Assembly (NCBI GenBank): GCA_965225995.1
Contig: CBDDCF010000019.1
Span: 11,310-75,309 of the forward strand
DNA from: Acidobacteriota bacterium
GTDB taxonomy: Bacteria > Acidobacteriota > UBA6911 > RPQK01 > CBDDCF01
Direction: 5' to 3'
Length of the DNA: 64,000 bases
In this document: piece after piece, positions 1 to 64,000 of the stretch
Position numbering within the stretch: position 1 is the stretch's first letter
Layout: each line of letters starts with the position of its first letter
Program-made: the position numbers and the translations under genes
The notes under the pieces: generated by a model
What the model was told of the DNA's origin: nothing
What the model saw: only the letters and a program-made list of their open reading frames with translations
Databases searched by the model: none

Positions 1-1587
1 CCTACCAGCACTTGTCTGACGACTACACTCCATACCGTTGACCTTCCAGGAGGGGATCTGAGCTCCTCCCATCTCGATCATGAACTGGAGGCTGCCATCC
101 GGCTCTACTGCGGCCAGCGAAGGATTGAGCCGGGCCTGGGGAAGTCCCTGGTCCGGGAGGTAGCTACTCGGGACCGGTTGAGCGGGGATGTTGGCCAGGA
201 TTCCTTCTCGTCCAAACAGGGAAGTCAGATAGATGGGTACCGAACTGCGGACATAGACCGCTCCCCCCACCTGACCGGCAGCCTGGGGAATCAACTCTAC
301 CCCCAGCAGTTGTGAGATTCTCTGACCCGGCGCCAGGGTTCGCGTCGCCGTTCCCAGGATCTGCCCATCGGCCGCGATGGCCACAATTCGCACGTCTGCA
401 GCCAGTGCCGCCGAGTTGAGCAGAGCCACACCGGTGAAAAACCCGAGATCGGTCGCCAGATGGGAAAAGGCCGCCTGCCGGCTTCCCTGAGCACTCGTCG
501 CCACGGCTGCCAGCGATTTTGACGCTGGCACGGTATAGCTGAGGGCTCCATGCAAGACCTGTGTGGTGGCAGCCACTTCCAACCAACCGTCCCGCAACTG
601 ATCGCCCACAAAGCCGAAGGTGTCGGAGATGTCTAGCCTCAGCACCTGTCCCGCTTCCAGGGGCAGGCTTACCGGATTGGTCGTAATCTCATCCGATCCA
701 AACAGCTCTCCGTCTTCCTGGCGTGCCGTTAGCGTCACTAATGTGTCTGCTGCCGAGAGATTGTCCAGGGACAACTCGGTGCGAATGCTTTCTCCCACCG
801 CCAACTGGGGAAAGTAGAGACGGTTGAGCTGCTCGTCTGCAGGTACGGCGTTCAGACCCAGCAAATCTCCCTCGGGCTGACGCACGAAAGCGAAACCGGC
901 TACCGCTTGGGTGGAAGTGAGGCTCACGATCGCCGGATCGGGGAAAGCGACGGCTCCGGCCGGGAGGATCTCGGCAAAGACTTCCTCAACGTCCAGGCGT
1001 CGCACACCGAGGGAGGGGATCTCTAGAGTGTCGGCCGTCAGGGGTGTCTCTCCGCCTTGCAGTGTCAACTGGACGGTGGCGGCTTCGGTGCTTGGGTTGA
1101 CCAGGTTGGTCTCGGTCGAGAAACCGTCAGCCAGCCGAACCTCGGGAAAGACCAACTGGGTGTTGCTGCGGGGTAGATCGGCGCCATCGAACAACGTGAA
1201 GTCCGGCAGATTCAAATACAGGAAAAACCCGGTCAGATCTGACGAGGTACTTGTATCTTCAATCCAACCCACGGTATCGGCCAGCCCAGTGCCGAACAGC
1301 TCGACGATCACCTCGGCGAACTGGAGACCGGCAGCGATGGCGATCTGCCTCCGGTTTTCGAATCCGGAAGCTTCGATGAGCCTGCCGGTATCGTCATAGG
1401 CGGCAAAAGTGACCGACGCCGAAGTGCTGTTGGGAGTCAGTAACGCAATTCCAGTCAAAGTGCCTTCTTCGAAGGAGAGGCGGGGGAAGATCAACCGGCT
1501 CTGACCGCTGGTAAAGCTGGCCAGCACTCCGAAGATCGCAAGGATCAGCACACATCGCTTAGATCTTTTCGAGTGAGCTTCGCCCAT
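1..1587 (-). CDS. hypothetical secreted protein (partial, continues past window start)
   Basis: Own translation: the reverse-strand frame is open for 529 codons from ATG (1587..1585) to base 1. It is absent from the ORF track because no stop lies in the window. The N-terminus MGEAHSKRSKRCVLILAIFGVLASFTSGQS looks like a signal peptide. No family recognised. Confidence 0.6.
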   Translation of the reverse strand, partial: MGEAHSKRSKRCVLILAIFGVLASFTSGQSRLIFPRLSFEEGTLTGIALLTPNSTSASVTFAAYDDTGRLIEASGFENRRQIAIAAGLQFAEVIVELFGTGLADTVGWIEDTSTSSDLTGFFLYLNLPDFTLFDGADLPRSNTQLVFPEVRLADGFSTETNLVNPSTEAATVQLTLQGGETPLTADTLEIPSLGVRRLDVEEVFAEILPAGAVAFPDPAIVSLTSTQAVAGFAFVRQPEGDLLGLNAVPADEQLNRLYFPQLAVGESIRTELSLDNLSAADTLVTLTARQEDGELFGSDEITTNPVSLPLEAGQVLRLDISDTFGFVGDQLRDGWLEVAATTQVLHGALSYTVPASKSLAAVATSAQGSRQAAFSHLATDLGFFTGVALLNSAALAADVRIVAIAADGQILGTATRTLAPGQRISQLLGVELIPQAAGQVGGAVYVRSSVPIYLTSLFGREGILANIPAQPVPSSYLPDQGLPQARLNPSLAAVEPDGSLQFMIEMGGAQIPSWKVNGMECSRQTSAGR

Positions 1588-1819
1588 GATTCCCCCCGGC
1601 GAGTTGAATAAACGCATCTCAGCCGAAAACCGAGCAGATATGGATTACAAATACTATGGCGAGATCTAGCGGAATGCAATCGTAAGCCCAACCCAGGCGC
1701 GGTTGGATCATTCTGTTGGGTCAGCTTTTCCGCAAAGAAGCTGCGGAATCGTTAGTTGCAGATTGGCTGCGAAGCAGGGTGGAGCTATCGTTGACGACCG
1801 AGATGAGGCGCCCTATCTG

Positions 1820-2422
1820 TCAAGGGCTGACCCGCGCCACCTTGAGAATTCGAATCGGTGGAGTCAGTCGCTGCCCTTCTGCCGAAGATTGCTGGATTTT
1901 CCGCACCACCCCCATCCCGCTCGATACGTCGCCAAAGGCCGCGAAACCCTGGCCATCGGCATTACGGTCCCCGCCGAAATCAAGCGACGGGTGATCGCCG
2001 ATGCAGAAGAAGAAGCTTGAGGTCGCACTATCGGGGCCACCGCGGGCCATCGATATCACCCCATCGAGATGCTTCAAACCCGTCTTGTTGGTCCGTTCCA
2101 GGGGAATCGGCGGAAAACCCTGTTGAGCCTTTTCCGGATTTGCGCTGGCCTGGATCACTTCGATACGAACGTCATTATCGGGCTGATTGTCCATCGTCAC
2201 CGTGCGGTGGAACCGGCCTCCATCATAGTGTCCTCCATCAACGTAGCGAAAGAAATTCTTGGCCGTATCGGGAGCCAGTGCCACATCGATTTCGACTTCG
2301 ATATTTCCCAGGTCGGTTTCGATCCGGACACGTACAGCATCCTGCCCCAGGATCATGCCCGGAAGGAGAGCCAACCCCACCAAGACTCCCCACCACCTTC
2401 TCCTTGTCTGATTGTTTGTCAT
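1820..2422 (-). CDS. peptidyl-prolyl cis-trans isomerase, cyclophilin type, probably secreted
   Basis: ORF 1820..2521 has cyclophilin-type stretches (GGRFHRTV, GVISMARGGPDSATSSFFFCIGD, GFAAFGDV). Start moved to the internal ATG at 2422 (MTNNQTRRRWWGVLVGLALLPG, signal-like), which removes the overlap with the M14 gene. Confidence 0.9.
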   Translation of the reverse strand: MTNNQTRRRWWGVLVGLALLPGMILGQDAVRVRIETDLGNIEVEIDVALAPDTAKNFFRYVDGGHYDGGRFHRTVTMDNQPDNDVRIEVIQASANPEKAQQGFPPIPLERTNKTGLKHLDGVISMARGGPDSATSSFFFCIGDHPSLDFGGDRNADGQGFAAFGDVSSGMGVVRKIQQSSAEGQRLTPPIRILKVARVSP

Positions 2423-2507
2423 GATATTCCTTGGTGAAACTCGAAAGTTCAAAGTTTTGGATTCCTTCCTGAGTTTCCGATCTAATCCCCACTTTATCCC
2501 TGCGAAA

Positions 2508-5087
2508 TCATCTGCTCCCACTTTCTCTTCGCTGGATCAGGGTATTGAAGAGAAGCTTGAAAGTACCGTTCGTTTGGGCTCGGCTCTGGGTCCGAAAGCC
2601 GACCAGAATGATTCGGCCTTCGCCCTGCTGAGCCGAGATCATGGCTGCCTTTTTCGCCAGATGTTGCTCACCGATCAGCCAGCCACTTTGCAGCAAGTCC
2701 CTCTCTTTGAAGGTCACGATAGGTGTGTAGCGCTCGTTGTAATCGGTCGGATTGATCGAAAACGCGGGGCTGTTCCAGAACAGAATCAGGCCCTCATCAG
2801 GCATCCCATAAGCCAGTGGATGCTGATTCTGGAAGTTGACCTTCAGGGTCGAGCCGGGGCAGAAGTATTCCTTGCTGTCGATGCCGGCCACCACGTTTCG
2901 TATGGGAAGCTCGAACTTCTCTATGGCAAACCCAGTGGCATCGCCGAGCGCCACCAGATCACCGCCCCCCTCAACGAAGGACTTGATGGCCGCCAGACCC
3001 TCTTCTTTGATTCCGCTCCGATACTCAGGTGGCACGGATCGGTCCGCCTCTTCCGAGAAATCTCCCATGATGGTTCTCGTCCGATCGTGGGGAAAGATCA
3101 GGACGTCATACTTGTCTCTCAGGTTTCCGGCCTGGATCTCGGCGTCCATGACAGAAGTGTAGGGAAACGCGTACTGCTCCAGCAGGAAACGCGTCCAGCC
3201 TTCATCCATGTTACCGCCTCGATAACCCTGGTACATTGCGATGCGCTGCCGCTGGGCGGGGTGGGTGCCCTGCTCCGGAATGGAGGCGCGGCCTTCAAAG
3301 TTGGCTCCGCTGTCGGTTGCGATCCGGTTCAAGAGGGGAGCAGATGCGGAGAGCAAAAAGTCTCCCCGGTTGAGATCTGCCTGCGGCTCATCCACTCTTT
3401 GGATGGCAACGCCCGCATCCAGCAGCAGGTTGACCGCCTTGATGGCGGCGTTCTGGCGCCCGTCCAATCGAAAGTGCGAAGCCCCTCCTCCCGAAACGGA
3501 TCCCCGGGTCGATACTTGTTGCGACAGTCTTGTGAGCGAGGCACTGACTGGCCGATCGAGCGGGTCCACTCGGACGCCCATAAACTCGGCCATGGTGTGG
3601 GTGGCGGAATCATAGGGTCGGAGTGGTGATCCGTCGCGACTGCGGGTCCACTCGTTGTCGGGATAGCGAGTGCGAGCCAGCAGATTCTGAATCAATCCCA
3701 TCTTGGGCTGGGCCAAAGGGATCACAAAGGATCCCGCTGCGTAGCCCATCCCGTCGATTTCGAACGCACTGTCTGCCCGCAGAATCTCAATGTCGGAGAG
3801 GAGCAGCCTGTTGACCAACTCGAGAGTGGTAGGCCAGTCGTGCTGAGCCGCCGGGATGACGTACAACCGGGTGTCTCCATTGGCCCCTCTTTCGGTCTGG
3901 CGTTTGGCTTTCAGATAGGCATTTCGAAGCACGGTTTCACGGTGTCGAGCAGCTATGTCGAGGACCGCCCAGGCCGAAATTTTCTGTTGCTCGACCACGT
4001 CTCTCAATCGCCACCAACCGCCTTGCCAGGGATTGGGGATATTGGTTTGAGGCTCGTAACGGGGGAAGGAACGCGCCCCACCGCGCAGCTGGTCCGGGTG
4101 GATAAAGAGAGGAGTGGCAAGCCGGGCACTGGCCGACTCTGTCAACATCCCGGCAATATTGTGAAAGGGCGTAATCCAGTGCCAGCCAAAATGGCCCCAG
4201 CCGGGATACTGAGCCGCATTGAGGACTCCTGCCTTGCCGGCTTCTTCCAACCGGTAGGCGATGTGCCCCCCGTACCAGCTCAACTCTCGCCACATCAGGG
4301 GGTCCCCGTAAGGGCGGATCGGCTCGCCGTACGGGGGAACGTAGAACCGGGCTCCATAGCTGCCCATGTGATGGTGATCGACATAGGCCTGTGGCTTCCA
4401 ATCGCGATACATGATCTGGGCTGCGTAGATCGACTCGATCATGTTCAAGTAGTCGCCGTCGCGGTTGTTATCGTGACCCACATATTTGTGATAGAGCCAG
4501 GGTAGGCGAGAAGCTTCATATTCGGTTCCGAGGTACTTTCGATACCAGTCCGTAACCATGATCTGGCCGTCTGGATTGAAGGACGGGAACATGAAAAAGA
4601 TGACATCGTCCAAAATTCGGCGGGTCTCTTCGTCCGATCGGCTGGCCAGGTCGTAAGCCAATTCGGGCGCCATCTGGCTCCCTCCGATCTCGGTAGCATG
4701 CAGACTCATGGACTGTACGATGACGACCTTCCCCTGACCAATCGCATTTTCGATCTGGGCCTCACTCAAGCCGCGAGGATCGCTGATCTGAGCGTTCAGC
4801 AAGCGAAATTCCTCGAGCCGGGCAAAATTGGCGGCAGAGGTGATGATGACCGATAGGAAAGGGTTTCCCATGGTGGTGGGACCCATGTTGATGACGCGGA
4901 CTCGGTCACTCTCACCGTCAAGTCGATTGAAGTACTCGACTATCCGATCCCAGCGGGCCATCTTTCGATCGCTGCCCAGCTCAAATCCGAAGAACTCCTG
5001 GGGCGGCGTCACAGATTGGGCCAACGGGGAGCCTGGAAGGGCCAGCAGCAGAATCGAGAATAGAAAGGTTCGACGAAAAATCCTCAT
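2508..5087 (-). CDS. M14-family zinc carboxypeptidase-like peptidase, secreted
   Basis: 859-aa ORF with signal peptide MRIFRRTFLFSILLLALPGSPLAQS. M14 motifs are present: SLHATEIGG (HxxE), FPSFNPDG, YVGHDNNRD. Confidence 0.85.
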   Translation of the reverse strand: MRIFRRTFLFSILLLALPGSPLAQSVTPPQEFFGFELGSDRKMARWDRIVEYFNRLDGESDRVRVINMGPTTMGNPFLSVIITSAANFARLEEFRLLNAQISDPRGLSEAQIENAIGQGKVVIVQSMSLHATEIGGSQMAPELAYDLASRSDEETRRILDDVIFFMFPSFNPDGQIMVTDWYRKYLGTEYEASRLPWLYHKYVGHDNNRDGDYLNMIESIYAAQIMYRDWKPQAYVDHHHMGSYGARFYVPPYGEPIRPYGDPLMWRELSWYGGHIAYRLEEAGKAGVLNAAQYPGWGHFGWHWITPFHNIAGMLTESASARLATPLFIHPDQLRGGARSFPRYEPQTNIPNPWQGGWWRLRDVVEQQKISAWAVLDIAARHRETVLRNAYLKAKRQTERGANGDTRLYVIPAAQHDWPTTLELVNRLLLSDIEILRADSAFEIDGMGYAAGSFVIPLAQPKMGLIQNLLARTRYPDNEWTRSRDGSPLRPYDSATHTMAEFMGVRVDPLDRPVSASLTRLSQQVSTRGSVSGGGASHFRLDGRQNAAIKAVNLLLDAGVAIQRVDEPQADLNRGDFLLSASAPLLNRIATDSGANFEGRASIPEQGTHPAQRQRIAMYQGYRGGNMDEGWTRFLLEQYAFPYTSVMDAEIQAGNLRDKYDVLIFPHDRTRTIMGDFSEEADRSVPPEYRSGIKEEGLAAIKSFVEGGGDLVALGDATGFAIEKFELPIRNVVAGIDSKEYFCPGSTLKVNFQNQHPLAYGMPDEGLILFWNSPAFSINPTDYNERYTPIVTFKERDLLQSGWLIGEQHLAKKAAMISAQQGEGRIILVGFRTQSRAQTNGTFKLLFNTLIQRRESGSR

Positions 5088-5182
5088 GAGTTCCTCGCAG
5101 AGTTATAGAAAACGTTGTCGAGATTGTTTTTGTCAAAAACCATAATTAGGGGTTGCAGGACATAGAGAGGTTAGACGGTTAG

Positions 5183-5199
5183 CCCGGAGAATGCACGCG
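5183..5199 (+). repeat. solo IS1380-type terminal-repeat motif (CCCGGAGAATGCACGCG) preceded by TTAG
   Basis: The same motif forms both inverted ends of the MITE at 9180..9355 and resembles the ends of the IS1380-family element at 29118..32305. No inverted partner was seen nearby. Confidence 0.4.
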
Positions 5200-5360
5200 C
5201 CACGATGAAGCAGAGAAGTGCGGAACTAGTCCTCTGATACCCACACTTCGGCTTCATCTGCTCGGCAGTCGATCAAAATTGACTCCTCTTCGGTTGCTGG
5301 CCCGGCACTATGTCTCTACGATTGCATTTCTCTTCACTTGAGCTTTAGCGAACCGGCCTA

Positions 5361-6527
5361 GTGCATTGTCCGGAAAGTTCCCGATGTTAATTGTCAGGGT
5401 AGTTTGCTATTGTTGGGCATGGCAAGACCCCACATTCGACTAAAGCTACCCGAACAAGATCGAAGAATACTGGAGTCCTGGTTGCGGGCTTCCAAGACCG
5501 ATCGAGTCTTGGCCGAACGGGCTCAAATAATTCTGGCTTGCGGCCAGGGGCCGACGGCGACTGAAGTTGCGGAAAGGCTCTCCAAGCGGCTAATGAGTGT
5601 GCAAATGTGGCGCAGGCGCTATCTTGAGCAGGGAGTGTCAGGACTGGAGGATCGACCTCGATCGGGCCGTCCGCGGAAGCTATCGCATGCCAATGTGCGA
5701 GCTATTCTCAAAGCCACCGTTGAACGCATCCCACGGGAATCGACCTACTGGAGTGTGCGACTGATGGCCGAACACTCCGGAGTGAGCAAACATCAAGTCG
5801 CCCAGATCTGGAAGGCAGCCGACCTGAAGCCGCATCGAGTCCGTAACTTTAAAATCAGCAACGATCCTCACTTCGCCGAAAAGGTAATCGATGTGGTGGG
5901 TCTGTATATGGATCCGCCCGACAATGCGCTGGTTCTATCCGTGGACGAGAAAACTGAGATCCAGGCTCTGGATAGAACTCAGCCGATGCTCCAGCTCAGA
6001 CCGGGACAGATCCAACGCCGGACACACGATTACAAGCGCCACGGTACAGCCAGTCTGTATGCCGCATTCGATGTGGTGACAGGTGAGGTCATGGGCCGCA
6101 TCACCAATAGGCACCGAGCCAAGGAGTTCCTGGCTTTTCTCCGCCAGATTGATCAAGCGGTCGAGCCCGAACTGGATGTCCACTTAATCCTGGACAACTC
6201 GAGCACTCATAAGACCAAGCAGGTTCACAGCTGGCTGGCCCAGCGGCCCCGATACCACCTCCACTTTACGCCCACTAGCGCCTCCTGGCTCAATGCCGTC
6301 GAAAGCTGGTTCTCACAGCTGGAGCGCCGTTCGATCTACAGAAACTCTTTCAGCAGCGTCCAAGAGTTGAGACAGGAAATCAAAAGATATATTCGGGTTC
6401 ACAATCAACGCTTGGCCAAGCCCTTCAAGTGGCGCGCCACTGCTGACTCAATCCTGGCAAAGGTCCAAAATGCGCGCGAATCGCTCGGCCAATATTAACA
6501 TCGGGAACTTATCGGACAGCCATGCTT
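5361..6527 (+). mobile_element. IS630-family insertion sequence, copy 1 (1167 bp)
   Basis: Imperfect terminal inverted repeats: left GTGCATTGTCCGGAAAGTTCCCGATGTTAA, right end reverse-complement AAGCATGGCTGTCCGATAAGTTCCCGATGTTAA. The element is flanked by TA (5359-5360 and 6528-6529) inside a reconstructed CCTAGG target. A near-identical second copy lies at 54215..55378. Confidence 0.9.
5419..6498 (+). CDS. IS630-family DDE transposase
   Basis: ORF 5404..6498 with an N-terminal HTH region and a DDE_3-like C-terminal part (LSVDEKTEIQAL, LILDNSSTHKT, SWLNAVESWF). Start placed at ATG 5419 (MARPHIRL). It differs from the copy at 54273..55352 at about 5 residues. Confidence 0.9.
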   Translation: MARPHIRLKLPEQDRRILESWLRASKTDRVLAERAQIILACGQGPTATEVAERLSKRLMSVQMWRRRYLEQGVSGLEDRPRSGRPRKLSHANVRAILKATVERIPRESTYWSVRLMAEHSGVSKHQVAQIWKAADLKPHRVRNFKISNDPHFAEKVIDVVGLYMDPPDNALVLSVDEKTEIQALDRTQPMLQLRPGQIQRRTHDYKRHGTASLYAAFDVVTGEVMGRITNRHRAKEFLAFLRQIDQAVEPELDVHLILDNSSTHKTKQVHSWLAQRPRYHLHFTPTSASWLNAVESWFSQLERRSIYRNSFSSVQELRQEIKRYIRVHNQRLAKPFKWRATADSILAKVQNARESLGQY

Positions 6528-7421
6528 TAGGAACGTCCCATTCTGAAACTCTCCGAAGGCCTGACGCAGTTCCTGCTGCGTGTTCATGACGATCGGGCCG
6601 TACCAGGCAACCGGTTCCTGCAGAGGCTTGCCCGAAACCAGCAGGAAGCGGATTCCCGGCTCTCCGGCTTGCACCACAACTTCGTCTCCGCGATCGAACA
6701 GGATCAACGATCGATTGCCGGCCTCCTGGGGCGGAGCCATGTCGGCCCAACCCACACTCTCGGTGGGAACGGCCAACGGTCCTGAGGCGTTGCAAAACCT
6801 CCCGGCGCCCTCAAAGACGTAGCAAAAAGCGTGTCGGGTGGTCTCGACCGGGATCCGTTTACGCAACCCCGGAGGAACTGAGATATCGAGGTAATGAGGA
6901 TCGGCCGCAATCCCTTCCACTGGACCGCGGACACCCCAACCCTGACCACAAATCACACGTATCGAGGTTCCGTCGTCCTCCATCAGCTCTGGAATTCCCT
7001 CTGCTTGAATCTCCTGGTAGCGGGGAGCAGTCATCTTGAGCGAGGAAGGGAGATTGGCCCAAAGCTGGAACCCGTGCATTCGCTGCTGCTGATCACCACG
7101 CGGCATTTCCTGGTGGACAATGCCGTTTCCCGCCGTCATCCATTGCACATCGCCAGGACCGATCGTGCCCTCATTTCCCAGACTGTCAGCATGATCCACA
7201 TTTCCCGCCAAGACGTATGTAATGGTCTCGATTCCACGATGTGGATGCCAGGGAAAACCGGCCTGATAATCCTCCGGGCGGTCATTTCGAAAATCGTCAA
7301 GCAACAGGAAAGGATCGAATTCCCGGGTCTTTCCAAAGCCGAAGGCGCGCTGCAGCTTCACTCCCGCTCCCTCCAGCGTTGGTTTGGCCTGAATATGCTG
7401 TTTGACTGGGCGAATAGACAT
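6495..7421 (-). CDS. pirin-family protein (C-terminal tail replaced by IS630 end)
   Basis: 308-aa ORF with bicupin pirin motifs (GFPWHPHRGIETITYVLAG, GDVQWMTAGNGIVHQE). After the TA-containing Leu codon, the last 10 codons (KHGCPISSRC) and the stop lie inside the right end of IS630 copy 1. Confidence 0.9.
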   Translation of the reverse strand: MSIRPVKQHIQAKPTLEGAGVKLQRAFGFGKTREFDPFLLLDDFRNDRPEDYQAGFPWHPHRGIETITYVLAGNVDHADSLGNEGTIGPGDVQWMTAGNGIVHQEMPRGDQQQRMHGFQLWANLPSSLKMTAPRYQEIQAEGIPELMEDDGTSIRVICGQGWGVRGPVEGIAADPHYLDISVPPGLRKRIPVETTRHAFCYVFEGAGRFCNASGPLAVPTESVGWADMAPPQEAGNRSLILFDRGDEVVVQAGEPGIRFLLVSGKPLQEPVAWYGPIVMNTQQELRQAFGEFQNGTFLKHGCPISSRC

Positions 7422-7537
7422 GAGTTAGCTCCTTTTGAGAGGCAATTGAGCGTGCAATTTCGAGTATACCCCCCAAGTGGGCTTTCGGTGCGCAAACGAG
7501 CTGGACTTCCTGCCTGAGTTCCTTTCGTTCGTGCTCT

Positions 7538-9144
7538 ATGATCCGGAGGAGAATCGCCCTGTGTCTCGAACAGATTCGACTCTTACGAGCGCGCCTTCCT
7601 GCAGAATCAATCTCGCCCCATCCCTCTGCTGTGCAGTCAACCATTTGGCTGGCCGACGCGACTAATAGCTATCAAGAACTTGAGTGGAGGTCCTCAGAAT
7701 GCGGAATCGCGTGCTCGTTACTTTTCTCCTTACTTTGCTGTGGGCTGATGTTGGGGCGGCCCCAAACCGTGGTGCGTTCCGCCCCCGGGGCAGAACTGTC
7801 TCAAGATTGGGACTCGGCTCTACAGGAACTCGATCGGAGTGGCTCCCAAGAGTGGATTGGCTACAGCATCGAAGTCGATTCTTCGGTTCAGGTCTGGATG
7901 GGCGATTTCAACTTGAGAGTGGTCAACGGCAGAGTGCAGGTGGCGGGACAAGAGTCACTCGAAAGGCTACTCAGAAGCGACACAGCCGTAACGCCGGGCA
8001 AGTCGCGAATCGCACTTCTCTTCGGAATTTCCCGTACCGGGAGTATCCAGAGAGCCCGCTTTCAAGACATGAAACTTCCCCATCAGAGCCAGCGCGAGGT
8101 ACTTCACTGGCTGGGACATCGAGACATCGAGACCAGCCTGAGCCATCTCATGGATCTATTTCAAAGCACCACTGACTCCACTTCCTCGCGCTTCCTGGTC
8201 ACCGCCATCGGACTCCACGATTCACCGAGCGTCCTTCCATTTCTTCACCAGTTGCTGCAGCCGGATCAGCCGGCCAACCTGCGTGAACGGGCCGCCGGAG
8301 CATTGGCTTTTCAAACCCGAGCAGAGGCGGTTGACTTGGCCCGCCAGACTGCCCTGGCGGACCCGGTTCGACAGGTTCGTGAGGAAGCGGTCGAAGCTCT
8401 CGAAGAGAATCGGCACGCCGATGCTGAGGTCGCCCTGATCGGGCTCTTGAAAGAAACGGCACCCCTGGACGTGCGCCTGGAGGCGGCTGAAGGCTTGGCT
8501 TCCCAAACCCACGGCTCGCGCGGCTGCCGCTCTGCAAAGCCTGGCAAGCGATCAGCGCCAGGATATTCGCCTCCGACTAGAAGCTATTGAGGCCCTGGGG
8601 GAACAGCAGTTGAGAGATTCGTTCAACCGACTGCAAGACCTTTTTGAAGCCAGCACCGAACCGGCGTATCCGAATGGAGCTCATCGACGCTATCGGAGAG
8701 CAGGATTCGGACGACGCGAGTCAGTTCCTGAGAGGCCTGCTCTATGACTCGGACGATGTGGCGATCCAGCAGGAGGCAATGGAAAAAGTGGCGGAAGGGA
8801 TTGACGAGGAGGCGGCGACCGCGGTTCTCGCACAGGTGGCGGAACGGCATCGGGATCCCCGAATTCGAAGCGAAGCTCTCGAGGAATTAGCGGATTGGTT
8901 GGCTGCCAAGGCGGTCCAGGATGTGGCCCGCTCAGCTGTGCAAGATCCTCACCGCCAAGTTCGCAGGGATGCGGTCGAGATCTTGGGAGACATTGGGGAC
9001 GAGGCAGCCATCGATGCTCTGATCGCGATCATCAAGGACCCTGACGACACCAGCCTTCGCCGTTTTGCAATCGAAGCCCTAGCCGACTCAGGCCACCCCC
9101 GGGTCCGGCAGGTACTGCTCGATCTAGCCACAGGGAATCCGTGA
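7538..9144 (+). pseudogene. HEAT-repeat protein interrupted by two +1 frameshifts
   Basis: ORF 7538..8590 and ORF 8644..9144 both carry HEAT-like repeats (VRQVREEAVEALEE, VRRDAVEILGDIGDEAAIDALI). A third frame, 8511..about 8665, reads TARAAAALQSLASDQRQDIRLRLEAIEALGEQQLRDSFNRLQDLFEAS and bridges them. The shifts sit at CAAACCC (about 8504-8510) and GAACCGGCG (about 8658-8666). The start is uncertain; an alternative signal-like start at ATG 7699 in another frame would need a third shift. Confidence 0.6.
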
Positions 9145-9179
9145 GTTGGGCAATGGGGTCGCAGAGGATGACTCCTTAG

Positions 9180-9355
9180 CCCGGATAATGCACGCGTTTT
9201 CGAAGCGAAGGGCCGGAAGCGCCGCTCTGACAATACTTTACACCCGAGAGCCCCGCAGTCATAGTCATGCACTCTGCCGAGGAGCCCGAGAGTGGGGAAC
9301 GCAGTCAGAGCGGATGATCCCGGCCCTGCAGCCGAAAACTCGTGCATTATCCGGG
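9180..9355. repeat. 176-bp MITE with IS1380-type terminal inverted repeats and TTAG target duplication
   Basis: Left end CCCGGATAATGCACGCGTTTTCG, right end reverse-complement CCCGGATAATGCACGAGTTTTCG (22/23 match). Flanked by TTAG at 9176..9179 and 9356..9359. No ORF of coding quality inside. Confidence 0.75.
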
Positions 9356-9366
9356 TTAGCAGGGAG

Positions 9367-9452
9367 GCGAGCCGATATGGAGTGCTGCAGCGGGATCGCT
9401 GGCGAAAACTAGACGATTTTCTGAGACATTGAGCTGCCGCTTTGGTATCCGG
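9367..9452 (+). repeat. dispersed intergenic repeat, family B, copy 1
   Basis: GCGAGCCGATaTGGAGTGC...AGCTGCCGCTTTGGTATCCGG aligns by eye with 37564..37650 in the same orientation. Confidence 0.5.
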
Positions 9453-9545
9453 CCTGAAAACCGTCGGAAGTTCACATCCCCCGATTCCCAAGACCCGCTG
9501 CCCCGGACAACCGCCACCAGCTTGTCCCGAGTCCGGCAGCAGGAT

Positions 9546-9745
9546 CCCAGCGAAGCTCCACCCCGGAGAAGCCTACGAAATGCCCGAAGTTTTGGAGTCA
9601 ACTTGAGACTCTTTCCCCCCTCGCAGGCGCGGGGCTCTGAAAAGTGGGGCGCGAATCCACCCATCGTCAAGCGACCTCATTCACCCTTACAGAGCTCTGA
9701 TGATCCTGCCCCCATCCTCAGGACCGGCAGTGGAGTCCGGATGGG
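9546..9745 (-). repeat. dispersed gene-3'-proximal repeat, family A, copy 1
   Basis: About 200 bp aligning as a reverse complement with 62321..62531. The core (CTTTCCCCCCTCGCAGGC.CGGGGCTCTGAAAAGTGGGGCGCGAATCCACCCATCGTCAAGCGACCTCATTCACC..TACAGAGCTCTGATGATCCTGCCCCCATCCTCAGGACCGGC) is nearly identical. This explains the duplicated spurious ORFs starting MTMGGFAPHFSEPRACEGGK and MILPPSSGPAVE. Confidence 0.7.
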
Positions 9746-9780
9746 AATTGGCCCCTGGAATCCTTGGACCCTTTCTTCCC

Positions 9781-10689
9781 TCAGCTCCCGCTCTGAATCC
9801 ACTCCACCAGCTTCCTATAGGTTTCGTCTCCCACCTGAAACCGGGCTCCTCCCGTGTGGGTCTTGAGGCTGGCCGGCGAGGGCAGCGTCTGGGGGGCGGG
9901 CTTGGTCGGCTTGACCAGCAACAGACTGGCTTCCGGATCATCCAGGTTGATGACGCGCAGCACTGAACGGTAGTACTGGCGCGCCCTCTCGGTTTCATCT
10001 TCTATGGTCTCCACCGGAAGGAGATGCATGATAGTCCGGTTCTTGTGGCATTCCACACAAGCGGTCGCGTCGCTTCCCGGAGTCGTGAGAACGGGTACGA
10101 TCTCGGAACGGAATCGCGAGAAGTCAGGTACTCTCGAGGCTAGCTTGATCTGGTGGACCGTAGATAGGGCTTCGGCTACGGCCGGATTGGCGGCCAGGCC
10201 GGGATCGAGCTGGGTCAATGACAAGGCTACCTGTGCTAGGTCCGTGTCCTTTTCCAGCAATGCCGCAGCGACCAGTCCGACGATGCGAAGATCCTGGCGT
10301 ACCTCGATTCGGCTCTTGGCCAGCTCCAGCAGCGCCACCTTTCTCTCCGGAGCCTGAGCTAAGAAAGTGGTCTCCAAGCGACGCCAAACGCGGGGCGCCT
10401 TGAAGTCGATTTCCGGCAGTTGCATTGCCACCGCGGCCGCTGCCTTGAAGGCGTCCATGTCGGGAGCGCGGAGGGCACGTAACAACTTGGCCTGGACCGG
10501 ACGTTCCCTAATCAGCTCGGGGTGAGCGAGCAGTGCCAGTGCCTCGGCCATCCCGGCTTCATCTTCCAGGAAGGCCTGCTGAACAGCCTCAACAGAATTG
10601 GACTGCCCAGCCGGGTCAGCCACCATCAGCAGCAGCACTGGTAACAAGGCGACCGCGGCCCAAGAAACTCGGCAACGAAAAGCTCTCAT
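9781..10689 (-). CDS. secreted protein with a single CXXCH heme-binding motif (putative c-type cytochrome domain)
   Basis: 302-aa ORF with signal peptide MRAFRCRVSWAAVALLPVLLLMVADPAGQS. It has a helical-repeat-like N-terminal part and a CVECH motif near the C-terminus. Confidence 0.65.
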   Translation of the reverse strand: MRAFRCRVSWAAVALLPVLLLMVADPAGQSNSVEAVQQAFLEDEAGMAEALALLAHPELIRERPVQAKLLRALRAPDMDAFKAAAAVAMQLPEIDFKAPRVWRRLETTFLAQAPERKVALLELAKSRIEVRQDLRIVGLVAAALLEKDTDLAQVALSLTQLDPGLAANPAVAEALSTVHQIKLASRVPDFSRFRSEIVPVLTTPGSDATACVECHKNRTIMHLLPVETIEDETERARQYYRSVLRVINLDDPEASLLLVKPTKPAPQTLPSPASLKTHTGGARFQVGDETYRKLVEWIQSGS

Positions 10690-10691
10690 GA

Positions 10692-10895
10692 ATCGACTCC
10701 TTCAACTGGGGAAGAGCGCCAAACTCCCGCAGTATAGCAGTCGACTCATTCGATTGCGGGTTCGTCACATCCTCGCCTTGGCATCGAGAGGCGTCGTCTT
10801 TCTTGGAGGGGCTCAACAGCCGAGAGGACGTAATCGTTTCAGAACTCGTTCTGGTTGAATTCTATACTTTGTTACGCAACCCGACAGTGGTAAAG
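10692..10895 (+). pseudogene. remnant of a PIN-domain (VapC-like) toxin gene
   Basis: The frame is open from the stop at 10689-10691. It reads ...IAVDSFDCGFVTSSPWHREASSFLEGLNSREDVIVSELVLVEFYTLLRNPTVV, which resembles a VapC N-terminal half. It has no credible start and is cut off where the 335-bp palindromic repeat begins. Confidence 0.35.
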
Positions 10896-10904
10896 CTATG
10901 CTTC

Positions 10905-11240
10905 TCGAGATCTGCCTCGCCGCCTCGGTGCCAACCCACGCGTTGTAGGAGTCGGCTCCGCCCGGCGAACTCCCTTCGGCCTAACGGACCGCAAGCTTCT
11001 GAAATTCTTGTGTCCTACCACCTCCCAAACTTGTTCATTGAGGCAGAAAATCACACCTGGGAATCAGCCAAACGCCCGGAGTTCGCCACCCGGAGGTTGC
11101 TCCTACAATGCGTGGACTGCTTGGGAGCGGCAAGGCACTCAGAATTGTGGGCAAGGATGGAGCCCGTCGACAACTTCGGTGGCACAGAGATCAGTCCCAA
11201 GAAATGGGCCGGCCTTTTCGCCCAGGCGCAAGCTGCAAGG
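10905..11240. repeat. about 335-bp palindromic dispersed element, copy 1
   Basis: 38-nt inverted arms at 10936..10973 (CCACGCGTTGTAGGAGTCGGCTCCGCCCGGCGAACTCC) and 11078..11115 (GGAGTTCGCCACCCGGAGGTTGCTCCTACAATGCGTGG) with a conserved 104-nt centre. A second full copy lies at 23105..23450 and a half copy at 37079..37117. Confidence 0.7.
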
Positions 11241-11249
11241 GAGAGGTGC

Positions 11250-14200
11250 CTAGTCCGCTTTCAGGGCCGGGAGCATAGGGATCCGGAGGGCGGCTCGGAC
11301 GGCGACCAGGCAGGCCAGCATTCCGGTGGCCAGGACTCCGGTCAACGTGAGAGCCAGGGAGCCCAGCGGAAACCCTCCGGAGGCTGCTAACGGAGCGACA
11401 GCCACCAGGGCGGCGCCTCCGCCCAGCAGGATGCCGACTACTAAGAGAAAGGCATTCTCGGCCACCACCAGCCAGCCCAGATGGGCTCGACGAAATCCGA
11501 AAGCTCGCAGAGTGGCCAGTTCGCGGCGCCGTTCCACAACATTGCGCACCAGGATCACACCCAGCCCAAGAGTGCCCAGCAGCAGCCCAAAGCCTCCCAG
11601 GGTCTGAAAGGTGGAGATATAGGTTCCGCGCACCGCCTGATAGCGAGCCAGTTTCTCTCCGGTCGAACTCACATCGAACCCAAACCGGCTCAGTCCATCT
11701 TCTAATTGACTGGTCAGTTCTTCTCCTTGTTCCAGGGCCGAATCGATCAGGAAGTACTGGTAGCCGGTGCGACGTGGAAAGTGCTTCAGGAATCGGTCCT
11801 CTGAAATCAGGAGCTCACTCTGGAAGATGCTGTTCTGGATTAGGCCTACCAGGCGAAGGCGTAAACTCTGGCCATTGTCGTCGATAAACTCTAGCTCATC
11901 CCCCAGTCCCAGCTTGAGTATCCAGAGAACTGATTCGTGGTCCCCAAAGGCGGGAATCACTCCCTCGCCGAGATCCTGATCGAGGAGACGCCAGGGAGCA
12001 TTGGTTGGCTCTGGTGTGTCCACCGAAAAACCCCCTCGTTGGACCATCGAGGCCGGGACGCCTAGGACCCGAGGCTGTTGTGGCTCGTACAGATTCAGAC
12101 AACTGGTATCGTCGCCAGGCAGGACTCGGAAGGGGAAGAAACGGGCGGCGTCGAGGATGTTGGAATCTGGAATGCCCAAATCGAAGCGGGCATCAGAGTC
12201 GGAGAGGTCCTGCAAGAGAGGAATATCAGAGGTCGCAACCAACGAAAACCCTCCCGTCCCGGAGGTGCGATCGAGTGAGTCCTGAGGCAAATTGGAACGG
12301 AACATTCCGACCGCCACGATCACGAAACAGGCGCAGGCCACCAAGGCCGTGCTGAGAACACTTCTTTGAGGATTGCGAGACGCATTGCGCGCCGCCATGC
12401 GCAACGTATCCGACGACCCACCGGGGCGAAAGCCCTTGCCGGAGGCGCCGCGAATACGGGCGCTGAAGCCGCACAGACCGGCCGTCAACAGGAGCGATCC
12501 GACCAGGAAGAAGACGATCGACACGGTTCCCGAGCCGGCTCCTTGCCGAATCTGAAGAGCGCCCCAGGCAAGCATGGCCAATGCGAGGACCAGACTGGTC
12601 AATGCGATCTGCCGCGCCCGAAGTCCCGATTTCACTGTCCCCTCGCTCTCGACTACCCCACGCAGCAGTCCGGGTTTGGGTTGCCGGACCATTTTTCGAA
12701 TCGCCAACCAGATCGAGAAAATAACCGCCAGACAGGAGATTACGTACCCCAGAATCAGGCTGAGCGAAGTGACGTGCAGGAAGAGAAAGGAGGTTCCCAC
12801 CGCATCCAACCACCAGGTTCGGAGTGCCAGCATCATGGTAGCCGCGAAGAGGGCTGCGCCCGGCAAACCGACGATTCCACCGAGCAAGCTCAGGACCAGG
12901 CCCTCGCCCAGTAGCCGCTTTAAAACAAGGTGCGGCGGATAGCCGACCGACAGCAACAAACCCACTTCGGGGGAGCGCAGTTCGGTCGACAGGCGAAAGA
13001 GCATAGAGACGAGCAGCAGAGCCGAAACGATGAGAAAGAGACTGAACCCGATAAATAAGCCGGAGAAATCAGTCGGCCCACTGGCAGCCGCGAGCCCCTG
13101 CGCCTTGACAGGTCGGAACACAAAGCCCGATTGCCGGGGATCCAGACCTGTGATCAGATCCTGGACAAACGCTCCTCCCCTGGAGGCCTCAGAATCGCTG
13201 ACTCGAATCGAGGTCAGAGAACCGAACCGGCTACTCCACAGACGGGCTCCCGTGGCCGCGCTGACGAAGGCCTTGGGTAAAGACTTGTGATCATCCCAGT
13301 AGGCCTCGTCTTTCGGCCTGATGGCGTCGAGATCGACCGGAAACGGAGGGTCCCAGGCCTTCATGTCCTCAGCTTCGTGGATCCCTGGAAACTCCGGTGT
13401 CAGACGGGGATCGGCAGCCAATCCGGTGAAGGTAGCGATCCCTCCAATTCGCAGCTCAACCGACTCTACTCTCAGCTGATCACCCGGACCGACTGCATAG
13501 TAGGAAATCCGAGCGCGATCTCCGGTTAACGCCCCCAGGTCCTGGGATGCCCACTGACTGAGAAAAACCTCGTCATCCCGAATTGCAGAAATGGGGCCCG
13601 CCGTCGCAGTCAGGCCGGGCAAGCTTCCTCCAGCTGGGAGTTCGACAGCTGAAATGGTCGAGTAAGGAACCGATCTTTCCCCAATTCGAATCTCGTTGGC
13701 AAGATAGGTAATCACATCCTGAATCGCCCGCCCCTGGCGCTGAGCGAGTTCCCGAATTGAGGAAACGAACCCAGGAGCGAGCACGAACTGATCGCTCTCG
13801 ATCACACAATATCCTTCTCCTTCGAGCACTTTCAGTCCCAGGTCGGCAGGCCGCAAAGAAGCCTTGAGCAAGGACGCCAAATCGGGTTCGGAAGCCCCGT
13901 CGGAGGTCCGACTCGCCACCAGTGCGTTGGCCATCTCGGGCCGCTCCAAGGCCCGCTGCAAGACTTCGATATCGGTGAAGATGTTGAGCGGCTCGGCCTG
14001 TTCCGGACGCAGCGAGAATCGACCCGGCCCTTGATTGGGAATCACTTCCCGCACCGTCAGACGTAGGGTCTGGATCTGGTCCTCCGGATCGCGCCGGCCC
14101 AACAACGATTCGCGATGGATGTGGGACTCGCGCGGCAGATGCAGGAGGACCTGATCCCCTACCTGAACGTCAAGTTCTGCTTGAACCCGTTGATTGAGCA

Positions 14201-14603
14201 CGATCGAGGGAAAGATCTGTCCCGGTTCCCTGTCGAAAGGGATTGAGGCAGAGAAGAAATCCTCGAAACCGGGAGCAATGCCATAGATGTTTACCTGAGA
14301 TGCACGGCGGTTGGAACGGGGCTTGACGACTGCTCCCCGGATCGCGATCAAGGCGTCCACGCGTTCCAGCAGGGCGGACTCTTCCCCTTTCTGCTGGAGG
14401 CGACCAGCCAGATCGATCCCGAAGAAACGGGGAGCCACCAGGGCTTCATCGATTCGACCCAGTCGATCCAGGGTCAGGTCGCGCAGACTACCTCGCACTG
14501 AATCCCCGACCAGCAACGCCCCTGTCACCGTGGCACACGCGACGGCCACCGCGATCACGATCAGCAAATTAATCAGCCAGTAGTACTTCAGGCTGGCAAA
14601 CAT
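11250..14603 (-). CDS. ABC transporter permease, large duplicated FtsX/MacB-type (1117 aa)
   Basis: An N-terminal TM helix is followed by a large extracytoplasmic domain and an FtsX-like TM cluster. A second extracytoplasmic domain and a C-terminal FtsX module (RRELATLRAFGFRRAHLGWLVVAENAFLL) follow. The start overlaps the stop of the upstream ATPase gene by 16 nt. Confidence 0.85.
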   Translation of the reverse strand: MFASLKYYWLINLLIVIAVAVACATVTGALLVGDSVRGSLRDLTLDRLGRIDEALVAPRFFGIDLAGRLQQKGEESALLERVDALIAIRGAVVKPRSNRRASQVNIYGIAPGFEDFFSASIPFDREPGQIFPSIVLNQRVQAELDVQVGDQVLLHLPRESHIHRESLLGRRDPEDQIQTLRLTVREVIPNQGPGRFSLRPEQAEPLNIFTDIEVLQRALERPEMANALVASRTSDGASEPDLASLLKASLRPADLGLKVLEGEGYCVIESDQFVLAPGFVSSIRELAQRQGRAIQDVITYLANEIRIGERSVPYSTISAVELPAGGSLPGLTATAGPISAIRDDEVFLSQWASQDLGALTGDRARISYYAVGPGDQLRVESVELRIGGIATFTGLAADPRLTPEFPGIHEAEDMKAWDPPFPVDLDAIRPKDEAYWDDHKSLPKAFVSAATGARLWSSRFGSLTSIRVSDSEASRGGAFVQDLITGLDPRQSGFVFRPVKAQGLAAASGPTDFSGLFIGFSLFLIVSALLLVSMLFRLSTELRSPEVGLLLSVGYPPHLVLKRLLGEGLVLSLLGGIVGLPGAALFAATMMLALRTWWLDAVGTSFLFLHVTSLSLILGYVISCLAVIFSIWLAIRKMVRQPKPGLLRGVVESEGTVKSGLRARQIALTSLVLALAMLAWGALQIRQGAGSGTVSIVFFLVGSLLLTAGLCGFSARIRGASGKGFRPGGSSDTLRMAARNASRNPQRSVLSTALVACACFVIVAVGMFRSNLPQDSLDRTSGTGGFSLVATSDIPLLQDLSDSDARFDLGIPDSNILDAARFFPFRVLPGDDTSCLNLYEPQQPRVLGVPASMVQRGGFSVDTPEPTNAPWRLLDQDLGEGVIPAFGDHESVLWILKLGLGDELEFIDDNGQSLRLRLVGLIQNSIFQSELLISEDRFLKHFPRRTGYQYFLIDSALEQGEELTSQLEDGLSRFGFDVSSTGEKLARYQAVRGTYISTFQTLGGFGLLLGTLGLGVILVRNVVERRRELATLRAFGFRRAHLGWLVVAENAFLLVVGILLGGGAALVAVAPLAASGGFPLGSLALTLTGVLATGMLACLVAVRAALRIPMLPALKAD

Positions 14604-15271
14604 CGTCCCTCCCGAAGCTCGAAGTGGCGGTCAAAACGTTTTGCCAGAAGAGCACTATGGGTGACCGCGATCAGCATCGCTCCTTCCTGTTCATGGAGTT
14701 CGAAGAGCAAGTCGGCTACCGCCTCGGCGTTGCTCGAGTCGAGACTCCCGGTCGGCTCGTCGCAGAGGAGCAGACTGGGCTTGTTGATCAGCGCCCGAGC
14801 GACGGCCGCCCGCTGCCGCTCGCCTCCGGACAGAGCGGCTGGCCGATGTTCCAAGCGGGGTCCCAGGCCGACTCTGTCCAGCAGATCGCGAGCCCGCTCC
14901 AGCGTCCCCCCCTTGCCATCCCTTACCGCCATGCTCGGAATCAGGACATTCTCCAAAACATTGTATTGAGGTAATAGGTGATGATCCTGAAAGACGAAGC
15001 CAATCACGCGACTCCGAAAACCTGCCAGATCGATCTCGCTCATAGCAAGCGGATCGCGTCCCTGAATTTGAATCCGACCCGTGGTCGGACTGTCGAGGGT
15101 GCCGATCAAATGGAGAAGGGTGCTCTTGCCCGATCCGGATGGTCCCGTGACGGCCAGATTGGCTCCCGCTTCCAAGGAAAACGAGATGCCTTTCAGCACT
15201 TCCACTTTCACGCTACCGGAAGAGAAAGACTTCGTGACTTCGGAAACCGTCAAACCATTTGAATCGGACAC
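14588..15271 (-). CDS. ABC transporter ATP-binding protein (LolD/MacB type)
   Basis: Walker A GPSGSGKST, signature LSGGERQR, Walker B LLLCDEPTGSLD. Confidence 0.95.
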   Translation of the reverse strand: MSDSNGLTVSEVTKSFSSGSVKVEVLKGISFSLEAGANLAVTGPSGSGKSTLLHLIGTLDSPTTGRIQIQGRDPLAMSEIDLAGFRSRVIGFVFQDHHLLPQYNVLENVLIPSMAVRDGKGGTLERARDLLDRVGLGPRLEHRPAALSGGERQRAAVARALINKPSLLLCDEPTGSLDSSNAEAVADLLFELHEQEGAMLIAVTHSALLAKRFDRHFELREGRCLPA

Positions 15272-15545
15272 TTTTCCCTCCTGGGCAGGATTTAACCATC
15301 TCCGATTCTAACTCGTTTGACGCCTCATCAACAGTTCACTCTCAGGACCAGGACGCCGGTCGGAGCCATTCTCGTCCCGCCTCGTGCTATTCGGGACCTT
15401 CGGGGCGAGGAATTCCGGATCTTTCTCCACGAAGAACAGAGAGAACACGAAGCTCGTTGGAACGCCCACTTTCCTTATTACCGCGAATGGAATAGACTAT
15501 TACTGTCAGCGTAATATTTATGATCAGATCTAATAAGGAAGACTG

Positions 15546-15893
15546 ATGCCTGAGAACCGCAACAACTCGCATCCTACGCCGCTTTCTCCAACCGTTTTTC
15601 ACATCTTACTAGCGCTCGAGGCCGGACCTCTCCACGGCTATGCCATCATGCAAGCACTGGCCGAGGAGGCGCAGGGGGTAGTCAAGGTAGGACCGGGAAC
15701 CATCTACGGTTCCCTGCAACGGATGGAAACTTGGGGATTGGTGGAAGAGATCCGGATCCAGTCCGATGACCGTCGCCGGCATTTTCGGGCCACTCTGGCT
15801 GGCCGCACGGCGCTTCGTGCTGAAGCGGGCCGCCTGGTGAGGCTCGCCAATCAAGTCGTAGCTCGAAAACTGGTTCCTCGGGAGGGATCTTGA
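15546..15893 (+). CDS. PadR-family transcriptional regulator
   Basis: 115-aa ORF with a winged-helix PadR pattern (HILLALEAGPLHGYAIMQAL...GPGTIYGSLQRMETWGLVEE). AAGGAA lies upstream of the ATG, and the stop overlaps the start of the downstream permease gene. Confidence 0.9.
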   Translation: MPENRNNSHPTPLSPTVFHILLALEAGPLHGYAIMQALAEEAQGVVKVGPGTIYGSLQRMETWGLVEEIRIQSDDRRRHFRATLAGRTALRAEAGRLVRLANQVVARKLVPREGS

Positions 15894-18574
15894 ACCGAAT
15901 AGCCTTGCGCCTGTGCCTTCGCTTCTCAATCCGGATTTATCGCCTCCTGATTACCTGCTATCCGGAGACATTTCGGAGACGCTTTTCCCACGACCTCTTG
16001 AGAGATGGCTCAGAGGCCTTGAGCGATGCCGTCGAGAATCGGGGAGCCTGGGGAGTGGCGGCCGCCTGGAGCGTTCTGCTCCCAGATTGGTTGGTATCTT
16101 TGCAGATGACTCGCCGGATGCAGCCTGGCCGAGCTGATGCCCCGCGCCGCGAATCAGCCCTCCATGGGCTTGGATTCGGACTCCGGCTGGCCGCCCGCTC
16201 GCTCCGAAACACCCCTGCCGACAGCCTATCCGTGCTCGCCATTCTGGCCCTTGTTTTCGCAGCCGGCAGCCTCGTTTGGAGCGTCTACGAAGGGACCCTG
16301 ATCGCTCCTCTTCCGTATGCAGACCCGGATCGCCTTTATTTCTTGTGGCAAGCAGAACCGGGCCATCCGGAAGCGGGCCTGTCGGTCCCTAACTTCCTTG
16401 ACCTGGAGAGGGAATCGGGAGAGTCACTGGAATTGGCTGCCTATCAGGACGGCACTGCGACCTGGGCGGGGGAGGATTTCCCGGTCCGAGTTCATGTGGC
16501 CCGGGGAACCCCCGACCTTCCGCGACTCTTGGGAATGGAGCCCCTACTCGGGCGATCCTTCCAACCCAACGAGGAGCCTGACTCGATTATTCTGCTACAC
16601 GGGTTCTGGAAGAGCCATCTGGGAGCGGCTCGGGACATCGTAGGACGTGACCTACTATTGGCAGGTCGGCAGCACAGGGTGGTGGGCGTAGCGGGACCTT
16701 CCTTCGAGATTCCTGGAGCCTCACAGATCGACATTCTGGGGGCGGCCCAGCTCCGTGCGGAGTCGTCTTGTGGCCGGGGCTGCTCCTCACATACTGCGAT
16801 TGCCAGGATTCATCCGGAAGCCACCAGTTTCGAGGCAGAGCGGATCCTAAAGCGGCAAATGGCGGCTCTGGCAGAGAGCTTCCCCAGCGACAATGCCCAG
16901 ACAACGGTGCGCCTGGTGCCTCTCAAGCAGCCGCTCAGAGGCCACCTCGAAGCTCCTTTTCGAGTGTTGCTTGGCGGATCTTTCCTGGTGCTTCTGATAG
17001 CTCTGGCCAACATCTCGGGTTTGTCCCTGTCGCGCGGCCTCGCGCGTAGCTCAGAGTCTTCGCTGCGCCAAGCCTTGGGGGCATCGCGCAGGGATATTTG
17101 GAAGCAGCCGCTGCTCGAGAGTCTGATACTCGCAATCGGTGCCACCGCTCTGGGTCATCTTGCAGCTGTTTGGGCACTGCCTGCGTTATTGGCTCTAGCC
17201 CCCGACGAAGTGGCTCGACTCGATCACTTAGAAGTCTCGCTCGCGCATGCGGTACCGCTTATCGGACTCTCCATCGGAGTCGCTCTGATCTTAAGTTGGG
17301 CACAGGTGTTGGGAAAAGCGCGACCGACAGAAAGCGCGATTTTCCATGCCGCTTCGCGAATTGCCAGCTCACGATCCGCCGGAGGAATGCGGCGAGCCCT
17401 CGTCACCATCCAGGTGTCTCTCACGGCGATTTTGCTTTCGGGATCGATTCTGCTCCTGCAAAGTTCAAGCCGACTCGCGAAGCTGGATCCTGGATTTGTG
17501 CCCGAACACCTGGTGATGGCCAGAATTGCCTTTTCCGGAGAACGCTACGAATCGCGCGCTACACGAAGTGCCTTCCATCGCGAATTGCGAGAGAGACTCG
17601 AGCGGAGGCCACAAATCCGACAGGCAGCCGCCAGTTGGCTTCCACCGGTCAGCCCGGGCAGTAACGTTTCGACCAGCTATTGGGTGGAAGGGCGAGTTGA
17701 GCCCTCCCCGGGGACCCGCCCGGAAGCCGAGTTGCGCGCCGTCACCGAAAACTACTTTGCTACCACTCGGATTCCTCTCCTGGCAGGACGTGACTTCAAC
17801 CGGCATGACGATCTCCGGTCAATTCCGATCGCGATCGTCAGCCAATCTTTGGCGGAACGAGTCTGGCCGAGCCAGAACCCGATAGGGCAAAGGCTGACCC
17901 ATGGACTTCGCTTCGCAAGTGAGTCAGGAACGGATGAGTTCCGCGAGGTTGTGGGAGTGGTAGGAGACGTTCGGGTTCTGGGCTTGTCTCGACCCTCTCT
18001 ACCGATGATCTACATCCCCTATGACCAGTCCTTCCCCTCGGCGATGAGCGTGGTGGTGAGAGGTGAGGATGCACACGGCGAGTTGGTCACCGCAATTCGG
18101 ACCGAAGTAGCTGAGATGGATCCGCTGCTGCCCCTATTTTGGATCGATTCGTTGGATCGGGTCCTGACTGCCTCGATCGCCGGTCCCCGGTTCCTCTCTC
18201 TACTGGCCAGCTTGTTTGCCGGCCTGGCTGTGACGCTGGCACTGGCCAGCAGCTACGCAGTCCTGAGTTTTCGCGTGATTTCCCATCACCGTGAACTCGG
18301 AATTCGCATCGCCCTGGGGGCCGCTCCAATGGATCTGCGACGCTGGGTCCTGAGGGCAGCCCTACGGGTGTGCCTACCCGGAATTGGGATTGGCTTCTGC
18401 GGGGCGGTGTCGCTCAGCCGCTCCCTGGAAGGTTGGATCCAGAGAGTGCAGCGTGTAGATCCTTTTTCACTTCTGAGCGCCAGTTTCGGATTGGCTCTGG
18501 CAAGCCTCTGCGCCAGCTACTTACCGGCCCGAAAAGCCACCCGAATCGACCCCGCCAGAATGCTCAGGGAGTAG
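15890..18574 (+). CDS. ADOP-type duplicated FtsX/MacB permease (894 aa)
   Basis: A permease-prefix N-terminus is followed by two MacB-like periplasmic domains, each with an FtsX 4-TM module. The C-terminus YLPARKATRIDPARMLRE is typical of FtsX-family ends. Coupled to padR, as is usual for acidobacterial duplicated orphan permeases. Confidence 0.9.
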   Translation: MNRIALRLCLRFSIRIYRLLITCYPETFRRRFSHDLLRDGSEALSDAVENRGAWGVAAAWSVLLPDWLVSLQMTRRMQPGRADAPRRESALHGLGFGLRLAARSLRNTPADSLSVLAILALVFAAGSLVWSVYEGTLIAPLPYADPDRLYFLWQAEPGHPEAGLSVPNFLDLERESGESLELAAYQDGTATWAGEDFPVRVHVARGTPDLPRLLGMEPLLGRSFQPNEEPDSIILLHGFWKSHLGAARDIVGRDLLLAGRQHRVVGVAGPSFEIPGASQIDILGAAQLRAESSCGRGCSSHTAIARIHPEATSFEAERILKRQMAALAESFPSDNAQTTVRLVPLKQPLRGHLEAPFRVLLGGSFLVLLIALANISGLSLSRGLARSSESSLRQALGASRRDIWKQPLLESLILAIGATALGHLAAVWALPALLALAPDEVARLDHLEVSLAHAVPLIGLSIGVALILSWAQVLGKARPTESAIFHAASRIASSRSAGGMRRALVTIQVSLTAILLSGSILLLQSSSRLAKLDPGFVPEHLVMARIAFSGERYESRATRSAFHRELRERLERRPQIRQAAASWLPPVSPGSNVSTSYWVEGRVEPSPGTRPEAELRAVTENYFATTRIPLLAGRDFNRHDDLRSIPIAIVSQSLAERVWPSQNPIGQRLTHGLRFASESGTDEFREVVGVVGDVRVLGLSRPSLPMIYIPYDQSFPSAMSVVVRGEDAHGELVTAIRTEVAEMDPLLPLFWIDSLDRVLTASIAGPRFLSLLASLFAGLAVTLALASSYAVLSFRVISHHRELGIRIALGAAPMDLRRWVLRAALRVCLPGIGIGFCGAVSLSRSLEGWIQRVQRVDPFSLLSASFGLALASLCASYLPARKATRIDPARMLRE

Positions 18575-18995
18575 AACTGGCATCCCTCAAGCTGTCTCAA
18601 AACTAGCCAGAATAGAGAGTTTAGCCTTCAGGAAAACGGAGTTTCAAGAGAGTGCAAGGCGCCTACCAGGTAGCGATCTTATTGAAAATAAGACCTTTGT
18701 AGTCGAACCTGACGGTCCGTTCGCGGCCTCGGAGATGTCTCCTGCGCTCCTGGAAATCACTCTCTTGAAGCCTATCAGGGAGGCTTTGAGACAGCTTGAG
18801 GCCCACCTGCTTTCCGAAGGTTGGCGCAAATCTGACTCTTGCAAAGCTCCTTTGGTCGAGGGTGGTCGGGGAGCAAGCAGGGATGCTGGGCTACTTGGGC
18901 AGGCAGGGATGCCTGTGTTAACGATCATGTAGAAGAGCGTTTTTCTGGACCATGAAGCCGGACAGTTAGAAGGGGCAGGAGAGGGCGCCGAAAGG

Positions 18996-19322
18996 TCATT
19001 TCCGAGCGGAGAGTCTTCGTTTCAGATACTGGGAGTATCCGTCTGGAAGCGGGTTTTGGAGCAGCTCCTCAATGACGGGGAGAAAGTAGTGGAGAGATCG
19101 AATCGGGGCCAGCTGTGGAGCCGTGGGAGGGCGTAAGAGTCGGCGAGCGGAGGCCAGCAGGAAAGTCTGGCGGACGGTGCACAGCGGAATCTGACGGTCA
19201 AAGAGTTGTCCTGCCAGCGATCGGTCCGGTGTCCTGCAGTGTGAGGGAGTATCGGGAAGGTCTCTGTAGGAAGCGAGCACCGCACGGACATAGCCAGGCC
19301 GGTAGAGGCATTCCTTTTTCAT
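18996..19322 (-). CDS. hypothetical protein translationally coupled to istB
   Basis: 108-aa ORF ([26 protein letters not shown]...). Its ATG overlaps the istB stop in ATGA. No family recognised. Confidence 0.5.
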
Positions 19323-20110
19323 TTCTGTTTTTTCTTTAGGCTGCGGCGTTGGGCGGCCTCCAGCTCACTTTCGCGACGGCGATAGCTCTGCCCTTGGATC
19401 AGACTGACGGCGGCATGATGGGTAAGACGATCCAGCAGCGAGACGATGGAAGTGGCGTTGGGAAAGACCAGGTTCCAGTTCTTAAAGGCTCGATTGGTCG
19501 TGATGAGAATGGAACGGTGCTCGTACCGTCGGTTGATGACCTCGTAGAGCAGATCAGCCGCATGAGTGTCGTAGGAGAGGTAGCCGATCTCGTCGATGCA
19601 CAGCAAAGCGGGTCGGGCATACTTCTTGAGTCTTCTTCGCAACAGCAAAGGAGAATCCGACTGCAGATCGTCGAGGAGATCCGAAGCCGTACGGAAGAGG
19701 ACGGAGTGACCGGCCAGGACGGCCGCATGAGCGATGTTCTTGGTGATCATGGTCTTGCCGAGTCCGTTAGCTCCGAGCAGAATCAGGTTTCTCCCCTCGC
19801 GGATGAAGTCCAGTGTGAGAGCTCTCTCAATCAAGGGGCGATCGATCTTTTCGGGCCAGTTCCAATCGAAGTCGGCCATGGGTTTGAAGCGACCGATGCG
19901 AGCACAGCGCAGGCGTCGCTCAAGGGAACGGCGGGCTTTCTCAGTGGCTTCCCTGCGAGCCATCTCTTCGATCAGAGTGCGGGGATCCCAGCGGCCCTTG
20001 ATGGCGCGAGCGAGAAAGTCGTCCAGTTCGCCCGCTAGACAGTAAAAGCCGAGGCGAGCGAGTTCTTGGGTCAGTTCATTCGGATTGGGGTTCGGATTGA
20101 GTGAGTTCAC
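19319..20110 (-). CDS. istB: IS21-family helper ATPase IstB
   Basis: Walker A GANGLGKT, Walker [10 protein letters not shown]. Start set at GTG 20110 ([15 protein letters not shown]). The 403-aa ORF in the track extends upstream only because the frame stays open inside istA. Confidence 0.9.
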
Positions 20111-21566
20111 CGTAATCTTCCGGTGGATGAGGGTGAACGTCCAGAGCTTCCAGTTCGGGATGTCGTGAGAGATCGACAGGCAGTGCCGTGCGACCGGCTC
20201 GACGACTTCTCTGAAGCAGAAAGGCGACGGCTGAAGCGCGTGGAGTCTGACGCTCGAGGGCTTGGCAGAGGGCCGCTCTGAGAGCCTCGGGACCGTAGTC
20301 CTCCAGCAGCAGGAGCAACTGGCGAGTCTGATGGGAAAGGGACTCGCCCTTTTCCACAGCCCCCTGGAGAAGTTCTTCGGCTTCAGGCGCGGCCCGAGTG
20401 AGACGGTCGGAAGGAGCCGCAGCCCAGGCTTTTCGTTTCTGCGCCAGTAATGCCTGCTGATGGGCCGGATCGGCCACCAGTTGACCGCGGTCGTAACTGC
20501 GACGATGAGAAGCCACCAACTGGGTGCCATCCAGGACGCGGACTCGGGTGTCGGAGGCCACCAGAGTCAAGGCCTTTCCCTCAGCCTGGGGCGGAATCGA
20601 GTAGTCGTTCAGATCAAAGCGCAGATAGAGCGTCTTCTTGGAGTGGATGGAAACCATAAGTTCGGTATCGAAAGGGTGAGAGGGCAAGGCCAGAAGCTTG
20701 GCTCTTTCTTCGGCGAAGACCTCAGCCACACAGCGAGAGCGATCCTGAGGCCAGGGCCGTTGGTGGGCGATCTGTTGGAGCCACTCGTGAGCCTGCTCGT
20801 TGAAGCGCTCCAGTGTGGTGAAAGGCCGAGCGGCAAAGAAGGATTCCCTGACAAAACGCAGTGCCCGCTCAATCCGACCTTTTTCATTGGCGCGACCCAC
20901 GTGACAGGGCCGGGGCGCAAAGTGATAGTGAGCGGCCAGCTCCAGCAGTCGCGGATGAAAACGGATGGCATCGCCGCGACGCTCGAGCACGACACTTTTG
21001 AGATTGTCGTACAGGAGTGTTCTGGGGCAACCACCCCAGGAATGAAGGGCGCGAACATGGGCGCGCAGGAAGTTCTCCAGGGATTGATCGAAGAAGAATT
21101 CCAGGTACAGGGCTCGGGAGTAGGAGAGGATCAGGGCCATGCAGGAGAGCTTGCGACGGGCCCTGCCGATGGTGACTTCTCCCAAACTGGCCCAGTCCAC
21201 CTGTGCCTGCTCGGCGGGAAAGGTACGCAGTCGCAGAAAGACCTCTCGGGGGGAGGGACGCACAGTGGCTACGCGTCGGCGCAGCGTGATGACGCTTCCG
21301 GTGTAGCCGCGCTGGCGAACCATCTCGAAGATCCGAGTGGCGCGCAGTTTCGGATACTGCTTGAGGATCTGGCGAACAAACTCCTCGTAGGGGTCGGTCA
21401 GGCGGGCACGAGCTTGCTGTTTTGTGGCGGCAGCAAAACTCTCCGTTCCGATGGCTCGGCGCACGGTGTCGTGGTGAATGCCCAGTTCTGCGGCAATCGT
21501 CCCGATTTTCCAGTGTTCGGCATAAAAGAGGCGACGAATCTGAGTTTTCAGTTCCGGGGTGATCAT
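20076..21566 (-). CDS. istA: IS21-family transposase IstA
   Basis: 496-aa ORF with an N-terminal HTH ([19 protein letters not shown]) and a DDE integrase-core region ([10 protein letters not shown]..., [10 protein letters not shown]). Confidence 0.9.
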
Positions 21567-21569
21567 CGC

Positions 21570-22016
21570 TCACCCCCAATGGAAGGGGTCGCCCCAGCGG
21601 CCGACGCCACCGCAACGAACACAAACCGGGGCAAAATCGGGTTTGTGAGACAAAGACTGCTTTGCATGACCGTTCTCCTGATCCATGGCAGCAATCCTTC
21701 TCAGCGTTGAGAAGGCTGCCATGGGCGGGAACAGCCTGATCGAAGCAGATGCTTTGCGTCTACCCTGATCCGTCACGCGGGCTGCGCATAGCCGCTTTCG
21801 GTAGGCTCGTTGTCGGTCCCGATGATCGGCTCGACCCTCGGGAGATTGCTGGTGGCGACGATTGGCTGCGCGGCATTGTTGGCGGCGCTGTCGCAGACGA
21901 CAGGCTTGGCTGCAGTAGCCATGACCTCGGTCGCAGGGGCGGCAAATGTGAAACAGTTTGCGGCAACTCGCACAGCGACAGATGCGTTGGCGAAGAACGA
22001 TCCTCGGTTCGACCAT
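21570..22016 (-). CDS. Cys-rich zinc-finger-like protein immediately upstream of istA
   Basis: 148-aa ORF. The N-terminal part is a Cys cluster plus a basic region (CRCASCRKLFHICRPCDRGHGYCSQACRLRQRRQQCRAANRRH). A second CxxC (CVRCGG) lies near the C-terminus. The stop is 3 nt from the istA ATG. Confidence 0.5.
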   Translation of the reverse strand: MVEPRIVLRQRICRCASCRKLFHICRPCDRGHGYCSQACRLRQRRQQCRAANRRHQQSPEGRADHRDRQRAYRKRLCAARVTDQGRRKASASIRLFPPMAAFSTLRRIAAMDQENGHAKQSLSHKPDFAPVCVRCGGVGRWGDPFHWG

Positions 22017-22305
22017 AAGTCCAGCTCCGATGGGAGTCTGGACAAATGGCCCAGGGTCGTGACAGGCTACAGTCCGTTAGTGGTAAAACCCCTTTTCCAA
22101 GAAGGCTGCCACGACCGGGCCTCGGTTGCTTAAACAGCCGAGGTCCACCCCTTTTCAAGTCTGCAAAACCATACCTTACTGGGAGGGAAAAAACCGCCGA
22201 GCGACGACCGCCCGGGAATCCAAGACCCACCTGCGGTGGGGATGATGTCGCTTAACTACTCTGCGGGTGATAGTTCAGAAAGACGCGCTTCTTCGTGATC
22301 GTTAA

Positions 22306-22498
22306 CATCCGAAGCTCGAAGCACGAAAGGAAATCTCAAATCTCAAGCTTCAAAACAGAAGAATCCGAAGCCCAGGCTGAGCCAGGCGAGTGCGATCAAG
22401 AGAACTGTTCCCGCCGACACCTGGATCGGATTCTTCTATTGTTCTTCGTGCTTGAAATTTCCCTCGTGCTTCGGATTTCGTGCTTCGTGCTTTGGATG
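22306..22498. repeat. imperfect palindromic MITE-like element
   Basis: The left arm CATCCGAAGCTCGAAGCACGAAAGGAAATCTCAAATCTCAAGC... pairs with the right arm ...GCTTGAAATTTCCCTCGTGCTTCGGATTTCGTGCTTCGTGCTTTGGATG. A partial related copy lies at 60388..60427. Confidence 0.5.
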
Positions 22499-22683
22499 AG
22501 ACTACGGCTTGTCGGTTTGAGCTGGAGCTTCGCTGGCTCCTAGCCCATAATCCGGCGATGCTTCCAAGTTCGTTCAGTTCTCAGGGGGCTCCGTTTCCGG
22601 TTGAACTCGAGCGTGCAAGTCCGTAAACTGACCTGTTCCGGCACTCCTGCCGGACGGATGAAGATGGAATCGAGGGACCCTTC

Positions 22684-23094
22684 ATGAATCGAGCTTTCCG
22701 TGTGGGCCACAACTGCCCGGCCTGGTGTACGAAGTGTAAGAGCGAGACCGAGCATGTGATCGTGGCGATGGTCGATGCGATTCCGAAACGCGTTGAATGT
22801 TGTGGCTGTAGCAGCCAGCACAATTATCGCCTCCCCCCTGGAACCGGGAAAGCCGCCGCTCCCCGGAAGAAGACGGCTACCCGCACTCGAAAACCGCGGG
22901 CACGGAACTGGCTGGTGCAAGTAGCCGAGGCTCAAGGGCTGCCCCGCAGTTATGCCATTTCAGCCAGTTTTCAAGAAGGGGACTTTCTCGAGCATCCCCG
23001 TTTTGGCCCAGGCATCGTGAGCAAGGTCGTTCCGGGGGGGAAGATTGAAGTTCTTTTTGAGAAGGGCCTGAGCCTGCTCGTTCACGAGCGCTAA
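22684..23094 (+). CDS. zinc-ribbon protein with C-terminal small beta-barrel-like domain (hypothetical)
   Basis: 136-aa ORF with CPAWCTKC...CCGC cysteine pairs, a basic linker and the C-terminal stretch FQEGDFLEHPRFGPGIVSKVVPGGKIEVLFEKG. Confidence 0.65.
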   Translation: MNRAFRVGHNCPAWCTKCKSETEHVIVAMVDAIPKRVECCGCSSQHNYRLPPGTGKAAAPRKKTATRTRKPRARNWLVQVAEAQGLPRSYAISASFQEGDFLEHPRFGPGIVSKVVPGGKIEVLFEKGLSLLVHER

Positions 23095-23104
23095 GAGCCT
23101 GTTA

Positions 23105-23450
23105 CGCTCACGAGCTGCCTCGCTGCCTCGCTGCCTCGCTCCCAAGCCACGCATTGTAGGAGTCGGCTCCGTCCGGCGAACTCCCGGGGTCCAAGGGACC
23201 GCTAGCTCTGAAAATTCTTGGGCCTTACGATCTCCCAAACTTGTTCATTGAGGGAGAGAATCACGCTCGGGAATTTGCCAACGTTCGGAGTTCGCCACCT
23301 GGAGGTGACTCCTACAATGCGTGGCCTGCTTCGGAGCGGCAAGGCAATCAAGCTTGGGGGCAAGGATCGAGCCGCCGGCTGCGGTGGCGCACAGATCATT
23401 CCCAAGAAAATAGACCGGCGCCTTTTCGTCCAAAGGCAGGACAGAAAAGC
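23105..23450. repeat. about 335-bp palindromic dispersed element, copy 2
   Basis: Arms at 23147..23185 and 23287..23324. The centre and right-hand extension align with 10905..11240. It is preceded by 3 tandem CTGCCTCG octamers and followed by an IS1380-type end-like sequence at about 23464..23540. Confidence 0.7.
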
Positions 23451-23567
23451 CCACTTTTGTGAAGCCCGAATAAATTCATTAGGTTGTCGAAGCGAACGGT
23501 CGCAAGCGCCGCGCTGACCAGGGTTTATTCATGCGCGAGGGCCGCGTCAGGGATAGCCATGCCTGTT

Positions 23568-26500
23568 CTACTTCGGCACCTTAACCGGTTCTGGTACCTT
23601 CATTCGGGGAATGTCGGCCCGACGGACTTTGCCTTCGAGTTGCGACATTTCCTTCTTCAGGAAGTCATTGAGCCACTCGGCGAGCTTTCGCACTTCAGGA
23701 GCGTCTCTCTTGAAGACCGCTATCAATGTGTCGGTCGGCCGGAACGGGGAATCATTGATTGAGTTATAAGTGCTGGACAGGCTGCGAGCCGAACGATTCA
23801 GATCTGCCGTTTCTTCTTCCAGCTGTTTGAGCAGGTCATCGATCTCGCTCAATAGCTCGGAGTCCTGCCCCTCGAGTTGCGTTTTGAGATCACTCAACTG
23901 GCTGCGCACTTCCGTCAAAGTGGTCTGGGTTTCGGTACCTAGAGTAATCAACGGGATCAATTCCTCCAGAGTTTGGCGACGGAAACGACGATCGGAATCG
24001 CTAACCTGAACTTCGGGATCGGGTTCCACGGCGATTGTGCCACGGGTTTCACTCTCACCCCTGTGAATCACAACACTGTAATTTCCTGCCTCGACCAGCG
24101 GCCCGCGCGAGCCTCCTCGTCCACCCCGCCGCCCGGTGTTCCCGGTCTTCGGTCCTTCCCCGCGGAGATCCCAGAAGTATCGATGGAGACCCTTGTTAGC
24201 TGGCGCTTGAAGTTTCCGGACAGTTTTGCCGGCAGCATCCAGAATCGTCAACTCGAGCTGGGCATCTCGGGAGCTACCGCCACCTCTCCCGGCGCCGCGA
24301 CCTCCTCGACGGCCTGCTTGATCACCCGACTCTCGGGCGTTCCTTTCCGGGCGCGCGAGGCGATAGTCGTCTTTGAGGTAATAGGTGATGGCTGCTCCGT
24401 ATTCCGGGTTATCCGCAATGAAGCGCTTCTCACCCAGGAACTGGTCATCCGAGTGGACCCGATACTGGAACGCTGGGACTGGCTTGGTCTTGAACAGATG
24501 GAAATCGTGGGCCAGCAAGTTGTTCGTCAGTTCGCGCAAGGGGGCGATGTCCACTACCCAGGCACTTCGTCCATGGGTTCCCACCACCAGTTCCCCGTCT
24601 CGTGGATGGACCACCATATCGGCGATTTGTACGGTGGGCAGGCCGGACATGAATCGGGTCCAATGCGAACCGCCGTCGAGCGAGGCAAACACCCCGAACT
24701 CAGTCCCGCAGAAGAGTAAATTCTCACTGACGATATCTTCCCTGACTACACGGACTGGGCCGTTGGAGGGCAGATTCGACGCAAGACTGCGCCAGCTGTC
24801 CCCACAGTCATCAGTACGGAAGAGATGGGGCGAGTAGTCGTCATTCCGGTGACCGTCGAAACTGACGTAGGCACGGCACTCTTCGAATCTCGAGGCAACC
24901 ACTCTTGAAACCCAACGCCGTCCTGGCAACCCAGGGAACCGCTCGGTCAGGTTGGTCCAATTTCGACCGCCGTCGCGCGTCAAGTGAACTGTTCCGTCGT
25001 CACTTCCGGCATATAATAGCCCTTCTGTCAAAGGAGATTCGGACAGGGTCGTCAAGGATCCGATTTTGCGGGTCTCGGGCGGATCGTCGCTGTCCTCAGA
25101 GTCGTCGACCGGCTCGGTAGCATCAGTCAGATCGTGGCTGATCTCTTGCCAGGTGTCTCCTCGGTTGGTTGATTTAAGCACCAGGTTCGCTCCTACATAG
25201 AGCGTCTCGTGGGCGTGGGGAGAGATGATGATGGGAGTTTCCCAATTGAATCGGTAGCTATTCTCGGGATCGGATGCCTGAGGTTTGATGGAGGTGTTCA
25301 GGCCCGACTTCAGATCGTGCCGGATCAGTCCTCCCCCCTGCATTTCGGCGTAGACGATGGTGTGGTCCGTGGGGTCGATTCGAACCTGAAAGCCATCTCC
25401 GGTCATGACCTTGTACCAGTCCGAGGCGGTGATGCCCACCCCGTTTCGAGTAGCGCTGGGTCCACCCCAGGAGCAGTAATCCTGAACCCCACCGTAGATG
25501 TAGTAAGGCTTTCGCATATCGACGTCGATAGCGTAGAACTGCCCCAGAGCCATCTGGTTCAGAAAGTCCCAGCTCCTACCCCGATCGAAGCTGAAATAGA
25601 TGCCGCCATCGTTTCCTAGCACCAGGTGTTCCGGGTCCTGGGGGTTGATCCAGAGAGCGTGATGGTCGACGTGGACATTGATTTGTTGGTTCTCAAAGTT
25701 CTTTCCCCCGTCTTCCGAGACAGCTACGGAGCCTCCCAGAACATAGACCCGCATGTCGTCCTGGGGATCGACTCGGATCTGGCTGTAGTAGAAGGGGCGA
25801 GGATTGATGGGATTGACCCACGTCCAGCTTTCGCCCCGATCTTCAGATCGGAAGACGCCACCATCTTCCATGTTGCGCTGTCTCTGAACGGGAGGAGCAT
25901 TAAAGTTGGGACGACGTGTCACGCTGGACACTGTCTGGACGATGGCATAGACCACATTGGGGCTGCTCAACGACACCGAGAGCCCGATCCGGCCGATTTC
26001 GCCTGATGGAAGCCCGCTCGTCAGTTTTTTCCAGTTACGACCTCCGTCAGTAGTCTTATGGATGGCGCTGCCTGGTCCCGTCATGATGGCCGGATTTCCT
26101 CCTGCGAAAGCGTCCCGCTGTACCTGGTAGGAGGCGGCGTACAGGGTCCGGCTATCGTGAGGATCCATAGCCACGTCGACGACACCCGTGCGATTGTTGA
26201 TTTCGAGCGATTTTTCCCAGGTCTCTCCCCCGTCCTTGGTCTTGTACAGGCCGCGCTCCGAGTTAGAACCCCAGACATGTCCTAGAGCTGCTACCCAGAG
26301 AATATCTGGGTTCCGCGGATCGATCACCATTCTCCCGATGTGGTGGGTATCGCTCAGTCCCATGTGCTTCCAACTCTTACCGCCATCCGTCGATTTGAAC
26401 ACGCCGTGTCCCCACGACACACTGTTGCGGGCATTCGCCTCCCCGGTTCCCACCCAGATTACGTCGGGGTTGTTGGGATGAACCGCTACCGCTCCCACTG

Positions 26501-26774
26501 AGCCGGTCGACTCGTGTTCGAAGATCGGAGTCCAGGTAACCCCATTGTTGTCGGTGCGCCAGAGTCCACCGGTGGCGGTGGCAACGAAGATGTGGTGAGG
26601 GAATTCTCCCACCACAGCCAGATCCACAACTCGCCCGCCAGCCCCGGCCGGCCCCACGGAACGCCACTTGAATGCTTCGAAAACCGATTCCTCTATCTGT
26701 CCCAATGTCGGCACTACTGATGCAAAGAGCAGGGAAGAAATCAAAACCAAACGGGTCCAACTTCGAATTGTCAT
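23568..26774 (-). CDS. BNR/sortilin (VPS10)-like beta-propeller protein, secreted
   Basis: Long ORF 23568..26852 with many BNR-like S/T-x-D-x-G-x-T-W repeats (TDNNGVTW, STDGGKSW, TKDGGETW, TTDGGRNW, SEDRGESW, TRDGGRNW, SLDGGSHW). Start placed at ATG 26774 (MTIRSWTRLVLISSLLFASVVPTLGQ), which has GGAG upstream. Confidence 0.85.
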   Translation of the reverse strand: MTIRSWTRLVLISSLLFASVVPTLGQIEESVFEAFKWRSVGPAGAGGRVVDLAVVGEFPHHIFVATATGGLWRTDNNGVTWTPIFEHESTGSVGAVAVHPNNPDVIWVGTGEANARNSVSWGHGVFKSTDGGKSWKHMGLSDTHHIGRMVIDPRNPDILWVAALGHVWGSNSERGLYKTKDGGETWEKSLEINNRTGVVDVAMDPHDSRTLYAASYQVQRDAFAGGNPAIMTGPGSAIHKTTDGGRNWKKLTSGLPSGEIGRIGLSVSLSSPNVVYAIVQTVSSVTRRPNFNAPPVQRQRNMEDGGVFRSEDRGESWTWVNPINPRPFYYSQIRVDPQDDMRVYVLGGSVAVSEDGGKNFENQQINVHVDHHALWINPQDPEHLVLGNDGGIYFSFDRGRSWDFLNQMALGQFYAIDVDMRKPYYIYGGVQDYCSWGGPSATRNGVGITASDWYKVMTGDGFQVRIDPTDHTIVYAEMQGGGLIRHDLKSGLNTSIKPQASDPENSYRFNWETPIIISPHAHETLYVGANLVLKSTNRGDTWQEISHDLTDATEPVDDSEDSDDPPETRKIGSLTTLSESPLTEGLLYAGSDDGTVHLTRDGGRNWTNLTERFPGLPGRRWVSRVVASRFEECRAYVSFDGHRNDDYSPHLFRTDDCGDSWRSLASNLPSNGPVRVVREDIVSENLLFCGTEFGVFASLDGGSHWTRFMSGLPTVQIADMVVHPRDGELVVGTHGRSAWVVDIAPLRELTNNLLAHDFHLFKTKPVPAFQYRVHSDDQFLGEKRFIADNPEYGAAITYYLKDDYRLARPERNARESGDQAGRRGGRGAGRGGGSSRDAQLELTILDAAGKTVRKLQAPANKGLHRYFWDLRGEGPKTGNTGRRGGRGGSRGPLVEAGNYSVVIHRGESETRGTIAVEPDPEVQVSDSDRRFRRQTLEELIPLITLGTETQTTLTEVRSQLSDLKTQLEGQDSELLSEIDDLLKQLEEETADLNRSARSLSSTYNSINDSPFRPTDTLIAVFKRDAPEVRKLAEWLNDFLKKEMSQLEGKVRRADIPRMKVPEPVKVPK

Positions 26775-26879
26775 CGACTCCATCTCCTCTGGGTGTTTAC
26801 CTTGTAGCCCTATTCTGAATTCAGCGGCGAATTGCCTTGATACTACACTCAATCGAAAATGCAGGCTACGGTTGTTCGA

Positions 26880-27500
26880 TTATCGACTGAGACCCAATAT
26901 CTGACTTCGAGCCTTCTCTAGCGACTCCGGCGTGTTCACATTCAAAAGGGCCCCATCCATGATTCCGTGCCGGGAGAAGTCGACCCGCTGGACCTCTTCT
27001 GCGAGCGTGTCGATCAATCCCATTACCGCGAACAAGCTGGCATCGAGCAGGGACTCGAGAGGCTCCAGGCAAGCTCGCCGATAGACTCCGATCAAAGGAT
27101 GGACCCGACCTGATGAGTCGACAGGGACAGCTACCTGAGCCTCGCCCAGCTGACGCAGCAAGAGTGGAAAAGTAGATTCCGGCAGGAGCGGACAATCACA
27201 GGGACAGAACAGGACCGGATCAGCGTTACTTAAAGTCAGCCCGGTGCGGATCCCTGAAAGGGGACCCCGTCCCGGCGTCAGGTCGGGATGGCAGGAGGCT
27301 GTCGGGAACTGGTGGGCCTCGAGACCAATCACTGCGATTTGGGCGGCCGAGGGAGACAGGCAAGAAATGGCCCGTTCCAGGAGAGACTTCCCGCCAATTT
27401 CGAGAAAGGCTTTGGCCTTTCCCATGCGGGAGCTCGAGCCTCCGGCCAAAACGAAGCCCATTTCCACTCTTGTAGCCAGCCGTGGAGGGTCGTTTTCCAT
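26880..27500 (-). CDS. mobA: molybdenum cofactor guanylyltransferase (MobA-like)
   Basis: GFVLAGGSSSRMGKAKAFLEIGGKSLLERAI, an N-terminal nucleotide-binding motif typical of MobA. 206 aa; the start could instead be the internal Met at 27461. Confidence 0.8.
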   Translation of the reverse strand: MENDPPRLATRVEMGFVLAGGSSSRMGKAKAFLEIGGKSLLERAISCLSPSAAQIAVIGLEAHQFPTASCHPDLTPGRGPLSGIRTGLTLSNADPVLFCPCDCPLLPESTFPLLLRQLGEAQVAVPVDSSGRVHPLIGVYRRACLEPLESLLDASLFAVMGLIDTLAEEVQRVDFSRHGIMDGALLNVNTPESLEKARSQILGLSR

Positions 27501-27572
27501 GTGAGTTCCTGAGTGACTGTCCAGTCAGATCTGTTCAGCGCCGTTCGATTCCCTTACAATCTGCGAGAGAAT

Positions 27573-28817
27573 ATGCGAGTGTTCACCGACATTGTAAGAG
27601 GCCGGTCAGTTCTTTGCATACGTTCATTGTCCGGGCTAGCGCTCTGCCTGGTTCTCCTTGCTGGCCAACCTGTGGCACAGGATCGGGTTCTGCGTCCCGT
27701 GTCCCCGGAAGAGGTACAGATGGACGCCCGCCAATTGGCCAAGATTGACCGGGTCATTCAGGAAGCCATCGCGGCCCACGAGACACCGGGTGCCGTCGTG
27801 CTGGTGGCTCGACATGGCGGGATCGTCTACCACAAGGCATTTGGAAAACGTGCGATTGAACCGGCCCCTGGGGAAATGACGCTCGAAACGATTTTCGACA
27901 TGGCCTCACTGACCAAGGTCGTGGCCACTGCCGCCTCGATCATGGCCCTGATTGAAGATGGCCTCATTTCATTGAGCGACCGGGTCTCGACCTATATGCC
28001 CGAGTTTGCTCAACACGACAAGGGAGTCATCACGCTCCGTGATCTCCTGACCCACTTTTCTGGATTGAGACCCGACATCGATTTGAACGATCAATGGAGC
28101 GGTTACCAGACCGCGATCGAGCGGGCTTTTGCCGAGCATCTGGTGGCGGTTCCCCGGAAGCGCTTCATCTACAGTGACATCAACTTTTTCATCCTGGCGG
28201 AGCTGGTGCGGGTGGTGTCGGGCCGGACGCTCGATGAATTCTCGCGAGAGCGTATTTTCGAGCCTCTGGGCATGGCCGATACAACCTTCAATCCCCCGCT
28301 TTCTCGCCAGGCCCGGATCGCTCCCACAGAAAGGCGAAAGGGCAAAATGTTGCATGGTCAGGTGCACGATCCCACAGCTTCTCGAATGGGGGGAGTGGCC
28401 GGGCATGCGGGCCTGTTTTCAACGATCGGTGACAGCGCCATTTTTGCTCAGATGATTTTGAATCGCGGAGTCTACCGTGGGGTGCGTGTGCTCTCGCCCC
28501 TGAGTGTCGAGCAGATGACAAGGAATCAGTCGCCTGTTGGGCAGGCTTCCTGGCGTGGCCTGGGTTTCGATATCCAAACGCAATTCAGTTCCAATCGGGG
28601 CGATCTCTACCCGATCGGCTCCTTCGGACATACCGGTTTTACGGGAACCTCGATCTGGATCGATCCGCTGAGCGATTCTTTCGTCTTGATATTCACGAGC
28701 CGTCTTCACCCCAGCGGAGAAGGCAGCGTCGTGTCGCTACGCAAGAAGGTTGCTTCCGTGGCTGCTGCCGCCCTTCTCGACCTGGAACTGCCCCAGCAAA
28801 ATGGGAATAAACGCTAA
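27573..28817 (+). CDS. serine hydrolase, beta-lactamase/class C fold
   Basis: SxxK motif (ASLTK), YSD(I)N and GHTGFTG motifs. Start placed at ATG 27573 (MRVFTDIVRGRSVLCIRSLSGLALCLVLLAGQPVAQ, signal-like). Confidence 0.85.
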   Translation: MRVFTDIVRGRSVLCIRSLSGLALCLVLLAGQPVAQDRVLRPVSPEEVQMDARQLAKIDRVIQEAIAAHETPGAVVLVARHGGIVYHKAFGKRAIEPAPGEMTLETIFDMASLTKVVATAASIMALIEDGLISLSDRVSTYMPEFAQHDKGVITLRDLLTHFSGLRPDIDLNDQWSGYQTAIERAFAEHLVAVPRKRFIYSDINFFILAELVRVVSGRTLDEFSRERIFEPLGMADTTFNPPLSRQARIAPTERRKGKMLHGQVHDPTASRMGGVAGHAGLFSTIGDSAIFAQMILNRGVYRGVRVLSPLSVEQMTRNQSPVGQASWRGLGFDIQTQFSSNRGDLYPIGSFGHTGFTGTSIWIDPLSDSFVLIFTSRLHPSGEGSVVSLRKKVASVAAAALLDLELPQQNGNKR

Positions 28818-29140
28818 TGTCCCAACACTGTCCAGTGTGCCGTGCCCGAATCTGGACGGATCCCCTCTTTTCTCCCGCCCGGCTGCACTGTCCTCGCTGC
28901 GGAGCCGAGTTCTCTCCAACTGTCTCTTGGCTCTATTTCCGGGGGCTCCTGCTGATCGTCATTGTTCTTTCATTGACGGTCATCATGTTAATGACCCGAG
29001 GTAATATCTACCTCTTCGTTTTTCTGCTCGGGCTGGGAACTCTGCTCTGGTTCTTGCCACGGATTGTCGATCTGAAACACGTAGGCCCGGAGTTGACCCC
29101 GTCCGAAGGGGTGTTAGCCCGGATTATGCAAGAACCGTAG
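28817..29140 (+). CDS. zinc-ribbon membrane protein (hypothetical); 3' end lies in an IS1380-family terminal repeat
   Basis: CPVC...CPRC pairs followed by two hydrophobic helices. The last 7 codons and the stop fall inside the IS end that starts at 29118. Confidence 0.5.
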   Translation: MSQHCPVCRARIWTDPLFSPARLHCPRCGAEFSPTVSWLYFRGLLLIVIVLSLTVIMLMTRGNIYLFVFLLGLGTLLWFLPRIVDLKHVGPELTPSEGVLARIMQEP

Positions 29141-29314
29141 GCCGGAGTTGAAAAGAGAGTCGAAAGTGGCCCAAATCGGGAGATCGAAGGTGCGACAGGC
29201 GGATTTTCGAGGGATCTCTGTGGACGAGCCGTGTGGAGTAGGTGGGGGAGTGAATTTCAGACGGAGTTGGGCCTGAATGAGTGTACTAAACGATCATTCG
29301 GGAGCTAGGAGAGG

Positions 29315-30859
29315 CTAGGAGTCTGCGCGGCAGGAGTTTCTGATCAACGTGGAATTTCCAATTCTTGAGTTTATGTTTCGGGGTGCCCTATAAGAGAAAG
29401 GGCGATCTTTATCGTGCTTCCGCTTGCAGAGGCGGCCGAACTGCTGAAAATGAGCCCAGGGGGAGGGCATCTTTCCGTCCGAACCTGCTCAGCAGGTGGG
29501 TAGGCGCCCATTCATGCGTTTCAAGTTCAGGGCGAGACAGACCAGGTCCCACTCGCCTTCCACTTTCTCGAGTCCCCTCAAGCTGAAGGTTCGAAAGCCA
29601 AGGACCTGTTTAACCCAGCCGAATACAGGTTCCGCGATCACCTTGCGCCGGCGGTAGACAGTTTGCCCCGCCTCCGTGCCCAGCTTCTTGAACATGCGCA
29701 GCGTGGCGGGGAGATTTTCCGACGGCTCTGGATCTCGCCCCTCTCGGCCCAAAGAGATGTAGCCATCGATCTCGCGTTCTTCTAGACCTTCAAAGTTCTC
29801 CTCGGACTTATACCCGGCGTCGGCCACTACCTGCTCGGGAGGGTGCTCCAGGTTCTCTTGGACCGCATCGATCATCCCCAGTAATTGTCTGTTGTCGGCC
29901 GCGTTATTGGTAACCCCCGTGGCCACGATCATCTGTGTCTCCTCATCCACAGCGGCTTGCGTGTTGTAGCATTGTTCGAATCCCCCAGAGCTCTTCATGA
30001 TTCGACTTTCCGGATCTGTAAAGTTGTCTTGGGCCTTCTCCTCGGGAACTCCAAACTCCCGCTTGAAGGGGCGTCCTCCGCGCGGGTTCTTGCGACCGTC
30101 TCCGGGCTTGCGGCCGCGCTTCCGATCCGCCTCGGCCTGCCGTTGCTCCACGCGCTGCTTTGCCTCCCCGATCTTTTTCAGCCGATCTTCGCGGCGGCGT
30201 AACTATTCAGGCAGTTCGTCTCCCTGATTCTCTTCGCCGTAGAGCTCGTCTTCCGCTTTATCCACCTGCTGCGCACGATCCAACAGTTCGGCGATCTCTC
30301 CTTCCAGCCTTTTCTCTTCTTCCAACATCCGTGAATAGCTCATCGCCTTATGTTTGCTGGCGTTGGCCTTGATCTTACAGCCGTCCACCGCCACTCGCCC
30401 CAGCTTGACCAATCCCGCCTCGGCCGCGATCCGCGCCACCTGTCCAAACAGTTTCTTGAACTCTTTGCGATGACGTTGACGAAACTCCGCCATCGTCCGG
30501 TGGGCTGGAAAATTACCCGCCGACAACACTCGAACAGCCACGTCCTCATACACTCGACGAGCCAGTTTCCGCGACGAGAACGTTCCCGTCGCGTACCCAT
30601 AAATCAGGATCTTCACCATCATCCTCGGATCAAACGGCCGATTGCGCCGCCCGTCCCCTTCGTACGGCGCGTAGAATCCACTCAGATCCAGCTCATCCAC
30701 CGTTTCGGAGATAAAGTAGGACAGATGATCTTCCGGCAACCAATCTCGCGGGGAGGGGGGTAGCAAGAAGCTCTGCTCCGGCTGGTACTTCCGAAATGTC
30801 GTTCCCATATCGCCATTTTATTCACCAGCCCGGACATTTCCTGCCGCGCAGACTCCTAG
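29315..30859 (-). mobile_element. IS1182-family insertion sequence, copy A (1545 bp, defective)
   Basis: Ends CTAGGAGTCTGCGCGGCAGGA on both sides as inverted repeats. Co-linear with copy B (35464..37008), differing at a handful of bases. Inserted at the stop codon of the IS1380-family transposase gene. Confidence 0.85.
29489..30808 (-). pseudogene. IS1182-family transposase with in-frame TAG
   Basis: ORFs 30203..30808 and 29489..30151 are in the same frame. The TAG at 30203..30205 replaces the GAG (Glu) seen in copy B (ELPE*LRRRED versus ELPEELRRRED). Confidence 0.85.
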
Positions 30860-32193
30860 CTGGAGTTAAGGCGATTCAAGACGAGGAGGAAAAGGGCCTG
30901 CTCCGGAAAGCCGGAGGAAAGATGGGCCCAGATGCGTCGAGTGGTTTGTCGAACCCGCGCCCCAATTTTGAGGACCCGGCGACGCAAAGTTTCGATTTCG
31001 AGTTTCTGCCAGGGGGTTCCATACAGATAATCGCGGAGTCGGACGAACATCTGGTAAGCCAGCCCATGCAGGAGAAGTCGAAACTGGTTGGCCAGGAATC
31101 GATGACAGCTCAGCCGATCCATACTCAGATGGTTCTTAAAAGCCTTGATGAAGTTCTCCGACTGTCCTCGATCGGTGTAGTGATCATAAAGGGACTGGGA
31201 AGAGAGATCGTCTCGGTTGGTGACCACAAAGCGACGATTGATCCCCCGATGGTCGACTTCCACTTTGACGATGACGCGACGGAATCGATCCCAGCTGCCG
31301 GCTCGATAAAGAAACTCGTCAAACTGACGCTGTTTTTCCTCGAACTCGTCGAACCTGAGTCGAGTCGACTCGAGCATCGGCTCGACCATCCGTTGCAGGC
31401 GGGGGTTCCGGCTTAACCCAATGACATATTGGAGTTTGTTCTCTTCAGATTCACAGAACTCGTAGAGCCGAGGCGTGGCAAAGCCGCTGTCGGCCCGGAT
31501 CTCAATTTGAAGTTCCTTGCCAACTTCTCGTCGAATGGCTTTCACGATTCGTTTCAGAATAGGAACGATGTGAGAGGCAGCCCCCTTGTTTCCAGGCCTC
31601 AATACGACAGTGACCAGGTCCCCCGTAACGGAATCGAAGATCAGCAAAGGATGCAGAATGTGGTTTCGGTAATAGCCGTGGTAAAAAGAGAATTCCTGCT
31701 GGCCGTGAGTGTGGTCGTCAGTACTGTCCAGGTCCAAGATGACCTGGTCGGGGCGTCTCTTCTTCAGCGAGCGGACATAACGCTGTAGGAACCCCCGGCT
31801 CAGACGCATGAGATCCTTCTTGCTGACAGAGTTTTCCAAACGGGAAAAAGTTGCCTGGGTGGCCAAGTCAGGATCGCTCTCAGGTAACTGATCACAGACG
31901 GTCTTGAGCATGGGATCCGAGCGCAGCGTGTCCGCGTCATTGCAGTCTTCGTACCCGGCAACGATCTGAAAGACTCGTTGTCGGATCAGCTTTAACTGCT
32001 CATGACGAACGTAGCGTTGGTCCCGGCTATCCGCAATACACGAACTGAAGTCCTCGCAGAGTCGATCTTGCCGATCCAGGGAACCAAACAACAGCCATCC
32101 GGCATCGGAAGTCAGGTTCCCACCATCAAAACGAGCCGTGATTTGTGTGTGCGAGTGAAATGCCAGGGTGGTCTGACAGACTGGGTTTGACAT
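30856..32193 (-). CDS. IS1380-family DDE transposase
   Basis: 445-aa ORF with a family-typical N-terminus (FDGGNLTSDAGWLLFGSLD) and DDE region (ILDLDSTDDHTHGQQE, IRADSGFATPRLYEF). Its stop TAG lies in the CTAG terminus of the nested IS1182 copy. Confidence 0.8.
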   Translation of the reverse strand: MSNPVCQTTLAFHSHTQITARFDGGNLTSDAGWLLFGSLDRQDRLCEDFSSCIADSRDQRYVRHEQLKLIRQRVFQIVAGYEDCNDADTLRSDPMLKTVCDQLPESDPDLATQATFSRLENSVSKKDLMRLSRGFLQRYVRSLKKRRPDQVILDLDSTDDHTHGQQEFSFYHGYYRNHILHPLLIFDSVTGDLVTVVLRPGNKGAASHIVPILKRIVKAIRREVGKELQIEIRADSGFATPRLYEFCESEENKLQYVIGLSRNPRLQRMVEPMLESTRLRFDEFEEKQRQFDEFLYRAGSWDRFRRVIVKVEVDHRGINRRFVVTNRDDLSSQSLYDHYTDRGQSENFIKAFKNHLSMDRLSCHRFLANQFRLLLHGLAYQMFVRLRDYLYGTPWQKLEIETLRRRVLKIGARVRQTTRRIWAHLSSGFPEQALFLLVLNRLNSS

Positions 32194-32317
32194 TGCCGTA
32201 GTTCTCCGATAAGGATTTGTTTAATAAACCCTTTTATATCAGAGAGCTACGGCATTTTTTCTGGTCCCCAATCCACTCGAATCCGGATCTCTTGCATAAT
32301 CCTGGCTAGGTGCCCCA

Positions 32318-34927
32318 TCAACTCTTGAGGGCTTTCACAGGGTCGATGCGGGTTGCTCGGAGGGCAGGGAGAAGGCAGGCACCCAACCCGGTAAGAGTCA
32401 CTATCCCGGCCAAGCTCAGAAGAGTGATTGGATCCACGATCGAGATCTCGAAAAGAAGATGGCTGAGCAGCTGGCTAAGCGGTATTGAAGCGGAGATGCT
32501 AAACAGGCACCCGATTCCCACCAGGAGCATACCCTCCCCAACCACTTCGCCCAGGATGTTGCGCTGGCTTGCTCCCACCGCAAGGCGAATCCCGATCTCT
32601 GTCCTCCTGCGGCGGACTGAGAACGCAAGCAACCCGTGAATCCCGATCACAGTAAGTAGCAAGGCCACGACAGCAAAGCCGATCAGGAGCAGGGAACTGA
32701 ATCGGACTGGGGCAACCCGCTCGGCCACGTAGTCGCTCAAGGGACGGATCGCGAATAATGCCTGACGTGCATCGAGCTGGTGCACTTCCTGTCTGAGCCG
32801 GGCCGCCAGATCGTCCGTCCTTCCGTCCGGCCCTCTCAGGACCAGGGCCATGTCGCGCCGTGGCAGTTGCTGTTGGGGGTAGTAGAGAACCGGCGCCGGA
32901 TCGCCGGTTAAATCCAGGTGACGGATGTCTTCCACGATTCCCACTATCGTCCAGAGAGGACCTGGATTGTCCAGTCCCCACAACTTGACTCGTTTCCCCA
33001 GTGCATCGAGGCCGCCCCAATACTTTTCCGACAGATATCGGCTGACCACTACAACTCGCGGGGCATCGAGCGTGTCTGTCGGGGAAAAGAAACGCCCTCG
33101 TAAGAGAGGAATGGCGAGGCTTTCGAAGTAGGCTCCTCCCACGATGCGTGCTTCTGAATTGGGATCAATGCCGGAGGCGGGGGGGGCTTTCCCCTCAATC
33201 CCAAAGTCGAAATCTTCATCATCCCCACTAAGTGGGAGGAGAGAAGTGAGGCCAACCGTTTCGACTCCAGGCAGCCTGCTTAGGGAGCTGAGCAGACGGT
33301 CAAAGTAAGAGGCCACCTGGCGGTCCGTGGAGTGGCTGGTCTCCTCAACACTGATCCAGGCGGTCAGTACGTCGTCACTCTCGAACCCGGGTTGCACTTC
33401 GGCCAGTTTCCCGAAACTTCGAACGACCAGACCGCTACTCCAGAGCAGCACCACGGCCAGCGCAATTTCAGCCACTACCAGAATGAGACGAGTTCTTCTC
33501 CTTGGTTCACTGGCACGCCCGGTCGAGCCGAGGCCCGAGCCCCGGAGTCGGATCAGGTGCAGGGCCGGGAGCCAGCCTGCCAGAAAAGCTGTCGATAGCC
33601 CCAGCAACGCTGCGAAAATCAGAACGGTTGCATCTAGACGAGCCTCGTCAAGCCGTGAAACGGGCCCCGGGTTGAGCCAGGGCAGGAGCTCGATCAACCC
33701 TCCCGCTGTCGCCGCTCCCAGCAAGGTTGCGATTGACGACAAGATCAGGCTCTCTGTCAGCATCTGTCGCAGGAGTCGAGTGGGTCGGGCTCCCAGGGCT
33801 GCCCGCAGTGCCATCTCAGGTCTTCGTAGAACGCCCTTGGCCAGGAGCAAGTTAGCCACATTGGCACAGGCCACGAGCAAAACCAGGAAGACCGCGCCCA
33901 TCAGGGTCCAGAGTACCTGGGAGGCTTCACCGACCGCATGTTCGAGGAGGGGGATCAATACGATGTTGAAACGGCTGAGTTTGGGATAATTATCAGGAAA
34001 CTCTGTGGCAAAGCCCTCGGCAACTGCGAACATTTCCTGGCGCGCCGCGTCCAGTGATACCCCAGGCTTGAGGCGGGCGACAACTCGGCGGTTGTGGGCT
34101 CCACGGTTTCCCGGCCTGAGAGGGTCGACTCGCAGAGGCAACCAGATCTGACTGTCCGCTTGGGGATAATAGAAGCCTTTGGGCATCACTCCAATGATGC
34201 GGGTGAGGACACCGTCGATCACGAGGGTTTTTTCCAGAAGATTGGGGTCTTCGGCAAAACGCTGACTCCAGAGATCATGGCCGATGACTGCTACCGAGGC
34301 CCCTCCGGGAGCGTCCTCGATCTGGTTGTACCAGCGGCCGAGCAAAGGAGTGACGCCCAACACTCGTACCAGACTGGCCGTAGCGGCGAGAATCGAGACT
34401 CTCTCGACCGAGCGGCCCTCCTCTCCTGCCAGGTTGCCATTGGATTCTCGATACAGGGCAAGTTCCTGAAAGGATGAAGCTCTCTCCCGATAATCCAGGT
34501 ACTCCGGGGTGGAAACTGAGCCCTGCTCGGACCCCCCCCAGCTGGCGAAGATCCTGACCAGAGAGTCATCCTCAGGATACGGGAGAGGGTTCCAGAGAAC
34601 CGCCAGCAATACACCGAAAAGGGCCGAGCTGGTCCCTATTCCTAGGGCCAGGGTTGCAACAGCCGCAAGCGTACTGCTGGGCGTTCGAAGGGCACTGCGC
34701 CACCAGGTTTTGACATCTTGCCGAAGGACGTCGAAGTGCTCTCCGGGAGCTGCTCGGAGGATGGCCCAGCCAGCTCGAAGCAGGGTTCGGCTGCCCGAGC
34801 CTTGCTTTCGCCCGTCCTCCCATTCGCTCTCGAAAACCGCTTCCATTTCGTGGCCGAAATCCTCCCGGAATCCAACCGGGAACAGTTGCAAGAGAAGTTG
34901 ATAGAGGCGTTTGACTGTTTCTTTCAA
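32318..34927 (-). CDS. ADOP-type duplicated FtsX/MacB permease (869 aa)
   Basis: Same architecture as 15890..18574: prefix region, two MacB periplasmic domains and two FtsX modules, ending LLPALRATRIDPVKALKS. Confidence 0.9.
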   Translation of the reverse strand: MKETVKRLYQLLLQLFPVGFREDFGHEMEAVFESEWEDGRKQGSGSRTLLRAGWAILRAAPGEHFDVLRQDVKTWWRSALRTPSSTLAAVATLALGIGTSSALFGVLLAVLWNPLPYPEDDSLVRIFASWGGSEQGSVSTPEYLDYRERASSFQELALYRESNGNLAGEEGRSVERVSILAATASLVRVLGVTPLLGRWYNQIEDAPGGASVAVIGHDLWSQRFAEDPNLLEKTLVIDGVLTRIIGVMPKGFYYPQADSQIWLPLRVDPLRPGNRGAHNRRVVARLKPGVSLDAARQEMFAVAEGFATEFPDNYPKLSRFNIVLIPLLEHAVGEASQVLWTLMGAVFLVLLVACANVANLLLAKGVLRRPEMALRAALGARPTRLLRQMLTESLILSSIATLLGAATAGGLIELLPWLNPGPVSRLDEARLDATVLIFAALLGLSTAFLAGWLPALHLIRLRGSGLGSTGRASEPRRRTRLILVVAEIALAVVLLWSSGLVVRSFGKLAEVQPGFESDDVLTAWISVEETSHSTDRQVASYFDRLLSSLSRLPGVETVGLTSLLPLSGDDEDFDFGIEGKAPPASGIDPNSEARIVGGAYFESLAIPLLRGRFFSPTDTLDAPRVVVVSRYLSEKYWGGLDALGKRVKLWGLDNPGPLWTIVGIVEDIRHLDLTGDPAPVLYYPQQQLPRRDMALVLRGPDGRTDDLAARLRQEVHQLDARQALFAIRPLSDYVAERVAPVRFSSLLLIGFAVVALLLTVIGIHGLLAFSVRRRRTEIGIRLAVGASQRNILGEVVGEGMLLVGIGCLFSISASIPLSQLLSHLLFEISIVDPITLLSLAGIVTLTGLGACLLPALRATRIDPVKALKS

Positions 34928-35007
34928 TCGTCTTACTCCCAGTTATTCCCAGACCAGCTCCTCATCCGTGTCCTTGGTGCTTGCTTCCGAGGAGCCCTGG
35001 ATCGGCC

Positions 35008-35334
35008 CTACGTTTGTTCCAATAGCCCGATTTCCCGAATCAGTGAGAGCATTTCTTGCATGTCCTGATCGGATTCGATCAGGAGCCGGCGGCCGCGTGG
35101 AGTGATCTTGTAGTAGCGCCGTCGCTCATCGTCCAGCGCCGCTATCGGACGTTGCTGAGTTTCCTCAATCAACTCTTCCCGCAACAATCGATTGATGATC
35201 GGATAAAGAGTCCCGGCGCTGAGGCGTATTTGCTGTCGGCTGTGCCGCTGGATGTCTTTGACGATGGCATACCCGTGCTTCTCTCCCAGGGCCAGTGAAA
35301 TTAGAACTCTCAGTTGATTCTCAGTCGGTCGCAT
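35008..35334 (-). CDS. PadR-family transcriptional regulator
   Basis: 108-aa ORF: LRVLISLALGEKHGYAIVKDI...SAGTLYPIINRLLREELIEE. Confidence 0.9.
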   Translation of the reverse strand: MRPTENQLRVLISLALGEKHGYAIVKDIQRHSRQQIRLSAGTLYPIINRLLREELIEETQQRPIAALDDERRRYYKITPRGRRLLIESDQDMQEMLSLIREIGLLEQT

Positions 35335-35463
35335 TGGCGTTGGCTCCTCGCTCTTAGGCTTTGCTAATCTCGATATAGTTTATCGTAGTTCGATATATTT
35401 CTTGGTGGGCGGAGAGCAGATTCGGAGGTTGATACGGACAAAGGGCATCTACCCTAGCCGACG

Positions 35464-37008
35464 CTAGGAGTCTGCGCGGCAGGAAATCTCCGGGCTGGTG
35501 AATAAAATGGCGATATGGGAACGACATTTCGGAAGTACCAGCCGGAGCAGAGCTTCTTGCTACCCCCCTCCCCGCGAGATTGGTTGCCGGAAGATCATCT
35601 GTCCTACTTTATCTCCGAAACGGTGGATGAGCTGGATCTGAGTGGATTCTACGCGCCGTACGAAGGGGACGGGCGGCGCAATCGGCCGTTTGATCCGAGG
35701 ATGATGGTGAAGATCCTGATTTATGGGTACGCGACGGGAACGTTCTCGTCGCGGAAACTGGCTCGTCGAGTGTATGAGGACGTGGCTGTTCGAGTGTTGT
35801 CGGCGGGTAATTTCCCAGCCCACCGGACGATGGCGGAGTTTCGTCAACGTCATCTCAAAGAGTTCAAGAAACTGTTTGGACAGGTGGCGCGGATCGCGGC
35901 CGAGGCGGGATTGGTCAAGCTGGGGCGAGTGGCGGTGGACGGCTGTAAGATCAAGGCCAACGCCAGCAAACATAAGGCGATGAGCTATTCACGGATGTTG
36001 GAAGAAGAGAAAAGGCTGGAAGGAGAGATCGCCGAACTGTTGGATCGTGCGCAGCAGGTGGATAAAGCGGAAGACGAGCTCTACGGCGAAGAGAATCAGG
36101 GAGACGAACTGCCTGAAGAGTTACGCCGCCGCGAAGATCGGCTGAAAAAGATCGGGGAGGCAAAGCAGCGCGTGGAGCAACGGCAGGCCGAGGCGGATCG
36201 GAAGCGCGGCCGCAAGCCCGGAGACGGTCGCAAGAACCCGCGCGGAGGACGCCCCTTCAAGCGGGAGTTTGGAGTTCCCGAGGAGAAGGCCCAAGACAAC
36301 TTTACAGATCCGGAAAGTCGAATCATGAAGAGCTCTGGGGGATTCGAACAATGCTACAACACGCAAGCCGCTGTGGATGAGGAGACACAGATGATCGTGG
36401 CCACGGGGGTTACCAATAACGCGGCCGACAACAGACAATTACTGGGGATGATCGATGTGGTCCAAGAGAACCTGGAGCACCCTCCCGAGCAGGTAGTGGC
36501 CGACGCCGGGTATAAGTCCGAGGAGAACTTTGAAGGTCTAGCAGAACGCGAGATCGATGGCTACATCTCTTTGGGCCGAGAGGGGCGAGATCCAGAGCCG
36601 TCGGAAAATCTCCCCGCCACGCTTCGCATGTTCAAGAAGCTGGGCACGGAGGCGGGGCAAACTGTCTACCGCTGGCGCAAGGTGATCGCGGAACCTGTAT
36701 TCGGCTGGGTTAAACAGGTCCTTGGCTTTCGAACCTTCAGCTTGAGGGGACTCGAGAAAGTGGAAGGCGAGTGGGACCTGGTCTGTCTCGCCCTGAACTT
36801 GAAACGCATGCATGGGCGCCTACCCACCTGCTGAGCAGGTTCGGACGGAAAGATGCCCTCCCCCTGGGCTCATTTTCAGCAGTTCGGCCGCCTCTGCAAG
36901 CGGAAGCACGATAAAGATCGCCCTTTCTCTTATAGGGCACCCCGAAACATAAACTCAAGAATTGGAAATTCCACGTTGATCAGCAACTCCTGCCGCGCAG
37001 ACTCCTAG
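35464..37008 (+). mobile_element. IS1182-family insertion sequence, copy B (1545 bp, intact ORF)
   Basis: Inverted ends CTAGGAGTCTGCGCGGCAGGA at 35464 and 37008. Single 439-aa transposase ORF. Inverted relative to copy A. Confidence 0.85.
35515..36834 (+). CDS. IS1182-family (IS4/IS5-superfamily DDE) transposase
   Basis: The N-terminal DUF772-like region (LLPPSPRDWLPEDHLSYFISETVDELDLSGF, MMVKILIYGYATGTFSSRKLA) is followed by a coiled-coil and a DDE C-terminal part (VADAGYKSEENF). Confidence 0.85.
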   Translation: MGTTFRKYQPEQSFLLPPSPRDWLPEDHLSYFISETVDELDLSGFYAPYEGDGRRNRPFDPRMMVKILIYGYATGTFSSRKLARRVYEDVAVRVLSAGNFPAHRTMAEFRQRHLKEFKKLFGQVARIAAEAGLVKLGRVAVDGCKIKANASKHKAMSYSRMLEEEKRLEGEIAELLDRAQQVDKAEDELYGEENQGDELPEELRRREDRLKKIGEAKQRVEQRQAEADRKRGRKPGDGRKNPRGGRPFKREFGVPEEKAQDNFTDPESRIMKSSGGFEQCYNTQAAVDEETQMIVATGVTNNAADNRQLLGMIDVVQENLEHPPEQVVADAGYKSEENFEGLAEREIDGYISLGREGRDPEPSENLPATLRMFKKLGTEAGQTVYRWRKVIAEPVFGWVKQVLGFRTFSLRGLEKVEGEWDLVCLALNLKRMHGRLPTC

Positions 37009-37178
37009 CCCGGATAATTCACGCGTTGTCGAAGCGAAGAGTCCGGGCATTTCTTGTCTGGGCGCCCCTTGGACCAGGGGGAGTTCGCCGGGTGGAGCCG
37101 ACTCTTACAATGCGTGGGTTGGAAACTGAGGCGGCAAGGCAGATCGTGAGCGTAGCAGCCAGCAGTTTATGAATGATC
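37009..37178. repeat. composite repeat: IS1380-type end (CCCGGATAATTCACGCGTTGTCGAAGCGAAG) plus a half copy of the palindromic element (37079..37117), ending in an inverted CCCGGATCATTCATAAAC
   Basis: Its start matches the left end of the MITE at 9180. The segment 37079..37117 matches the right arms at 11078..11115 and 23287..23324. IS1182 copy B abuts its first base. Confidence 0.5.
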
Positions 37179-37261
37179 CGGGGCCAGTGTCCTGTTGTTC
37201 GGCTTGACTCGTTTTGTCAAGACCAGGCAGCCAAGATTAGGGTTGTGCTGAAGGCGGTCCC

Positions 37262-37488
37262 GATAACAGCCCAGGGCACCGCCCTGGGGAAAGGCGCACG
37301 GCCAAGAGGAATCCTGAAGGGCTTCGCGAAGATGCTACATACCGATCCCTTGGAGTCTTCAGCATGCAATAGTAATAGGCTTCAGGTGAGGGATTAAGGA
37401 TCAAAACGCAGGCGGAATTTCGTGCAGCCCTTCAGGCTGCCTCATCGGTTTTCCTTCCCTTCCCAGGGCGCTGCCCTGGGCTCTTATC
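37262..37488. repeat. long imperfect inverted repeat (about 70-nt arms) with REP-like GC palindromes
   Basis: The arm GATAACAGCCCAGGGCACCGCCCTGGGGAAAGG...CCTGAAGGGCTTCGC pairs with GTGCAGCCCTTCAGG...CCTTCCCAGGGCGCTGCCCTGGGCTCTTATC. Each arm contains the hairpin CCCAGGGC.C.GCCCTGGG. Confidence 0.55.
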
Positions 37489-37563
37489 GCGATGCACCTT
37501 CGGCGCGTTGCGAACAGTACAAATCGGCGCGCTTCGGCCTTGGCAAGACTCCTGAGCGGGATA

Positions 37564-37650
37564 GCGAGCCGATTTGGAGTGCGGCAGCCGGATTGTTGGC
37601 GAAAGCCCGGCAGGTCTCTAAGGGAATCAAGCTGCCGCTTTGGTATCCGG
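37564..37650 (+). repeat. dispersed intergenic repeat, family B, copy 2
   Basis: Aligns with 9367..9452; the shared 3' block is AGCTGCCGCTTTGGTATCCGG. Confidence 0.5.
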
Positions 37651-37780
37651 ACACAGGGGCCATTGAGGAGACTCCGGCACGGCAGGCCGCCTTTCAAGGC
37701 ACGCTCGAGCGACAGGAACGGGAGCGATGGATTGAGTCGTTTCATAGTGACCATAGGCGTAGTGCCGGCAGGGGACACGC

Positions 37781-38574
37781 CTACCGCCTGTTGAGCCTTC
37801 TCTCCAACTCCTCCAAGCGGCGCTCTATCGCTTCGTTCTCCGCCTTCAATTGTGTAATTTTCGCCTCGCTCTCTACCTTCAACTGCAGGATCTCCGCATC
37901 TTTTTGGGCAGCCACCTCTTTCCCGCTTCCATCAGTGTCTCAACCTGGGCCTTCAGGCTGGCCTCGGAGTCTTGCGAATTCTCTATGTCGGATTCGTCAT
38001 GGGATTCTATGTGTACCAGCTTTTCACCGGAAAGGGACTCCACGAGACGAATGGTTTTGAGCATGTCCACGTTGATCTTGCCGTGTTCGTTCTCAGAATA
38101 GAAGGACCAGGCCATAGGTTCGGAAGGGGAGCCGATCAGCGAGAAGTTGTGCGGCGACAGGGTGGTGACGGTTCCAGACTCGTCCCTCACCTTTAGTTCA
38201 GAGCTGGCGGCCGCCACAGCTTCCGCGTAGAGCTGCACCAGATTGGCGGGCGAAGAAGTGGGGACAATGTCATTGGCAATGTCGAGTGTGCCCGCGATGC
38301 CCACGTTGCCATCCGAGAAGATACCTCCTGTTCCCACGTTGATACCGCCAGTGACCTGAAGCTGGCCTTGGGCAATCATGTCGTTTCGAACCTGCAGATT
38401 ACCCGCTTCCAGGGAGTGGGCGACGAGCGAAGTGACTTCAGCCCCGGAGACATCGATCACTTTCAAATTTTGTGCGCCGGCATCGGCCACATAGGCGTAG
38501 CGCCCCGACACATACACGGATTGTGGGTCTCCTGGGAACAAATACAGGCTTCGGTCTGGAGTCCAAAGGAACAA
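37781..38574 (-). pseudogene. surface/tail-fibre-like protein fragment with C-terminal coiled coil, 5'-truncated and frameshifted
   Basis: ORF 37879..38574 has a doubtful TTG start. It contains an LVIVD-like strand (YAYVADAGAQNLKVIDVSG) and a Gly-rich repetitive segment. A 1-nt deletion near 37915..37924 hides a clean coiled-coil tail (GKEVAAQKDAEILQLKVESEAKITQLKAENEAIERRLEELEKRLNRR*) that ends at 37781. Confidence 0.4.
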
Positions 38575-38595
38575 GGGGATTTCGTTGAGGGAATC

Positions 38596-38862
38596 TTGGT
38601 TTCAAAAGAAGCAGAGAAGGGAAACTTTGGATCTACTCTCTACTTGCTGGATGACGGCGAGAAGCAGATCGGTATCTACGGTACAGCTGTCTTGGACAAC
38701 AGAATGAGTTTTGTTGAAGTGGGCGACCGGATCCGAATCGAGTTCGAGGGGCTTACCAAGAGCAAGAACAACAACCGAGACCCGAAACTTTTTTCTGTTT
38801 TTCGTGAGACTGGTAACGGGCATAACGCCCGTTCTTCTTCTCAAGACCAGACTCAGGCTTGA
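38596..38862 (+). CDS. orphan ORF or gene fragment (hypothetical)
   Basis: Only the part of ORF 38368..38862 beyond 38575 looks protein-like (VSKEAEKGNFGSTLYLLDDGEKQIGIYGTAVLDNRMSFVEVGDRIRIEFEGLTKSK). A TTG at 38596 is the only nearby start. The region has lower GC than its surroundings. Confidence 0.3.
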   Translation: MVSKEAEKGNFGSTLYLLDDGEKQIGIYGTAVLDNRMSFVEVGDRIRIEFEGLTKSKNNNRDPKLFSVFRETGNGHNARSSSQDQTQA

Positions 38863-39165
38863 GTAGCCAACGAAAGTCTCTCTTCTATTTCTTACCCTTC
38901 TTCAGAATACGTACTACATCCTCATGCAAGGACCGCATTAACCAGGGAAGATGTTGTTCGGTGGTTTTCTGGAGGTAATTGACAGTTATTGAATGTTTGA
39001 AGTGTAGTGTGCGATTCGATGGGGGTGCGGAAATTACGACTAGGTCGAGAAATGGGGGGTCAAGTCCGAGATCTTCAGCCCCCGAAGACATTTCCCTCCG
39101 CTGGTTGACGGCGACCTCGGGCCCAGTTAGTGTTCTTTCTCAAGATCCTTAGACTCGGGGGGGAA

Positions 39166-39585
39166 ATGAAAAAACAGGTAGTCTTTTTCTTGATGTTAGT
39201 AGCCGGATTGCTGATCAGCGATTTGGCATCTCAGGACAGAACCGTTCCAGTTCGTATTACGGTCGATTCCGCGGGCCAGGTTCAGGTCACGCCGGACCGC
39301 CTCGAAATCGTCCTCGGCGATCGAGTGCAATGGAACATCACGGGAGCTCCAAACAGTCTTCTGGAAATCGAATTCGCACTCAGGGATGGCAATCGTGGCC
39401 CGTTCGGCTCTCGCAATGGTGGTGACAATCCATCCCGGGGCCGTTATCGGACAAACCGAGGCCAGGCCATCGCGACGTTGCAATCGGACCGGGAGGGCGA
39501 ATTCGAATACTCTGTTTTGGTGACTCAGCAGGACGGTTCGGAATTATTCCTCGACCCAGTCATCGTGGTGCGCCAATCAGAGTAG
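39166..39585 (+). CDS. small secreted protein (hypothetical)
   Basis: Start placed at ATG 39166 (MKKQVVFFLMLVAGLLISDLASQ signal peptide), preceded by a GGGGGGAA Shine-Dalgarno-like run. 139 aa, beta-rich. Confidence 0.6.
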   Translation: MKKQVVFFLMLVAGLLISDLASQDRTVPVRITVDSAGQVQVTPDRLEIVLGDRVQWNITGAPNSLLEIEFALRDGNRGPFGSRNGGDNPSRGRYRTNRGQAIATLQSDREGEFEYSVLVTQQDGSELFLDPVIVVRQSE

Positions 39586-39659
39586 CGGCTTTCAACCGGT
39601 AAGCTTGGAAACCGCGGTCTTGGCCCTTTGGACTCACGGTTCGCCAGACGGAGCTACTC

Positions 39660-42153
39660 CTACTGGAGAGCTCGTTGGACGTCAGGATTCGTGAAGAGTC
39701 GCTTGAGGTCCGGATTGGTTTCCACATCGGCTCGCAGGCCTCCGCCGATCGCTTCGAGTAACGCTGCAGTAGCCCGATCGTCCTGCCTGCAGATGGCGAA
39801 CGAGACCGCACTGTAGTAGTCGATCCAGGGACTCTCAGAAGCCGTAGCTTGAGCCAAATCCAACTGTGCCCCGGCAGCTGCGCACTCCCCGGCTCCTGCC
39901 AGTGAATAGCCGAGCCGACTCCTCAATTCGGCATCTTCGGGATTGACTTGCAGTCTCGACCGGCTGAGTTGGATGGCTTGCCGATAGGCTTTGCCTGCAT
40001 TCTCCTCTTCCCCCATTTGCCGGTAGGCATCTCCAAGACTCAGCCACGGCGCTTCATCCTGAGCAAACTGAGCGGCCTTTATGAACTGTTCGGCTGCCTC
40101 TCGGAAACGTCCGGTGGAATAATAAACGAAACCCAGTTTGTGTGCCCGGCCATGTCGGGCTGGATGGCGACGGCTGCCAACAGATAGACCTCGGCCTCTT
40201 CCAATTGGCCGAGACTCAGGTGCGCGATAGCAAGGTTGTTGTGGCCGATATCACTCTTGGGGCGGAGCCGAATAATATGCCGGTAGGGTTCCTTGGCTTC
40301 CTCGAAGCGGCCTTGAGCCAACAGGAAGTTTCCCAGAGCGCGGTAGTTTTGCCAGAGGTCGGGTCGTAGCGTGACGGCTTTGCGAAACATCGCTTCTGCA
40401 TCGGCGGTCCTACCCAGCCGAGCATACGCCTCGGCGATATGGCGACAGACTGCATCGTCGGCGGGAGCCAGATTTTGAGCAGTCTGGAAGGAGAAGACGG
40501 CCTGGTTCAGCTGGCCGCGCCCGAGATGGACGATTGCCCTCGCCAGATGCGATTCGGGATTAGTGGGAGAAGTTTCGACGGCCTGAACTGCGGAGGCTTC
40601 AGCTTGTTCGACCAGCGAAGTGTCTCCAGTCTCTTCCCAAGCCCTCCAAAGAGCCAGGGCCAAGCCGGAGTGCGCTTCGCCGAAGTCGGGCTTGATCTCG
40701 AGGGCTTGCGAGAAAGCCTGACGAGCTCGTTCATGGTTGCTTTTGACGTCCCATCCGTCGAGGTACCGCTTGCCTTCCAGATAATGCTTCACCGCTGTCT
40801 GGTCGATACCAAGCAGTCCTCCGGCCTGGATCTGGCTCTCTCCGAGTGCTTCAGCGATGTCTGCCGAGATCTGGTCGGCCCGGCTAAAGATATCAGCAAT
40901 TTCTCCATGATAGTCCCGGCTCCAAAGCGGATCCGATCCTGCGTCCACCAGTCGCAGCTGCAGTGAGTAAAGAGGATCGGTGATGCTCATTTCCCCTAAT
41001 AGCATCCAAGAGACTCGCAGTTCTCTGAGGGCATCAGTCAAGTTCGGGCTGGGCGGGTACTGACGGCTGGACTCAAAGGGGGCGATCTCAAGAGTCGAGT
41101 TCAAGCGAAGTGATTCGGCAAGCAGAGCCGGCAGCATGGTGGCATTGGGTTTCTGCACGGGGGATCCGCGATAATTCAGCGGCAAAAGGGCCAGCGATCG
41201 CTGGGTGGCAGGAATCCGCGGGTGTTGGCTGAACTGCCAAACCAAAAGGAGGGAGATCACGCCCAGCAAGAATCCGATCATGGCAGCCATTCTCCAAGTG
41301 GCCCCCTTTCCGACGGGCGAGCTCCCGGCCCTGACTCCCCTCAGCTGGCAACCACTTCCGATGCCGTGCCGGGTCTCTGGTCGGGTTTCTTGGAGAGGAG
41401 TTGCAGGATGAGCCGATCCAGTTCCCTGGGTATCGAACCCGACGGACGGGTCAATGGAGCCGGCTTGGCATTCAGAATGGCATTGATCTGAGCGACCGCT
41501 GAGTCCCCTGGGAAAGGGAGTGTACCCGACACCATCTCGTAAAGGACCACGCCCAGTGAGAACAGATCGCTTCTCCCGTCTACCGACTGTCCCAGAGCTT
41601 GCTCAGGGGCGATATACCGAGCCGTGCCGAGCAGACTTCCAGCCCGGGTAAGCGAAGTTGCATCCTGCAACGTGTTGTCTTTGTCGGTCCGTTTCGCCAC
41701 TCCAAAATCGAGGATCTTGGGGACTCCTGTGGGCGAGAGCATAATGTTGGACGGCTTGATGTCACGGTGTACGATGCCGCGTTCGTGGGCGGCTTGCAGG
41801 GCATCCGCCAGCCGGGCCCCGAGATCAATCACCTGAGAGATCGGCATGGGGCCTTCCCGGAGGACTCTTTCCAGCGTTCGTCCTTCCAGCAGCTCCATCA
41901 CGATGAAGGGCGCTCCCTCGTGTTCTCCGGAATCGAAAATCGTGCAGATGTTGGGATGGCTCAGAGCAGATGCGGCGCGAGCTTCCCTGAGGAAACGGGT
42001 CAGAATTTGTCGGCTGTCGAGGCTGTCAGGGGGGAGAACCTTGATCGCTACATGCCGCTCGAGTTGCTGATCATAGGCCCGATACACCGCGCCCATTCCC
42101 CCCTTGCCGACTCTCTCCTTCAGAACATATCGGGAACCGAACAGCTCGCTCAT
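39660..42153 (-). pseudogene. Ser/Thr protein kinase - TM - TPR protein, split into three ORFs by two 1-nt deletions
   Basis: ORF 41341..42153 is a Hanks kinase domain (GKGGMGAVYRA, HRDIKPSNIML, DFGVAK, APE). ORF 40079..41290 starts with the TM helix and continues into TPRs. ORF 39660..40016 continues the TPRs. Frame analysis shows -1 shifts near 41341..41350 and at the CCCGG run 40145..40149. There the alternative frame reads AHKLGFVYYSTGRFREAAEQFIKAAQFAQDEAPWLSLGDAYRQMGEEENA, which joins the last ORF. Confidence 0.65.
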
Positions 42154-42620
42154 GGTTGTTGGAAACGCCTCATCTTACTTGTCGATTCCGGCCCATGGGA
42201 ACATGGAGCTTGGGACCGATTTCCTTGTCGAGAGTCCTCCCCGATGCCGGGTATCTGGGTCCCTGGGGTCTTCCTTTCTTCGCGAACTCGATTCACAAAA
42301 GCCATCTTCGCAACCTTAGGATGCCTAAGTTTCAGCTCAGAAGCCAGGCCCGGGCTCCTAGCCAACCTCCGGGAATTCCCTCTCGAGAGCTGCGTAGAAG
42401 CCTTTGCCAGGCCCACTGGGCTGCGTGCTTTCCGTGCGGGCGGTGCTATAGAATGGCATGTCCAGGGGAGCTAGTGGCGCCTCACCGGGTCTTTTTTCCA
42501 AACAAGGAGGCTGTGCGCGATCCAAGAGCGACCGAAAAGAGCGATCTGGTTCAGAACTGGAGAAGCTGGAGAACGGTCTTTTTGGACAGGAAGCCATAGA
42601 CCCAAACTGAAAGGGCCGGA

Positions 42621-42725
42621 ATGAAGCTGGAAGCGAACTGGGTTGACTCATTGCTGGAGAAGTTCCGGCAGTGCAGAATTCTAGTGATCGGAGATCTGAT
42701 TCTCGATCGTTTTGTGTGGGGCCGG
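42621..42725 (+). pseudogene. 5' stub of a PfkB-family sugar kinase gene (RfaE/HldE-like)
   Basis: MKLEANWVDSLLEKFRQCRILVIGDLILDRFVWGR matches the usual N-terminus of heptose-7-phosphate kinases. Similarity stops at about 42725, where IS-like sequence begins. Confidence 0.45.
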
Positions 42726-42810
42726 TGTAGTGGTCCAGCGACGCGTTGTTGCATAAATCGCTTTGGTCCGTCAGCTTGTCTCCCGATGGGCCAGGGTGCC
42801 AGCATGAGGA

Positions 42811-42888
42811 ATGACGCCCAAGGAGTACACGTTCCGTTACCGAGTGCGCAACTGGCCAGACTACAATCGGGCGCTTATCACCAGGGGT
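42811..42888 (+). pseudogene. N-terminal stub of an IS5-family transposase
   Basis: MTPKEYTFRYRVRNWPDYNRALITRG is the conserved IS5-group N-terminus (YRVRNW..YN.AL..RGS). The reading frame degenerates after 26 codons. Confidence 0.5.
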
Positions 42889-43154
42889 CCCGTGGTCCGC
42901 AATAATTAGATCTCGACTGATCCAGCACCGTCAGATAGTCCCAACAGGTCGGGATTTCTGATTCGGGTTCATCTCGTAAGTCAGAAGGCTGATTATCCCG
43001 GCCGAGACGATTGCTCGCTGACCGCCTTTAGCGGGCCAATAGTCAGGATCCGCGCGCAAATCTACTTTGATAAGACGACGCTTCGAGAACGCTATCTATG
43101 CCGCGAGGCGGTAATCGTGATGCAAGCCGTTCAAGATAGGAATCGCAACTAGTC

Positions 43155-43769
43155 TTGCCGAAGCGGAAGGAGACAATACTGATATCGATGGGTCTCGGTC
43201 TGGAATTCCGCCCAGGCCTTGGTGAACCCTGCCCTGATTGTACAAGTCGGCGACACAAAACCCATATTACCCAAACTGAGATCTGTTATCCCTGGCATCC
43301 GTGGCATGGCAAGGAAGTGATTGTTCATCGGTCTGTCAAAAGGTGGGATAAGACGGTCTTTCACTGCCGCCTAGCGGACCCAGCCTGTCACAAAAAGTTG
43401 GAAGTGCCGCAATGGATGTGCGATCGCGCCGCATGTTGCACGATGCACCTGGCTGAGAAACCGTCAGTCGGTTGCGATCACTTGCGCAACCTTCAAAGCT
43501 TGCTGCGAGATATTGCGTTCACGGACTGCGTGGCTGTCCCAGAGAATCAGCATCCTGGTCTGCTAGAGAAAGCGGATGCTGAAACGAAAACGACTGAGAC
43601 ACAATCTGGGCAGTCAACAGAATCTATTCCATCCTCCTCTGGAAATTCCAGCATGGCACACTCTGGCCGCCCCGGTGAGGGAACGGACGGCAGCGATGTT
43701 GGCGCGCCTGATACGCCAACATCGCCTCCGCAGGATCGAAGCCGGAGAGACCCAGGAGGTAGGCGATGA
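43155..43769 (+). CDS. hypothetical protein upstream of and coupled to the serine recombinase
   Basis: 204-aa ORF. The central part (YPWHPWHGKEVIVHRSVKRWDKTVFHCRLADPACHKKLEVPQWMCDRAACCTMHL...LRNLQSLL) looks like a real domain and the C-terminal third is low complexity. An overlapping 65-aa ORF (43576..43773, ...WHTLAAPVRERTAAMLARLIRQH) in another frame may be the true 3' part or a second gene. Confidence 0.4.
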   Translation: MPKRKETILISMGLGLEFRPGLGEPCPDCTSRRHKTHITQTEICYPWHPWHGKEVIVHRSVKRWDKTVFHCRLADPACHKKLEVPQWMCDRAACCTMHLAEKPSVGCDHLRNLQSLLRDIAFTDCVAVPENQHPGLLEKADAETKTTETQSGQSTESIPSSSGNSSMAHSGRPGEGTDGSDVGAPDTPTSPPQDRSRRDPGGRR

Positions 43770-45837
43770 GTGAGAAGATCAAAGCTGCGCATACGGCTCG
43801 CAAAGCCATTCTCTACGTGCGCCAGTCCTCGGCGTACCCAGTCATCCACAATGCAGAAAGTCGGCGGCTGCAATACGCGATGGAGCAGCGGTTGCGCGCA
43901 CTGGGTTGGAAGGAAGTCGAGATTATCGACGAAGACCTGGGACGCTCCGCCGCTGGGATGCTGACCCGGACTGGCTTTGAGCGCATGGTGGCAGAAGTCT
44001 GCCTGGGCAAGGTGGGTGCAGTCGGAGCCCGGGAGGTGTCCCGCTTTGCCCGCAACAGCCGGGAGTGGCAACAGCTAGTGGAAGTCTGCCGAGTGGTTGA
44101 TACCCTGTTGGTGGATCAGGAGATGGTCTACTCCCCTCGTCAAAGCAATGACCGGCTGCTGTTGGGATTGAAAGGGAGTTTGAACGAGTATGAACTGGAC
44201 TTGCTCAGACAGCGCTCTGTGGAGGCTCGCAATGAAAAAGCGAAGCGAGGCGAACTGATCGTGACAACACCCATAGGCTATTTGAAGGCGGAGGGGGTAG
44301 TGGAGAAGGATCCCGACCGTCGCGTCCAAGAAGCCATCCTTTTAGTCTTTGGAAAGTTCGCCGAATTGGGGAGCGGCCGCCAGACGTTATTGTGGTTTCT
44401 GGAACAAGGGCTGCAACTTCCGGTTCGAGATGGCCAGGGTGAGCTGCTGTGGCGACGGCCCAGCTATGCCACGGTGCATCGCATGCTCACCAATCCGGTC
44501 TACGGTGGAGCCTACGCCTACGGCAAAACGGAGACGAAATCGCAGTATGAAAACGGAAAGCCTCGTCGCGTGACGCGGAGCAAGCCGAGAGATCAATGGT
44601 TGGCGTTAATCCCTGACAGTCACGAAGGGTACATTAGCTGGGAGGAGTTTGAGAAGATTCAGAAGATGCTCTCAGAGAACCGAATGGGAAGTGATCGCAT
44701 GGGGGCGCCCAAAGGAGGCGGCGCTCTTTTGGCCGGGCTGCTGCGCTGCGCTCGATGCGGTCGCAAGCTGATGGTGACGTACTCGGGTCGCGAGGGCAAC
44801 CTGCTTCGCTACGGTTGTAGGCGCGGTCAACTGGACAACGGGGAGCCCAAATGCATTGCCTTTGGTGGTACCAGCGTGGACCAGGCAATCGGGCACAGGT
44901 GATGAGCGTAGTGGGGCCTGGAGCCATCGAAGCGGCAGTGTTGGCAAGTCGAGAGGAAGCGCATCGACAAGACGAAGTGCAGCAAGCGTTGGAGCGGGAC
45001 CTCGAGGCAGCACGCTATGCGGCCAACCGTGCGTGGAAGCAGTATGATGCGACCGATCCGGAAAATCGTCTGGTGACGGAGGAACTCGAAAACCGCTGGA
45101 ACCGGGCCCTGGAGAGAGTCCAAGAGTTGGAGTTACGGATTGCTGAACTTCGAGGGCAGCGACAACAGAAGTTTCCAGCGACAGCGGAAGAGTTTGAGAA
45201 TCTGGCGACAGACCTGGCCACGGTCTGGAACAGCCCCGATGCGGACGAGCGTTTGAAAAAGCGAATTGTTCGGGCGCTGATCCAGGAAGTGGTAGTCGAC
45301 GTGGACGCACAGGTCGGCGAAATCCTCCTGATCATCCATTGGAAAGGGGGAATACATACAAAACTGCGCCTGCCCAAGCGGCACCGTGGACAGTCTAGTG
45401 CCCACACAGCAAAAAGTATCGTGGGGGCTGTCAGCTTCCTGGCACGCATCTGCACCGACGACGTGATCGCGGGAGCGCTCAATCGCAATGGGCTCCTGAC
45501 CGGCAAGGGGAATCGCTGGACGCAAGAACGGGTTGCGTCGCTTCGTAGCCGGAACAAGATTCCACGTTACCGCGCGGAGAAACGCAACAAAAATGGATGG
45601 TTTAATTTGACACAAGCTGCCCAGGTGCTCGGTGTGTGTGCCAGGACACTCCGCATAGCGGCCCAGCGCAACGAGATTGATGCAGAGCATCCCCTCCCCG
45701 ATGGTCCCTGGGTGTTCGCCCGTTGTGAACTCGAGAGTCAACGGGCCAAAACGCTCATCAATCGGGTAAAAGGGCGCATTGGCACCCCCGCGGTACCAAC
45801 AGATAGGCAGCCAATCCTTGATTTTTCAAGCACATAG
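43766..45837 (+). pseudogene. large serine recombinase, one 1-nt frameshift
   Basis: The N-terminal resolvase domain (AILYVRQSS, GAVGAREVSRFARN), recombinase domain, zinc ribbon (LLRCARCGRKLMV) and coiled-coil are all present. ORFs 43766..44902 and 44851..45837 join if one G is added to the GGG run at 44891..44893 (...VDQAIG/AQVMSVVGPGAIEAAV...). Confidence 0.85.
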
Positions 45838-46842
45838 CGAGGTGTGGCAGTATGAAGCGTAGTTGTACCAACGGATGAACTCGGAAAGGGTCCATCGCAG
45901 CTGCCGCTCATTCCAAATCAACATGTGATCGAGACATTCCCGCCGCAATGTTCCAATCAGTCGCTCGACGTGGGCCGATGCGTTGGGAGCCCGATACGGA
46001 ATGGGAATTCCCGTAATGTCCATTACCTCGAAGAGCCACACGTCGAGCGTGCAGCGGCATGAGGCTCTCCTTCCAGACTTCTCGATTTGGATGGGGTGCC
46101 CCAACTGGCCAAACTTCCCATCGTTGTCATGAATAAGAAACTTGGGCTGCCCGTCGAAACAGGCGTTGACAACCTGCTGCCTGGTCCAGTCAAGTGTCGG
46201 ATGCTCGGTGACGTTGAAGTGGACGATCTTTCTGCTTGCGAGTTCCATGATGACAAACACGTAGAGCACACGAAAGCCGATGGTATGTTGCACGAAGAAG
46301 TCACAGGACCAAATCGCCTTAGACTGGTTTCTCAGAAAGGTTTGCCACACCTGTGACTCCCGAGAGCCACCGCCTCGGGCCCTGTACTTTCGGATCGTGG
46401 CTGAGGAATGCTCAATGCCGAACTTGAGCTCCAATTCCAAGGCAATCCGATCCTCGCCGTACTCAGGATGATCCAACGAGATCCGCCGTATGAACTGAAT
46501 GTGCTTCTTTGGAATAGGGGGCCGGCCAACCCTCCCATGTGACTTCCTTCGCCAGAACTCTCGAAACTTCCGTTTCCTCCAACGGATTAGCGTTTCAGGC
46601 CTGACGACGAATAACTCGGACCTCCAGTCTTTCCACAACCTTGAGATTACCACCCAGAACAGTCGAGCCCTGTTTTCCAATATTGGTCTCTTCGTGCTGC
46701 GCCGATAGACCCCGAGCTGCTGACGATACACGGCCAGCCTCAGCGCTGTCGCCCGGTTGAACCACACGAAAACTACCAGATTGATGGCCTGCGCGAGAAG
46801 GAGCAGCAGCAGCACGTTCATCCGAAGAGCCTGGGCCGACAA
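45826..46842 (-). CDS. rve (integrase-core) DDE transposase, IS481/IS3-like, 3' end replaced
   Basis: RPETLIRWRKRKFREFWRRKS...GRPPIPKKHIQFIRRISLDHPEYGEDRIALEL and a DDE core (WSCDFF..., LIHDNDGKFG, HVERLIGTLRREC). Similarity ends right after WYNYA (about 45856). The last codons are antisense to the recombinase 3' end. Confidence 0.75.
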   Translation of the reverse strand: MSAQALRMNVLLLLLLAQAINLVVFVWFNRATALRLAVYRQQLGVYRRSTKRPILENRARLFWVVISRLWKDWRSELFVVRPETLIRWRKRKFREFWRRKSHGRVGRPPIPKKHIQFIRRISLDHPEYGEDRIALELELKFGIEHSSATIRKYRARGGGSRESQVWQTFLRNQSKAIWSCDFFVQHTIGFRVLYVFVIMELASRKIVHFNVTEHPTLDWTRQQVVNACFDGQPKFLIHDNDGKFGQLGHPIQIEKSGRRASCRCTLDVWLFEVMDITGIPIPYRAPNASAHVERLIGTLRRECLDHMLIWNERQLRWTLSEFIRWYNYASYCHTSLCA

Positions 46843-46882
46843 GCCTCAAAATGCCACCAGAATCGGGCTGGATGGAGTTTTT

Positions 46883-46937
46883 GCGGAGCACGGGGATTTG
46901 AACCCCCGACTTCCTGCTCCCAAAGCAGGCGCGCGGA
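46883..46937 (-). tRNA. 3' fragment of tRNA-Pro(UGG); not a functional gene
   Basis: The reverse complement reads GCGC-G-CCTGC-TTTGGGA-GCAGG-AAGTC-GGGGGTTCAAATCCCCG-TGCTCCG-C. This gives the anticodon stem-loop with TGG, the T arm and the 3' acceptor strand (G72, as in bacterial tRNA-Pro). No 5' acceptor strand or D-arm 5' half is present upstream. Confidence 0.6.
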
Positions 46938-46970
46938 TTTCGCGTAAATAGCTGATTTATAAGTCTTTTC

Positions 46971-47038
46971 TTTTCAAGGGCTTCTTTTTCAAGGGCTTCT
47001 GTTGAACTCTGTTGAAACCTGTTGATCTCTGTTGATCT
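46971..47038 (+). repeat. two sets of tandem direct repeats (2 x TTTTCAAGGGCTTC; 4 x 10-bp CTGTTGAnnn)
   Basis: TTTTCAAGGGCTTC occurs at 46971..46984 and 46986..46999. CTGTTGAACT, CTGTTGAAAC, CTGTTGATCT and CTGTTGATCT run from 46999 to 47038 with exact 10-bp phasing. The context is AT-rich. Confidence 0.8.
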
Positions 47039-47242
47039 TTGAGGCTTTGAACGACTACAAAATCATCTACAACCTAGGGCAGACGACACTCGGACCCTGG
47101 GGTGCCTACTAACTTCCGTTCGATGGTAGAATTGTTAGCAGATGGCGAGCCGCAACCCATTCTTTGAGATCCTGGACCTAGAAGAACCCAGCGGTGCACG
47201 GCCGGTTTTCGATAGGACGTCTGATGCGTGTTGAGGTATGTC

Positions 47243-47482
47243 ATGGGTAATGTCTTACGAGTACCGCCGCCCGGTTTCGATGGGCTCTCGACCGAAGACA
47301 AAATCGAGTATGTTCAGTCGTTGTGGGATCACATCGCTTCGGACGTAGATCGAGTCCCGCTCACAGATTGGCAAGAGCGGCTACTTGACGAGCGCATCAA
47401 GGATCTGGAGAAGAATCCGGATGCAGGAATTCCGTGGCCGAAAGTTCGCGAAAGAATATTTCGCAAGCTCGGTAAGAGTTGA
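47243..47482 (+). CDS. antitoxin, 'addiction module component' family
   Basis: MGNVLRVPPPGFDGLSTEDKIEYVQSLWDHIA...PLTDWQERLLDERIKDLEKNP is typical of the TIGR02574-like antitoxins that pair with ParE/RelE toxins. GAGG lies 7 nt upstream of the ATG at 47243. Confidence 0.7.
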   Translation: MGNVLRVPPPGFDGLSTEDKIEYVQSLWDHIASDVDRVPLTDWQERLLDERIKDLEKNPDAGIPWPKVRERIFRKLGKS

Positions 47483-47781
47483 GAACGACGCGAACGGTCA
47501 GCTTCCGACCGCTGGCCCAAGCTGATGTCGATAGCGCGATCTCCTGGTATGGAGCTGAGCGTCCCACCCTGGCACTCGCGTTTGCAGGTTCACTCGATGC
47601 TGTCGTTGCGCGAATTCGGGAAGCGCCATTGCAGTTTCCCGTCGTGCGAGGCAACATTCGCCGCGCGCTTCTTCGAGGGTTTCCGTACGGCGTTTTTTTC
47701 ACCGTCCATGCGGACACCGTCCAGGTGCTGGCGGTCGTTCACCTCCACAGGCACCCTAGAACTTGGAACAGGAGACATTAG
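47479..47781 (+). CDS. ParE/RelE-family toxin
   Basis: 100-aa ORF overlapping the antitoxin stop by 4 nt (TTG start). FRPLAQADVDSAISWY...LLRGFPYGVFFTVHADTVQVLAVVHLHRHP fits the plasmid-stabilisation toxin pattern. Confidence 0.7.
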   Translation: MRTTRTVSFRPLAQADVDSAISWYGAERPTLALAFAGSLDAVVARIREAPLQFPVVRGNIRRALLRGFPYGVFFTVHADTVQVLAVVHLHRHPRTWNRRH

Positions 47782-48041
47782 CCAAAGTCGCCTGAAGGCC
47801 CAGGCTGGTCGATGTTTCAATGCGTCCCAGTTGAGAAAGGAAGGAAACTCGGGCCTTCATGACGGAACAGGGAGTCCTGAGAAGCCTAGTTCTTACTCCA
47901 ACTTACGACACGACTGAGTTTTCGGGATAGGACGGGCAACTCGACACAAAAAGTCTAGAATGTTTCTGCAGACAGCTCCGCAAAACTGGCGACCCAAGAT
48001 CGCTGGCCCACTACAGATCGATTAAACGAAAGGGAAGATTG

Positions 48042-50030
48042 CTAGTGTCCACCGACGAGTATAAACGCCGCCCAGTAGTAAGGTGCTCGGTCGCCTCGTC
48101 TAATCAACATCAATGTGGCTTCTCGCAAAGACTGGGGCTTGCTCTTCCCTTCCCGAATCCCCCGAAAGAATTCGACGATCAGATCTCGTGTCGGTGCATC
48201 AGGGACCTTCCACAGGCTGACTAATAAGGACTCGGCTCCTGCAGCAAGAAAGCTTCTCCGCAACCCCAAGACACCTTCCGGGCCATACACAAGTCCTTCT
48301 CCCGTGCTACAGGCAGAGAGCACCACCAATTCTGTCGCGGAAAAATCCATGCCCAGGATTTCGAGGGCCGTCAGGTACCCGTCCTCCTGTCCGTCCCCCC
48401 CTTGATTCGCGCCCGAGAAGACGACTCCGGAATGCACCAGGGGATCAAATGCCATCGGCCTTTCGTCGAAGTAACGGACGGTTCCGGCTGGGGAAGCACA
48501 GTCGGCAAAATAGCCGTGAGTCGAGAGTAGAACGAAGCGATGGGCAGAGGCTTCTCGCTTGAAGTTCGCCTCCGTGGCCTCGGGACCCGTCCGCACTGTG
48601 GCCTCCCAGAGCTCGGCCACTTTTCCGACTTCTTCAAGCGTCTCATCCAAATCCTCCCAGGATGCATTCACGCCTGCGCAATAGCCTCGACTGACATCTC
48701 GACCCGTCCCAAACTCGCTCGGGAGAGTTGGATAGATCTTCGAATACTGTGCGCCTCCGACGGCATATAGTTCCCGGCCCCCCGCTGTTTGTGGTTTCCG
48801 CTCCAGTTCTCTGGCGGTGCCGAGGTAGCTCACGGTGTAATCTTCCAGCAGGAACCGATCATCCAAGTCGATGAGGGTCTCAAAAGGAAGCAGGTGAAGT
48901 GCGCCATCGGGTATGATGAGGAGGCGACGGATCCCGGGACCCCATCGCTCCTTCAGGGGCTTGAACAGTCGCGCATAAAGCGTCGCTGCCGACCTTTTGT
49001 AGTCAACTACGCCCTCCGTCCATCGCAGATCTTGAACATCAGCCTCAGCCTCACGGGCGTCGTAAAGCGGTACCAAGTCTACTTCATCCCGCTGGATCAC
49101 AAATGCCACCAGGGTACCCAAGGCTGCGTATTCGATAAGCGCCGTGTCTTCCGGAAGCAACGCTCGCACCTGATCCAAGGATAGGTCTTCACTCACAAAC
49201 AAGTCATCGGCCGCGCGACTCAATGCTGCCTCGACGAGCCGCCGTTCATTCAGGAGTTCCTCCAAGCGAGCCAACAGCACATCGGCATGCTGTGAATCTC
49301 CTCTCTGGATGGCAATGTTGACCTTTGAGATTTGGGAGAGAACTCTTCGGCGTCGAACCCACAGATTGTCGTCGCCGTTGGACGCGGCCAGTTCCCGTCT
49401 TCGGATGAGGGCTCTGAGCACACTCATCCGGTGATTTCCCACGAGTGTGAAGGCCTCTTCTACGCGTCCCAGGTTGAAGGCTGCGGCAGCCGCAAGGAAA
49501 TACGAAGGTCGCGAGGAAAGCGAAAAATATTCGGCGGCGGCCTGACTTCCAGCCTGAAGCGAAGAGACTGTGCGAAGTTCAAACCCCCGCGCCGACTCAA
49601 TTGCGGATTCCAGCGCCCCTTCCCAGTCTCCGAGACGAAGCTGGGCGACACTCATATGATGGTAGATGATGGGGATGTCTGGATCTTCTGCTGCGACTCG
49701 GGGTAGGACCTGCCGTAGCAGTCTCAAACCCGATTCCGGTTTACCTAGTCGGATCTGGGCCATGCCGAGATCAATCCCGGGAACGACGAAGTCTGGGATT
49801 TCAAATGCAGAATCCGGAAAAATTCTCTCGGCAGCCAGGAGATGCTGTTGAGCTTCGGTCAGTTGGCCATTCTGGTAGGCCGCCAATGCCATCGCGGAGC
49901 GAATCGAGACTTGTCCAGGAGTTCCTTCGCTGAAACTGAGCGCGACCCGATAGCTGCGCAACGCCTCTTCGTAGTTTCTCGTACCAGCCAGAGTTGAACC
50001 CAACGGGACGAGGACTGACACTAGACCCAA
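48042..50030 (-). CDS. TPR + CHAT (caspase-like protease) domain protein; 5' end uncertain
   Basis: N-terminal TPR-like repeats and a C-terminal CHAT domain with His and Cys contexts (LLSTHGYF, VVLSACSTGEG). The only start is a TTG at 50030. The frame stays open to 50096 and abuts the IS1380-like element, so the gene may be 5'-truncated. Confidence 0.75.
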   Translation of the reverse strand: MGLVSVLVPLGSTLAGTRNYEEALRSYRVALSFSEGTPGQVSIRSAMALAAYQNGQLTEAQQHLLAAERIFPDSAFEIPDFVVPGIDLGMAQIRLGKPESGLRLLRQVLPRVAAEDPDIPIIYHHMSVAQLRLGDWEGALESAIESARGFELRTVSSLQAGSQAAAEYFSLSSRPSYFLAAAAAFNLGRVEEAFTLVGNHRMSVLRALIRRRELAASNGDDNLWVRRRRVLSQISKVNIAIQRGDSQHADVLLARLEELLNERRLVEAALSRAADDLFVSEDLSLDQVRALLPEDTALIEYAALGTLVAFVIQRDEVDLVPLYDAREAEADVQDLRWTEGVVDYKRSAATLYARLFKPLKERWGPGIRRLLIIPDGALHLLPFETLIDLDDRFLLEDYTVSYLGTARELERKPQTAGGRELYAVGGAQYSKIYPTLPSEFGTGRDVSRGYCAGVNASWEDLDETLEEVGKVAELWEATVRTGPEATEANFKREASAHRFVLLSTHGYFADCASPAGTVRYFDERPMAFDPLVHSGVVFSGANQGGDGQEDGYLTALEILGMDFSATELVVLSACSTGEGLVYGPEGVLGLRRSFLAAGAESLLVSLWKVPDAPTRDLIVEFFRGIREGKSKPQSLREATLMLIRRGDRAPYYWAAFILVGGH

Positions 50031-50146
50031 AGCAAGTACATCAGTGTTGATTCCAAGGGCCTGAAAAGGCCCGAAATGCCAGTCCTGACGGGTATTCTAG
50101 GGTTGCAAAAAAACTCTGGAAAACACCGAAAAGAAAGGCATTTCAG

Positions 50147-50335
50147 GTGAACCCAAAAGATATCGAAATCCTGCGCGGGGGCAACATCCATTATGCGATT
50201 TCGGATCGAGTCCGAGCCGTGGACTGCGGGGGGCTGGGTGTGATCCAGCTGCTGGTCAAGCAGCTGGAACTGGCCGAAACCATCGACCAACGGGTGAAGG
50301 TGCTGGAGCGGCATCTGCCGTACCGGGAATCGGAT
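50147..50335 (+). pseudogene. IS1380-like transposase, 5' fragment (63 codons)
   Basis: ...GGLGVIQLLVKQLELAETIDQRVKVLERHLPYRESD ends exactly at the insertion site of the IS1595-family element. It resumes in frame at 52449 (HVLNLIYNV...). Confidence 0.75.
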
Positions 50336-50347
50336 GGGAATTATATA

Positions 50348-50376
50348 TTGACTTACCCAAGATTATCGACTATACT
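50348..50376 (+). promoter_or_regulatory. candidate sigma70 promoter inside the left terminal repeat (TTGACT-17 nt-TATACT)
   Basis: TTGACT at 50348..50353 and TATACT at 50371..50376, followed by AAGGAG and the transposase ATG at 50400. Confidence 0.45.
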
Positions 50377-50399
50377 GTTTTCAGTAAAGGAGATAGAAA

Positions 50400-51332
50400 A
50401 TGTCAGGTACGGCCCCAGGTAAGTCCCACAGGAAAGGTCTTTCGCTCATTCAATTGACAAGGATATTCCCATCCGATCTCAAGGCCGAGCAGTGGTTCGT
50501 TAAGATGCGCTGGCCCAAAGGCGTCCAGTGTATCCGTTGCGGATCGGCTAACATTCAGGAGCGCCCGACCCGGAAGCCTCAACCTTTCCGATGCCGGGAT
50601 TGCCGCAAGGATTTTTCGGTCAAGACCGGAACATTGATGCACAACTCGCGTCTCGGTTGCCAGACTTGGGCTATCGCCATCTATCTTGTGACAACTCACC
50701 TGAAGGGCGTCAGCAGCATGAAGCTCCACCGCGATCTGAACATCACGCAAAAGAGTGCATGGTATCTCTCGCACCGCATCCGAGACGCATGGGAGAAGAA
50801 AACGGGTTTGTTTGCTGGACCTGTAGAGGTGGACGAATCCTACTTTGGAGGGAAAGAGCGCAACAAGCATGCGACCCGGAAACTCCGGTCCGGGCGCGGA
50901 CCGGTCGGCAAGGTGGCTGTGGTCGGAGTCAAGGACCGCGCCACGAACCAGGTTTCCGCCACTCCCGTTCAACAACCTGACCGGAAATCCCTCAGAACCT
51001 TCGTCCGGGACCGGGTTTCCCCCAAGGCTCAGCTTTACACGGATGGCAATCCATCCTATGAAGGATTCCAGAAACACGAGGCCGTGCGCCACCATGTCGG
51101 TGAGTACGTCCGGGGTATGGCGCACACCAACGGAATTGAAAGCTTCTGGTCCATGCTCAAGCGAGGCTACATAGGAACCTTTCACCGCATCAGCCCGAAA
51201 CATCTGGGGCGCTACGTCCGGGAGTTTGCTGGGCGCCACAACGACCGTTGCCTGGACACAATCGATCAAATGGCCTCGATCGTTCGGGGCATGGACGGAA
51301 AAAGGTTGAGCTACAAAGACCTCATCGGGTAA
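50400..51332 (+). CDS. IS1595-family transposase (zinc ribbon + ISXO2-like DDE domain)
   Basis: 310-aa ORF with an N-terminal zinc ribbon (CIRCGSANI...FRCRDCRKDFSVKTGT) and a DDE region (VEVDESYFGG, LYTDGNPSY, NGIESFWSMLKRG). AAGGAG lies upstream. Confidence 0.9.
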   Translation: MSGTAPGKSHRKGLSLIQLTRIFPSDLKAEQWFVKMRWPKGVQCIRCGSANIQERPTRKPQPFRCRDCRKDFSVKTGTLMHNSRLGCQTWAIAIYLVTTHLKGVSSMKLHRDLNITQKSAWYLSHRIRDAWEKKTGLFAGPVEVDESYFGGKERNKHATRKLRSGRGPVGKVAVVGVKDRATNQVSATPVQQPDRKSLRTFVRDRVSPKAQLYTDGNPSYEGFQKHEAVRHHVGEYVRGMAHTNGIESFWSMLKRGYIGTFHRISPKHLGRYVREFAGRHNDRCLDTIDQMASIVRGMDGKRLSYKDLIG

Positions 51333-51356
51333 GTTGTTGCCATGGAACGCATAGTC

Positions 51357-51617
51357 CTACCCGTTTATTTCGAGTTTGATCAGGAAGCCATGGGCCGTTT
51401 TGCTGACGCGATGCGTGCGGCGGCGGCTGGGTCGGAGGATGTGCTTGGCCATCTTTCGGGAGAGTGCTTTGGCCAGATCTGGGACGAATGCGTTGAGTTC
51501 ACCGAAGGCGTGCGTCCGTTCGCAGGTGGGGCAAAGTACGTTATCGGGTTCGCCATTGACGATGACTACCTGCGCCTCCGTGCCGCATATCTGGCAGAAG
51601 AATACCGGTCTTCTCAT
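51357..51617 (-). CDS. cargo ORF 3: 86-aa zinc-ribbon protein (hypothetical)
   Basis: MRRPVFFCQICGTEAQVVIVNGEPDNVLCPTCERTHAF... (CxxC-17-CxxC). GAGGGAG lies 7 nt upstream of the ATG at 51617. It is fully antisense to the + strand ORF 51342..51635, so the strand assignment is not certain. Confidence 0.4.
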   Translation of the reverse strand: MRRPVFFCQICGTEAQVVIVNGEPDNVLCPTCERTHAFGELNAFVPDLAKALSRKMAKHILRPSRRRTHRVSKTAHGFLIKLEING

Positions 51618-51748
51618 GTCACGACTCCCTCTTAATTTGCGTTCAAATAACCCATTGGGTAAGATTCCCGGCATGGGTAAATATGCCAAGCCTCTATCTA
51701 TTCCCGATTCTCCAGAGAACGTGGCCAGGGCCGTTTTGCAGAAGAAGC

Positions 51749-52006
51749 CTAAAAAGGAGGACGCTGTATATCCTGACCATCCCTCCAATGAAATGCCTCC
51801 AGAAGCAATTGGTGAAGCCGTGAAATATTTTCAGCGTCGCTGGCGGTTAAAGTTCCAATCCTAGGCTGTTCCCTTGTCACCCGTTTTACGTAGTGAGCAA
51901 GACGATTAAGAAACTTCTGCTTAACTTCTTGGTCCAGCTCTCGAATCGTGAGATTTAAGGATTCAAAGAATCCTGATATTGCGTTACATGTTTCTTCAGG
52001 CGTCAT
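51749..52006 (-). CDS. cargo ORF 2: 85-aa hypothetical protein
   Basis: Internal ATG of ORF 51749..52105 (MTPEETCNAISGFFESLNLTIRELDQEVKQKFLNRLAHYVKR...). It starts 14 nt after the stop of cargo ORF 1 and has no clear Shine-Dalgarno. It overlaps the + strand ORF 51673..51864 (MGKYAKPLSIPDSPENVARAVLQKKPKKE...). Confidence 0.3.
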   Translation of the reverse strand: MTPEETCNAISGFFESLNLTIRELDQEVKQKFLNRLAHYVKRVTREQPRIGTLTASDAENISRLHQLLLEAFHWRDGQDIQRPPF

Positions 52007-52020
52007 AATTGGTTTATAGG

Positions 52021-52251
52021 CTAATTTGGAATCAATTCGACAAACCCACGCACCACTGTTCTGGTGCGCCCGATGGCTGGACCGGAGACCGTCCCCGGAG
52101 CGCACATAAGATCGTCATCCGACCTAGGCAACCGTTCCGACGACAGGATGTATTGACGGAGTTCCTCTTGATTTTTCTTGGGAAGCCGGAGATAGGGAGC
52201 CCGGTCTTTTTCGGGTAGGTGGGATAGTAACTCGGCTAGTATTAAGGCCAT
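52021..52251 (-). CDS. cargo ORF 1: 76-aa hypothetical protein
   Basis: MALILAELLSHLPEKDRAPYLRLPKKNQEELRQYILSSERLP.... GAGGAG lies 8 nt upstream of the ATG at 52251. It is the first ORF downstream of the right-end promoter candidate. Confidence 0.45.
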   Translation of the reverse strand: MALILAELLSHLPEKDRAPYLRLPKKNQEELRQYILSSERLPRSDDDLMCAPGTVSGPAIGRTRTVVRGFVELIPN

Positions 52252-52360
52252 TTCGAGTTCTCCTCGTTAGGAGAACCCTTGACCTTGACTCAAGAGGTGA
52301 GGCACAATGCCGACATCTCTAGAGTATCTTCTGCCGGGTTCCCTGTTAAGGCGGCAGACA

Positions 52361-52389
52361 AAAAGACCGGGCAGAAACCCGGTTTTTTT
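52361..52389. terminator. bidirectional intrinsic-terminator-like hairpin
   Basis: AAAAG-ACCGGG-CAGAAA-CCCGGT-TTTTTT: a 6-bp stem (52366..52371 with 52378..52383) flanked by an A run and a T run. Confidence 0.5.
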
Positions 52390-52398
52390 GCGTCAGGG

Positions 52399-52428
52399 AC
52401 TATAATACCACACTGGCGGGTAAGTCAA
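52399..52428 (-). promoter_or_regulatory. candidate inward-facing promoter in the right terminal repeat
   Basis: On the minus strand: TTGACT (52428..52423), then TGgTATTAT (extended -10, 15-nt spacer) or TATAGT (18-nt spacer). Confidence 0.35.
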
Positions 52429-52448
52429 TATATAATCCCCAATCGGAT

Positions 52449-53690
52449 CATGTGCTCAATCTGATTTACAACGTCATGACGGGCGGTAGCTGCCTGCAGG
52501 ACGTGGAGGCTCGACGCCGGGACCCGGTGTATCTGGACGCGCTGGGGGCCCGCAAGGTGCTGGCGCCGTCCACGGAGGGGGACTTCCTGCGGCGCTTCGA
52601 CAGGAATTCGATCTGGGATCTGATGGAAGCGGTCAATGAGGCGCGACGGAAAGTGTGGTCGAACCAAGACAAGGAGTTTCACCGTCAGGCCACGATTGAT
52701 GTGGACGGGACGATCGCCCCGACGGATGGACAGTGTAAGAGCGGAATCGGAATGAGCTACACCGGCCACTGGAGCTATCATCCGCTGGTAGTGTCTGTGG
52801 CTGAGACCAACGAGGTGCTCTATTTGGTGAATCGGGCGGGCAACCGACCCTCCCATGAAGGCGCGGCCGAGGTGCTGGATCGGGCCATCGAGTTGGTGCG
52901 CGGTGGTGGTTTCCAGAAGGTGTTGCTGCGGGGCGACACGGATTTTACGCAGACGCGTCATCTGGACCGCTGGGATCAGGAGGGCGTAGAGTTTCTCTTT
53001 GGGGCGGATTCCAGCCAGGGGTTGGTTGGTCGGGCCGAAGGACTGGAGCCCAGCGCCTGGAGTCGGCTGGATCGGGCAAAGAAGAAGAAACTGCGAAGAC
53101 GGCGGCGCAAGAATATCCGCCAGGCCCTGGTCAAAAAGAATGGCTATCGCAATCTGCAACTGGAGCGGGAAGATGTGGCCGAGCTGGCCTAGCGACCGGC
53201 GGCCTGCAAGCAGAACTATCGGCTGGTGGTGGTGCGAAAGCAAATTACGGTCACCCAAGGACAGGGACGGCTCTTTGACGAGACCCGCTATCTGTTCTAT
53301 CTGACCAACCTGCGAAAGGAGTCGGCCAGGGAAGTGGTTTTCTCAGCCAATCGTCGCTGCCATCAGGAGAATGTGGTGGAGCAGCTCAAGAACGGGGTTC
53401 AGGCGATGCGGATGCCCTCGGACAGCCTCGAGTCCAACTGGGCGTACCTGGTGATTGCTGCCCAGGCCTGGAACTTGAAAGCCTGGCTGGGCCTGGTGCA
53501 ATCCGACAAGACGATGGGGCAGCGGATTCTGAAGATGGAGTATCGCCGGTTCCTGCGCCAGCTGGTTCAGATTCCTTGCCAGATCCTGCAGCGGGGGCGA
53601 CGTCTTCTTTACCGGCTGCTGAACGTCAACGACTGGACCGAAACGCTGCTGAGCGGAGTGCCGTCGCCCAAGCGGGTCCGCTACGGCTAA
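52449..53690 (+). pseudogene. IS1380-like transposase, 3' part, with in-frame TAG
   Basis: ORFs 52452..53192 and 53226..53690 share one frame, separated by a TAG at 53190..53192 (EDVAELA*RPAACKQNYRLVVVRKQ). DDE-region motifs include IDVDGTIAP and LRGDTDF. Confidence 0.75.
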
Positions 53691-54214
53691 CCCGCCACAG
53701 GACAAAGCAAAGAAAATCCACGGAGGTTCAAGGGCTGAGGTCGAAGTCTGTTCGAAAACGGCCGAAAATCCCGATTCTTGCCTCTCGATCCCACTCCGAA
53801 GTCCCTCCAGCAGGAGATCACCGTCGGATGCGCCCGACTCGCGCAGCCTTCAGTCCGAAAGTCGACCACAGAGGGCTAAATGACCCTCAAAAAGAGTCAA
53901 TCGAGCGGCCCAGAAGCTGATACGCTTATTTTGGGCCTAGACGAGAGATTCCGAAATAACGTGCCAATTGCGAACGGGTCTTGCGAGTCGAGGTCAAGGA
54001 GAGAGGAGGAAGTCGATACCCGGCATCTTCGACGACTCTCGACAGAGAGATCGGCCGCAACCCACATGTTCCCTTCGGGTTATGGGCGACGTGGGTCGAT
54101 CTGCTTTGTTGCCGACACTAGAAGATACCGGGCATCGCCGTCGTGTCGGACGCCTCGCATCTCGGCCCACGGCGCCCATAACGCAATCCGCACCATTACT
54201 CGGACAGGCTCCTA

Positions 54215-55378
54215 GTGCACTGTCCGGAAAGTTCCCGATGTTAATTGTCAGGGTAGTTTGCTATTGTTGGGCATGGCAAGACCCCACATTCGACTAAAGC
54301 TACCCGAACAAGATCGAAGAATACTGGAGTCCTGGTTGCGGGCTTCCAAGACCGATCGAGTCTTGGCCGAACGGGCTCAAATAATTCTGGCTTGCGGCCA
54401 GGGGCTGATGGCGACTGAAGTTGCGGAAAGGCTCTCCAAGCGGCTAATGAGTGTGCAAATGTGGCGCAGGCGCTATCTTGAGCAGGGAGTGTCAGGACTG
54501 GAGGATCGACCTCGATCGGGCCGTCCGCGGAAGCTATCGCATGCCAATGTGCGAGCTATTCTCAAAGCCACCGTTGAACGCATCCCACGGGAATCGACCT
54601 ACTGGAGTGTGCGACTGATGGCCGAACACTCCGGAGTGAGCAAACATCAAGTCGCCCAGATCTGGAAGGCAGCCGACCTGAAGCCGCATCGAGTCCGTAA
54701 CTTTAAAATCAGCAACGATCCTCACTTCGCCGAAAAGGTAATCGATGTGGTGGGGCTGTATATGGATCCGCCCGACAATGCGCTGGTTCTATCCGTGGAC
54801 GAGAAAACTGAGATCCAGGCTCTGGATAGAACTCAGCCGATGCTCCAGCTCAGACCTGGACAGATCCCACGCCGGACACACGATTACAAGCGCCACGGTA
54901 CAGCCAGTCTGTATGCCGCATTCGATGTGGTGACAGGTGAGGTCATGGGCCGCATCACCAATAGGCACCGAGCCAAGGAGTTCCTGGCTTTTCTCCGCCA
55001 GATTGATCAAGCGGTCGAGCCCGAACTGGATGTCCACTTAATCCTGGACAACTCGAGCACTCATAAGACCAAGCAGGTTCAAAGCTGGCTGGCCCAGCGG
55101 CCCCGATACCACCTCCACTTTACGCCCACTAGCGCCTCCTGGCTCAATGCCGTCGAAAGCTGGTTCTCACAGCTGGAGCGCCGTTCGATCTACAGAAACT
55201 CTTTCAGCAGCGTCCAAGAGTTGAGACAGGAAATCAAAAGATATATTCGGGTTCACAATCAACGCTTGGCCAAGCCCTTCAAGTGGCGCGCCACTGCTGA
55301 CTCAATCCTGGCAAAGGTCCAAAATGCTCCCGAATCGCTCGGCCAATATTAACATCGGGAACTTATCGGACAGTCCAC
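54215..55378 (+). mobile_element. IS630-family insertion sequence, copy 2 (1164 bp)
   Basis: Ends GTGCACTGTCCGGAAAGTTCCCGATGTTAA and, as reverse complement, GTGGACTGTCCGATAAGTTCCCGATGTTAA. Flanked by TA (54213-54214 and 55379-55380) within a reconstructed CTAG. Confidence 0.9.
54273..55352 (+). CDS. IS630-family DDE transposase
   Basis: Near-identical to 5419..6498. The differences seen are GPTATE/GLMATE, QIQRRT/QIPRRT, KQVHSW/KQVQSW and NARESL/NAPESL. Confidence 0.9.
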   Translation: MARPHIRLKLPEQDRRILESWLRASKTDRVLAERAQIILACGQGLMATEVAERLSKRLMSVQMWRRRYLEQGVSGLEDRPRSGRPRKLSHANVRAILKATVERIPRESTYWSVRLMAEHSGVSKHQVAQIWKAADLKPHRVRNFKISNDPHFAEKVIDVVGLYMDPPDNALVLSVDEKTEIQALDRTQPMLQLRPGQIPRRTHDYKRHGTASLYAAFDVVTGEVMGRITNRHRAKEFLAFLRQIDQAVEPELDVHLILDNSSTHKTKQVQSWLAQRPRYHLHFTPTSASWLNAVESWFSQLERRSIYRNSFSSVQELRQEIKRYIRVHNQRLAKPFKWRATADSILAKVQNAPESLGQY

Positions 55379-55440
55379 TAGCCCATTTCCACCGTTGGGA
55401 ATTGGACCCGTGAATCCCTGGACCCCTTATAATCAAAACC

Positions 55441-57111
55441 GTGGTCAGCCTACGAACATCTTTGTATGCAATCTGCCTGATGCTTCTTGCCTCCGCCGGC
55501 GCCCGAAGCCAGCGTTTGCGCTTCGAAGCGCTGGAGCCCGCCGCGACCGGGATTACCTGGATCCACGACAAGGCCACTTCAGAAGCGCACTATCTTCCCG
55601 AAACCATGGGGGCCGGCGTTGCTTTGCTCGACTTCGACGGAGACGGCTTGCTGGATCTCTACTTGGTCAACAGCGGGCCCAGTGATTTCTTCCAACCTGC
55701 GAGCCCGCTCCGCAACGCTCTTTACCGGAATAACGGAGATGGAACTTTTGCCGATGTGACTATGGAGGCGGGAGTTGCAGGTGGAAGCTTCGGCATGGGA
55801 GCTGCGGTCGGAGACTATGACAACGATGGTGATCCGGATCTGTTCATCACTTCCTACGGGGACACTCTTCTCTACCGGAATGAGGGGAATGGCCGTTTCG
55901 CCGAAGTGGGAGTTCCAGCAGGAGTTCGTCGTCGCGGATGGACTACCAGCGCGGCCTGGTTCGACTATGATCAGGACGGTTGGCTCGATCTGTTCGTGGC
56001 CAGTTTCGTCAAGTTCAGCAAAGAAGAGCACATTTCCTGTGGCCTAAATCCATTGGGCAAAGCGTACTACTGCGTTCCTCGGGTCTTCGACGCCACAGCC
56101 AGCTATCTTTTTAGTAACAAGCGCGATGGAACTTTCGATGAAACCGGCGCCTCCACTGCCATCGGCCAGACCCTGGGGAAGGCCTTGGGGGTGGTGGCAG
56201 CGGATGTCAACAATGATTCCAGACTCGATCTCTTCGTGGCTAATGACACGGTGCAGGACTTCCTTTTTCTAAATCGAGGTGAAGGAGACTGGGAAGAGGT
56301 GGGGTTATTCGCCAGCGTAGGTTTCTCGGCAACCGGCGATGTGCAATCAGGCATGGGTGTGGATGCCGCCGATTTTGACGAGGACGGGTTCCAGGACCTC
56401 TTTGTCTCCAACATCGATCACCAGAACTACTCCCTCTTCCGAAATCTGGGAGATGAGACCTTCCAGGATGTAGGACTTGCCCAGGGAGTTTGGAGCGCCA
56501 CCTTTTATCTCAGCGGATGGGGTTTGAAATTCTTCGACATAGACAACGATTCGGATTTGGATCTCCTGCTGGTGAACGGTCATCCCGACGACATGATCTC
56601 GGAGTATGCCGAGGAGGTGAGTTACCGTGAGCCTCTCATCTTGTTCGAGCAGCAGGACGGTAAGCTGAGGGATGTCAGCCTCCGAGGTGGACCCATATTC
56701 AGCCGCCCCATTTCGGGTCGAGGTATGGCGGTTGGGGACATCGACAACGACGGCCGCCCCGATGTGCTGGTCTCAGCCAGCGGAGAACCCCCTTTATTGC
56801 TCCGCAATACGAGCGAAATTGATTCTGTGTGGCTGGGGCTTCGCCTGGTCGGATTGACCTGCAATCGGGACGCCGTTGGAGCGCAGATATCCTGGATCTC
56901 CCAGGGGAAACGCTACCACCGATGGGTCAACGGTGGAGGTAGCTATCTCTCGGCTCACGATCTACGGCAGGTTCTGGGCTTTGGCGAGAAAGCGCCTGAT
57001 TGGATAGAAGTGGCGTGGCCCCGTCCTAGCACCCGGATCGAAAGGTTCGACGTTCTTGCATTGAATCGCTATGTGGTGCTCGAAGAAGGGACCGGAACGG
57101 TCGTGCCATAG
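55441..57111 (+). CDS. CRTAC1-family protein (FG-GAP/VCBS repeats + ASPIC/UnbV domain)
   Basis: Seven D-x-D-x-DG-type repeats (DFDGDGLLDLYLVN, DYDNDGDPDLFITS, DYDQDGWLDLFVAS, DVNNDSRLDLFVAN, DFDEDGFQDLFVSN, DIDNDSDLDLLLVN, DIDNDGRPDVLVS) are followed by a UnbV-like C-terminus (WLGLRLVGLTCNRDAVGAQI...GGSYLSAHD). GTG start with a signal-like N-terminus. Confidence 0.85.
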   Translation: MVSLRTSLYAICLMLLASAGARSQRLRFEALEPAATGITWIHDKATSEAHYLPETMGAGVALLDFDGDGLLDLYLVNSGPSDFFQPASPLRNALYRNNGDGTFADVTMEAGVAGGSFGMGAAVGDYDNDGDPDLFITSYGDTLLYRNEGNGRFAEVGVPAGVRRRGWTTSAAWFDYDQDGWLDLFVASFVKFSKEEHISCGLNPLGKAYYCVPRVFDATASYLFSNKRDGTFDETGASTAIGQTLGKALGVVAADVNNDSRLDLFVANDTVQDFLFLNRGEGDWEEVGLFASVGFSATGDVQSGMGVDAADFDEDGFQDLFVSNIDHQNYSLFRNLGDETFQDVGLAQGVWSATFYLSGWGLKFFDIDNDSDLDLLLVNGHPDDMISEYAEEVSYREPLILFEQQDGKLRDVSLRGGPIFSRPISGRGMAVGDIDNDGRPDVLVSASGEPPLLLRNTSEIDSVWLGLRLVGLTCNRDAVGAQISWISQGKRYHRWVNGGGSYLSAHDLRQVLGFGEKAPDWIEVAWPRPSTRIERFDVLALNRYVVLEEGTGTVVP

Positions 57112-57159
57112 GACAGCATTCTTGCCGCCACCGAGCAAGCAATGTCTTGCCCTTCGCCA

Positions 57160-57217
57160 AGTCTGGCGATCAAAAATCATCCCGATTGGCAACGGGAACT
57201 TCCCGGACAGTGCACTA
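57160..57217. repeat. solo IS630-type end remnant
   Basis: ...GGGAACTTCCCGGACAGTGCACTAG matches the reverse complement of the IS630 left end (CTAGTGCACTGTCCGGAAAGTTCCC). The 40 nt upstream weakly resemble the IS630 subterminal sequence. No transposase and no second end. Confidence 0.6.
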
Positions 57218-58612
57218 GGGAACTCCCAGCTGCCGCGCAAGTGTCCGGTAGTTGGCCTGGTAGGCGAGTTGATCAGGAGCCAGTCGTGTGGCGGCCATGT
57301 ATTCGCCTAGCGCCTCCTGGCGCCTTCCTTGGGCGAAGTAGATATTGCCCAACAGATTGCGGAGTTCCGGATTCCCAGGGCGAAGCCGGCGTGAAGTCTC
57401 CGCCTGCTTGGCCGCTTCGGCAAGATCTCGCTCCTGGTAATTCAAGTAGGCCGCCAGAAAAGTGGTTTCGGCGGACTCGCGCCCGGCCTTGCTCAGGTTG
57501 GACAACTCCTGGCGGGCCTGGCCCAGAACTCCCGAAGAGAGATAAATCTGAATGAGTTGGGCTCGTGCGAAATGGTGATCAGGGTCGAGTTCGAGAGCTC
57601 TCAAGAAACTGGCGCGAGCAGCTCCGACATTGCCCGCCTGTAGCTGCTGGGCTCCCTGGTTTGCCAGTTGGAGGAGGCTCTGAGCTCGGTTCTTGACCGC
57701 TTCCTCGGACCGGAAGAGCTCTTGGTAGCGGCTCAAGGCAGCTCGTGACTCATCCCGGTTTCCCAGTCTTCGGTGTGCGTTGCCCAGATCAAACAACACC
57801 CGAGCCGGTGCGTCCTCCAGTTGGCTCGCTCTCTCCAGGTAGCCGACGGCAGCTTCGAACTCGCCCATGTCGGCTGCGATGATTCCCTGCAAATGGAGGT
57901 AGTTGGGCTCGGCGCTCTGCCGTTCAACCGCCATCTCAATGACCCGCTTGGCGGCTGGGAGATTGTTGCCGAAACGAAGCGTACGGGCCATCTCATAGTA
58001 GGCTTCGGGCTCGTCCGGTCGTGCATCGACGGCGTCTTCGAGGCTGGTCAGGGCGGCTTCAAGTTGCTCTGCCAGAATCTGCAGTTTTCCTTGCCGAAGC
58101 AATACCCGGGGATCATTGGGAGCCCGCTGGCCGAAGTTCTTCAGGGCAGCTAAGGCTTCGTCGTATTGCTTCAGGTCGAGGAAGAGTTCCGACAGTAACC
58201 AGAAGCTCTCGGACGGCAGGATTGAACTGTCGGGCACACTCTCTAGCAATTGTGCCGCCTGGGCCTTCCGATCCAACTTTGCCATCAACTGAGCCAGCTC
58301 GAAGAGCTGGGGGCCAGTCAAGTCACTAGGAAAAGGCATGACGGCTAGCTCCGAGGCAGCGTCCTGATCCCGTCCATCCAGGGCTAAAGCCTTGATCGAA
58401 TAGAGAAAAGGGAATGATTGCTTCGGATCCTTCTGTTTGATTTCATCGAGAAGGTGCAAGGCAGTCAAATAGTCTCCCGCTTGCAAAGCCTCGGCCCAAG
58501 GCTGTCCGTTCAGGCTGTGCGAGCTCGAACAAAACAGCAGCGCCACCAGCAGAAGTTGCGGCTGGAAGGGGCTCAAAGTGAAGCTGGGAAAGTGGATTCG
58601 CTTCATGCTCAT
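57215..58612 (-). CDS. TPR-repeat protein, secreted
   Basis: 465-aa ORF with a signal-like N-terminus (LLLVALLFCSSSHSLNGQ) and multiple TPR units. Its stop codon TAG lies in the terminal CTAG of the IS630 remnant. Confidence 0.8.
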   Translation of the reverse strand: MSMKRIHFPSFTLSPFQPQLLLVALLFCSSSHSLNGQPWAEALQAGDYLTALHLLDEIKQKDPKQSFPFLYSIKALALDGRDQDAASELAVMPFPSDLTGPQLFELAQLMAKLDRKAQAAQLLESVPDSSILPSESFWLLSELFLDLKQYDEALAALKNFGQRAPNDPRVLLRQGKLQILAEQLEAALTSLEDAVDARPDEPEAYYEMARTLRFGNNLPAAKRVIEMAVERQSAEPNYLHLQGIIAADMGEFEAAVGYLERASQLEDAPARVLFDLGNAHRRLGNRDESRAALSRYQELFRSEEAVKNRAQSLLQLANQGAQQLQAGNVGAARASFLRALELDPDHHFARAQLIQIYLSSGVLGQARQELSNLSKAGRESAETTFLAAYLNYQERDLAEAAKQAETSRRLRPGNPELRNLLGNIYFAQGRRQEALGEYMAATRLAPDQLAYQANYRTLARQLGVP

Positions 58613-58682
58613 CGTGGTTCGTCCAATTCTACAACAACCGGAAGGAATGGAACTGGGACACGGATTTTCCTATACTCAAGCA

Positions 58683-60364
58683 ATGTCCATAGCGAATGCT
58701 GGGCGAGTTGGTCTGAGGCTAATCCTGCTCTCATTACTCTTGACGAGCGGAGCCGCGCAGGGCCAGGAACGAATTCGCTTGACCGGGGCGGGAAGTTCAA
58801 GTAAGCCAGCCCTCCGTTTCTCGAGGGCCACGACCAGCGCCGGACTTAGTTCCAGTCATGGCTACACAGCCGAGCTTCCAAGCGATCCTCAGAAAGCCGT
58901 CAGCGGAGTGGCGGCTGGCGATATTGATGGCAATGGCTTTATCGACTTGTATGTTATACGCGGGAACGTAGATTCCAACTATCTGTTCTTGAATCAGGGA
59001 GACGGCACTTTCAGCTCCCTCGCTGCCGAGTGGGGCGTGGACATTTCCGGCGAGCATGGATCGGGTCCCAGCTTCTCGGATTTTGATGGCGACGGCTGGC
59101 TGGATCTCTTACTCGGTGGCGTAAACGGTACAAAGCCGCGACTATTTCGCAACGTAGAGGGGCAGCGGTTCGAGGAGATGGAGGCTTCCGGCATCCGGGC
59201 CGACGGTGATACTTTCTCGAGCAGCTTGGCCGACTACGATCGTGACGGCGACCTCGACCTGTTCCTCACTCATTGGAGCGGCGGACCTCACCTCGGAATC
59301 ACAACCGACCAGATTCACCTCTGGCGGAATAACGCGGATGGGACGTTTAGCGGCATGCTCGATACCGACATAGGCTTGGATTACTTTCAGGAAGAGCAAG
59401 ACTTCTCGCTGACCGGTAACTTTGCCGACATCAACAATGACGGTTGGCTCGATCTGCTGGTAGCCGCAGACTTTGGAACCAGCCAGGTGTTCTTGAGCCA
59501 GCGCGACGGTACGTTCAGGAACATCACGGATTCGAGTGTCATCACAGACGAGAACGGGATGGGTGCCGCGATTGGCGATTATGACCACGATGGTGATCTT
59601 GACTGGTTCGTGTCCAGCATCTATGACGAGGAGCAGGCGATCGGCTGGGGAGAGAGCGGGAATCGAATGTACAGGAACCGAGGGGACGGCAGCTTCGAGG
59701 ATGCCACTGACGAAACCGGCGTTCGGATCGGCTACTGGGGGTGGGGATCCTGTTTCGCCGATTTTGACAACGATGGGAACATCGATCTCTTTCACGTCAA
59801 TGGTTTTCAGCCGCTGCAGGGTAGGGAAGGGTCTGCCACCGGTGAGGTCTTCCTCGATGACCCCTCCCGACTGTTCCTTTCCAATGGACTCGGGAGCTTC
59901 GATGAAGTTTCGCAGCAGGTCGGGATAATTGACCGGGGTCAGGGTCGCGGTGTCGTGTGCTTCGACTACGACCGGGACGGTGACATCGATCTCTTTGTGG
60001 CGAATAACTCGGACTCTCACCGGCTCTTCCGCAACGATCTCGAACCGGGGCACAATTACATCGGAATTCGACTCCGGGCTGAAGGCATGAACCGAGAGCC
60101 GTCGGGGCCCGTATCTATGTTACGGTCAACGGAGTGACTCAAATGCAAGAGCTGCGGTCGGGGAGCAATTACGTCTCGCAGCAACCCTGCGAGGCCCACT
60201 TCGGGCTGGGAACAGCCAGCGTCGTTGATCGATTGTCCGTTGTCTGGCCGGACGGAGAAGTCGATGTTTTTCACGAGGTGCCAGCCAATCGTTTCCTAGT
60301 ACTCGAAAAGGAAAAGAACTATCCCCGGACTCTGGTTCGACGCGGTTGGCAGCGACGACCCTAG
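58683..60364 (+). pseudogene. CRTAC1-family protein (FG-GAP/VCBS + ASPIC/UnbV), one 1-nt frameshift
   Basis: ORF 58578..60137 (start moved to ATG 58683, MSIANAGRVGLRLILLSLLLTSGAAQG) carries the repeats. ORF 60134..60364 carries the rest of the UnbV domain (ELRSGSNYVSQQPCEAHFGLG...VVWPDG). Adding one G to the GGGG run at 60104..60107 gives NREPSGARIYVTVNGVTQMQEL. Confidence 0.8.
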
Positions 60365-60387
60365 GTTTGGAAAACCTAAATCCTAAA

Positions 60388-60459
60388 CTCGAAGCACGAG
60401 AGGAAGCTCGAAATCCCAAGTCTCAAACCCGGATGAATTCACGCGTGTATTATTCGGAC
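60388..60459. repeat. partial copy of the 22306-type repeat followed by a back-to-back pair of IS1380-type ends
   Basis: CTCGAAGCACGAGAGGAAGCTCGAAATCCCAAGTCTCAAA resembles the arm at 22306. CCCGGATGAATTCACGCG / CGCGTGTATTATTCGGAC (60428..60459) is a 32-nt palindrome made of two end-like motifs. Confidence 0.4.
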
Positions 60460-60502
60460 TAAGTAGAGACAAGGCTTCGCTGGCCTCGCGGCGGTTTCCT
60501 TC

Positions 60503-62311
60503 ATGTCAGCCAATTTCTTTCCGGATCTGCGCGGTTTTCTGGAAGCGCTTGACGAGCGGAAGGACTTGGTCCGAGTCCAGGCACCAGTCGATCCGTTCCT
60601 CGAAGCGCCTGAGATTCACCGGCGGGTCATCGCTGCCGGGGGACCTGCCCTCCGTTTTGACAACCCTACTGGTTCGGACTTCCCGCTAGTCACCAATCTG
60701 TTCGGAACCGCTGATCGAGCTCTCCTCGCCTTTGGTCAGCGCCCCGGCCGGCTTATCCGGCAGCTGGTAGAAACGCTGCCGGAACTTCTCCCGCCCCGTT
60801 TCGCCGCGCTCTGGAAGACGCGCAGCTTGTGGGCCGAGCTCCTCAGAGTGGGGACCAGGACCGACTCAAGAGGCGGAGTCTTGGAAGTGCTCGACTCCAA
60901 ACCCGATCTGAATCGCCTGCCCTCGTTTACCTGCTGGCCTGAAGACGGTGGCCCATTCATCACCCTTCCGCTGGTGCATACTTCCCATCCCCAGGGGTTG
61001 GGGGACAATCTGGGGATGTACCGAATGCAAGTATTCGGCCCCCGGCATACGGGCATGCACTGGCAGATTGGAAAAGGGGGCGGATTCCACTACCAGGTGG
61101 CGGCGGATCGGGGCGAAGTATTGCCGGTGACAGTCTTTCTGGGAGGACCCCCGGCTCTGATTCTCAGCGCGATCGCTCCTCTGCCTGAGAACGCTCCTGA
61201 AATGCTCCTGGCGTCGTTGATCTTGGGGAAGCGAATCGGGCTTTGCCGGGGCCCGGAGGGGAGACGGCTGGTAGCCGGGGCGGAATTTGCCTTGATTGGA
61301 GACGTCGCGCCCGGGGAATGCCTTCCCGAAGGCCCATTTGGAGACCACTACGGATACTATTCCCTGCAGCATGCTTACCCGGTTTTTCGCGTCCGCTCAA
61401 TGGCTCATCGCCGCGACGCAATTTATCCGGCGACGGTAGTTGGCAAGCCCCGGCAGGAAGACTTCTTCATCGGTGATCTTCTCCAAGAATTGCTCTCTCC
61501 CCTCTTCCCCCTGGTCATGCCGGCGGTCGAGGATCTCTGGTCATACGGCGAGACAGGCTACCACTCGCTGGCCGCAGCTGTTGTCAAGGAGCGATATCAA
61601 CGGGAAGCCATGACGAGCGCTTTTCGGATTCTGGGGGAAGGACAGCTTTCCCTCACCAAGTTCCTCTTCCTAACGAACCAGAAGGTCGATTTGCGGGACT
61701 TTCGGGCCACCCTCCAACACATTCTCGAGCGCACTCATTCCGAGACTGATCTCTACGTTTTCCCCAATCTCGCGATGGACACGCTCGATTACACCGGGCC
61801 CCAGGTCAATCGAGGATCCAAGGGGGTGTGGCTGGGACTGGGAGACTCCTACCGAGAATTGCCTGGAGAGTTTGCCGCTGCCACTCTTCCCCAGGGGGTG
61901 GACGAGATCGAAGTCTTCTGCCCCGGTTGCCTGGTCATCAATGGCCCCGATTTCGAAACTGAGCCGGATGCCGGTGAGCGGTTGGCAGGAGCGGCCGAGT
62001 TTTCGGGTTGGCCCCTGATCGTTCTCAGCGATGAACCGCGCCGCGCGGCACGCAGTGCGATGAACTTCCTGTGGACCACTTTTACCCGCTTCGAGCCGGC
62101 AACCGACATCTACTCGGCCCGAATGCAGACAGTCCGAACCCACCTGGCGCTGCATGAACCGATTCTCATCGACGCGCGGATTAAGCCATGGTATCCCAAG
62201 GAACTCTCCTGTTCGGAGGAAGTGGCCCGGCAAGTCACCCGGCGCTGGAAGGAGTATTTTCCGGAGCGCAGAGTCGAGATGGGGGACTCCGAAAAGGGTC
62301 ATCTCGATTGA
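60503..62311 (+). CDS. UbiD-family (prenylated-FMN dependent) decarboxylase
   Basis: 602-aa ORF. The UbiD-like N-terminus (LRGFLEALDERKDLVRVQAPVDP.LEAPEIHRRV) and core (GMYRMQVFG...HWQIGKGGGFH) fit the family. The length fits the long menaquinone-type subgroup. Confidence 0.85.
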   Translation: MSANFFPDLRGFLEALDERKDLVRVQAPVDPFLEAPEIHRRVIAAGGPALRFDNPTGSDFPLVTNLFGTADRALLAFGQRPGRLIRQLVETLPELLPPRFAALWKTRSLWAELLRVGTRTDSRGGVLEVLDSKPDLNRLPSFTCWPEDGGPFITLPLVHTSHPQGLGDNLGMYRMQVFGPRHTGMHWQIGKGGGFHYQVAADRGEVLPVTVFLGGPPALILSAIAPLPENAPEMLLASLILGKRIGLCRGPEGRRLVAGAEFALIGDVAPGECLPEGPFGDHYGYYSLQHAYPVFRVRSMAHRRDAIYPATVVGKPRQEDFFIGDLLQELLSPLFPLVMPAVEDLWSYGETGYHSLAAAVVKERYQREAMTSAFRILGEGQLSLTKFLFLTNQKVDLRDFRATLQHILERTHSETDLYVFPNLAMDTLDYTGPQVNRGSKGVWLGLGDSYRELPGEFAAATLPQGVDEIEVFCPGCLVINGPDFETEPDAGERLAGAAEFSGWPLIVLSDEPRRAARSAMNFLWTTFTRFEPATDIYSARMQTVRTHLALHEPILIDARIKPWYPKELSCSEEVARQVTRRWKEYFPERRVEMGDSEKGHLD

Positions 62312-62320
62312 GATCGAGAG

Positions 62321-62531
62321 CCGGATGGGCTCGACCGCCGGTCCTGAGGATGGGGGCAGGATCATCAGAGCTCTGTACAGGTGAATGAGGTCGCTTGACG
62401 ATGGGTGGATTCGCGCCCCACTTTTCAGAGCCCCGAGCCTGCGAGGGGGGAAAGCGTCTCAGGTTGACGCAAACTCCCGGCAGGTCTTCTCCGGGCCTCG
62501 TCGGTTTGAGGCGCAGTGAAACTTCGCTGGC
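62321..62531 (+). repeat. dispersed gene-3'-proximal repeat, family A, copy 2
   Basis: Reverse complement of 9546..9745. It begins 10 nt after the ubiD-family stop. Confidence 0.7.
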
Positions 62532-62684
62532 TCACCCGACAGCAATCCGAGGGCGCCTGCGGCGCGAGATGAAACTTGATTCTAAGGCACAGGCTTTGCG
62601 CCTTATGGGCGCGCTAGTTGCGCCAAAACGGCGCCCGGGCATAAACTGAACTCTTGATTTGCGACAATCACCGGGGGAGTTTCC

Positions 62685-64000
62685 GTGGGCATTGTGGAAA
62701 AAGAGAATATAAGCGATTCGGAAAACGAAAGTATCGAAACACGTGAGTGGTTAGAGTCGCTAGACTATGTCATCTCCGATGGGGGGGGAGAACGGGCCAG
62801 GCGGCTCCTGCACCGCCTTCAAATACACGCCCAGAAGAGCGGCGTCTCGATCCCCTTCTCAGCCAACACGCCTTATCTCAATACCATCCCCGCCAGCCAG
62901 CAAGCTCCCTTTCCAGGCAGCCGTGAGATTGAGCGCCGGATCAAGAGTCTCAATCGTTGGAATGCCATGGCGATGGTGGTCAAGGCCAACGATGAACTTG
63001 GCGGCATCGGTGGACACATTTCCACCTATGCTTCCGCAGCTACCATGTATGAAGTCGGCTTCCATCACTTCTTCAAAGGACATGACGCCCCCGGTGGTGG
63101 CGACCAGATCTTCTTTCAAGGACACGCTTCGCCGGGAATCTACGCCCGGGCTTTTCTGGAGGGGCGTTTGACGGAAGGTCAACTCGGGCGTTTCCGGCGT
63201 GAACTGGATCCGGACGGAGGCCTCCCCTCTTACCCTCATCCCTGGCTAATGTCGGACTTCTGGGAGTTTCCCACAGTGTCGATGGGGCTCGGTCCCATCA
63301 TGGCGATTTACCAGGCCCGTTTTAACCGCTACCTCGCCGATCGCAATATCAAGAACACTTCCGGAGGTCACGTTTGGGCGTTCGTGGGCGACGGAGAAAC
63401 GGATGAGCCGGAGTCCTTGGGAGCGATCAGCCTGGCTGCCCGCGAGGGGCTCGACAATCTCATCTTCGTGATCAACTGCAATCTGCAGCGACTGGACGGA
63501 CCGGTTCGGGGCAATGGGAAGATCATCCAGGAACTGGAACGAATTCTTCGAGGCGCTGGTTGGAACGTTATCAAGGTGGTTTGGGGAAGTGCCTGGGATC
63601 GGCTCCTCGAAATGGATGATGAGGGCCATCTGGCAGCCAAGCTGGAAGCCACTCTGGACGGGGAATGGCAGCGCTATTCAGCTATTGGAATCGAGGTCTT
63701 TCGCCAAGAGTTCTTTCTGGCTGACCCCAAGCTGCGTCGGATTGGCGAGGCAGTTCCGTTGAACCATTTTGAAAGGCTGCGTCGCGGTGGACACGATCCC
63801 GAGAAGGTTTACGCAGCTTTCCGAGCGGCCACCGAACACGAGGGGAGCCCTACAGCAATTCTGTGCAAAACCGTCAAGGGCTACGGCATGGGAACGGCTG
63901 GGGAAGCCAGGAACATCACACACCAGCAAAAGGTGTTGAACGAGAAGCAACTCGTCTATTTTCGCGATCGCTTCAACATCCCACTCTCGGATGAGCAGGC
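62685..64000 (+). CDS. aceE: pyruvate dehydrogenase E1 component, homodimeric type (partial, runs off window end)
   Basis: Own translation from GTG 62685, with GGGGGAG 6 nt upstream: ...[11 protein letters not shown]...NTPYLNTIP...[22 protein letters not shown]...[23 protein letters not shown]...[45 protein letters not shown]. The frame is open to the window edge. It is not in the ORF track because it has no stop. Confidence 0.9.

Follow-up and report, generated by a model that had tools for sequence, protein, structure and literature searches.

A recently active IS21-family insertion sequence with four coupled genes, one of them a remote relative of DnaD-like helicase loaders

The region from 18916 to 22307 of the window—the whole stretch of 64,000 nt of Acidobacteriota DNA that was analysed—is a copy of an IS21-family insertion sequence that is 3,392 bp long and has been active recently. 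Besides istA and istB, the element carries two further genes, orf148 and orf108, and all four form a single translationally coupled block between 38-nt inverted repeats, so that both extra genes move with the element. Taken together, the data are best explained by a four-gene subgroup of IS21, in which orf108 would act as a partner of IstB and orf148 as a control or architectural factor. We give this reading as a whole a probability of about 0.5.

Boundaries, gene order, and leader of the element

The genes lie on the minus strand; hence, position 22307 is the left end of the element (IRL) and position 18916 the right end (IRR). Imperfect terminal inverted repeats of the sequence TGTTAACGATCA... 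delimit the element, and their 38-nt arms (18916-18953 and 22270-22307) are 84% complementary. Within the IRL (22270..22307), the tip TGTTAACGATCAC is repeated 28 nt inward as TCTGAACTATCAC—an L1/L2-like layout, the tip block of which is conserved in 29 relatives. The IRR (18916..18953) reads TGTTAACGATCATG...TCTGGACCATGA from its tip. The reiteration of the tip at +29 is present on both ends of the element, which terminate in TG...CA.

Ten copies of the element are present in the genome, sharing the exact start and end at an identity of 99.76-100%, each of them within different flanks. Target duplications of 5-7 bp surround the genomic copies, for example TACCC (5 bp) at copy C30 and GTCAGG (6 bp) at copy C25, and pairs of copies with exchanged flanks share TCGGA, CAGGC, GTCTTGG, and GAGAGGG as 5- and 7-bp matches. 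The flanks of the 10 copies comprise small repeats as well as unique DNA, among which no common target motif was found; GGAGAGG-like flanks occur at a few copy junctions, and the other flanks are unrelated. Contigs from other public runs also end at 18916 and 22307 with differing flanks, and one 3,394-nt contig from these runs is the element by itself. At several places in this genome, assembly breaks and rearrangements are moreover explained by the boundaries of the element.

An earlier note on this DNA, written from the sequence alone, had drawn the unit from 18996 to 22016, which is too narrow in light of the inverted repeats and the ten copies. Its central proposal that four coupled genes make up one mobile unit is borne out by the comparison of copies, ends, and target duplications that it had suggested: the inverted repeats lie outside of both accessory ORFs and not between these and istAB, the unit is present as a whole in ten copies, and the gene order recurs in other genomes, as described below. 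All four frames are open in 10/10 genomic copies, no copy lacking the flanking ORFs, and both extra genes hence belong to the inside of the element.

On the minus strand, the genes follow each other in the order orf148 (22016..21570), istA (21566..20076), istB (20110..19319), and orf108 (19322..18996). Only 3 nt separate orf148 from istA, with the junction reading TGA-GCG-ATG from stop to start; istA and istB overlap by 35 nt; and orf108 starts in an ATGA overlap with the istB stop. The first and the last of these junctions were already seen correctly in the earlier note. The product of istA is an IS21-family DDE transposase of 496 aa that matches NF033546 with 255.8 bits (E 5.9e-76, cut-off 160 bits) and Mu-transpos_C_2 with 70.2 bits (E 1.2e-19). 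For istB, which encodes an AAA+ helper ATPase of 263 aa, the match to PF01695 reaches 182.7 bits (E 1e-53, cut-off 24.1 bits), and the match to NF038214 is with 198.6 bits (E 1.2e-58) slightly below the cut-off of 200; IstB also matches the DnaC helicase-loader model (E 8.5e-6). The open frame of istB spans 19319..20530, and its start codon at 20110 is GTG in this copy and ATG at the same position in the other nine genomic copies. Comparison of the ten copies also marks the change D235A of IstB as private to this one. In metatranscriptomes, two runs yielded contigs that comprise most of the element and bridge the orf148/istA and istB/orf108 junctions, with DNA carry-over being possible and contigs as such not amounting to proof of a transcript. 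A consensus scan revealed no sigma-70-like promoter on the gene strand.

The first gene is preceded by a structured leader of 291 nt. On the minus strand, the consensus scan places a terminator-like stem followed by T6 at 22192..22215, about 93-120 nt from the left tip (8 such sites in the region vs 3.3 expected), which may block read-in transcription from outside. Further downstream, at 22115..22149 and some 110-145 nt before the ATG of orf148, lies a conserved stem-loop of 11-12 bp, for which RNAalifold on 28 sequences shows compensatory double changes in 10/11 predicted pairs. The antisense fold of this hairpin is the more stable one in 17 of the 28 sequences and the sense fold in 11, a lean that is weak (Wilcoxon p 0.03, sequences non-independent). 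The hairpin is flanked by the direct repeats CCCCTTTTC(C)AAG, both on the plus strand: in gene orientation, copy 1 (CCCCTTTTCAAG, 22148..22159) is positioned directly 5' and copy 2 (CCCCTTTTCCAAG, 22089..22101) 3' of it. These repeats had been reported in the earlier note, and their existence stands—the window holds two matches vs 0.05 expected, a number reached in 0/100 shuffles—but their suggested role as subterminal IstA-binding sites is not supported. They do not look like IstA sites, lying 149 and 207 nt inward from the left end, being unlike the termini, lacking a copy at the right end, and occurring as the exact motif in 0/37 leaders of relatives. At either end, the repeats typical of IS21 are represented by the tip and by its second occurrence 28 nt inward.

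Two conserved protein families next to istAB

The conservation patterns of orf148 and orf108 are protein-like and indicate that both are real, conserved, and so far unnamed protein families. For orf148, we combined homologues, an alignment of these (A1), and an AF2 model (pLDDT 76.6). At its N terminus, the 148-aa protein bears the Cys cluster CRCASCRKLFHICRPCDRGHGYCSQAC at residues 13-39 (C13, C18, C25, C28, C35, and C39), a region that resembles a zinc-ribbon or treble-clef-like knuckle. This is followed by a helical hairpin that is rich in Arg and bears the near-invariant block ANRRHQQSPEGRxDHRDRQRxYRxR, then by a variable linker, and finally by a C-terminal CxxCG...DPF, which contains the second CxxC (C132 and C135). 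The cysteines of the cluster and of the second CxxC, to which the earlier note had drawn attention, are invariant in 38 homologues. Within the genome, 3/10 copies carry H65N at an otherwise invariant residue. A DNA-binding role is plausible for such a protein.

The orf148 family is large, with 531 homologues at E<=1e-3 and 3,533 cluster representatives among 1.84 billion proteins. A weak match to a Cys-rich Rhodanese_C is seen in 26/38 members; Foldseek with the AF2 model gave no PDB entry at E<=0.001; the best hit of a wide fold search with VIA-align (Z 5.2) covers long helices only; PDB sequences returned chance-level zinc-finger rows only; and the ESM Atlas holds the family in unnamed clusters only.

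Among 80 orf148 loci in other genomes, istA lies directly downstream in 65, orf108 is detected by HMM in 43, and the full order orf148–istA–istB–orf108 is present in 39. Both ORFs hence recur with istAB, the point that the gene-neighbourhood survey proposed in the earlier note was meant to test. At least nine IS21 elements with orf148 are without orf108 although space is available. In further loci, orf148 is followed by a DnaG-like primase and two tyrosine recombinases (L024, with the same layout in L026, L068, and L069), by ArdC (L081, also L076 and L089), by a DDE_Tnp_1 transposase (L067), or by orf108 and tyrosine recombinases (L061 and L073). Fused forms were found once each with a tyrosine recombinase (P0359) and with an IS110-type transposase (P0380).

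The 108-aa product of orf108 is predicted to be a five-helix protein (homologues, alignment A2, and an AF2 model with pLDDT 90.6), of which 382 homologues were collected. In the loci found through orf108, its domain directly follows an istB match in 17/20. It does so also in IS21 clades without orf148, whose IstA is 23-33% identical, and many IS21 elements with orf108 are without orf148. In these divergent clades, istB is followed by an ORF of 250-312 aa that carries the orf108 domain at its end; eight of the loci found through orf108 (L131-L133 and L135-L139) show this combination of a divergent istA (23-33%), a longer frame ending in the domain, and the absence of orf148. Elements with only one of the two genes imply that neither is obligatory for IS21-type transposition. 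In L061, L073, and P0241, orf108 occurs with tyrosine recombinases and without IstB and, hence, IstB cannot be its sole partner. P0241, the sole protein found in a search for longer or fused forms of orf108, consists of a truncated tyrosine recombinase and the domain, and is probably a rearrangement.

Remote homology shows orf108 to be a distant homologue of the C-terminal domains of DnaD-like helicase loaders or of phage/plasmid replication initiators. Its profile aligns to that of a chromosomal family, A4, with an hhalign probability of 96.6% (E 5.9e-10, 84 columns), and in the same region 9/9 A4 members match phrog_7498, annotated as 'DnaD-like helicase loader' (best 1.3e-12). In viral contigs, the orf108 domain forms the C terminus of phrog_270 and phrog_9327 proteins: in one contig it ends a protein matching 'replication initiation protein' (1.2e-9) that adjoins ParA, and in a second one it ends a protein matching 'primosomal protein' (2.2e-8). 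The connection to DnaD is transitive, since direct matches to any DnaD-like PHROG (0/40 members) and to PDB sequences (none at E<=10) were not found; Pfam DnaB_2 (PF07261) likewise matches 0/40 members at E<=1. Foldseek with the AF2 model gave no PDB entry at E<=0.001, and the ESM Atlas holds unnamed clusters only. Compared with the DnaD-domain structures 2i5u and 2zc2, the model reaches Z 5.5 and 5.4 at an rmsd of 2.9 over 67 and 71 residues, and its best fold matches are AAA+ lid domains with Z up to 7.6—all of these values being below the quoted noise level for helical bundles.

DnaD is described as an N-terminal winged-helix scaffold domain (DDBH1) joined to a C-terminal DNA-binding domain (DDBH2), with YxxxIxxxW in the penultimate helix as a DNA-binding motif (PMC2978336). 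In other IS21 clades, remote homology shows the orf108 domain fused to a putative winged-helix domain, corresponding to the full DnaD-like layout: the N termini of three fused proteins examined from behind istB weakly match HTH_36 or Crp-like winged helices, and weak matches to phrog_186, again a 'DnaD-like helicase loader', are found at 7.7e-5 and 1.4e-4. The penultimate helix of orf108 itself bears the invariant residues Y79, V83, and I84 and aliphatic residues at +8/+9 without a Trp, so that it only approximates YxxxIxxxW; the related family A4 carries Y...V...W in the corresponding motif.

Possible roles of the two accessory proteins

We tentatively propose, at somewhat less than even odds, that orf108 and orf148 are DNA-handling helpers of IstB and IstA. 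IstB, as an AAA+ protein of the DnaC/DnaI type, would be partnered on the DNA side by orf108 in the way DnaD/DnaB-type proteins partner DnaI. By binding or remodeling DNA, orf108 might aid the assembly, positioning, or release of the IstB oligomer, which passes target DNA on to IstA. The orf148 protein might be a zinc-stabilised, Arg-rich nucleic-acid-binding protein that is made first from the operon and to whose synthesis the translation of istA would be coupled. As orf148 heads operons of unrelated recombinases, it would not be an IstA-specific subunit and could rather be a general control or architectural factor, for example a repressor or an assembly factor. A predicted complex of IstB, orf148, and orf108 gave ipSAE values of 0.08 and 0.01 (mark 0.32), which, being uncontrolled, speak neither for nor against binding.

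A stronger form of this proposal, which we regard as rather improbable in its entirety, is that this branch of IS21, a widespread one, encodes a primosome-like set of Zn-ribbon protein, IstB, and DnaD-type protein. Here, orf108 would load or position IstB, acting on its oligomer as DnaD/DnaB-type co-loaders act with DnaI, and orf148 would serve DDE, DEDD, and tyrosine-recombinase elements alike as a portable control module of the zinc-ribbon type. If true, these elements would be an extant connection between helicase-loading systems and transposition assisted by AAA+ proteins.

The DnaD-like or replication-initiator class of orf108 would also fit an activity that bypasses IstB: orf108, in some elements together with orf148, might recruit the replication-restart or gap-repair machinery of the host to the strand-transfer product. 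Mu requires the restart primosome after strand transfer, and in other mobile elements the gene right after an orf148 relative encodes a DnaG-like primase. DnaD, DnaB, and DnaI are, moreover, described as components of the restart primosome (PMC2978336). However, the host genome shows no match to PF07261 at E<=0.01, at which the control genomes of B. subtilis and L. lactis did match, and a DnaD-dependent host pathway to plug into is hence not evident; the position of orf108 right after istB, with overlapping start and stop, fits a role linked to IstB at least equally well. We consider host recruitment unlikely.

Still less probable is that both small proteins are portable cargo or selfish-benefit genes—for anti-defence, addiction, or hijacking of a host factor—outside of the transposition chemistry. 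It is true that orf148 stands first in widely differing mobile elements, some of whose loci carry the anti-restriction-type gene ArdC, that its most conserved block is near-invariant across contexts as expected if a host component is bound, and that both families are dispensable for some IS21 clades. Against this stand the tight translational coupling within the istAB operon, a 3.4-kb element without other cargo, and the placement of orf108 after istB, which persists across very deep divergence of IstA and IstB. In addition, orf148 has no match among the PLSDB plasmids, and none of its 115 pattern matches in IMG/VR viral contigs is a relative.

In transposons of the Tn7 and Tn5053 type, target selectors recruit the AAA+ regulator. 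By analogy, a DNA-binding protein like TniQ/TnsD might pick sites and recruit IstB through the orf108 domain, for which eight divergent loci that lack orf148 and whose longer frame ends in the domain offer a partial complementarity; yet this is the least probable account, and the targeting role considered in the earlier note finds no backing, as no motif is shared by the flanks of the 10 copies nor, by eye, by the right flanks of two winged-helix–orf108 elements (G240 and G300, 10 copies each), and no TniQ or TnsD Pfam domain is present in orf148 or orf108. Candidates for a selector would be orf148 or, in other clades, the winged helix to which orf108 is fused.

Returning to the preferred reading of orf108 as a partner of IstB, its relation to DnaD-type partners of DnaC/DnaI loaders and the membership of IstB in the same AAA+ clade point to an undescribed layer of control. 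IS21 serves as a structural model for the control of a DDE transposase by an AAA+ regulator, IstB, and is described as having two genes; here, a large subgroup, occurring for the most part in bacteria of soil and sediment such as Acidobacteriota, bears two further conserved ones. The orf108 finding gives a concrete handle on the long-noted kinship of IstB and helicase loaders, and the members of both families, 'hypothetical proteins' that number in the hundreds to thousands, can henceforth be labelled IS21-associated.

Comparison with known systems

The IS21 family is described as a two-ORF system of istA and istB (PMC10122671). In its canonical members, the terminal inverted repeats consist of reiterated L1/L2 and R1/R2 sites. 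As in the canonical IS21 and IS5376, an IstA DDE transposase is followed by an overlapping IstB AAA+ helper, the termini are TG...CA with the tip reiterated about 28 nt inward on both ends, and target duplications are short. Unlike these, the present element and at least 39 relatives bear four ORFs instead of two, and the element has a 291-nt structured leader before its first gene and a length of 3.4 kb. With four conserved ORFs inside the inverted repeats, it is filed as an IS21-family variant. In the full-text literature searched, nothing was found on additional IS21 genes or on a connection of DnaD and IstB in transposons, and a curated IS entry that lists these ORFs may exist.

The DnaD/DnaB proteins with the loader DnaI of B. 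subtilis, and phage replication initiators with their DnaC-like loaders, are comparable in that orf108 is remotely homologous to the C-terminal domain of DnaD-like or initiator proteins and adjoins the gene of the DnaC/DnaI-type AAA+ protein IstB; the fused relatives of orf108 share with DnaD the order of a putative winged-helix N-domain and an orf108-type C-domain. Unlike DnaD and DnaB, orf108 is without a Pfam DnaB_2 match, only approximates YxxxIxxxW, and resides in a transposon instead of a replication module; of the ORFs inspected at orf108 loci, none was noted to encode a replicative helicase.

InsA of IS1 and regulators of the OrfA type are small DNA-binding proteins that are encoded upstream of, and coupled to, the transposase. 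Like InsA, orf148 is small, basic, predicted to bind zinc, first in its operon, and coupled to the translation of the transposase. Unlike InsA, it is not a frameshift partner of the transposase, has no predicted helix-turn-helix, and accompanies several unrelated recombinase classes.

Mu (A and B), Tn7 (TnsABC with D/E), and Tn5053 (TniABQ) are multi-gene relatives of IS21. Unlike in Tn7 and Tn5053, neither orf148 nor orf108 showed homology to TniQ or TnsD, and no target specificity was seen. What the four-gene element has in common with Mu, Tn7, and Tn5053 is the composition of a DDE transposase, an AAA+ regulator, and extra accessory proteins, which in those systems bind DNA.

Extent, copies and mobility of the element

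The four genes lie on the minus strand in the co-oriented, coupled arrangement described by the earlier note. The open reading frame orf148 (22016..21570) is separated from istA (21566..20076) by a gap of 3 nt in the junction TGA-GCG-ATG. istB lies within the open frame 20530..19319 and starts at 20110—35 nt ahead of the istA stop—and its own stop has an ATGA in common with the start of orf108 (19322..18996). From their model matches, IstA and IstB are clearly IS21-family proteins: IstA matches NF033546 (255.8 bits) as well as Mu-transpos_C_2, and IstB matches PF01695 (182.7 bits), NF038214 (198.6 bits, with a model cut-off of 200), and the DnaC model (8.5e-6). For orf148 and orf108, no match at a useful level was found in Pfam or NCBIfam. 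Judging from their many relatives and the protein-like conservation in the alignments, both are genes; many of these relatives are carried on contigs of 3.3–3.7 kb, which corresponds to the size of the element.

A 3.9-kb query around the genes yields ten full-length matches in the genome from which the window comes (36 contigs, 6.79 Mb in total), all with identical start and end bases. These shared ends coincide with an imperfect 38-nt inverted repeat (18916–18953 and 22270–22307, arms 84% complementary). Hence, the element spans 18916–22307 (3,392 bp) and reads TGTTAACGATCA...TGATCGTTAACA at its ends. The observation of one mobile four-gene unit is confirmed, with its proposed extent of 18996..22016 redefined. 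Contigs of other public runs agree independently with these boundaries, as their matches end at 18916 and 22307 and continue into other flanks; one such contig of 3,394 nt is the element alone. BLAST of the element against its own genome shows ten copies with identities of 99.76–100%, and a solo element end of 47 bp (C7:49452-49498).

The copies differ by substitutions only, and the four frames are open in 10/10; the copy on contig C28 is without the final 7 nt of the right tip. Three changes are private to the window's copy: one is synonymous in istA, one both causes IstA D486G and replaces the istB start codon ATG, present in the other nine, by GTG, and one causes IstB D235A (plus-strand place 19410), at a residue that is D in the other copies and mostly D in 36 relatives. 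In three other copies, an invariant residue of orf148 is changed (H65N).

The flanks differ among all ten copies. Perfect target duplications are kept in two of them (TACCC on C30, GTCAGG on C25), and the C32 copy shows the near-duplication TAAAAC/TAAAC. Four pairs of left and right flanks from different copies match over 5 or 7 bp: the left flank of the window's copy (C19) and the right flank of C35:194420 share TCGGA, the reciprocal pair shares CAGGC, C3-left and C36:1088742-right have GTCTTGG in common, and C35:127832-left and C36:982149-right have GAGAGGG. As 7/7 matches are expected only ~0.006 times among the 100 possible pairs, the IS copies recombined with one another after insertion. 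Such exchanged target duplications point to inversions or translocations of this genome through homologous recombination between its IS copies.

The window's copy lies between members of small repeat families (18585–18801 and 22306–22498). Both stretches look MITE-like, as each is itself bounded by short inverted repeats, of 17 nt (18585–18601/18785–18801) and 23 nt (22306–22328/22476–22498), respectively. The 200 bp at 18600–18801 have ~40 genome copies of 76–88% identity, and several other IS copies are also situated within small repeats. By eye, the insertion has an ordinary host gene on either side (15890–18574 and 23568–26852), with an 894-aa protein resembling a duplicated MacB/FtsX-type permease and a 1,094-aa protein with the look of BNR/sortilin-type repeats. 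The genome further contains ~22 copies of another istA (27% identical), each followed by its own istB (33%)—for example C35:365129-367332 and C36:1020875-1023078—and dozens of further IstB-like matches at 29%, amounting to 90 istB matches in all. Neither orf148 nor orf108 was found beside these other IS21-type genes; within this genome, both occur only in the ten copies.

Ends and leader

Each end consists of a tip and a reiteration 28 nt further inward: TGTTAACGATCAC and TCTGAACTATCAC on the left, TGTTAACGATCATG and TCTGGACCATGA on the right. This is the same arrangement as that of the L1/L2 and R1/R2 sites in the description of IS21 ends within PMC10122671.

The leader comprises 291 nt from IRL to the orf148 ATG. 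Its alignment over 29 relatives—chosen from the 39 four-gene loci for having 300 nt or more upstream—displays conserved blocks: the tip, a ACATCATC box ahead of a small GC hairpin, a stem-loop, and a GCCGTTGTCCAG box just ahead of the start codon. The predicted stem-loop (22115–22149) is supported by covariation, with compensatory double changes in 10/11 predicted pairs among 28 sequences (two further identical duplicates excluded). As the hairpin is palindromic, its strand is not readable from the sequence; folding of both strands favours the antisense by 17 vs 11 of 28, a weak lean.

Two direct repeats at 22089–22101 and 22148–22159 had been put forward in the earlier note as subterminal IstA-binding repeats. 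The repeats themselves exist (two matches vs 0.05 expected; two reached in 0/100 shuffles), but there is no reason to regard them as IstA-binding sites: they stand on either side of the leader hairpin, and their exact motif was not found in 37 relatives. In the leader alignment, the relatives bear purine-rich GAAGG-like runs at the same two places. A terminator-like stem followed by T6 appears 93–120 nt from the left tip in a consensus scan only.

orf148 as a portable first gene

For orf148, a 90%-clustered database contains 531 relatives at E<=1e-3, and a set of 1.84 billion representatives clustered at 50% contains 3,533, with 1,874 at E<=1e-10. The alignment shows eight conserved cysteines (C13, C18, C25, C28, C35, C39, C132, and C135), the near-invariant block ANRRHQQSPEGRxDHRDRQRxYRxR with VTDQ after it, a variable linker, and a C-terminal CxxCG...DPF. 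The AlphaFold2 model (mean pLDDT 76.6) comprises a zinc-knuckle hairpin and a long helical hairpin (37–57, 59–82); the linker is modelled with low confidence, and the C-terminal knuckle confidently. That the basic block hardly varies speaks for an invariant ligand, either nucleic acid or a host factor.

The neighbourhoods were scanned with the orf148 alignment in one genome per species, keeping the best 80 of 308 relatives, and the downstream context was assigned by tblastn with the window's four proteins. Within these best 80, istA starts directly after the orf148 match in 65: 39 loci show all four genes in order, 14 show istA only (contig ends or disruptions), and 12 show istA and istB with orf108 not matched. 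Three of these 12 are cut by the contig end, and in the nine with room, an HMM search did not find orf108. Another two loci bear orf108 directly after orf148 without istAB (L061, L073), and 13 have no istA, three of them without room. The locus titles are mostly Acidobacteriota, along with Xanthobacteraceae, Anaerolineae, Opitutaceae, Sphingosinicella, Gemmatimonadales, Rhizomicrobium, Planctomycetota, and others; since short repeat contigs are not reliably binned in MAGs, this breadth is a lead.

Away from istA, the orf148 relative of L024 precedes a DnaG-like primase (Zn_ribbon_DnaG and Toprim) and then two tyrosine recombinases, a layout repeated in L026, L068, and L069. orf148 is followed by ArdC in L081, L076, and L089, by a DDE_Tnp_1 transposase in L067, and by orf108 and then tyrosine recombinases in L061 and L073. 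Fusions of the orf148 N-half occur in single representatives, one with a tyrosine recombinase (P0359) and one with an IS110-type transposase (P0380). These varied contexts and fusions mark orf148 as a portable gene that stands first in recombinase operons, most often in those of this IS21 branch. Because it serves unrelated recombinases, orf148 would not be IstA-specific, and its place as the first, coupling gene of the operon fits a control or architectural protein. As a side observation, the primase loci (L024:5001-8581 and its three counterparts) form a distinct mobile module of Acidobacteriota, in which the primase zinc ribbon is CHC2 and the recombinases are consecutive.

orf108, IstB and comparison with known systems

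orf108 has 382 relatives, and its profile matches 45/401 genomes sampled from the phylum, a tally that includes one genome marked unpublished (G033), used for that tally only. Invariant residues of the alignment include Y19, T25, D33, A57, R60, R61, S76, L77, Y79, F80, V83, I84, E86, and Y96; AlphaFold2 predicts a five-helix bundle (pLDDT 90.6). The domain directly follows the istB match in 17/20 representative loci. Eight loci found through orf108 carry orf148 upstream of istA, and eleven are without it. The closest relatives, in 11 copies in the genome G377, have orf148 and a 70% identical IstA, while the loci without orf148 include clades with IstA only 23–33% identical. In three scanned proteins of these divergent clades, the ORF after istB encodes 250–312 aa: the C-half is the orf108 domain, and the N-half gives weak matches to phrog_186, 'DnaD-like helicase loader' (7.7e-5 and 1.4e-4), and to models of winged helices (HTH_36, Crp-like). 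Two further multi-copy IS21-type elements—~3.35 kb in G240 (L143-L152) and ~2.76 kb in G300 (L153-L162)—have a third gene that joins a winged helix to the orf108 domain. In G240, the tips read TGCGTATTCCGG..., the duplications are 7 bp long (CATAACA, GTCTGAT), and the left end carries GATTCCGGAGCAAACCGGCC-like units in varying number.

Also found by the profile is a chromosomal protein that one acidobacterial genus has as a single copy, plus one other. Aligned to these proteins by hhalign, orf108 gives a probability of 96.6% (E 5.9e-10, 84 columns), and 9/9 of them match phrog_7498, 'DnaD-like helicase loader', in the same region (best 1.3e-12). In IMG/VR, the domain occurs twice, both times at the C-terminal end of a larger protein: a 'replication initiation protein' of 374 aa (phrog_270, 1.2e-9) adjoining a ParA, and a 'primosomal protein' (phrog_9327, 2.2e-8). 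Fold matches include the solved DnaD C-domains 2i5u (Z 5.5) and 2zc2 (Z 5.4), outscored by AAA+ lid domains, all within helical-bundle noise. Searches with orf108 for Pfam DnaB_2, for a PDB sequence match, and, with 40 orf108 proteins, for a direct PHROG match found none. With a probability of roughly four in five, orf108 is a member of the class of DnaD or replication-initiator C-domains, as a divergent branch reached only transitively.

The chromosomal protein (L112-L120, e.g. L114:1489-2172) has 227–272 aa and an N-terminal DnaD-like domain, of which there may be a second, weak copy; no Pfam match was found. By eye, from translations, it adjoins biotin-ligase-like and valyl-tRNA-synthetase-like genes.

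The sections of PMC2978336 on DDBH2 describe it as the module by which DnaD and DnaB bind DNA and undergo DNA-induced oligomerisation, with its penultimate helix carrying a YxxxIxxxW motif, and have DnaB co-load the helicase with DnaI, a DnaC homologue. The penultimate helix of orf108 bears the invariant Y79 and V83/I84, but no Trp. Its last helix is basic.

IstB being a DnaC/DnaI-type AAA+ protein, we infer that orf108 is its DNA-side partner: it would help to assemble, position, or recycle the IstB oligomer, which presents target DNA to IstA. A DnaD-type gene directly after istB, kept over deep divergence and with a start/stop overlap, makes this reading the most economical. Its rivals are that the accessory proteins recruit host replication or repair, or that their genes are cargo unrelated to transposition. 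A third rival, a role in target selection as envisaged earlier for the Cys-rich protein, finds no support in the flanks examined (own copies; G240 and G300 elements).

In full-text literature searches, no description of extra IS21 genes or of a DnaD–IstB link in transposons was found; an earlier curated entry is possible. The element represents a branch of IS21 that carries two conserved accessory genes, the one for a predicted DnaD-type domain protein tied to IstB (orf108), the other for a portable, putative zinc-ribbon, arginine-rich protein (orf148). The IS21 family, in its outline within PMC10122671, has two ORFs between inverted repeats; the window's element, in contrast, has two more conserved genes.

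Follow-up and report, generated by a model that had tools for sequence, protein, structure and literature searches.

Passenger DNA inside an IS1595-family element

The 64,000-nt stretch of DNA analysed here (the window) contains an IS1595-family insertion sequence (IS) of 2,105 bp, which is inserted in an IS1380-type transposase gene. It is bounded by an 8-bp target-site duplication, AATCGGAT, which can be read directly from the sequence at 50328-50335 on the left and 52441-52448 on the right. A repeat search placed the 23-bp terminal inverted repeats (IRs) at 50336-50358 (plus strand; GGGAATTATATATTGACTTACCC, with an inward TTGACT) and 52418-52440 (minus strand), with a single mismatch between them (22/23 matching). 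Their 19-mer core occurs only in these two IRs in 64 kb, where no occurrence is expected, and the IRs of relatives follow the same pattern, GGGAATTATATA...TTACCC. The 310-aa transposase, encoded on the plus strand at 50400..51332, matched both Pfam DDE_Tnp_IS1595 (PF12762; E=2.6e-36, 125 bits, cut-off 27) and NCBIfam IS1595 (NF033547; E=2.8e-53, 181 bits, cut-off 75), and its N-terminus matched the zinc-ribbon domain PF12760 (E=1.8e-07, 31.4 bits, cut-off 25.4). All features by which we tested membership of the IS1595 family are present: a DDE-type enzyme, an N-terminal zinc ribbon, and IRs with an 8-bp duplication.

Relatives of the transposase with 53-68% identity were found in 112 loci, and scans of genome and metagenome contigs gave none above 68%. 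With 68% as the best identity, there is no near-identical copy of the element against which the frames of the right-end ORFs 1 and 2 (see below) could be tested. The element is single-copy in the 64-kb window, in which no second copy was found, and exact-protein look-ups of the transposase and of the plus-strand ORF at 51342-51635 returned no record.

An earlier sequence-only reading had placed an inward-facing TTGACT promoter in each IR. Both were recovered as promoter-like matches at 10/12 positions: TTGACT-17-TATACT for the transposase at 50348-50376 on the plus strand, which is sigma-70-like and a consensus match only, and TTGACT-18-TATAGT at 52399-52428 on the minus strand, of which the -35 lies within the right IR. 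The consensus search added an outward-directed match through the left end (TCGATA-18-TATAAT, 50369-50340, minus strand). Together with a plus-strand site near the right end (see below), these four promoter-like sites compare with 1.2 +/- 1.3 in shuffled sequences.

A stretch of 1,085 bp separates the transposase stop from the right IR. As in a transporter IS, this is DNA with genes other than those for transposition, inside one single element. The sequence-only reading had described it as passenger DNA of an IS1595-family element, and the Pfam and NCBIfam transposase matches, the IRs, the duplication and the 1,085 extra bp all bear this out. The ORFs, Shine-Dalgarno (SD) sequences, IRs, hairpins and promoters on which it was built are all found where it had put them, and the drop in GC content that it saw near 51.85-52.05 kb was recovered as values of 0.43-0.46 at 51.8-52.1 kb against 0.54-0.60 in the surroundings. 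Most loci with a detectable IR pair also span well over 1 kb beyond the transposase gene. The 1.1-kb cargo is best explained as a patchwork of three segments, each with a history of its own, at 51338-51620, 51673-51864 and 51747-52417.

Scans of the five cargo ORFs with Pfam, NCBIfam, PADLOC and PHROGs returned generic zinc-ribbon matches only, all below cut-off. No toxin or antitoxin domain was found at the curated cut-offs of Pfam and NCBIfam in these ORFs or in the two small-protein families described below (PADLOC matches were weak, best E 0.0064), and no part of the cargo matched a defence family. A permissive Rfam scan of the whole element gave best scores of 16-22 bits against gathering thresholds of 34-111; this covered 52300-52400, a segment that the sequence-only reading had singled out for an RNA family search and in which no family came near its threshold. 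Nor did a literature search find these IS1595 passengers described.

A zinc-ribbon gene in a mobile 280-bp cassette

A family search identified the minus-strand ORF 3 (51617..51357) as the gene for a zinc-ribbon protein of 86 aa (pI 9.9, CxxC-17-CxxC), with the SD sequence GAGGGAG 7 nt before the ATG. The CxxC...CxxC pattern is rare, with only three occurrences in the 128,000 aa of the six-frame translation of the window. An exhaustive HMMER search with ORF 3 gave 15 hits, ten of which were small proteins of 66-113 aa with 30-54% identity across the greater part of the sequence. In the family alignment the four cysteines, an HGF motif and the length are all conserved, and in at least seven lineages, down to 28-30% identity, full length is kept with no internal indels. 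Such conservation of length, cysteines and HGF at 28-30% identity requires long-term selection. An SD sequence precedes the gene in all eight loci examined. On these comparative grounds we regard ORF 3 as a real zinc-ribbon gene of an uncharacterised family. The sequence-only reading had recognised no family for any of its ORFs; this still holds for curated families, but ORF 3 does have relatives.

Against Pfam DUF5817 the window protein scored 27.1 bits (E=4.2e-06), short of the gathering cut-off of 31. The same model was matched by 11/13 family members (E up to 0.1; best 1.3e-07), and the two families are related at best. The IS1/IS1595 zinc-domain models NF050000 and NF033558 were not matched by the family, and none of its members was found in the viral contigs scanned. 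We also considered whether the protein derives from the zinc ribbon of the transposase, and rejected this after hhalign against 23 transposase N-termini gave a probability of 26.8%. Foldseek of AF2 models of ORF 3 and of the plus-strand ORF opposite to it found nothing better than E=0.14 in the PDB, and profile searches with both families against PDB sequences returned noise only.

Relatives of the zinc-ribbon gene recur just inside IS1595-type terminal repeats and read inward: in loci L124-127 the gene starts 48 nt inside such an IR, and in L117 it runs convergently towards the 3' end of a gene for an IS1595 transposase. Relatives occur in non-IS contexts as well.

ORF 3 lies in a conserved 280-bp cassette (51338-51620) that other IS1595-family elements share at the nucleotide level. 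Nucleotide identity to the cassette is 87-93% in L113, L114 and L116, and 90% in L115. In L113, L114 and L116 the cassette sits between the small accessory ORF (see below) and the right IR, about 140 nt from the latter, and the transposases of these elements are only ~54-64% identical in protein sequence to that of the window. Because DNA identity is this high at another position next to such divergent transposases, the cassette appears to move independently of its carrier element. Indels were seen in two copies (a 1-nt deletion in L115 and a 2-nt insertion in L116); as both come from low-coverage assemblies, these may be errors or decay.

The relatives L120-122 represent a still smaller form of the cassette, a 357-bp unit without transposase that is present in three copies in one genome. 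Its terminal IR, GGGGCTTATAAAGCCTAGTTGACAAA, is roughly 26 bp long, and the three sites carry the 8-bp duplications TTATATTG, TAATATTG and AATTTATT. Judged from these ends and duplications, the unit in the relatives, as distinct from the cassette of the window, qualifies as a mobile insertion cassette (MIC) or MITE. Each IR is followed by an SD sequence and an ATG, which open two opposite ORFs, with AAGGAG-6-ATG ahead of the plus-strand ORF. Over the 362-371 bp that they share, the three copies agree at 99.7% of positions, so their intact ORFs are uninformative on selection in the transposase-less form. The zinc-ribbon gene is the sole gene called in them. Across different genomes, gene callers picked opposite strands of the same cassette.

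Evidence for two-frame selection in the cassette

The plus strand of the cassette carries an ORF of 97 aa (51342..51635) that encodes an acidic product (pI 4.5), starts 9 nt past the transposase stop, and has its codons in exact reverse-complement register to those of the zinc-ribbon gene. Its homologues P0002-P0005 were called as genes. Codon usage gave no decision between the two frames. Two-frame selection statistics were computed from 8 or 9 sequences of seven lineages, in which the pairs are non-independent, and with 2,410 transposase sets as control.

Differences per codon position in the cassette were 0.49/0.31/0.49, and the difference between positions 3 and 1 in the transposase controls was 0.26 (minimum 0.12). 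The ratio of antisense to sense identity was 0.94 against 0.56 +/- 0.04 in the controls (maximum 0.79), and the probability of the same codon given the same amino acid was 0.59 against 0.45 +/- 0.05. Substitution rates were 0.111 (NN), 0.256 (NS), 0.299 (SN) and 0.748 (SS). The resulting dNN/dNS of 0.43 falls below the 1st percentile of the controls (median 0.96, 1-99% range 0.53-2.19); dNS/dSN was 0.86 against 0.11 in the controls, and dSN/dSS in the cassette was 0.40. By these statistics the plus-strand ORF equals ORF 3, with which it shares its bases, in strength of conservation, which points to purifying selection on the second frame beyond the constraint imposed by the first. Among the closest copies, dN/dS values were inconsistent (0.38, 0.50 and 0.71 in the plus frame; 2.63, 1.23 and 0.28 in the minus frame) and, like codon usage, did not discriminate between the frames. 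The sequence-only reading had named conservation of the plus-strand ORFs alone as an outcome that would speak against it. This came out half so: the ORF at 51342-51635 is conserved and the one at 51673-51864 is a relic (see below), but ORF 3 is conserved too.

It could be argued that only the zinc-ribbon gene is functional, and that the plus-strand ORF is a shadow frame which callers choose for its length and which owes its conservation to codon bias, to selection on the mRNA or an antisense transcript, or to small-sample noise. An open antisense register is indeed common, being found in 46% of 84-codon windows in transposase genes, and we have dropped the openness of the plus frame in distant relatives as evidence for this reason. 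The SD sequence of the plus-strand ORF is weak or absent in most loci (good in only 2/7), BLOSUM sums favour the zinc-ribbon frame in the most divergent pairs, and the AF2 models of the plus-strand product, built from a three-sequence alignment, are mutually discordant: the best reached pLDDT 76 and pTM 0.65, and it was the only confident one of five (76 versus 58-47). A shadow frame, however, does not readily give an identity ratio above every control, or a dNN/dNS beneath their 1st percentile. The 3-base periodicity with position 2 as the most conserved is what two-strand coding predicts, and not what RNA structure would. Moreover, the plus-strand ORF of the 357-bp unit does have its AAGGAG. 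We therefore think a mere shadow frame unlikely. In L114 a plus-strand terminator, comparable to the one near the right end of the window's element (see below), lies directly after the plus-strand ORF and before the right IR. Like the pLDDT of 76 of the best AF2 model, it speaks for the plus frame.

Since selection appears to have maintained the acidic ORF with about the same strength as the zinc-ribbon frame, we take the cassette to be most likely an antisense pair of genes that overlap fully.

A truncated accessory protein

Comparison with related loci identified the plus-strand ORF at 51673..51864 as a relic of a small accessory protein of this IS group. Only residues 3-29 are conserved (51679-51759, KYAKPLSIPDSPENVARAVLQKKPKKE); the ORF has neither the RGRP head nor the WxYLK tail. 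The intact protein is basic, has ~50 aa with the pattern RGRP...PIPDTPENIARAIM...PPKKxWxYLK, and is normally encoded by the last gene of these elements. It was found in 68/116 related loci, and is the one small protein conserved across the IS group; in at least 15 loci the distance from the end of its ORF to the right IR is no more than ~25 nt. The RGRP protein forms 795 clusters. Pfam and NCBIfam contain no model for it or for the zinc-ribbon family, and the members of both families are named only 'hypothetical' in the databases. Because the RGRP motif is AT-hook-like and the IR core is AT-rich (ATTATATA), the protein may assist transposition as an accessory factor that has so far been overlooked.

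The lineage-specific right end

The third piece (51747-52417) is a low-GC segment for which DNA and protein searches detected no relatives; homology with L115 stops at 51746. It contains two orphan minus-strand ORFs, ORF 1 (52251..52021, 76 aa, not hydrophobic, SD GAGGAG 8 nt before the ATG) and ORF 2 (52006..51749, 85 aa, no SD). Neither had a homologue in 5.8 billion protein clusters, in the 116 related loci, in plasmids or in viral contigs, and searches with the DNA of 51740-52440 against protein clusters, plasmids and viral contigs likewise found nothing; one 11-aa pattern match that came up in these searches was an artefact. A host-like codon signal was absent (scores of -0.01 for ORF 1 and 0.01 for ORF 2), and the GC3 of ORF 2 is 0.40 against 0.65 in the host.

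The segment upstream of ORF 1 is highly structured. A perfect 10-bp hairpin, GGGTTCTCCT-AACG-AGGAGAACTC on the minus strand (52255-52278), covers the SD sequence of ORF 1, with the GAGGAG lying within its 3' arm. Two further hairpins follow at 52331-52357 (CTGCCG...CGGCAG) and at 52360-52390, where A5-GACCGGGC-AGAAA-CCCGGT-T7 resembles an intrinsic terminator in both directions. Its hairpin at 52366-52383 with A/T flanks was the sole terminator-like site found; as shuffled sequences gave 2.7 such sites, the count alone is not special. The 144-nt minus-strand leader at the right end folds with -62.4 kcal/mol (z = -5.9), and the 101-nt plus strand with -39 kcal/mol (z = -3.3).

A two-hairpin RNA read from the plus strand had been part of the sequence-only reading. 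Both hairpins, the second of them being the terminator, are there, and a fitting promoter-like match, TTGACC-18-CACAAT (52279-52308, plus strand, 9/12 positions), could mark its start. A plus-strand RNA of ~75 nt, antisense to the leader of ORF 1, is therefore plausible from the promoter-like site and the terminator, with the RNA itself a prediction. The same reading had proposed a minus-strand cargo promoter. Inward promoter-like sequences recur at the right end of relatives (TTGACC-17-TAAAAT in L115, and TTGAC in the IRs of L120 and L124), but in the window the terminator hairpin lies only ~10 nt past the predicted start.

These features bear on the larger proposal of the sequence-only reading, namely that ORFs 1-3 form one minus-strand operon, transcribed from the right-IR promoter and regulated through a leader hairpin together with an antisense RNA of 70-80 nt, with addiction or exclusion as its possible function. 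ORF 3 is real, promoter-like sites on both strands and a terminator are in the right places, and the leader is strongly structured, with the SD sequence of ORF 1 inside a hairpin. ORF 2 stops just where homology with L115 breaks off (51746). In place of ORF 2, L115 carries on its minus strand an unrelated ORF of 86 aa, with the promoter-like site of its right end 8 nt before it, and the zinc-ribbon gene closes a co-oriented array in both L117 and L123. On the other hand, the terminator ~10 nt after the predicted start should cut short most transcription from the IR promoter, ORF 2 lacks an SD sequence, and neither ORF 1 nor ORF 2 has a homologue or a codon-usage signal. Every other ORF 3 locus is without ORF 1 and ORF 2. 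As no toxin, antitoxin, defence or Rfam family was matched, an addiction or exclusion function could only be surmised. We consider such an operon distinctly improbable, and the sequence-only interpretation as a whole is partly supported.

One could also regard the entire cargo as inert, decaying debris of past rearrangements, in which ORFs are intact only because the insertion is recent. The truncated accessory ORF, the frameshifts in L115 and L116, the dN/dS values near 1 among the closest copies and the orphan status of ORFs 1 and 2 would fit this. It is very unlikely for the cargo in full, given that the zinc-ribbon family is intact down to 28-30% identity in at least seven lineages, but it could still hold for 51747-52417 alone.

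Proposed explanation and relation to known systems

Taken together, we favour with some confidence an explanation in which the cargo is the three-piece passenger mosaic of a transporter IS, with a candidate overlapping antisense pair. The transposase would act on the two 23-bp ends and make the 8-bp duplication, and everything between the ends would be carried along. The acidic ORF would be made from the transposase transcript, as its start 9 nt past the transposase stop suggests, and the zinc-ribbon gene from transcripts that enter at the right end. Because the two transcripts would be complementary and convergent, expression of either one is expected to hinder the other, and to affect the mRNA of the transposase at its 3' end as well. 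As a working guess, the basic zinc-ribbon protein would bind nucleic acid and the acidic protein would be its partner or antagonist, which may make them a regulator pair or an addiction-like pair for the element. The segment 51747-52417 would be a lineage-specific add-on that contains four hairpins, two ORFs for which support is lacking and, 35 nt inward of the right end, a terminator for both directions. Most simply, this terminator would end plus-strand transcription of the IS and keep transcripts from outside from reading in. The 357-bp unit is presumably moved in trans by a cognate transposase.

IS1595-family copies that carry passenger genes are known as transporter IS (tIS; Siguier, Gagnevin and Chandler 2009, as cited in PMC3129680). 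The element of the window resembles these in its DDE transposase with N-terminal zinc ribbon, its short IRs, its 8-bp duplication and the non-transposition genes inside. It differs in that its passengers are not metabolic or resistance genes but a two-strand cassette, an accessory ORF of the ~50-aa type and orphan sequence. Mobile insertion cassettes and MITEs, such as MIC231 of IS231 (De Palmenaer et al. 2004, as cited in PMC3129680), share with L120-122 the IS-type terminal repeats, the 8-bp duplications, the lack of a transposase and the presence in several copies. In contrast to these, the 357-bp unit is nearly all coding, on both strands, and the cassette of the window lies inside a full IS and is not a free MIC. 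The zinc-ribbon protein also bears a resemblance, and no more than that, to IS1 InsA and other end-binding regulators, as a small (~85-90 aa) basic protein with an N-terminal CxxC...CxxC in an element of the IS1/IS1595 lineage. Unlike InsA, its gene is on the opposite strand to the transposase, no HTH was recognised, and homology to the transposase N-terminus was not found. Toxin-antitoxin systems of types I and II likewise combine a small basic/acidic protein pair, or possible antisense RNA control, with carriage on mobile elements; the cassette differs from them in having no toxin or antitoxin domain, no tandem genes in one operon and no small hydrophobic toxin.

Antisense overlapping coding pairs have been reported in bacteria, with cosA in Pseudomonas fluorescens and several candidates in E. 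coli O157. To our knowledge, fully overlapping pairs are contested, and few have comparative support. The cassette is like the reported pairs in its opposite-strand ORFs on the same bases and in the evidence for selection on the second frame. It differs in that the overlap is complete, the partners are similar in length, identity goes down to ~30% across several phyla, and the pair is borne by a mobile element and known from its sequence alone. The cargo makes this element a passenger-carrying IS with a previously undescribed candidate antisense pair. Our further proposal falls a little short of an even chance, namely that the 280-bp cassette is a true two-strand gene, of which both proteins have been kept by selection across several phyla, which has spread with IS1595-type ends down to the 357-bp unit, and of which the products would be mutually exclusive, owing to transcription that is convergent and complementary throughout.

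Passenger-carrying IS are already known. The ~50-aa RGRP protein, whose gene usually comes last in the elements of an entire IS1595 subgroup, is one of their small unnamed passengers, and the cassette offers a compact candidate (about 360 bp) for a deeply conserved, fully overlapping antisense protein pair. If the two-strand proposal is true, the cassette would provide the element with a switch of its own, such as one from a transposase-linked to an anti-transposase state, or with a pair akin to toxin and antidote.

An IS1595-family element with passenger DNA

The window contains a complete IS1595-family element of 2,105 bp (50336-52440), bounded by 23-bp terminal inverted repeats (IRs) with one mismatch, the 19-bp core of which is absent elsewhere in the 64 kb. 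An 8-bp direct duplication, AATCGGAT, lies on both sides, and the 310-aa transposase (50400-51332) matched the curated models of an IS1595 DDE domain and zinc ribbon with scores far over their cut-offs. The interrupted gene encodes an IS1380-type transposase (50147-50335 and 52449-53192; PF13701 DDE_Tnp_1_4, E=1.3e-21), and since its reading frame runs on across the 8-bp duplication, one IS is nested in another. Directly upstream of the nested pair is a gene for a 662-aa TPR and CHAT-domain protein (48042-50030, minus strand; CHAT E=7e-66). At the left end, a promoter-like sequence (TCGATA-18-TATAAT, 50369-50340, minus strand) points out of the element into flanking DNA. A perfect 13-nt inverted repeat has one arm (50329-50341) that covers the target duplication and runs 6 nt into the left IR, and the other (50465-50477) in codons 22-26 of the transposase; in 2.8 kb, chance would give about 0.06 such pairs. 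Transcripts reading in from outside could fold back on this repeat; coincidence is the alternative, one arm being target DNA. Every ORF, Shine-Dalgarno (SD) sequence, hexamer and hairpin described in the sequence-only reading was found where it had been placed.

Scans based on the transposase returned 80 genome loci and 32 metagenome loci, with a top identity of at most 68%. About half of these 112 loci allowed the IR pair to be placed, and since most of the elements so delimited measured 1.5-3.9 kb, members of this IS group carry passenger DNA as a rule. When the cargo ORFs were compared with the related loci in translated searches, conservation was confined to the N-terminal 27 residues of a small plus-strand ORF (51673-51864). 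These residues are part of a small, basic protein (about 45-60 aa; consensus M..K/R-rich..RGRP....MP.PIPDTPENIARAIM.GPPKK.W.YLKK), which is encoded on the transposase strand in 68 of 116 loci and in at least 15 of them stops no more than about 25 nt from the right IR. A profile search with it yielded 795 protein clusters, all unnamed or "hypothetical" and none with a Pfam domain. The copy in the window is without the RGRP head and the W.YLK tail, and therefore looks like a truncated relic. Two variations on this arrangement were observed among the related loci. In L050/L051 (6458-6691) and L061 (6606-6830), members of the RGRP...TPE..A family have a C-terminal CxxC...CxxC zinc ribbon replacing the PPKK.W.YLK tail. 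In L004/L005, the small ORF is directly followed by a 13-nt right-IR remnant (6541-6553), 400 bp before a complete 30-bp right IR (6956-6985), which suggests that right-end add-ons were gained through use of a more distal end.

ORF 3 belongs to a zinc-ribbon family found at IS ends

The minus-strand ORF 3 (51617..51357, 86 aa) was used in an exhaustive HMMER search of 1.84 billion representatives. Ten of its 15 hits were small proteins (66-113 aa) with 30-54% identity over most of their length, sharing a CxxC-17-CPxC ribbon, an F.EL.A.VP.LA helix, a basic LR..RRR stretch and a C-terminal HGF.V.L strand. Such a zinc-ribbon pattern occurs three times in the 128,000 residues of the six-frame window translation, one of the other two being the transposase's own. 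No curated family was found for ORF 3, as the DUF5817 match was below cut-off and the other matches were generic zinc ribbons. An SD sequence precedes the gene in 8/8 loci examined, and with the ten small relatives this establishes ORF 3 as a real gene.

In L124-127 the inward-reading zinc-ribbon gene has its start 48 nt inside an IS1595-type IR. In L117 the gene comes after a methylase-HNH fusion gene and, as in the window, is convergent with the 3' end of an IS1595 transposase gene. A 357-bp transposase-less unit (L120, L121 and L122, 4953-5309) occupies three sites of one 3-Mb contig, with IS1595-like terminal repeats (GGGGCTTATAAAGCCTAGTTGACAAA) and a separate 8-bp duplication at each site; the zinc-ribbon gene is the sole gene called in it, and the antisense ORF is also present. 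This unit fits the term mobile insertion cassette as used in PMC3129680. The zinc-ribbon family is thus real and associated with IS ends. Its gene was found in none of the other 112 transposase-selected loci, and is therefore an occasional passenger rather than a core part of the IS group. We also observed that an HNH endonuclease gene adjoins the zinc-ribbon gene in two unrelated contexts (L117, 2-550, as a C-terminal fusion to an N6/N4 DNA methylase, and L118, 5358-5783); the HNH gene is downstream in L118 and L119. These neighbours may indicate a link to restriction-modification-like functions.

A 280-bp cassette exchanged between elements

The sequence-only reading had listed two plus-strand ORFs as competitors of the minus-strand operon, and these are the more informative features: 51673-51864 is conserved only at the N-terminal residues described, and 51342-51635 (97 aa) is a conserved frame antisense to ORF 3. 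The latter had four close homologues among protein clusters, the contigs of which were compared with the window. In three of them (L113, L114 and L116) the DNA of a 280-bp block, 51338-51620, is 87-93% identical, whereas the transposase protein is only 54-64% identical, and the block sits after the small ORF, about 140 nt before the right IR. This high identity at a different position, next to diverged transposases, implies that the block moves as a unit, and the cassette has evidently been exchanged between elements. Its left edge is the ATG of the plus-strand ORF and its right edge the ATG of ORF 3. L115, the fourth contig, matches the window at 90% identity from within the transposase gene to 51746 and diverges thereafter, three bases before the ORF 2 stop; at the position of ORF 2 it has a different 86-aa minus-strand ORF with a right-end promoter-like site ahead.

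The L115 and L116 cassettes contain small indels, and both come from low-coverage assemblies. A third frame (51376-51864, plus strand) is open for 162 aa through the cassette into the small ORF; stop codons in L114 and L115 ruled it out as a conserved gene. In L115 a 1-nt deletion joins the plus-strand ORF to this frame, giving the 186-aa database protein P0003.

Apparent purifying selection on both strands of the cassette

The plus-strand ORF and ORF 3 are in exact reverse-complement codon register, so that their second codon positions fall together and position 1 of one is position 3 of the other. Shadow frames in this register are often open in GC-rich genomes; it was open in 46% of 84-codon windows of transposase genes, so openness of the antisense frame proves nothing and was discarded as evidence. 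We measured conservation across seven lineages of the cassette family, with the transposase genes of the same elements as controls (random sets of 7-9 taxa, random 84-codon windows). Differences at codon positions 1, 2 and 3 were 0.49, 0.31 and 0.49 in the cassette, as against a control excess of position 3 over position 1 of 0.26, never below 0.12. The ratio of antisense-frame to zinc-ribbon-frame identity was 0.94 (control 0.56 +/- 0.04, maximum 0.79), and the probability of the same codon given the same amino acid was 0.59 (control 0.45 +/- 0.05).

Single-base differences were also classed by their effect in each frame. The rate was 0.111 for those altering both proteins (NN), 0.256 for the zinc-ribbon protein alone (NS), 0.299 for the antisense protein alone (SN) and 0.748 for neither (SS). 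Selection on the antisense frame (dNN/dNS) was accordingly 0.43, compared with a control median of 0.96 and a first percentile of 0.53, and the relative constraint on the two frames (dNS/dSN) was 0.86, compared with 0.11. Thus, on statistical evidence from seven lineages, purifying selection appears to act on both frames with similar strength; dN/dS was erratic among the closest cassette copies.

Several independent hints agree with this. In the 357-bp unit each IR is followed by an SD and ATG that open one of the two opposite ORFs (TAGGAG-9-ATG for the zinc-ribbon ORF, AAGGAG-6-ATG for the antisense ORF), L114 has a plus-strand terminator downstream of the plus-strand ORF, and AlphaFold2, given three sequences of this ORF, predicted a compact helix/hairpin fold (pLDDT 76, pTM 0.65; the other four models were poor). 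A good SD precedes only 2/7 of the plus-strand ORFs. Their product is acidic in most members (pI 4.5-6.1) and the zinc-ribbon protein mostly basic (pI 6.9-10.0, above 9 in 5/8 loci); neither matched a solved structure or known family. Gene callers took the acidic frame in the window, L113, L114, L115 and L116 and the zinc-ribbon frame in L117-L128, which divides one family into two halves in protein databases.

The right-hand 670 bp

For ORF 1 (52251..52021) and ORF 2 (52006..51749), both on the minus strand of the right-hand part (51747-52417), no relatives were found in any collection searched, and a word-indexed search of 5.8 billion clusters with the three ORFs joined gave no match. Neither has a host-like codon signal (ORF 2 GC3 0.40 vs 0.65 in the host), which leaves both unsupported as genes. 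The leader from the right IR to ORF 1 is strongly structured (z = -5.9), with four hairpins, one burying the ORF 1 SD. The 52366-52383 hairpin, flanked by runs of A and T, resembles a terminator in either direction. As it lies about 10 nt past the predicted start of the IR promoter, it should stop most transcripts from that promoter unless termination is prevented. Together with a plus-strand promoter-like sequence (52279-52308), this terminator would yield the roughly 75-nt antisense RNA proposed earlier; no Rfam family matched the right-end region, a check that the sequence-only reading had proposed. Most simply, the terminator would serve to end the plus-strand IS transcript and insulate the element from outside transcription, and L114 has one at the corresponding position. 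A perfect 13-nt inverted repeat (52199-52211 vs 52360-52372) makes the 5' arm of the terminator complementary to the interior of ORF 1, 150 nt apart; this pairing could compete with terminator formation in long transcripts.

Proposed working of the cassette

Given its start 9 nt past the transposase stop, the plus-strand ORF would be translated from the transposase transcript. Transcription of the zinc-ribbon gene would come from the right and give an RNA that converges on the transposase transcript and is complementary to it, so that the two expression states would oppose each other, and the basic zinc-ribbon protein and the acidic protein would act as a pair. Membership tests for type II toxin-antitoxin families, InsA-like regulators and DUF5817 were negative. 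The earlier proposal of a minus-strand operon driven from the IR, possibly an addiction or exclusion module, is partly supported: ORF 3 is real and right-end promoter-like sites recur (for example in L115), and ORF 1 and ORF 2 are unsupported. Altogether, the element is a transporter IS with a candidate antisense overlapping gene pair, for which our best guess is a regulatory or addiction-like role serving the element.
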